From: Myxococcales bacterium | GTDB lineage: Bacteria > Myxococcota > Myxococcia > Myxococcales > Anaeromyxobacteraceae | DNA length: 26,874 nt | NCBI GenBank assembly: GCA_038320275.1 | Contig: JBBQEB010000036.1 | Span: 1 to 26,874 of the forward strand | Reading direction: 5' to 3' | In this document: piece after piece, positions 1 to 26,874 of the stretch | Layout of the letters: every line of letters starts with the position of its first letter | Position numbering within the stretch: position 1 is the first letter of the stretch | The notes under the pieces: generated by a model | Seen by the model: the letters and a program-made list of their open reading frames with translations, nothing else | Told to the model about the DNA's origin: nothing | The model's database searches: none | Translations under genes and position numbers: made by a program

Positions 1-130
1 GCGACGCGTAAGAACATGCCACGTCGCCAGGAGCGCGGTCGTGGAAAGAGCGGCACCGGGCTGTGCGCCCGCGCGCAGGCCCCGTCCGGCGCCCTGCGAT
101 TCGGGCGAATGACGGGGGTGCCCGCGCGGT

Positions 131-1819
131 TCAGCGCAGCGATACCGCCGGAGCGAGCTTCGGCGATTGCGGCACGCGCAGGCCGGTCGCCTCGGCGCGC
201 GCCCGGGTGGTGGCCTCCAGCGCAGAGGCGTCGAGGGCGGCGGCTCCCAGCAGCCCCGACAGCGCCTCGGGGTCGAGGCGGGAACCGTCGGCGAAGACGG
301 CTCCAAGGAAGGAGCCGCTCTCCTTGGCGGCCCACCAGCCCTTCGGGCTGCGCGAGGCGAGGAGCGCCTGGGCGTCGGCGGCGAGGAGCGAGGCGCGCAG
401 CGCGTCGGCCGACTCGAGCAGCGGGTCGCGCTCCAGGATGAAGAGCTCCAGCTCCTCCGGCCCGATCGGACGGCCAAAGGCGCGCTCCAGGACGGGCTTC
501 GCGGCGGCGCCCGCACGATTCGCGGGAAGGCGCGAACGGGCCACCTCCACCAGGATGCGCGCAGCCTGCGTCCTCGCCTCGTGGAGGCGCCGGGCCGCGG
601 AGGCGCGCACCAGCGGCCGGAGCTGCGCCGCCTCCAGCCCGGCGCGCTCGGTGAGCCACCCCGGATCGGACGCGAGGTCGGCAAACAGCTCCGCCCAGGT
701 CTCGCTCGTCACACCGCCCAGCCGCCGGAGCTCGAGCGAAGGCGTCGTGATGCGGGTGTAGAACACGGCCGCTCCCAGCTCGTGCAGCAGTCCGCGCAGT
801 TCGGGGATCGATCCCGAAGGGGCGAACGCGACGCGAACGCCATCCGGCACGCGCACCGGCAGGGCCAGCGCGCGCGGGTCCTTTCCGGGCCGGGCGGAGA
901 GGTCGAGCACGACGCCCGGGCGCCCCTCGAGCTCGAGCCCCAGCGAGGCGAGGGTGGCCTGCGCGTCGGGCACGAAGCGCGATGCTGGATAGGCGTGTAC
1001 GTCCTCGCCCGCCCGGAGCAGGCGCGGCAGGTCGCGGCCGTGCAGCTCCCCGAGCGCGATGCCGAGCTCGGTGCGGGCCAGCTCGCCCAGGATCGCCCGG
1101 TAGGTTGCGTCGGTGCCGGCGAGGACCGCCTCCGCCAGCGCGGCGAGCCGCTCGGGCGCGGCGAGGCGAAGCTCCGCAGCGGCGGCCAGGAGCGAAGGGT
1201 ATCCGAGCCGCCGCGCCACGGCGCCCAGCTCGTCGAGATGTGCCTGGACTGCGGGGGCGCGGCGTCGCTCGGCGTCGAGCCAGCCCTTCTCCAGCAGGAC
1301 CCGGCGCACGGGGTCGCGCTCGCGCGCGAGGAGCCCGCCCGCGCTCGAGGCCGGGACCGCCTTGCCTTCCCAGCTGAGCGCCGAAGGCGCCGCGGCCAGG
1401 CGGCCGGAGGAGGCGGCGGAGCCGCGGGATAGCTCCTCCCCCAGCAGAAAGGCCTGGAGCAAGGACAGCGCCCGTCGCTCGTCGCCCTGCGCCCGGTCCC
1501 GCTCGCGCTTCACGAAGGCGAGGGTCTCGGGGGTGAAGAGGGCCTCGTGTCTCGCGACGATAGGTCCAATCTCGGGGGGCTTTCCCGCCGTCCACGCAAC
1601 CCACAGCGCCTCGCCCTCCGCGGTGAGGAGCGCCTCGACCTCCTCGCGGATGCCGGCCAGTCGGCCGTTCGCGGAAGGGGATGGACCGTCCGTTCCGGCC
1701 GCCGCGCCCGGACCCGCGGCTGCCGCCTGCGGGGGCGCCTCCGCCCGCGGCGCCTCCCCGCCATGCGCGCAGGCGAGGGTGAGCGCGAGGAGGGCAGGGA
1801 GAAACGAGGTCGTCTTCAC
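131..1819 (-). CDS. Predicted lipoprotein, zincin (M3/M32-like) peptidase homologue with degenerate zinc motif
   Basis: ORF 131..1840; likely start GTG at 1819 (VKTTSFLPALLALTLAC = signal peptide with lipobox Cys). Ala/Pro linker, then a helical body with LLHELGAA and downstream ETWAELF where HExxH...E would be expected. Family assignment is by motif recollection only. Confidence 0.7.
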   Translation of the reverse strand: MKTTSFLPALLALTLACAHGGEAPRAEAPPQAAAAGPGAAAGTDGPSPSANGRLAGIREEVEALLTAEGEALWVAWTAGKPPEIGPIVARHEALFTPETLAFVKRERDRAQGDERRALSLLQAFLLGEELSRGSAASSGRLAAAPSALSWEGKAVPASSAGGLLARERDPVRRVLLEKGWLDAERRRAPAVQAHLDELGAVARRLGYPSLLAAAAELRLAAPERLAALAEAVLAGTDATYRAILGELARTELGIALGELHGRDLPRLLRAGEDVHAYPASRFVPDAQATLASLGLELEGRPGVVLDLSARPGKDPRALALPVRVPDGVRVAFAPSGSIPELRGLLHELGAAVFYTRITTPSLELRRLGGVTSETWAELFADLASDPGWLTERAGLEAAQLRPLVRASAARRLHEARTQAARILVEVARSRLPANRAGAAAKPVLERAFGRPIGPEELELFILERDPLLESADALRASLLAADAQALLASRSPKGWWAAKESGSFLGAVFADGSRLDPEALSGLLGAAALDASALEATTRARAEATGLRVPQSPKLAPAVSLR

Positions 1820-1876
1820 GGGACGGATGGTACTCGACAACCCGCGGCCCGGCGCGGGGCGTCTGCCCCTGGAACA

Positions 1877-1967
1877 CGTCCGCCCGCGCCTGCGCGGGTG
1901 ACCGCCCTACGACATCGACGAAGTGGTGTCCGGCAACCGTCCTCCCGCGCCCGCGCGGGTGACCGCC
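1877..1967. repeat. Two 30-bp direct repeats (28/30 identical), each with an internal hairpin, separated by a 31-nt unique spacer; CRISPR type I-E-like mini-array
   Basis: 1877-1906 CGTCCGCCCGCGCCTGCGCGGGTGACCGCC and 1938-1967 CGTCCTCCCGCGCCCGCGCGGGTGACCGCC; period 61 nt; stem CCCGCG/CGCGGG. The repeat itself is certain; the CRISPR interpretation is tentative. Confidence 0.8.
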
Positions 1968-1994
1968 GTTCCGGCCTCGCACTAAGGTGTGTCG

Positions 1995-3044
1995 ATGGAA
2001 CGTCGAGAGGCCGCCCGCGCCCGGGCCCGGCTGCACGCCGCCCTGCGCGAGCGCTTCGCCGCGCTGGGCTACGAGGAGGTGGAGACGCCCTGCCTCGTGC
2101 CCGCGCCCGGGATGGAGCCGCACATCCAGGCCTTCGAGGCGGCCTTCCTGCCGGAGGGCGGAGGCGCCGGCCAGCCGCTGTACCTGCACACCAGCCCCGA
2201 GTACGCCATGAAGCGGCTCCTCGCGGATGGGTTCTCGCGCATCTTCCAGCTCGCGCGCGTCTTCCGGAACGGCGAGGTGAGCGCTACGCACAATCCCGAG
2301 TTCACCATGGTGGAATTCTATCGGGCCGGCACGGACTACCGGGGCATCATGGCGGACCTGGAGGAGCTCGTGGCACACGCCGCGCGCGCGGTCGCCGGGG
2401 GCACCCGCGTCGGGGGCGAGGTTCAACGCGCGGTCGGCGCGGGCGGTCCGCCGCTGCCGGGCGGAACTCTCGATCTCTCGCCGCCGTTCCAGCGCCTGAC
2501 GGTCGCCGAGGCGTTCAGGTCGTTGGCGGGGGTGGACCTCGCCGCGTGCGGGGACGACCCGGAGCGGCTCCGCGCCGAGCTCGTGCGCGCCGGGCTCAAT
2601 CCCGGCCAGCCGGATGACAGCTTCGACGACCTCTTCTTTCGGGTGTTTCTCGAGCAGGTGGAGCCGCGGCTCGGGGTCGGGCGGCCGACCTATCTCGTCG
2701 ATTGGCCTGCCTCGATGGCGGCGCTGGCGAGGCTGCGCGCCGACGACCCGCGCTGGGCGGAGCGCTTCGAGCTCTACGCGGGTGGGCTCGAGCTCGCCAA
2801 TGGCTTCTCCGAGCTGACCGACGCCGCCGAGCAGCGTCGGCGATTCGAGGAGGAGAAGAGGGTCCGGCGGCGGTTCGGGCGGGAGCCGTACCCGGTCGAC
2901 GAGAGGTTCCTGGCCGCGCTGCCGCGGATGCCGGAGGCAGGCGGCGTTGCGGTCGGCCTGGATCGTCTCCTCATGCTGCTGGTGGGCGCGAGGTCGATCG
3001 AGGAGGTGCTGCTGTTCCCGGCGGCGGGGTTCGTGGGGGGGTGA
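1995..3044 (+). CDS. epmA: EF-P lysine aminoacylase (EpmA/GenX/PoxA), catalytic-domain-only LysRS paralogue
   Basis: EVETP, LHTSPEYAMKRLL, FRNGE-x4-HNPEFTMVEFY, ERFELY-x3-ELANGFSEL and GVAVGLDRL motifs; no anticodon-binding domain. ATG at 1995. Confidence 0.95.
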   Translation: MERREAARARARLHAALRERFAALGYEEVETPCLVPAPGMEPHIQAFEAAFLPEGGGAGQPLYLHTSPEYAMKRLLADGFSRIFQLARVFRNGEVSATHNPEFTMVEFYRAGTDYRGIMADLEELVAHAARAVAGGTRVGGEVQRAVGAGGPPLPGGTLDLSPPFQRLTVAEAFRSLAGVDLAACGDDPERLRAELVRAGLNPGQPDDSFDDLFFRVFLEQVEPRLGVGRPTYLVDWPASMAALARLRADDPRWAERFELYAGGLELANGFSELTDAAEQRRRFEEEKRVRRRFGREPYPVDERFLAALPRMPEAGGVAVGLDRLLMLLVGARSIEEVLLFPAAGFVGG

Positions 3045-3347
3045 GCGCGGGAGGGCGTGGCGTGGGGGGCGCGAGCTGCGAGGACATCGTTTCGAGTTCG
3101 CGGTCCGCGCAGCGCTCGGCCGGCCAGCTTGGTGGCCAAGGGCCAGGCCGGGGCGCGACGGTGCGCTCGCGCGGCGCCCATCAACGGCGTGTTTTGCATT
3201 GAATCACGAGGGCCCGGGGCGCGTCGGTGCTCTCGCCGACCTCACCGACACCCTGTTCCTGGCGCATTCGCCGAGGCCGCCCTTGAAGGACGCCGCGTCG
3301 GCGTGCGCCCGGGCAGGCCATGTCCGTGTCCAGCCCACCTTGGCGAC

Positions 3348-4154
3348 ATGAATGGACGCGTGAAGGTGGCGCGGGCCGAGGGCTCTCTCGAGCGCTGGGC
3401 GCCGCGACTGGGCCGGGTGCAGCTGCAGCGGCAGTGGACGCTGGACGAAGAGGGAGAAGGAGATCTCGAGTCGTGGCTCGTCGGCGATGCCAGGTATCGT
3501 GGCCGGCTGGTTCTCGCGGTGCGCTCGCTCGAGCCGGCCGCCGGGTGGCCGCGCGAGGGGGCGTGGTTCTGGGAAGCGCCGCCCTGGGCCGACCGGCTGG
3601 GTGAGCTCACCGGCCCATCCTGCAGCGTGGAGAGGGCGCACGCGCTCCTCCTCGACGGCATCGCGCCCGCTACGCTGCTGTACGACGTGGTCGATGGGGA
3701 GGAGGACGAGGAGGAGAAGCGCCCGGAGCGCTGGACGCCCTGCCTCCCGGACGCCCTCGCGTCACGGCTTGCGGAGCGCGCCGCCGGCGCGGTCGAGGCG
3801 CTCGCCCGCGCCAAGGGGCTGGAGCTCGCAGCGCGACCGGAGCCCGTCGCCGTCGCCCGCGGGAAGGGTTGTCACGAGGCTTGCGGCGTGGCTGTCGTCG
3901 GCTGGACCGCGCTGCGAGTCGCGCTCGCCGCCTCGTGGGGCGGCGCACCTGCCCTCGTCCTGGCGCACATCTCAGCCGACGAGTGCGAGGAGCTCGACAT
4001 CCCTGTCGCGTCCCAGCACCCGGCACTCTGGCTCTTCCCCTTTGCCGGCACCGCAGCGGCCCCGCGCCTGGTGGTGAATCTCCAGGGAGCCGTACGTCTT
4101 CCGGATGTGGACGATGCGCAAACGGGGTGGGTCGGAGGCGGTTCAAGCGCTTGA
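3348..4154 (+). CDS. Hypothetical protein (~268 aa)
   Basis: 3' part of ORF 3057..4154 from ATG 3348 (MNGRVKVARAEG); protein-like composition and G/C-ending codons; no recognised family. Confidence 0.7.
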   Translation: MNGRVKVARAEGSLERWAPRLGRVQLQRQWTLDEEGEGDLESWLVGDARYRGRLVLAVRSLEPAAGWPREGAWFWEAPPWADRLGELTGPSCSVERAHALLLDGIAPATLLYDVVDGEEDEEEKRPERWTPCLPDALASRLAERAAGAVEALARAKGLELAARPEPVAVARGKGCHEACGVAVVGWTALRVALAASWGGAPALVLAHISADECEELDIPVASQHPALWLFPFAGTAAAPRLVVNLQGAVRLPDVDDAQTGWVGGGSSA

Positions 4155-4159
4155 ACCGC
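4138..4159. repeat. Perfect 22-bp palindrome GCGGTTCAAGCGCTTGAACCGC (hairpin or operator)
   Basis: Self-complementary on direct reading; spans the TGA (4152-4154) of the upstream gene; no U-tract follows. Confidence 0.75.
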
Positions 4160-4430
4160 ACGCGCAGTCTTACCCGAGCAGCGCAACGTGGGTGCGCTCG
4201 ATGGAATCGGGCGCTCCTCGACGAACGCGGTCGTCAAGTCCTCGCTGGCCGGGTCACGGCGTCGCGGGGGCGGGTCCCATGGTGGATGCCCACCGAACGC
4301 TGCAAGGTGGTGCCGCGAATTCAAGGGCCTGAGGAACGCCTGGTCCCCCCCGCCGCTCCACGGACAGGCGCCCGCCCCAGGCCGAAATAATCCCCTTGCG
4401 CCGCCCGTAGGAGGGCGAAAGGAGACCCAC

Positions 4431-4772
4431 ATGCTCTGCCCATACTGCCGCACCGAGAACCGCCCTGGCGCCGTGAAGTGCGCCGCCTGCGCGAGCTGGA
4501 TGGTGGAATCGCCGCCCGTCCGGGAGTGGTATCGGTCGCGCGACAACCGCATGGTGGCGGGCGTCTGCCGCGGGATGGCCCGGCGCTTCGGCATGCCCAT
4601 CGCCGCCCTGCGCCTCGCCTTCCTCCTGGCGCTGTTCCTCGGCGGCTGGGGCATCGTCGTCTACGTCGCGCTCTGGATCGCGATGCCGCTCGACCCGGTG
4701 GTCGCCCTCCTCCCGGCCGGCACTCCCCCCCCGCCGCCGCAGCAGACCATCCCTCCACCTCACGCGGCGTAG
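4431..4772 (+). CDS. pspC: PspC-domain membrane protein with N-terminal zinc ribbon
   Basis: GGAG SD before ATG 4431; CPYC-x10-CAAC, then the PspC signature WYRSRDNRMVAGVCRGMARRFG and a TM segment ending YVALWIAMP; Pro-rich tail. Confidence 0.88.
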   Translation: MLCPYCRTENRPGAVKCAACASWMVESPPVREWYRSRDNRMVAGVCRGMARRFGMPIAALRLAFLLALFLGGWGIVVYVALWIAMPLDPVVALLPAGTPPPPPQQTIPPPHAA

Positions 4773-4781
4773 GGCCGCCTG

Positions 4782-5609
4782 TCAGGGCGCGCGCCCGGCC
4801 GCCCCCACGATCCCCGTCTCCACCGCCGGGGGCCCCTCGCCCTCGACCCTGCCCAGGAGCCGAAGCAGGCCGTCGAGGATGGTGATGGGGTGCGGGGGGC
4901 AGCCCGGGATGTAGAGGTCCACGGGCACTCCGGGAATGGCGCCGTCCACGCCGTCGTTGGCGACCGGGCTGCCGGCGAAGGTGCCGCCGGAGATGGCGCA
5001 GGCACCGGCGGCGATCACGAGCTTGGGCGCGGGCACCGCCTCGTAGGTCCTCCGCAAGGCGAGCAGCATGTTGTCGGTGACGGGGCCGGTGACGACGATC
5101 CCGTCGGCGTGGCGCGGCGAGGCGACGAAGCCGATGCCGAAGCGGGAGAGATCGAACTGGATGTTGCCGGCCGCGTTGAGCTCCGCCTCGCAGGCGTTGC
5201 AGCCGCCCGCCGAAACCTGCCGCAGCCGGAGCGAGCGCCCGAAGAGCTTCCGCATGCGCGCGTCGAGGGCTCGCGCGAGCCTGGGCTCGTCGCCCTTCAC
5301 GAGGAGCTCCTCGCGCGTGCGCATGGAGAGCCGGTAGTCGCGCGTGAAGGTGATGGCGCCCTCGGGGCAGGCCTCGGCGCAGCCCGGGCAGAAGGCGCAG
5401 CGGCCCAGGTCGAGCGCCATGGTCGGCAGGCCCGCGTCCACCAGCGCGCCCGAGGGGCAGGCGTCGGCGCAGGCACGGCAGCCGTCGGGGCAGCGGGACG
5501 GGTCGAGCACGGGACGCCCGCGGAAGCGGGCCGGGAAGCGCGCCGGCCCGTCGGGATAGTCCAGCGTCTGCCCGCCCAGCCGGAGCCGCGCCCTCAGGAT
5601 CTCGATCAC
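4782..5609 (-). CDS. ehrS: Ehr/hydrogenase-4 small subunit: 2x[4Fe-4S] ferredoxin (NuoI/HyfH-like) fused to NuoB/HyfI-like domain
   Basis: CPDGCRACADACP and CAFCPGCAEACP; SAGGCNACEAE, ASPRHADG, GACAISGG, PGCPPHP. Start overlaps the large-subunit stop (GTGA). Confidence 0.9.
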   Translation of the reverse strand: MIEILRARLRLGGQTLDYPDGPARFPARFRGRPVLDPSRCPDGCRACADACPSGALVDAGLPTMALDLGRCAFCPGCAEACPEGAITFTRDYRLSMRTREELLVKGDEPRLARALDARMRKLFGRSLRLRQVSAGGCNACEAELNAAGNIQFDLSRFGIGFVASPRHADGIVVTGPVTDNMLLALRRTYEAVPAPKLVIAAGACAISGGTFAGSPVANDGVDGAIPGVPVDLYIPGCPPHPITILDGLLRLLGRVEGEGPPAVETGIVGAAGRAP

Positions 5610-7120
5610 AGGTCGTGCCCCGCGTAGGAGAGGTTGAAGCTCTTGTTGCAGAGCGGGAAGTCGCTGATGGCTTCCCCCCGCAGCGCCAGGGCGAGCCCCA
5701 TCCAGTTGTGGAAGGAAGGGTCCTTCACCTTGTAGCGCGCGAAGCGGCCTTCACCGTCCGTCACCGCTACGTGGGCGATCTCCCCGCGCCAGCCCTCCAC
5801 CAGCGACACCGCCAGCCGGCCGGGCCTGAGCGGGGGCAGGGTGGCGCGCACGGGCCCGTCCGGAAGGCGGCGCAGGAGCGAGCTCGCGAGCTCGGCGCTC
5901 CGCTCCGCCTCCAGGAACCGCACCCAGGCCCGGGCGTGGACGTCCCCCGCCTCACCCAGCGCCACCTTCGCGTGCGCTGGGCTCTCGCCAGGGGCCGGGT
6001 GATCCCGCCGGACGTCGCGCCCCACTCCGCAGGCGCGCGCGGCCGGCCCGACGAGCCCGAGCTCGCGGCAGCTCTCGGGCGAGATGGCGCCGGTGCCGTC
6101 GGTGCGGTTGCGGGCCGACGGCGAGCGGAAGAAGAGCTGGACCGGACCGCGGACCGCTGTCATGGACTCCTCCACCACGCCCGCCAGCCGCCCGGCGTCG
6201 GCTGGGCTCAGGTCGAAGCGGACGCCGCCGGGGACGAGCAGCCCCTTGCCGAGCCGGTTGCCACAGAGCTCCGCGCTGGCGTTGAGGAAGCGGGCCCGGA
6301 GCGCGCCGCAGGCGCTGGCGGTGGGCAGGAAGCCCACGTCCCCGGCCAGCATCCCGAGGTCTCCCACGTGGTTGGCGAGCCGCTCCAGCTCGAGCGCCAC
6401 CGCGCGGAGCGCCTCCGCCCGCGGAGGCGCTTCCTCCCCGGCGAGCGCCTCCATGGCGCGGCAGAAGGCGAGCCCGTGGCCGATGGCGGTGTCGCCCGCG
6501 ATCGACTCCATCACGGAGGGCGTTCTCAGGTGAGGCCCGCCGAGCAGCGAGCGCTCCACGCCCCGGTGCTGGTAGCCGAGCACGATCTCGAGGTGGAAGA
6601 CGTGCTCGCCGTGGCAGGAGAAGCGAAAGTGCCCCGGCTCGATGACGCCCGCGTGCACCGGCCCCACCGCCACCTCGTGCAGCTCCGCGCCCTCCATGCG
6701 GAAGAAGGGGTCGTCACCCGGGATGCCATCCGCAGGAGCGCCGGGAGCGCTTGCGAGCGCTCCGGGGAGGGGATGCTCGAAGCGCACGCGCTTCAGCCAG
6801 GGGTGCCCTTCAGGGACGACGCCGTACTGCTCCCACAGCTCGCGCTCGAAGAGCTGCGCCGCCGGCCACTCGGCCGAGATCGAGGGCCAGCTCCCGCCCA
6901 CCTCGGTGGAGAGCAGGTCGAGCCGGCTCTCTGCGTCCCGGGCGACGACGCCGGTCACCAGCACGCCCCTGCCTGCGCTCTCCCGGCCGAAGAGCGCGCA
7001 CAGCCGCCCGCCCTCCGCCAGGCCTGCGCAGAGCGCCTCCTGGAAGGCGGGGACCGGCAGGAGCGGCACCTTCTCGATGCCGACCGACTCGCCGTTGCGC
7101 ACGCCGAGGGCGGCGCTCAC
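5606..7120 (-). CDS. ehrL: Ehr large subunit (HyfG/HycE, NuoCD-like) without Ni-Fe ligands
   Basis: Start GTG 7120 overlapping the upstream stop; FERELWEQYG...GHPWLK (NuoC-like), VGPVHAGVIEPGHFRF, LGYQHRGVE, ELERLANH, VEGWRGE, KVKDPSFHNW; C-terminus DFPLCNKSFNLSYAGHDL. Confidence 0.92.
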   Translation of the reverse strand: MSAALGVRNGESVGIEKVPLLPVPAFQEALCAGLAEGGRLCALFGRESAGRGVLVTGVVARDAESRLDLLSTEVGGSWPSISAEWPAAQLFERELWEQYGVVPEGHPWLKRVRFEHPLPGALASAPGAPADGIPGDDPFFRMEGAELHEVAVGPVHAGVIEPGHFRFSCHGEHVFHLEIVLGYQHRGVERSLLGGPHLRTPSVMESIAGDTAIGHGLAFCRAMEALAGEEAPPRAEALRAVALELERLANHVGDLGMLAGDVGFLPTASACGALRARFLNASAELCGNRLGKGLLVPGGVRFDLSPADAGRLAGVVEESMTAVRGPVQLFFRSPSARNRTDGTGAISPESCRELGLVGPAARACGVGRDVRRDHPAPGESPAHAKVALGEAGDVHARAWVRFLEAERSAELASSLLRRLPDGPVRATLPPLRPGRLAVSLVEGWRGEIAHVAVTDGEGRFARYKVKDPSFHNWMGLALALRGEAISDFPLCNKSFNLSYAGHDL

Positions 7121-8547
7121 GGGGCACCTCCCACCCGCGCGGCCGCCGCGTCGAACAGGTCGCGCAGCCCCTGCGGCAGGTGCAGGCCGAGGAGGAGCAC
7201 GATCGCGAGGAGCACCAGCGGTGGGCCGGCGCTGAGCGCTTTGTCCTCCTGGCCGGGCACGAGCGGCGCGGCGCTCGCGTCTCCCTGGACCACCTGCAAC
7301 ACCGTCGCCCCCATGGCGACGAAGATGATCGAGAGGAAGGCGAGGAAGAGGCCTCCGACGAGGAAGCGGCCACCGCCGAGCGCGCCGTTGAGGATGGTGA
7401 GCTCGCTGAAGAAGACGCTGAACGGCGGTGAGCCGGTGATCGCCAGGAAGCCGGCCAGGAAGAGCGGCCCGGAAAGCGGGAGCCTGCGGGCCGCGCCGCG
7501 CACGTCCTCCACCCGCCTCGAGCCGTAGGAGCGGTGGATGTTCCCGGCGGCGAGGAAGAGGACGCCCTTGGTGAGCGCGTTGCCCACCGTGTGGAACATG
7601 GCCCCGGACGCCGCGCGGCCGCCGAGCCCCAGCCCGAGCGCCAGGATGCCCATGTGCTCCACCGACGAGTACGCCAGCATGCGCTTGAAGTCGCGCTGGC
7701 CGATCATGAAGACGGCCGCGAGCCCCATCGAGAGCAGCCCCATCACCACGAGCGCGTCCCGTGCGAAGTCGCCCGCTCCCGCGGCCACGCAGACCTGGAC
7801 CGTGCGCGCGAGCGCCACGAAGGCGAGGCTGGTGACGCCCCCGGACAGGAGCGCGCCCAGGATCGCGGGAGCCTCGCCGTACACGTCCGGCTTCCAGGAG
7901 TGGAGCGGCGCGAGCCCCATCTTCGTGCCGTAGCCCACCAGCAGGAAGACGAAGCTGGCCCGCACCCAGGCCGGGGCGAGCGCCGGGCCGGCGCGGACGA
8001 GGTCGGCGAGAAGCAGCGAGCGCGGCCCGCCCGGCCCCGCGCCCGCCAGCGCGAGGAAGAAGGTGCCCAGGAGCGCCAGGGCAATGCCGAGGGAACAGAC
8101 GAGGAGGTACTTCCAGGTCGCCTCCAGCGAGCGGGCATTCTTGTAGAAATAAACGAGCGGTGCGGTGGACAGCGTGGTGAGCTCGATGGCCACCCAGAGC
8201 AGGCCGAGGTGTTGCGAGAGCGCCACCGTGGTGAGCGCCGAGAGCAGCACCAGGAGCCCGATCACGAAGACGCGGGTGTCGCGGCCGGCTCGTGCCGCCA
8301 GGTAGCGCTGCCCGTACACGGCGCAGGCGGTGAAGAGCACGCTGGTGGTGGAGAGGACCACCTGCGCCAAAGGATCGAGGGCGAGCCAGCCGCCGAGCTG
8401 CGGGCGCGGATGGAAGACCCACAGCGCCCCGACGCCGGCGAGGTGGAGCAGCGCGCCGGCGAGGAGCACCCGCGCGTGCCGGACCGCGTCCCCAACGAGG
8501 AGGGCGAGAGCGGCCGCCGCGAGCGGGGCGAGGACGAGGAAGTACAT
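7117..8547 (-). CDS. hyfF: Hydrogenase-4 component F-like / Ehr antiporter-like membrane subunit
   Basis: Polytopic; LWVAIELTTL, LEATWKY, GYGTKMGLAPLHSWKPDVYGEAP, KRMLAYSSVEHMG. ATG at 8547. Confidence 0.92.
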   Translation of the reverse strand: MYFLVLAPLAAAALALLVGDAVRHARVLLAGALLHLAGVGALWVFHPRPQLGGWLALDPLAQVVLSTTSVLFTACAVYGQRYLAARAGRDTRVFVIGLLVLLSALTTVALSQHLGLLWVAIELTTLSTAPLVYFYKNARSLEATWKYLLVCSLGIALALLGTFFLALAGAGPGGPRSLLLADLVRAGPALAPAWVRASFVFLLVGYGTKMGLAPLHSWKPDVYGEAPAILGALLSGGVTSLAFVALARTVQVCVAAGAGDFARDALVVMGLLSMGLAAVFMIGQRDFKRMLAYSSVEHMGILALGLGLGGRAASGAMFHTVGNALTKGVLFLAAGNIHRSYGSRRVEDVRGAARRLPLSGPLFLAGFLAITGSPPFSVFFSELTILNGALGGGRFLVGGLFLAFLSIIFVAMGATVLQVVQGDASAAPLVPGQEDKALSAGPPLVLLAIVLLLGLHLPQGLRDLFDAAAARVGGAP

Positions 8548-8549
8548 CG

Positions 8550-9197
8550 TCAATCCCGCAGCGCCGACAGCTTGCCGGTGTCGAGCGAGGAGAACTCGCG
8601 GTTGATGTGGAAGATGACGATGCCCATCACGAAGACCGCCGCCAGGAGGTCGAGCAGGACGCCCGCCTCCACCATGGCTGGCATGAAGTCGGACAGGAGC
8701 AGCCCGAACACGAACACCCCGTTCTCCAGCACCAGGAATCCGATCACCTGCGCCACCGCCTTGCGGCGCGACACCACCAGCAAGAGCCCGGTCCAGACCG
8801 TGGAGAGCGCGGCCGGCACGAGCAGCGGGTGCTGCTCCGGGACCGGGAGCGGCATGCCGCCCGCGTACGCGAAGGCGAGGGCGACGCCCAGCCCGCCCAG
8901 CACGAGCGACGGGAGGAAGCCCACGATGGGATCGACCTCGCGCCGGATCGAGGCCTCGCGCATGGCCCAGGTGAGGAGCAGCGGGATGAGGAACGCCTTG
9001 ACGCCCAGCGCCCCCACCGAGAGCAGGATGACGTGGACGGGGTGCGCCTCGCTGCGCGCGAGCAGGAGCGCGAGCGCGCTGAGCAGCACGCCCTGCGCGC
9101 CGGTGGCGCGGATGACCGCCTTGAGCCGGCTGGAGGCGAGGAGAAAGAAGTCGCTCACGACGAGCAGGATGAAGGCGAGGTCGGTCCAGGCGGTCAT
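8550..9197 (-). CDS. hyfE: Hydrogenase-4 membrane component E-like / Ehr subunit
   Basis: 215-aa hydrophobic protein with QVIGFLVLENGVF and VEAGVLLDL; position in the operon. Confidence 0.9.
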   Translation of the reverse strand: MTAWTDLAFILLVVSDFFLLASSRLKAVIRATGAQGVLLSALALLLARSEAHPVHVILLSVGALGVKAFLIPLLLTWAMREASIRREVDPIVGFLPSLVLGGLGVALAFAYAGGMPLPVPEQHPLLVPAALSTVWTGLLLVVSRRKAVAQVIGFLVLENGVFVFGLLLSDFMPAMVEAGVLLDLLAAVFVMGIVIFHINREFSSLDTGKLSALRD

Positions 9198-9201
9198 CGA
9201 T

Positions 9202-10113
9202 TCACCGGAGGAGCAGGACGAGGCCGAAGGCGGACAGGACCGAGGCGCCGACGAGGAGCTGCGGCACGCGCGAGAGCCGCAGGCGCGCCATGACCGACTC
9301 CACCACGCCCACCACGATGGCGAAGCCGACGAGTGACAGGAGGAAGAGGGCCGTGCCCGCGAGCCCCGTCCGCGCAGTGCCCACCACCACCCTCGCGACC
9401 AGCGAACCGAAGAGGAGGAGCTTCAGCGCGGCGCCATAGAGGATGAGCGCGAGGTCGGGGCCAGAGTGGTCGAGCACCATCACCTCGTGGATCATCGTCA
9501 GCTCGAGGTGGGTGGTGGGGTCGTCCACCGGGATGCGCGCGTTCTCCGCCAGCGCGACGACGAAGAGCGCGAGCGCAGCGATGAGCAGCGCCGGGGTGAA
9601 GCGTGCCCAGGCCTCCGGCAGGGCCGGGCCGAGCATGCCGGAGAGGGAGAGGGCGCGGGTGGCGCGGGCCACGGTGAGGAGGCCGAGGAAGAGCGCCGGC
9701 TCGGCCAGGCTCGAGAAGGTCACCTCGCGGGCCGCGCCCATCCCCTCGAATGCGGACCCGGTGTCGAGCGCGGCGAGCACCGTGGCAAAGCGGGCCAATG
9801 CGAGGAGGTAGGCGAAGAGGACCAGATCTCCGCCGAAGGGGAAGAGCGCCGTGGCGCCGCCGAATGGCACCAGCGTGGCGGCGGCCAGGGTGGCCGCGAG
9901 CCCGACCGCCGGCCCGGCCCGGAACACCCAGGTGGTGGTGCGGCTCGTCACCGAGCCCTTCCGCAGGAGCCGCGCCAGGTCGGAGTAGAGCTGGACCAGC
10001 GGCGGACCGGTCCGGCCCGCGGCGAGCGCCTTCACCCGGTTCACGAGCCCCGGGAGGAGCGGCGCGAGGACCAGCGCCAGCGCGAGGTGGAGGACTGCGG
10101 TCGCGACGGTCAT
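9202..10113 (-). CDS. hyfC: HyfC/HycD (NuoH-like) membrane subunit of Ehr complex
   Basis: ATG 10113 (MTVATAVLHL); GRTGPPLVQLYSDLARLLRK, LDTGSAFEGMGAARE, AENARIPVDDPTTHLELTMIHEVM. Confidence 0.92.
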   Translation of the reverse strand: MTVATAVLHLALALVLAPLLPGLVNRVKALAAGRTGPPLVQLYSDLARLLRKGSVTSRTTTWVFRAGPAVGLAATLAAATLVPFGGATALFPFGGDLVLFAYLLALARFATVLAALDTGSAFEGMGAAREVTFSSLAEPALFLGLLTVARATRALSLSGMLGPALPEAWARFTPALLIAALALFVVALAENARIPVDDPTTHLELTMIHEVMVLDHSGPDLALILYGAALKLLLFGSLVARVVVGTARTGLAGTALFLLSLVGFAIVVGVVESVMARLRLSRVPQLLVGASVLSAFGLVLLLR

Positions 10114-12110
10114 GAGCGCAGCGCCAGGGCGAGGATGAGCGCGAGCAGGGTCGCCACGGTGTAGAGGAGCTGGAGATTGAGCCGGTCGGCCTGGTAGCGG
10201 CGCAGGCGGGCCGCGCGGACCGCCACGATGCGGAAGAGCGGGTCGAAGAGGTGCGTCCGGGCCGGGTCGCGCTCCTCGAAGCGCGCCGAGGCCGAGGGCG
10301 GAAAGAGCCCGCGCGGAGGGGTGATGCGCCCGCGCGGCGAGAGGGCGCGCGGGGCGAGCGCCTCGAGGAAGAGCTGCGCGAAGGAGCGGGCGGTGTACTG
10401 CATCCGGGCGGTAGGGCGGGCGTAGCCGCAAGCCCAGGTCCCGGAGATCGCCGATCCCTGCAGGGCGCGCCGCCTGCGCGAATGGAGCGCGAGGACGATG
10501 CCGCCCACCACCAGCATGGCCAACACCCAGCGCATGGGCCCCGAGAGCGCGGACAGCACCGGCGAGAGCTCCGCCGACAGGAGGCTCGGCGAAAGGCCGC
10601 TGGCCTGGGCGATGGCACCGCTCGCGAGGCGGAGCGCAGCGGCCGGAAAGGAGCCCAGGAGGACGCAGGCTGCCGCGAGCACGGCCATGGGAGCCCACAG
10701 TCCCGCCGAGGGCTCGCGAGCCGCGGTGGCACCCGGGCCGCGCGGCTCCCCCAGCAGCGCCAGGCCGCCGATGCGGGTGAAGGCGATGGCGGCGACGCCG
10801 CCGGCGAAGGCGAGGGCGGCCAGCGCCAGCCAGGCGAGGAGGGCTGTGCCGCCCGTGGCGTCGACGCCGGAGCGCAGGAGCGCGCCGTACAGGAGCCACT
10901 CCGAGGCGAAGCTCCCCAGCGGAGGGAGCGCCGACAGCGCAGCCAGGCCGACGAGGAGGAGACCCGCCGTGCGCGGGAGCCGCGAGAGGAGCCCGCCCAT
11001 GCCCTCGAGGTCGCGCCCGTGCGCCGCGTGCGCGACGGCGCCGGCCCCGAGGAACCCCAGCCCTTTCATGGCGGCGTGGTTCCACACGTGGAGGAGCGCT
11101 CCCGCCCAGGCCAGCGCGGCGACGGCGGTGGCGCCCCGCGCGGACGCGGCCACGCCCGTCCCCGCCGCGAGGGCGATGATGCCCACGTTCTCCACGCTGG
11201 AGTAGGCCAGGGCGCGCTTGATGTCCCGCGCCCCGAGCGCGAGCGTGATCGCGGCGACGGCGCCGGCGGCCCCGATCCCGGCGAGCAGGAGGCCGTGCCA
11301 GGCGGGCGCGGGAGGGAGCCAGGAGAGCGTCCGGAAGATCCCGTACAGCCCGGCCTTGGTCATCACTCCAGAGAGGAGCGCCGACACGTGGCTGGGCGCG
11401 GCGGGGTGGGCCTCCGGGAGCCAGACGTGCAGCGGCACCAGGCCCGCCTTGCTCCCGAACCCCACCAGGGCAAGCGCGAAGAGGAGCGCGGCGGGGACGG
11501 CCGGGGCGGCGCGGGCGGCCGCGTAGGCGTCGAAGCCGAACGAGCCGGCGCCGCGCGCGAGGAGGATGAAGAGCGCGAAGAGGAAGGCCGTCCCGAGGTG
11601 CGAGGCCGCGAGGTACACGAAGCCGGCGCTCCGCACCTCCTCCCGCTCGTGCTCGAAGGTCACGAGCAGGAACGAGGCGACTGCCATCACCTCCCACGCG
11701 ACGAGGAAGAGCACCGCCTGCCGCGCCGAGAACACGAGCGCCATGGCGGCGAGCAACACGTTCTGGAAGCACAGGAAGGTGGGAAGCCCGCGCCGGCCCA
11801 GGTGCGGCCGCAGGTAGGTGCCTCCAAAAGCGACGGCGGGGAGGGCGAGCCCGAACAGCGCCACCTCGAAGAACGCCGAGAGCGGGTCGAGCCCCACCGT
11901 CAGCTCCGCCAGCGGCGCGCTCCAGGGCAGGGAGATCGTCCCTGCCCCGCCCTGGACGAGGGCGCTCACGGCGGAGGCGAGCCCGAGCGCGCTTCCCAGG
12001 AGTCCCGCTCCGGTCCCCGTGGCGAGGGCGACGGATGGCCAGCGGGAGAGGGCGAGCGGGAGGGCGGCGCCGGCGAGGAGCACCGCGACCGCGGCGAGGT
12101 GGAGCGCCAT
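10110..12110 (-). CDS. hyfB: HyfB-like (NuoL/MrpA-type) proton-translocating subunit of Ehr complex
   Basis: ATG 12110 (MALHLAAVAV); FLVAWEVM, GFGSKAGLVPLHVWLPEAHPAAPSHVSALLSG, KRALAYSSVENVG, TWACGY...RMQYTARSF. Confidence 0.92.
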   Translation of the reverse strand: MALHLAAVAVLLAGAALPLALSRWPSVALATGTGAGLLGSALGLASAVSALVQGGAGTISLPWSAPLAELTVGLDPLSAFFEVALFGLALPAVAFGGTYLRPHLGRRGLPTFLCFQNVLLAAMALVFSARQAVLFLVAWEVMAVASFLLVTFEHEREEVRSAGFVYLAASHLGTAFLFALFILLARGAGSFGFDAYAAARAAPAVPAALLFALALVGFGSKAGLVPLHVWLPEAHPAAPSHVSALLSGVMTKAGLYGIFRTLSWLPPAPAWHGLLLAGIGAAGAVAAITLALGARDIKRALAYSSVENVGIIALAAGTGVAASARGATAVAALAWAGALLHVWNHAAMKGLGFLGAGAVAHAAHGRDLEGMGGLLSRLPRTAGLLLVGLAALSALPPLGSFASEWLLYGALLRSGVDATGGTALLAWLALAALAFAGGVAAIAFTRIGGLALLGEPRGPGATAAREPSAGLWAPMAVLAAACVLLGSFPAAALRLASGAIAQASGLSPSLLSAELSPVLSALSGPMRWVLAMLVVGGIVLALHSRRRRALQGSAISGTWACGYARPTARMQYTARSFAQLFLEALAPRALSPRGRITPPRGLFPPSASARFEERDPARTHLFDPLFRIVAVRAARLRRYQADRLNLQLLYTVATLLALILALALRS

Positions 12111-12120
12111 GGGCTGTTCT

Positions 12121-13671
12121 CTACACGACGCGCAGCGCGCCGCGCCCGTTCGCCCTCGGCTCCAGCGGCTCGTCGTCGGAGCGGCGGGAGCGCCGCGCGA
12201 CCCCGGGCCCTGCCAGGGCCTCGCCCGGCGCGGCCTCGGCGACGAGGCGAAGCGCGCCCTCGACGGCATCGCCCAGGGCCCGCAGCTCGGGCCTTCCAGG
12301 CGGGCCGAAGTCGCCCTGCAGCACGCGCCCGATCTCGAGCCCGATCCGCAGCCGGAGCCGGGGTGGCTCGCGCGTCGCCTCCAGCTCCGCCGCGCGCTCG
12401 AGCATGGAGCGGGCGCATCGCAGCGCGCGCGCCCCGCCATCGGGGCGAGAGACGGGGGCGCCGAGCACCGCCAGGAGGCCGCCATCGAGCCGCGCCTCGA
12501 CGGTCCCGTTCTCCGCCCAGGCGATCGCCGCCAGCGCCGCCTGTACCGCCACGACGCGCTCCCCCACCTCCGCGGGCGGGCGAGCGGTGGCGAGCGCGTC
12601 CACGCCTTCCAGCGCCGCTGCCAGCACCGTCGCGTCCTCCCGGACGACCGGCTCGAGCGCGCGCTGCCCGTCCTCTCCCTCCAGGAGCGGCCCCGCGGCG
12701 TCGGGCGGAAGGTGGCGCAGGAGGCGTGCGCGCAGCTCGCCCGCGGGGGACGGCGCCGCGCCGCGCCGCGCGCGCTCGACCGCCAGCGCCGCGTGGAACC
12801 CGACGAGGGTCGCCACGTCGAGGTCCTCGGCGGTGAAGGGCTCGCCGCGCAGACGCTCGAGCACGAGCACGCCCAGGATGCGATTGTCGGCCCAGATGGG
12901 CGCACAGATGGAGGAGCGGATGCCCGCCCCGGCGCCTCTCGCCGGCAGGTCCGCGCCGTGCGGGTCGAGGACGAGAATCCCCGCGCGGCTGCGCAGGGTG
13001 GCCTGCACGACGGTGGCGTCAGGCCGGGCAGGCGCGTCCGCGGGCTCGGAGAGCACGGGGGCGGGCTCGCCATCCTCTCCGATGAGGAGCGCGCTCGATC
13101 GGTGCGCCGCGAGCGCCGCCGAGAGCACGACCAAGATCTGCCGGAGGGATTCCTCCGGGGAGGAGGCCGAGGCGAGGGCGCGCGCCAGCTCGTTGAGGAC
13201 GCCGATGTGGCGCCGCGCCGTCCCCATCGCCTCGTCGGGCCCGCGCAGCGTGTCCCTTCCGGCCCGCTCCTGCCGCTCGCCCGCGGCTGGAGCCCGCCGG
13301 CCCGAGGTGTCGCTCGACAGGTCCGCAATGTAGCGAACGACGGTGCGCTGCCCGGAGAGGACACCGCTGGGCTCGCTCGCCTGGGACTCGGCGCGGAGCT
13401 CCGCGAGCGTGCGGCCGAAGCGCAGCCTCGCGCCGGGCTCCACCGGCGACTCGTGGACCCGCTCCTCGTTGACGAAGGTGCCGTTGCGGCTGTCGAGATC
13501 GACGACCCAGAGCTCCTCGCCGCGCCGCTCGAAGAGCGCGTGCATGCTGGAGACCCAGCCGTCGGAGATCTGGAGGTGGCACTCCGGGGAACGGCCCAGC
13601 ACCGTAGGCACGTCCGGGAGGGCGTAGACGGTTCCGCCGCACGTTCCGTTCACGACGAAGAGCTCGGCCAC
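12121..13671 (-). CDS. FHA-GAF-class III adenylate/guanylate cyclase-like protein (cyclase catalytic residues degenerate)
   Basis: GTG 13671 with GAGGT SD; FHA LGRSPEC...VSSMHA...DLDSRNGTFVN; GAF IRSSICAPI...PFTAEDL; cyclase-fold remnants LAVLGAP, LRIGLEIG, LGDAVEGALRL. Confidence 0.85.
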   Translation of the reverse strand: MAELFVVNGTCGGTVYALPDVPTVLGRSPECHLQISDGWVSSMHALFERRGEELWVVDLDSRNGTFVNEERVHESPVEPGARLRFGRTLAELRAESQASEPSGVLSGQRTVVRYIADLSSDTSGRRAPAAGERQERAGRDTLRGPDEAMGTARRHIGVLNELARALASASSPEESLRQILVVLSAALAAHRSSALLIGEDGEPAPVLSEPADAPARPDATVVQATLRSRAGILVLDPHGADLPARGAGAGIRSSICAPIWADNRILGVLVLERLRGEPFTAEDLDVATLVGFHAALAVERARRGAAPSPAGELRARLLRHLPPDAAGPLLEGEDGQRALEPVVREDATVLAAALEGVDALATARPPAEVGERVVAVQAALAAIAWAENGTVEARLDGGLLAVLGAPVSRPDGGARALRCARSMLERAAELEATREPPRLRLRIGLEIGRVLQGDFGPPGRPELRALGDAVEGALRLVAEAAPGEALAGPGVARRSRRSDDEPLEPRANGRGALRVV

Positions 13672-13745
13672 CGGACCTCGATGATCCGCGGCCGGGAGCC
13701 CCGCCGCCGGATCGCGTTCCAACCTTTTAGGAGGCTGTTCAACCC

Positions 13746-13757
13746 GATGATAGCTTA
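13746..13757. promoter_or_regulatory. Putative overlapping divergent -10 elements
   Basis: AT-richer patch in the 110-bp divergent gap: TGaTAGCTT (extended -10-like, + strand) overlaps TATCAT (- strand). Confidence 0.3.
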
Positions 13758-13781
13758 ACCCCGCCCCTCGGCGATCCAAAG

Positions 13782-15161
13782 ATGCCAATCTTTCCGCCCC
13801 TCCCAGATTCGCGCCCGGACGCAGAGGCGCGGCCTTCCGGCGCCGGGCCACAGGTCCCTGCGGAAGACAGGCTCGTCGGCACCGTCCTGGGCGAGCGTTA
13901 CCGCATCCTGGGGAAGCTCGGCGAGGGAGGGATGGGGGCCGTCTACCGCGCGGAGCACCTCGGCCTGCGAAAGCGGGTGGCGGTGAAGGTGCTCCGCCCC
14001 GAGCTGTCGCGCGACGAGGACCTGGCGCGGCGCTTCCGGCTGGAGGCGGTCGCGGCGAGCCGCATCGGCCAGGAGAACATCATCGACGTGACCGACCTCG
14101 GCCACACGCCCGACGGCGCGCTCTTCTTCGTGATGGAGGAGCTGGAGGGGCGGAGCCTCGCCGCGCTCATCTCCGAGACAGGGGCGTTCCCGCTCCAGCG
14201 CGCCCTTCCCATCCTGGCCCAGCTCTGCCGCGCGCTCGCCGCCGCGCACGCGCAGGGCGTCGTGCATCGCGACCTCAAGCCCGACAACGTGGTCGTGGTC
14301 CGGCGCGACGACGGCGCCGACTTCGTGAAGGTGGTCGACTTCGGGATCTCGCAGGTCGAAGCCCGCTCGTGCGAGGTACGCGCGGCGCGGCCCGGCCCGG
14401 TCTTCGGGACGCCCGAGTACATGTCCCCGGAGCAGGGCGCTGGGACCCCCATCGATCACCGCGCGGACATCTACGCCTTCGGGGTGCTCGCGTACGAGCT
14501 GGTGACGGGAGCACTGCCGTTCGACGGCGGCACGGCCGCGGCGACGATGCTGCAGCACCAGACGCGCGCGCCCGAGCCTCCTCGTGCTCGCCGGCGGGAC
14601 CTTCCTCGCGGACTGGAGGAGCTCATCCTGAAAGCCCTCGCCAAGAGCCCGGCGGCGCGCCAGCAGAGCATGGGCGAGGTCGCGGCGAGCCTCACCGGCG
14701 TGCTGGCGCTGCGCGGCCTGCCGCCCGTGTACGGGGCCGCGAGCGCGACCCTGCATGCCGGGAGGCTGGGGACGAGCGGGCGCGCGCTCACCCTCGACCT
14801 CGGGGCACGCCTGGAGGAGAGGCCACGCACCACGCGCGCGCAGGGGTTGCCGAGCCCGCGCCGGTTGCGCGGGCTTCGGCGGGTCGCTGCCATCCTGGGC
14901 GCAGCCTGCCTCGCTGCCCTGGTCTCGGGCTCCGCGCTTCGGGGAGCCCGCAACGCCCAGGGGGGCAGGTGGATCGCGAGTGCTGCGCCCCCCGGGGCGG
15001 CAGGGCCTCAGCCGTTCACCGCGAGCCACCCCTCGTCGTCACCTGGCGGCAGGCTCGTGAAGGAACGGGCTCCCTCGCAGCGAGCGAAGGAGCCCCGGCC
15101 CCGCCAGACGGGGCTGCTCAGACGGCCGCGCGCCGCCCACCCATCGTCTTCATGGCGATGA
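13782..15161 (+). CDS. Hanks-type Ser/Thr protein kinase (Pkn) with C-terminal TM segment
   Basis: LGEGGMGAVY, VAVKVL, alphaC Glu (RFRLEA), HRDLKPDN, VDFG, GTPEYMSPEQ, DIYAFG; hydrophobic VAAILGAACLAALVSG near the C-terminus. Confidence 0.92.
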   Translation: MPIFPPLPDSRPDAEARPSGAGPQVPAEDRLVGTVLGERYRILGKLGEGGMGAVYRAEHLGLRKRVAVKVLRPELSRDEDLARRFRLEAVAASRIGQENIIDVTDLGHTPDGALFFVMEELEGRSLAALISETGAFPLQRALPILAQLCRALAAAHAQGVVHRDLKPDNVVVVRRDDGADFVKVVDFGISQVEARSCEVRAARPGPVFGTPEYMSPEQGAGTPIDHRADIYAFGVLAYELVTGALPFDGGTAAATMLQHQTRAPEPPRARRRDLPRGLEELILKALAKSPAARQQSMGEVAASLTGVLALRGLPPVYGAASATLHAGRLGTSGRALTLDLGARLEERPRTTRAQGLPSPRRLRGLRRVAAILGAACLAALVSGSALRGARNAQGGRWIASAAPPGAAGPQPFTASHPSSSPGGRLVKERAPSQRAKEPRPRQTGLLRRPRAAHPSSSWR

Positions 15162-15384
15162 GGAGCACCACCACCGCCCCGATGAGGCTCCCCAGGAACC
15201 CGGCGCCGTGCAGGCCTCCGACTTCCTGATGAAACAGGGCCGAGGACACCAGCCCTCCGATGACCGAGCCGACCATACCCAGGACGGCGGTCATGATGAG
15301 CCCCATCGACTGCTTGCCCGGAACGATGGCCCGCGCGATCAGGCCGATGATGAAGCCGAAGACGATGAATCCGATGATGCCCAT
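15118..15384 (-). CDS. GlsB/YeaQ/YmgE family stress-response (transglycosylase-associated) membrane protein
   Basis: 88 aa; GFIIGLIARAIVPG...LGMVGSVIGG...GSLIGAVVVL; strong SD GGAGGG. Confidence 0.9.
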   Translation of the reverse strand: MGIIGFIVFGFIIGLIARAIVPGKQSMGLIMTAVLGMVGSVIGGLVSSALFHQEVGGLHGAGFLGSLIGAVVVLLIAMKTMGGRRAAV

Positions 15385-15481
15385 GTGGTGAACCCTCCCT
15401 TGCTTCGAAGTTGTGGACGTCCCGTAGCGTTGGCCTGCTTGGCCGCTCGCAGGCCGGGCGCGGGCACCCGCACCTCCGCCC

Positions 15482-16464
<983 letters not shown>

Positions 16465-16468
<4 letters not shown>

Positions 16469-17532
16469 GGCGTCCCCTCCTTGGCGTCTTCCGGCTCCGG
16501 CAGGTCCAGCTCGGACTTCGTGAGCTCCCGCATCAGCACCGTCGCGTAGGAGCCCTTGGGAAGCTCGAAGCTCGCCAGGTAACCGCCTTCCACCCCGGTG
16601 AGCTCGACCGCCACCGGCAGCCGCGCCGCGCGCCGCGTCCCCTCGGTCTCGCCGCCGCCGCGCACGAGGTCGGTCGAGCGCACGCCCTCCGCGAGCAGGA
16701 TCCGCTCCTCCCGCAGGAGCGCCTCGCCCGAGGCCGGCCGAAGCTTGTGGCCGAACATCGGCCCGGCCGGCGACAGCTCGAACGCGGCCACGCGCGGGCC
16801 GTCCGCCACCGGTTCCTCACAAGTGAACACGCCGCCCGACGCGAGCTTCTTCATCACGTCGCCCTGCAGCGCGCTCGCGAAGAGCCCGTCGCGCATGCGC
16901 TCCCCGAGCCAGGCGTTGAACGCGCGCGCCTGCCAGGCGGAGAGCACGAGCCGGCGGAGGAAGCGGTCGCGGGCAGCGCGGCGCACTTCTGGCCGGGTGA
17001 GCTCGCCCATGAGCAGAGCGCGGCCCACCTCGGCGTTGTCCCCGGAGGCGCCGAATCGCTGCGCCCCGAAGAAGTTGGGGAGCCCGCGCGAGCGGAGCGC
17101 CTCCGCGCAAGCCTTCGCAGCGGACAGCTCACCGCCGCGCACCACGACGGAGAAGCGGTTGCCGCGCAGGTGCCCGGCCCGGAGCTTGTTGGCGTGGCGC
17201 GAGACCTCGAGCACGCGGAGGCCCTCCGCCTCCAGCTCCGCCGCGTCCGGGGTCCGAGCCGCGGGAAAGGAGAGCCACTGCGAGGTCACGGCTTCCCGGT
17301 CCTTGAGCCCGGCGGCGCCTGCGTCCCGCTCCGGAACGCCCAGCGCCCGGGCGAGGTGCTGCACCACATCGCGGGTGGTGCGCCCGCGCTTCTCCACCCG
17401 CAGCCACAGGTGGGGGCCCGAACCTTGCGGGAGGTAGGCGGGCAGCTCGTCGACGCGGAAGTCTTCCGGCGAGGCCTTCACCTGGCCCCCCGAGCCGGGG
17501 ATGCCGGCGGTCGCCAGCGGGAGCTCCGTCAT
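16465..17532 (-). CDS. truD: tRNA pseudouridine(13) synthase TruD
   Basis: ATG 17532; [21 protein letters not shown] (catalytic Asp), [34 protein letters not shown]. Confidence 0.95.
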
Positions 17533-18815
17533 CGCAGCTCTCCCAGCGCCTCGAAGCGCCGCTTCACCTCGGCCCCGAGACGCTCGTCGTCCGCCGGCGG
17601 AAGCCGCTCGCCGGCCTGGAACAGGTAAAAGAACATCAGCTCGCGGAGCGCGTCGAAGGCGAGGCGAGCGGCGTCGCCGGACGGCTCGAGCCGGGCCAGC
17701 GCGCCCGGCTGGAGCCCCGCCAATGCGGTCGAGAGCGCGGCCGGGTCGATGGTGCCGTCGCGCTGGAGCGCGGCGCCGCGCCAGAGCGGGGCGAAGCGGC
17801 TCGTCGCATCGGAGAGGAAGGTCCGGATACCGGCCAGAAAGGTGTCGATCCCTCCCCGCGTGGCCGCGGCGCGGGTCACGTCGAGCAGGATCTCGTTCAT
17901 CCCGCGCGTGAGCGCCGCCAGTCGCTCGTCCGAGGAGCCGCGCGGGGCCATCTGCCCACCGGTGGCCTCGACGTAGCCAGCCTCCGCCAGGTGGTACAGG
18001 ATCTTGGTGGCGTCGAACTCGCCCAGGTGCGCCTCGCGCGCGACGTCGGCGACCGTCCGCCGCCCGTCGACGAGCTCGAGGATGCGCGCCTCCGACGGGT
18101 GGAGCGTGATGGGCACCTTGGGGATGCGGCGGCGGGGATAGGCGTGCGGCCCCGGGATGCGCGCGCGGAAGAGGTGGCCCTCGTCGATGCGCCGGATGCC
18201 GTTCATCAGCAGGGATTGGGTATTCACGCTGAGAGCGATCCCGAGCTCCAGCTCCGGCTCGTCCACGAGCGCGAACACCCCCTCCTGCGCGAGGAGGATG
18301 GCGTGGAACACCGCCGAGACCTGCTCGTGCAAGCACTTCCACAGGTCGGGCGGCTGAAGGTGCCCGCGCTCGACCAGCACCTTGCCGAGCGGCCTGCCCG
18401 TCCCGGTCGCGCGCGCCAGCTCCTCCGCCGTCACGTAGCCGAGCCGCAGCGCCACCTCGCCGATGCGCTCGCCCGGCGCTTCCGACTGTGCGCCGCGCAC
18501 CTCCCCGTCGCGGAAGGCCAGCGCCCGCTCCACGCCGGGCGTGCTCACGGAGAGGAGGCCGGAGAGCCGGGCCTGGCCCACGAACCCCACCAGCTCGGCC
18601 ACGGGAAGGGTGGAGAGGTCGCCCGCGAGAATGCAGTGGGGCGGCGCGGAGGCCCCGCCTGCCGGGGGCACGCGCCGGGCCACCAGCAGGTCGGGGGCGG
18701 ACGGGAGGACGAGGAAGCGCCCGGCCCGATCGGCGAGAGCGCGCCGCGCTGGATCGCCGTTTGGGACGACCCGGCCGTGCGGGTCGATGTCGAGATAGCT
18801 CGCCGGGCGCGTCAC
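17529..18815 (-). CDS. DUF4388 domain-containing protein
   Basis: LAGDLSTLPVAELVGFV...SGLL, ERIGEVALRLG, LLMNGIRRIDE, then a winged-helix-like ILELVDGRRTVADV segment. Probable start GTG 18815 (ORF extends to 18854). Confidence 0.8.
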   Translation of the reverse strand: MTRPASYLDIDPHGRVVPNGDPARRALADRAGRFLVLPSAPDLLVARRVPPAGGASAPPHCILAGDLSTLPVAELVGFVGQARLSGLLSVSTPGVERALAFRDGEVRGAQSEAPGERIGEVALRLGYVTAEELARATGTGRPLGKVLVERGHLQPPDLWKCLHEQVSAVFHAILLAQEGVFALVDEPELELGIALSVNTQSLLMNGIRRIDEGHLFRARIPGPHAYPRRRIPKVPITLHPSEARILELVDGRRTVADVAREAHLGEFDATKILYHLAEAGYVEATGGQMAPRGSSDERLAALTRGMNEILLDVTRAAATRGGIDTFLAGIRTFLSDATSRFAPLWRGAALQRDGTIDPAALSTALAGLQPGALARLEPSGDAARLAFDALRELMFFYLFQAGERLPPADDERLGAEVKRRFEALGELR

Positions 18816-18917
18816 AGCAGAGCCCGCTTGGTATGAGGCCGTCGCGAGGCACACGATGCCGTCGACGAGCCGGGCAGCTTGCGCCGCAGCAGGGATCCTA
18901 TCAAGTGGTCTCCGCTC

Positions 18918-20003
18918 TCAGCCCTCCGCACCCTCGTCCAGCGGGAGGATGACCTCCACCGAGGCTCCTCCTGCGGTGCAAGCGCCGGCCTTCAGGGTGC
19001 CCCCCAGCGCGCTCGCGATCCCCCGAGCCACGGTCAGGCAGAGCGGGGCCGAGCGCGCCGGTGCCCGCTCCAGCCCTTCGCCATGCGCAGGACCTCTGCT
19101 GACGGTCACGCTCACCCGAGCCTCGTCGGGGATGCCGCGCGCAGCGACGCGGACGAGCGCGCCCGCCCCTCCGCCGCGAGCCACGTGGACGAGCAGCGCC
19201 TGAAACAGCTCCGCGAGGAGCGGCTCGCTCCCGGCCACGCGAGCGGGCAATACGGGCTCGATCTGAACGGAGAGAGCCCCGAGCTCGGGGAGCGCCAGCC
19301 TGACCGCCTCGCGCAACGCAGCCTCGAGGTCGACCGCGCGCACGAGCGGCGAGGCCGGCTGGCCGAACCGCTGCAGCGCCTGCATGATGCGCCCCACGCG
19401 GACGGCCGCGTCGCGGGCATCCTCCAGCGCGTGGGCCGCCTCCAGCAGCTCGGCAGGCGCCAGCGCCCCCGCGAGCCGCGCGTGCTCCGACTCCACGAAG
19501 GCGAGACCCGCCACCACGCAGGCGAGCGGGCTGTTCACCTCGTGGGCGAGCCCCGCCGCCAGCGAGCCCACCGCTGCCACGCGCTCCGCGGCCCGGGACC
19601 GCGACTCCTCGGCCCGCCGCTCCGTCTGGTCGTCGAGCACCACCACCGCTCCCCGGAGGCCGCCCGCTGCGTCGCGCATCGGCCGTACGCGCGCGGAGAT
19701 GGACCTGCGACCGCCCGGTGTGACGAGCTGCGCCTCGAGCCTGGCCTCGGGTGCGCCGGCCAGCACTTCGCGCACGGCAGCCCCGAGCCACGGCAGCGCC
19801 CCCTCCACGCGGTCGGCCCGAAGGGCGGCGGCTGCCACCCTCTCGCCCAAGAGCACCTCCGTAGCGAGGTTGACGCCGGCGAGGCCTCCGTCCTCGTCCA
19901 CGAGCAACATCGGCTCGGGGAAGCTCGCGAAGGCGAGGTCGAACGGATTGCGAGCGGGGGCGAGCGACGTCACGGTCGAAGGTAGTTGCAACACCAAGGC
20001 CAT
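18918..20003 (-). CDS. PAS + HisKA sensor histidine kinase-like protein with degenerate HATPase domain
   Basis: ATG 20003; PAS (FPEPMLLVDEDGGLAGVN...GAVVVLDDQTERR); H-box LAAGLAHEVNSPL; C-terminal ARGIASALGGTL...VEVILP. Confidence 0.82.
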   Translation of the reverse strand: MALVLQLPSTVTSLAPARNPFDLAFASFPEPMLLVDEDGGLAGVNLATEVLLGERVAAAALRADRVEGALPWLGAAVREVLAGAPEARLEAQLVTPGGRRSISARVRPMRDAAGGLRGAVVVLDDQTERRAEESRSRAAERVAAVGSLAAGLAHEVNSPLACVVAGLAFVESEHARLAGALAPAELLEAAHALEDARDAAVRVGRIMQALQRFGQPASPLVRAVDLEAALREAVRLALPELGALSVQIEPVLPARVAGSEPLLAELFQALLVHVARGGGAGALVRVAARGIPDEARVSVTVSRGPAHGEGLERAPARSAPLCLTVARGIASALGGTLKAGACTAGGASVEVILPLDEGAEG

Positions 20004-20277
20004 GCCGCCTGCCTCGCTGCGACGCGCAGGCACACACGCGCCCACGGGCCTTGCGGCGGACCCTTGGCCGCGGTGCACCTTGCGGCGCCTGATCGACCGT
20101 GGGTCACTCCTCGAGCACACCCGGGGTCCGCGGAACGGGGTGAGCGAGCCCCGGCGCGGCGCGCCCTGGCGTTCGCGCCCGAGTCGGGGTGGACGCGCTG
20201 CACACCGAGTCTCTGAAGAGCGGCCTCTTCCCCGGCTGTTCAGGCGCTCCGGCCAGCCCTCGAAGACGTCGTACCCG

Positions 20278-21294
20278 TCACGTCGGCTGGGCGGCAGCGC
20301 TGGCCCGGAGCTCCTGCGGAAGGAGCGCCGCCAGGAGGACTCCGTTCGCGGGCGTGGGTACCGCGGCTTCGCGGCCCATTCGCACGATGGCCCCCGTCTG
20401 TTCCCGGAGCTCGGAGGGTTTGCCCGCCTGGAGATCGCGCTGCATGGAGGCGGTGGCCGTCGCGGGCAGCCCGTCCAGCGTCCGGAGCGCCCTCGCGGTG
20501 GCGTCGGCGGGAAGGCGCACCCCGCGCGCCCGAGCGACCGCCGCGATCTCCTCCATGACCTCCTGGAGCAGCGCCCGCGACTCGGGGATCGCGCGCACCT
20601 CGCCGATGGGGCTGCGCGTCGCCGCTCCCACTCCGCCGAACGCGGCGATGAAGAGGAACTTCTCCCACAGTGCGGCCCCCATGTCGGGGGCGACGGTGGC
20701 GTCGATGTGGGCGGCCCGCAGGACTGCGGCGAGCGCCTCGACCCGCGCGCTCCCGCCTGGCCCGGCCGAACGATCCGCTGCGCCTCGCGGTGCCTGCTTC
20801 TCGCTCGCCTGGCCCGACGCGATGATATCCTCACGGACTCCGAGCTCCCCCATGGTGACGCGGAGGTGCTCGCCCATGTGGCGCACCAGGCCCGGCCGCT
20901 CGAGCCAGGCGAGCATGTGGCAGAGCCCGCCCACCACCCGCCCGGCACCGACGGTGGCGGCCAGCTCCTCCGCCGCCTCGACACCGTTCTCGAGTGGCAG
21001 AGCGAAGCCCTCGGGCGCGAGCAGTCGAGCCACGGCCGGCGCCACCTCCCGCACCTGCCAGCTCTTCACCCCCACCAGCACCGCGTCTGCCGGAGCGAGC
21101 GAGGCGGGGTCGCCCGCCGCGTCCACCTTGGGAAGGTGGAAGGTGCCGCGCGGGCTCTCGACCTCCAGCCCGCCTGCGCGGAGCGCCGCGAGCTGCCGAC
21201 CGCGGGCGAGGAACCCGACGTCGTTGCCGGCGCGCGCCAGGAGCCCTCCCACCAGGCTCCCCACCCCTCCGGCGCCCACCACCACGATGCGCAC
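20278..21294 (-). CDS. panE: 2-dehydropantoate 2-reductase (ketopantoate reductase, PanE/ApbA family)
   Basis: GTG 21294 with GGAGG SD; RIVVVGAGGVG, GVKSWQ, LENGVE, LWEKFLF, SMQRDLQAGKPSE. Confidence 0.92.
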   Translation of the reverse strand: MRIVVVGAGGVGSLVGGLLARAGNDVGFLARGRQLAALRAGGLEVESPRGTFHLPKVDAAGDPASLAPADAVLVGVKSWQVREVAPAVARLLAPEGFALPLENGVEAAEELAATVGAGRVVGGLCHMLAWLERPGLVRHMGEHLRVTMGELGVREDIIASGQASEKQAPRGAADRSAGPGGSARVEALAAVLRAAHIDATVAPDMGAALWEKFLFIAAFGGVGAATRSPIGEVRAIPESRALLQEVMEEIAAVARARGVRLPADATARALRTLDGLPATATASMQRDLQAGKPSELREQTGAIVRMGREAAVPTPANGVLLAALLPQELRASAAAQPT

Positions 21295-21550
21295 GCAAAC
21301 CTCCCTGGGAGCCGTTCTCGAGCCATCCTTCACCGCGTCGCCCTCGCGGCTGATCCGCTCGCTCGGCGCGGCTCGGGACGATCTATAACGCGGCAGGGGC
21401 AGCCTGAGGTGCTGCTCTCGCTTCGGAAGGCCCTCGCGACCCACCCAGCTCTCGATGCCGGACGCCCGGCCGCGGTGGCCCGTCCGGTGGAAGCGGCTGG
21501 CCCCACCCGCCCGGCGGCGCGCGCCCGACGCCGCGCTACAGTGCGGCGCC

Positions 21551-22954
21551 ATGGCCCTCCACCTCCTCCCGGCACTCCTCGCCCTGGCTGCGGGAACGGC
21601 ACCGCCGTCCTTCCGCGTCGACTACTTCCACTCCGGCAGCGCGACCGAGGAGCGCTTCTCGCTCGACCGGCTGGTGATCGAGGAGCTGCCCTTTCCGGGC
21701 AACCCGCGCCGGCCGCTCGACGAGACCAACCTCGGCAAGTACTTCTTCGAGGTCCGCGACGCCGCCACGCAGCGCCTGCTCTACTCGCGCGGGTTCTCCA
21801 GCGTGTACGGCGAGTGGGAGACGACGGCCGAGGCGAAGGAGCGCTGGCGCACCTTTCACGAGTCGCTGCGCTTCCCCAGGCCGGACCGGCCGGTGCAGGT
21901 GGTGCTGAAGAGGCGGGACGCCAGGAACCTCTTCCGGGAGGTGTGGTCGCTCGCCGTCGATCCCGCAGATCCCGCGGTGGACCCCTCCCCGGCGCCTTCC
22001 GCGGGTCCGCTCCTCACCTTCCTCCGCTCGGGCGATCCCGAGGAGAAGCTCGATCTCCTGCTGCTGGGCGACGGCTACACCGCGGCGGAGCGGCCGAAGT
22101 TCGAGGCCGACGCGCGCCGCCTCCTCGACGCGCTCCTCGCCACCTCGCCCTACCGCGAGCGCCGCGCGGAACTGAACGTCTGGGGCCTCTGCCCTCCCGC
22201 GGCGCAGAGCGGCGTCTCGCGGCCCTCCACCGGAGTCCACCGGGCGAGCCCGCTCGGCGCTTCCTACGACGCGTTCGGCAGCGAGCGCTACCTCCTCACC
22301 TTCGAGAATCGCCGCCTGCGCGAGGCGGCGTCGCACGCTCCCTACGACGCCCTCGTCATCCTGGTGAATGGCGAGACCTACGGCGGGGGCGGCATCTTCA
22401 ACCTCTACGCCACGGTGGCCGCGAAGAGCATGTGGGCCCCCTACGTCTTCGTCCACGAACTGGGTCACAGCCTGGCCGCGCTCGCCGACGAATATTTCAC
22501 CTCCGAGACCTCCTACCTCCCCTCGGCCGAGCGCTCCGAGCCCTGGGAGCGGAACGTCACCGCGCTCCTCGATCCGGCCCGGTTCAAGTGGAAGGCGCTC
22601 GTCGCCCCCAGCACGCCCGTCCCCACCCCCTGGGCCGCCGAGGCGTACACCACGCGCGCCAAGGCGTTCCAGGAGCGGCGGAAGCGCATCCGCGCCGCGC
22701 GCGGGCCGGAGTCGGAGATGGATGCGCTCTTCCTGGCGCAGCAAAAGGAGGAGACGGCGGCGCTCTCCGCCGAGCCGCACGGCCGGGAGGTGGGGGCCTT
22801 CGAGGGCGCCAACTACGAGGCCAAGGGCTTCTTCCGGCCGCAGGCCGACTGCATCATGTTCTCGCGGGATCCGGTGCCCTTCTGCGCCGTCTGCCGCGGA
22901 GCGCTGGGCGAGGTCCTCGACCTGTACGCCGGCCCCTCGCGGGCGGGCCGATAG
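21551..22954 (+). CDS. Secreted peptidase M64 family (IgA peptidase-like) metallopeptidase
   Basis: Signal peptide from ATG 21551; FRVDYFHSG N-domain, LGDGYT, YGGGGIFN, HELGHSLAALADEY, FEGANY...CIMF...FCAVC. Confidence 0.92.
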   Translation: MALHLLPALLALAAGTAPPSFRVDYFHSGSATEERFSLDRLVIEELPFPGNPRRPLDETNLGKYFFEVRDAATQRLLYSRGFSSVYGEWETTAEAKERWRTFHESLRFPRPDRPVQVVLKRRDARNLFREVWSLAVDPADPAVDPSPAPSAGPLLTFLRSGDPEEKLDLLLLGDGYTAAERPKFEADARRLLDALLATSPYRERRAELNVWGLCPPAAQSGVSRPSTGVHRASPLGASYDAFGSERYLLTFENRRLREAASHAPYDALVILVNGETYGGGGIFNLYATVAAKSMWAPYVFVHELGHSLAALADEYFTSETSYLPSAERSEPWERNVTALLDPARFKWKALVAPSTPVPTPWAAEAYTTRAKAFQERRKRIRAARGPESEMDALFLAQQKEETAALSAEPHGREVGAFEGANYEAKGFFRPQADCIMFSRDPVPFCAVCRGALGEVLDLYAGPSRAGR

Positions 22955-22957
22955 AGC

Positions 22958-23785
22958 GTGGTCGCCCCGCCGCCCCTCACCCTGGCCCTCCTCGCGGCCG
23001 TCGCGTTCGTCGCCGGCGCGGTGGACGCGGTGGCGGGCGGCGGCGGGCTCCTCACCGTCCCGGCGCTGCTCACGGCCGGCCTTCCGCCCCAGTTCGCCAT
23101 CGCCACCAACAAGGGGCAGTCGGTCTTCGGGTCGGGGGCGGCGCTGGTCCGCTTCGCGCGGGCCGGGATGGTGGACGCACGGCGCGCGCGCGCCACCTTC
23201 CCGGCCGGCTGCGCGGGCGCGCTCTGCGGAGCCGCGCTGCTGCTCGTCCTCCGGCCGGAGGTGCTCCGGCCGATCGTGCTCGTGCTGCTCGTGGGGGTGG
23301 CGGCCTTCCTCGCAAGCCGCCGCGTTCCCACCCGAGCGGCGCCCCGTGCCCGCGTATCCCCGGGGCGCGCACGGCCGGCCGCGGCGCTCATCGCCCTCGC
23401 GCTCGGCGCCTACGACGGCTTCTTCGGACCGGGCACCGGGACGTTCCTCATCCTCCTCTTCGCGGCAGTGCTCGGCGACGGCCTGACGCGGGCCTCCGCC
23501 GAGGCGAAGGTGGTCAACTTCGCCTCCAACTTGGCGGCCCTGGCGCTCTTCGCCGCGCGGGGCGCGGTGTTGTGGCCGGTCGCCCTCCCGATGGCGGCAG
23601 CTCAGCTCGCCGGCAGCGCGCTGGGAGCGCACCTCGCGATCCGGCGGGGGGATCTCTTCGTACGGCGGGTGGTGCTCGCCGTGGTGGTGGTGCTGGCGGT
23701 GAAGCTGGGGCGGGATGTGGTGGTGGCGAGCGGAGCCGTGCGCGACGGCGCCCAGGAACCGAATACCGCACCCGCAACGCGTTGA
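22958..23785 (+). CDS. TauE/SafE (TSUP) family membrane transporter, YfcA-like
   Basis: AGAVDAVAGGGGLLTVPALL, ATNKGQ, GAYDGFFGPGTGTF, AKVVNFASN. Confidence 0.92.
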   Translation: MVAPPPLTLALLAAVAFVAGAVDAVAGGGGLLTVPALLTAGLPPQFAIATNKGQSVFGSGAALVRFARAGMVDARRARATFPAGCAGALCGAALLLVLRPEVLRPIVLVLLVGVAAFLASRRVPTRAAPRARVSPGRARPAAALIALALGAYDGFFGPGTGTFLILLFAAVLGDGLTRASAEAKVVNFASNLAALALFAARGAVLWPVALPMAAAQLAGSALGAHLAIRRGDLFVRRVVLAVVVVLAVKLGRDVVVASGAVRDGAQEPNTAPATR

Positions 23786-23951
23786 TCAGGAAGCCTCGTC
23801 CACCCGCGCGGCCGGAAGGAGGACCGTGAAGGTGCTCCCGCGCCCGAGCTCGCTCTCCGCCCGGATGTCGCCTCCCATGGCGCTCACGATGCCGTGGCAG
23901 AGGGACAGGCCGGAGCCCACGCCCGCTTCCTTGGGTCGTGACGAAGGCTTC
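23786..23951 (-). pseudogene. Remnant of a histidine kinase HATPase C-terminus, frameshifted, no start
   Basis: Reverse strand reads EAFVTT, one extra C, then KEAGVGSGLSLCHGIVSAMGGDIRAESELGRGSTFTVLLPAARVDEAS-stop (F-box and G2-box region). Confidence 0.8.
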
Positions 23952-23958
23952 AGCCGAC

Positions 23959-26874
23959 TTACTCCTCGGCCGCGCGCTCAGCCGTCGGCATGGGGTCGAG
24001 GAGCGTCTCGAGCTTTCCTGCCCAGGTGGGATCCGCCTGAACGGCGGAGCGGCGGCGCTTGCGCCAGCGCTGGTGCACCTCGAACGCGAAGCCGTCCAGC
24101 ACCTCGGGGTCGATGGGGTCGCCGTTCAAGGAGAGCGTCAGGGCGAGCAGCCCCTCCCGCTCGGAGACGTGGTGGAACTGCGCCTCGGCGATCTTGTTGG
24201 GCATGCACTCCAGCGGACCCACCGAGAGCACTGCGTCGATCTCGCCGCGGCGCCAGGCGTGAACCGGTACGCCGATGGTGAGCACCGACTCCACCTCCAG
24301 CTCCTCCCGCAGGTAGGCCTTCGCCGCCCGCAGCGCGTGGGGAACGGGCGCGTGCTCCGGCCACGCCAGGGGCCCTGCCGCGGCGCCGTGGCAGAGAGAC
24401 ACCATGCGCGCCCTCAGCATGCTCTCCAGCCGGTCGAGGGGCCCGCGCTTCGAGCCGTTCTTGAAGGCGATGTAGTCGGAGTACTGGATGAACTCGGAGA
24501 CCGGCTCGAGGCGCGCCCGGATGCCGCGCCGCTCGAGACCCTCGGCGACGTGGTCGTTCGCAAAGGAGTCGGAGCGCACGTAGATCTCGCCCACCACGAG
24601 CACCGTGGGCACCTCGCGCTGGCTCTTCACGGCCGCCAGCTCCTCCGCGGCTCCGCGCAGGAGGGCGGGGATGCCGTACACCTTGCCGCTCGCGACCTCG
24701 AGCAGCACCCGCGCCGAGGAGAGGTCGCCCGAGGCGGCCTCCTCGAGGCGCTTCCACAGCGCGGCGGCCCAGCGCGCGTGGATGGTGTTGGCGGCGCCGT
24801 CCCGCGTCTCGACCGGGCGGACGGCGTGCAGCGCCTCCTCCAGCACGCCCGCAGCCACCGCGCCCGCGAAGATGACCGCCTTGAAGCCGGGCGGCATGCC
24901 CTGGAAGTAGTCGCCGAAGGGCGGCGACCAGAGGCGCACCCGCTCGCCGTGCCCGAGCCGCTCCAGCACCATCTGGTGCAGCCCCTTGTACGCGCCGAAG
25001 CGGCAGGGACCGTCCGACCCCGGCATGAGGAACGCGAAGCGCTCCTCCCGGCACTCCGGCCGTTCGATGCGCTCGAGGAGGCTTCCCAGCGTCACCGTCA
25101 TGGGCAGGCACTCCTTGCCCGAGGTGTACCGGCGGCCGAGCCTCAGCGTCTCGCGCGTCGGCACGGGCAGCGTCTCGGCGCGCGCGCCCACCCCCCGCAG
25201 CGCCGCAGCCACCGCCTCGGCCTCCGGGCCCATGCGCGGCACGAGCACGCGCTCGTTCCGCCGCGCCAGCTCCATCATCTCCTGCGGCACGACGGTGAGC
25301 ATGTCCTCGGAGCGCGGCGCCCCAGCCGGCTCCAGCCTGCCGTCCTCGCGGACGCAGTGGAGGAACGCCTCCACCCGCGTCTTCGTGCCTGCGTCGCCCG
25401 CGTGCCCGTCCGTCTCGATGATGGCGAAGGGGCGCCCCTCCATGAGCCAGGCGAAGGCGTGGACGGTGAAGCTGTCCGGCCCGCACGAGTAGTTGGAGCA
25501 GAAGATCGAGTACAGGCCGGGCTGGCGGCGGAGGTGCCACGCGGCGCGAAGGATCCGCTGCCCGTATCCCCAGAACACGTCCCCGAACACGGGCGCGTCG
25601 GCCGGCACTGGATAGCAGTCCACCGGGATCGCGATGGCGCCCTGCTCGCGCACGATGGCGGGCACGTTCGAGTTGAGGATCTCGTTGTGGATCGTGTAGC
25701 TGCGGCCGAGCACGACCACCGGCGTCACCGACCGTTCGCGGCAGAAGTCGAGCGCCCGCGTCCCGATGGCGAGGAGCTCGTCCTCGAAGCGCTGCTGCTC
25801 GACCCGCGCGGCCCGGAGCGCGGTGCGCCACACCGCCTCGCGCGTCACGCCCAGGCTCTCGGCGAGCCCGCGGCACACCTCGACGAAGCGGTCCGAGTCG
25901 AGGAAGCCCTCTCCCATGTCCACCACGGGCGACACGATCGTCGGGGCGCAGGCCCGCAGGTCGAGGCGCAGCATGTCCGGCGCGGCCTGCACGATCGGGC
26001 AGACGGAAGACACCGCCTCCTTCTCCGACACGCGCGGGATCTCGCGCAGCATGGGGAGGAAGAGGTACTCCGCGCCGCTCTCCGCCATCCCGGCCACGAG
26101 CCCGTGGTACTGCTGCATCGGCGCGCAGAACGGGACGTTCGCCTCCTCCACTCCGCGCTTCAGCGCCTCGCGGCCGGCGCCGCACGTCGGCGCGAGGTCG
26201 AGCCCGAGCGCGTGGACGTAGGTGGCGAAGAACGGGAAGAGCCCCTTCAGCTGGAACTCGTCGGTCATGGCGACCCGCGGGCGGCCGCGGGCCGGCAGGC
26301 GCTCGAGGAGCGCGGAGACGAGCGCCTCCCGCTCGCGGAACGGATCGGGCGCGAGGTCGGGGAGCTTGCCGCGGCGGGTGCCCTTGTCCCACAGCGAGCA
26401 GCCTCCACCCCATGTGAACCGCTGCCGCTCGCCTTCCACCATCGTCGTGAGCCGGTCGATGCGGCAGTGGTTGCCCGCGCCGCCGCAGCCCTGCGTCGCG
26501 TTGCAGACGAACCCGTCCTTGCGCTCGACGACCGCCTCCAGGAACCGCCGCACGTCCGCCGCCGGGAGCTCCCGCACCGGCACGTCGTCGAGCGCGAGGA
26601 GCGCGATCCCGAGCGCGCCCATGAGGCCGGGCTGCGGCGGGACGATCACCTCCGCCCCGGTCTGCCGCGCCACCGCCGCGGCGAGCGCGTCGGACGCGAA
26701 CGGCTGGCCCTGGCAGAAGACGACGCTCCCCACCGAGCGGCTCCCCTTCACCCGGTTCAGGTAGTTCGCCACCACCGAGTCGTAGATGCCGGCGACGATG
26801 CGCTCCCGGGCCACGCCGGACGCGAGCGCCTCGTCGATGATCTCGGCCATGAAGACCGAGCAGTGCTGGCCGAG
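23959..26874 (-). CDS. CoA-substrate-specific enzyme activase (BcrAD/BadFG/HgdC-like) fused to DUF2229 / 2-hydroxyacyl-CoA dehydratase-like domains; 5' end outside window
   Basis: Frame open to the window edge (LGQHCSVFMAE); VFCQGQPF, GLMGALGIAL, CxxxxxC...C...GGGC, PFCAP, NYSCGPDSF, KECLP, GPCRFGAY, VGEIYVR, LECMPNKI. Confidence 0.88.
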   Translation of the reverse strand, partial: LGQHCSVFMAEIIDEALASGVARERIVAGIYDSVVANYLNRVKGSRSVGSVVFCQGQPFASDALAAAVARQTGAEVIVPPQPGLMGALGIALLALDDVPVRELPAADVRRFLEAVVERKDGFVCNATQGCGGAGNHCRIDRLTTMVEGERQRFTWGGGCSLWDKGTRRGKLPDLAPDPFREREALVSALLERLPARGRPRVAMTDEFQLKGLFPFFATYVHALGLDLAPTCGAGREALKRGVEEANVPFCAPMQQYHGLVAGMAESGAEYLFLPMLREIPRVSEKEAVSSVCPIVQAAPDMLRLDLRACAPTIVSPVVDMGEGFLDSDRFVEVCRGLAESLGVTREAVWRTALRAARVEQQRFEDELLAIGTRALDFCRERSVTPVVVLGRSYTIHNEILNSNVPAIVREQGAIAIPVDCYPVPADAPVFGDVFWGYGQRILRAAWHLRRQPGLYSIFCSNYSCGPDSFTVHAFAWLMEGRPFAIIETDGHAGDAGTKTRVEAFLHCVREDGRLEPAGAPRSEDMLTVVPQEMMELARRNERVLVPRMGPEAEAVAAALRGVGARAETLPVPTRETLRLGRRYTSGKECLPMTVTLGSLLERIERPECREERFAFLMPGSDGPCRFGAYKGLHQMVLERLGHGERVRLWSPPFGDYFQGMPPGFKAVIFAGAVAAGVLEEALHAVRPVETRDGAANTIHARWAAALWKRLEEAASGDLSSARVLLEVASGKVYGIPALLRGAAEELAAVKSQREVPTVLVVGEIYVRSDSFANDHVAEGLERRGIRARLEPVSEFIQYSDYIAFKNGSKRGPLDRLESMLRARMVSLCHGAAAGPLAWPEHAPVPHALRAAKAYLREELEVESVLTIGVPVHAWRRGEIDAVLSVGPLECMPNKIAEAQFHHVSEREGLLALTLSLNGDPIDPEVLDGFAFEVHQRWRKRRRSAVQADPTWAGKLETLLDPMPTAERAAEE

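Follow-up and report, generated by a model that had tools for sequence, protein, structure and literature searches.

A solitary 28+33+28 repeat unit in front of epmA in a Myxococcales genome and its probable origin by off-target type I-E spacer integration

The repeat of the E. coli type I-E array is 28 bp long and, according to the accessible part of Goren et al. 2016 (PMC5039180), its inverted repeats are essential while the flanks and the loop are dispensable; in the same text the anchors precede the insertion point, IR1 ending at a distance of 16 nt from it and IR2 at a distance of 8 nt. Integration is described as requiring IHF and a leader (PMC5224486, available portion). Non-canonical integration by the E. 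coli type I-E Cas1-Cas2 gives rise to neo-CRISPR arrays (Nivala, Shipman and Church 2018, PMC5832444, as related in the available portions of 10.1101/148544, PMC7054753 and PMC6698737); the integration mechanism itself is thus already published. The available part of 10.1101/148544 calls the natural frequency of array birth by off-target integration unclear and gives circumstantial evidence from two species, and off-target acquisition is one of three origins proposed for isolated arrays (Shmakov et al. 2020, PMC7757702, as cited in PMC13142298). Neither a cross-phylum census of such events nor a motif of the kind described below appeared in the literature listings searched, whose scope did not extend to subscription papers and supplements, which may hold both.

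The window analysed here comprises positions 1-26,874 of contig JBBQEB010000036.1 of a Myxococcales bacterium of the Anaeromyxobacteraceae (assembly GCA_038320275.1). In front of epmA it carries a repeat-spacer-repeat unit which an earlier note had taken for an orphan type I-E-like mini-array. We consider, with a probability of roughly 80%, that the unit results from one off-target type I-E spacer integration, a 'neo-CRISPR' scar that is probably inert.

Geometry and genomic setting of the repeat unit

Comparison of positions 1877-1906 with 1938-1967 gave 28 identical bases out of 30 at a period of 61 nt, as the earlier note had claimed, and the palindrome CCCGCG-N4-CGCGGG was present in both copies, with both mismatches outside the stem. 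The 31-nt middle, described there as lower in GC than its surroundings, indeed has 58% GC as compared with 74% in the intergenic region and also in the window. We read the informative register, however, as 28+33+28, which corrects the 30-nt repeats of that note. Copy 1 (1877-1904) consists of 6 nt, the perfect palindrome core (1883-1898) and another 6 nt, the same 6+16+6 register as in the GTDB loci described below, with CCCGCG at positions 7-12 on both strands; a unique 33-nt insert, the putative spacer, occupies 1905-1937 and is followed by copy 2 (1938-1965, core at 1944-1959), identical to copy 1 at 26 of 28 positions. The match runs 2 nt past the 28-nt unit on one side only (30 nt in total), and these final two bases probably agree by chance.

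The host assembly (4.1 Mb in 343 contigs, 71.7% GC, 90.7% complete) holds no third copy of the repeat at up to 6 mismatches, and its CCCGCG-N4-CGCGGG cores number 14, two of them being the present pair. Screening for non-simple pairs with at least 26/28 identity and background flanks at periods of 50-74 nt yielded seven pairs genome-wide, two of them with period 61, so a pair of such quality is rare, not unique. Positions 1500-2400 are identical, with no difference, in a contig from the probable source sequencing run; this contig may itself be the source, and the agreement therefore excludes only an error of binning or assembly. Among the sequencing runs, those with small shares gave coverage limited to epmA, and the single run that contains the stretch is of DNA, none being of RNA.

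Several other repeats were observed in the same genome. A second 28+33+28 unit, 27/28 identical, lies at C11:38329-38417 (L022); its GC palindrome fits the ruler motifs less well, and it is a candidate second off-target scar. An unrelated perfect 28-nt duplication with a 30-nt middle and a period of 58 was found at C53:21851, so other routes yield look-alikes too. Many long tracts of a 6-nt simple repeat of the CGACCT/CGACCG type occur on host contigs C7, C9, C20, C31, C33, C35, C79, C86 and C93. Within the window, a third CCCGCG..CGCGGG palindrome with a 6-nt loop (1841-1858) precedes the first core by 42 nt; it does not fit the 61-nt register and is absent from relatives.

Downstream of the unit, epmA (1995-3044, + strand) encodes an intact EF-P lysine aminoacylase (TIGR00462, 372 bits against a cut-off of 287; ATG at 1995), and the divergent gene at 131-1819 (- strand) is conserved, being syntenic in 14 of 19 relatives. 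Searches of Pfam and NCBIfam gave no match for the latter; its N-terminus resembles a lipoprotein signal. Further away, an operon at 4782-13364 (- strand) encodes complex-I/Mrp-like subunits (Oxidored_q6 with Fer4, 49/30-kDa, two Proton_antipo_M, NADHdh), which we take to be a likely group-4 hydrogenase-type complex.

A TANNNT hexamer resembling a -10 element lies at 1983-1988 on the + strand, downstream of the unit and just before the epmA start, and another at 1827-1832 on the - strand, facing away from the unit, would serve the divergent gene. Of 14 syntenic relatives, 9 have such a hexamer at a distance of 12-22 nt upstream of the projected epmA start, and all 14 have one on the reverse strand. 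The proposal that the second repeat overlaps the epmA -35 is plausible as far as position goes, with a 4/6 hexamer at 1959-1964 standing 18 nt before the TANNNT of 1983-1988; it is weak in that a strict sigma-70 consensus scan found no promoter in the region and placed 1983-1988 below its threshold. Since that scan finds nothing, we propose only tentatively that the promoters of both genes face outward and that the unit sits in untranscribed DNA between them.

The unit is not conserved in relatives. Among 19 epmA loci compared, 14 of them syntenic, none has the palindrome or a direct repeat within 230 nt before epmA, and when 91 further family genomes were searched for the pattern at 3 mismatches, three matches were obtained, all single-copy and unrelated. 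For the comparison with a single-copy (empty) allele, the relatives are too distant: the palindrome itself is missing in all 19 loci.

The host type I-E array and the origin of the unit

A scan for repeat pairs revealed a canonical array in the same assembly at C118:11352-12362 (L021), in which a 28-nt repeat occurs 17 times without variation and all 16 spacers measure 33 nt; the contig end cuts it at its leader side. Arrays of this repeat (up to 2 mismatches) were found in three kin genomes, with cas1 on the same contig in all three, and in one of them (G067) cas3, cse2, cas7, cas5, cas6e, cas1 and cas2 precede the array, which identifies the host repeat as type I-E. The search for type I-E cas genes elsewhere in the assembly, which the earlier note had suggested, found none of Cas1, Cas2, Cas5, Cas6e, Cas7e, Cse1 and Cse2; tblastn with the cas ORFs of G067 gave no match in the assembly either, and a single Cas3_HD match remained below the cut-off (E 4e-4). 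Because the assembly is 90.7% complete, the operon that kin keep beside this array is in the host either unassembled or lost. The window likewise has no cas family among its 23 ORFs, in agreement with that note.

The type I-E likeness raised there is upheld by unit length, spacer length and ruler-motif position, all of which equal those of the host's own array. The duplication and insert lengths (28+33) are the repeat and spacer lengths of all 16 C118 units, and CCCGCG takes positions 7-12 of 28 in the C118 repeat. Measured against the E. coli anchors in the accessible text of PMC5039180, CCCGCG of the duplicated site ends, on either strand, at a distance of 16 nt from the border, with 6/7 bases matching IR1 and 4/5 matching IR2 (16-20) in the corresponding positions. 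The 33-nt insert has a GC content of 0.61; the spacers of the host array span 0.58-0.88.

The similarity to the host array does not extend to the repeat sequence. The two copies share 17 and 18 of 28 bases with the C118 repeat, and outside the array the genome holds 2,238 28-mers at 18/28 and 645 higher. Gapped alignment to nine canonical type I-E repeats scored at chance level, being equalled by 25% (copy 2) and 49% (copy 1) of 1000 controls with the core kept and random flanks. On these grounds the duplicated sequence is best read as host DNA copied once and not as a derived CRISPR repeat. As regards the features of a canonical type I-E array, we found two copies only, no leader and, at up to 2 mismatches between 1781 and 2000, no IHF consensus. 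A longer hairpin of the reconstructed single site was dropped as evidence because shuffled flanks fold as well (148 and 235 of 1000 shuffles).

We propose the following course of events. The lineage would have held one copy of the palindrome within the divergent epmA promoter region, and the host type I-E Cas1-Cas2 would have docked on CCCGCG, offered at positions 7-12 on both strands, joining a 33-nt prespacer at a pair of nicks with a spacing of 28 nt, after which gap repair would have duplicated the 28 nt. The insertion may have been tolerated because it lies between outward-facing promoters and leaves the epmA -35/-10 spacing intact, and two substitutions would have been gained since then. 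With no IHF site, leader or predicted transcript across it, the unit is predicted neither to expand nor to give a crRNA, and as a scar it is probably neutral.

Several observations count against this integration. The assembly contains no cas gene, the match is 30 nt long, the reconstructed single site has no folding advantage over versions with shuffled flanks, and neither a protospacer nor an empty allele was found. The protospacer with PAM was sought in IMG/VR, phages, plasmids, 300 genomes of the order and the host's own genome, where the best match of the insert was 25/33; phages and plasmids gave only matches with E>=0.2. The 16 spacers of the host array likewise have no match in their own genome. 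The spacer was also considered as structured RNA or DNA, and rejected (z of -0.58 and +1.2).

The 30-nt match is what an ordinary local duplication might leave, in which, at a GC hairpin, replication slippage or a repair event copied some 30 nt over a distance of 61 nt and CRISPR enzymes played no part. This origin, which we consider unlikely, would suit an assembly without cas genes and a region rich in hairpins, given the third palindrome upstream, and five of the pairs with at least 26/28 identity in this genome have other periods, among them the perfect 28-mer at period 58. Slippage, however, usually copies the entire unit; at this site the middle is not repeated (identity 0.32) and has a composition of its own. 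Local duplication also predicts neither the period of 61, the 33-nt middle and the peak of such periods across GTDB, nor a copy centred on one of just 13 CCCGCG-N4-CGCGGG sites in 4.1 Mb.

The flank controls also bear on the possibility that the unit is what remains of a genuine type I-E array with a leader, from which the cas genes and all but two repeats have been lost. The repeat does align, with gaps, to actinobacterial type I-E repeats, and the two substitutions could indicate decay; given the core, however, random flanks score as well at the rates stated above, and the site belongs to a promoter region that is short and conserved and has neither a leader nor an IHF site. Furthermore, no array with this repeat was found in IMG/VR, in the 91 family genomes or in metagenomes, where the exact repeat core gave 22 matches, all single copies and mostly within coding sequence. 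A relic array, which the earlier note had also suggested, is therefore not the best fit, and we hold it to be very improbable.

A functional crRNA-like trans regulator was a further suggestion of that note; it would be either a mini-array of the type described by Shmakov or a Racr-like decoy, and we give it a slimmer chance still. Starting at 1878 and reading the + strand, one finds in the unit the 5-6-4-6-8 layout of a type I-E repeat with intact stems, and the host has a type I-E array; cleavage by Cas6e after each stem could then yield an RNA of 8+32+21 nt, conceivable because the two bases past the duplication also match. Such a guide would be shifted by one base relative to the register of the inferred PAM, its best seed runs (10-13) were no better than those of 12 shuffled guides (9-13), and no Cas6 was found. 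Moreover, the published regulatory mini-arrays, as far as the available text of 10.1101/2023.03.03.530964 describes them, lie in or near cas loci, are cognate-like and conserved, and have a PAM-flanked seed target; the present unit lies away from cas genes, matches the host repeat at 17-18 of 28 positions, is not conserved and has no target beyond shuffled controls in an assembly from which the cas promoter is missing. Both inferred promoters point away from it, and Rfam gave no family, with one snoRNA match at E=1.3.

CGTC-tagged dispersed palindromes form a REP-like family, and both copies do start with CGTC followed by the hairpin, copy 2 overlapping the weak -35-like hexamer; a REP-like element or tandem operator sites controlling epmA, the latter another suggestion of the earlier note, are nevertheless scarcely credible, as the genome holds two copies only, no abundant family emerged among 830 CGTC-hairpin matches, and none of the 14 syntenic relatives has the sequence in this promoter.

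Loci of the same shape across bacterial phyla

To place the unit in a wider frame, we searched GTDB, with one genome per species, for two CCCGCG..CGCGGG cores 40-50 nt apart. The search yielded at least 121 loci. Of those listed, one duplicate and 27 whose loops measure 3 or 5 nt were set aside, and the remaining 93 were analysed. A period of 61 was found in 33 of the 93 listed loci, and ten other periods account for 2-12 each; the excess among the listed loci has a p of 3e-12 against a uniform distribution, the rows not being independent. Centred duplications of 26-31 nt occurred in 17 of the 33 listed loci at period 61 as compared with 9 of the 60 elsewhere, and perfect 28-mers in 10 and 3 of them, respectively. 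The hosts of the listed loci belong to Actinomycetota, Chloroflexota, Acidobacteriota, Planctomycetota, Spirochaetota, Proteobacteria and others, and the flanks are private to the genome at each listed locus.

The borders of the duplication are sharp. In the 28 listed period-61 loci that passed an automatic non-tandem filter, copy identity was 0.75-0.96 over the six bases on each side of the core; at the seventh flank base it fell to 0.29 and 0.54, the latter inflated because the sides were sorted by length, and further out it was at most 0.39. Among 25 listed loci chosen by eye, after removal of eight that are whole-unit tandems, long arrays or REP-like, the copies were 28/28 identical in 12, and identity was 0.80-1.0 inside and 0.16-0.40 outside the unit, the core being 1.0 by construction.

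In a betaproteobacterial MAG (L148:295-383, JANXYG010000049.1) a PAS-GGDEF gene is broken by a 33-nt insert that stands between two perfect 28-nt copies; the end of the PAS part and the start of the GGDEF part share nine codons, and their frames are shifted by 61 nt. Because this unit interrupts one gene, it points to such units being insertions with target duplication, the interrupted gene standing in as evidence of the empty state. For another analog (L099), an empty allele was sought in 25 relatives, and their intergenic DNA was not alignable.

We then compared type I-E markers among the matches listed, leaving out 14 control loci from genomes already counted. Cas6e was present in 14 of 32 period-61 genomes as against 8 of 46 genomes with other periods (Fisher p 0.02), type I-E arrays in 13 of 32 and 9 of 46 (p 0.07, not significant), and at least one of these two markers in 16 of 32 as against 11 of 46 (p 0.03). 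The enrichment of type I-E markers in period-61 genomes is modest, in a comparison where many genomes are incomplete and some controls with periods of 60-63 resemble the same kind of scar. The 16 of 32 period-61 genomes among the matches listed that show neither Cas6e nor a type I-E array count against the integration reading. A control with the reversed palindrome, centres excluded, gave no forward and no reversed locus in 400 genomes of the host's own phylum, and no forward and one reversed in 400 genomes of another class; it is uninformative because both motifs are too rare at the 400-genome scale.

Two further loci, L206 (G168:C2 near 17876) and L207 (G166:C1 near 4276995), are intergenic arrays of three and four repeats with private repeat sequences and 61-nt spacing, and G168 has a canonical type I-E array elsewhere. 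These two may be scars that expanded, and are candidate neo-arrays. We also observed an array (L208, G132:C2 near 6603496) whose repeat shifts along its length from type I-E-like units to a different repeat with a variable GC-run length, and a type I-E-type array on a Kitasatospora linear plasmid (L046:7700-8450, NZ_CP020568.1) with no annotated cas gene within 8 kb.

We regard it as an evenly balanced proposition that type I-E Cas1-Cas2, when it integrates without a leader, prefers the perfect CCCGCG-N4-CGCGGG palindrome as its landing site in bacteria of different phyla and that these loci form a class of natural scars, some of them expanded to arrays of 3-4 repeats. The motif-defined class with its sharp 28-nt borders matters more than the single locus: a simple motif retrieves about two dozen candidate natural cases from unrelated phyla among the matches listed, which makes off-target array birth countable and offers a testable target rule, the symmetric IR1 motif. 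If the proposition is true, the class would be a natural record of newborn CRISPR arrays and of new repeat sequences, and Cas1-Cas2 would act as an insertional mutagen, as in the interrupted PAS-GGDEF gene. As a practical lesson, two-repeat units of 61 nt should be checked for scar origin before guide RNAs are annotated.

Comparison with described systems

The cited sources are compared here by their available portions. Like regulatory mini-arrays (10.1101/2023.03.03.530964) and Racr solitary repeats (PMC10651486), the unit has two repeats around a spacer-sized stretch; unlike them, it is in neither a cas locus nor a phage, is not cognate-like or conserved, and has no PAM-flanked target. With isolated or orphan arrays (PMC7757702) it shares a position away from cas genes, whereas its repeat is no recognised CRISPR repeat, it has two copies, and it bears no sign of mobile-element transfer.

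The canonical type I-E repeat (PMC5039180) agrees with the unit in its 28-nt length, the 61-nt period and the spacing of the motifs from the far junction, CCCGCG ending 16 nt and a near-match to GCGGG 8 nt ahead of it. The canonical stem is CCCCGC-N4-GCGGGG centred at 13.5, whereas the unit has a perfect CCCGCG-N4-CGCGGG centred at 14.5, flanks of local DNA, and no leader, IHF site or cas genes.

The neo-CRISPR arrays of Nivala 2018 differ from the unit in being induced, whereas the latter is natural and fixed, lies in a high-GC environmental genome and is two substitutions old, with integrase gene, protospacer and empty allele not seen. They resemble it in a spacer-sized insert, a repeat-sized duplication of host DNA and a repeat-like site off the array, arranged as two repeats around one spacer.
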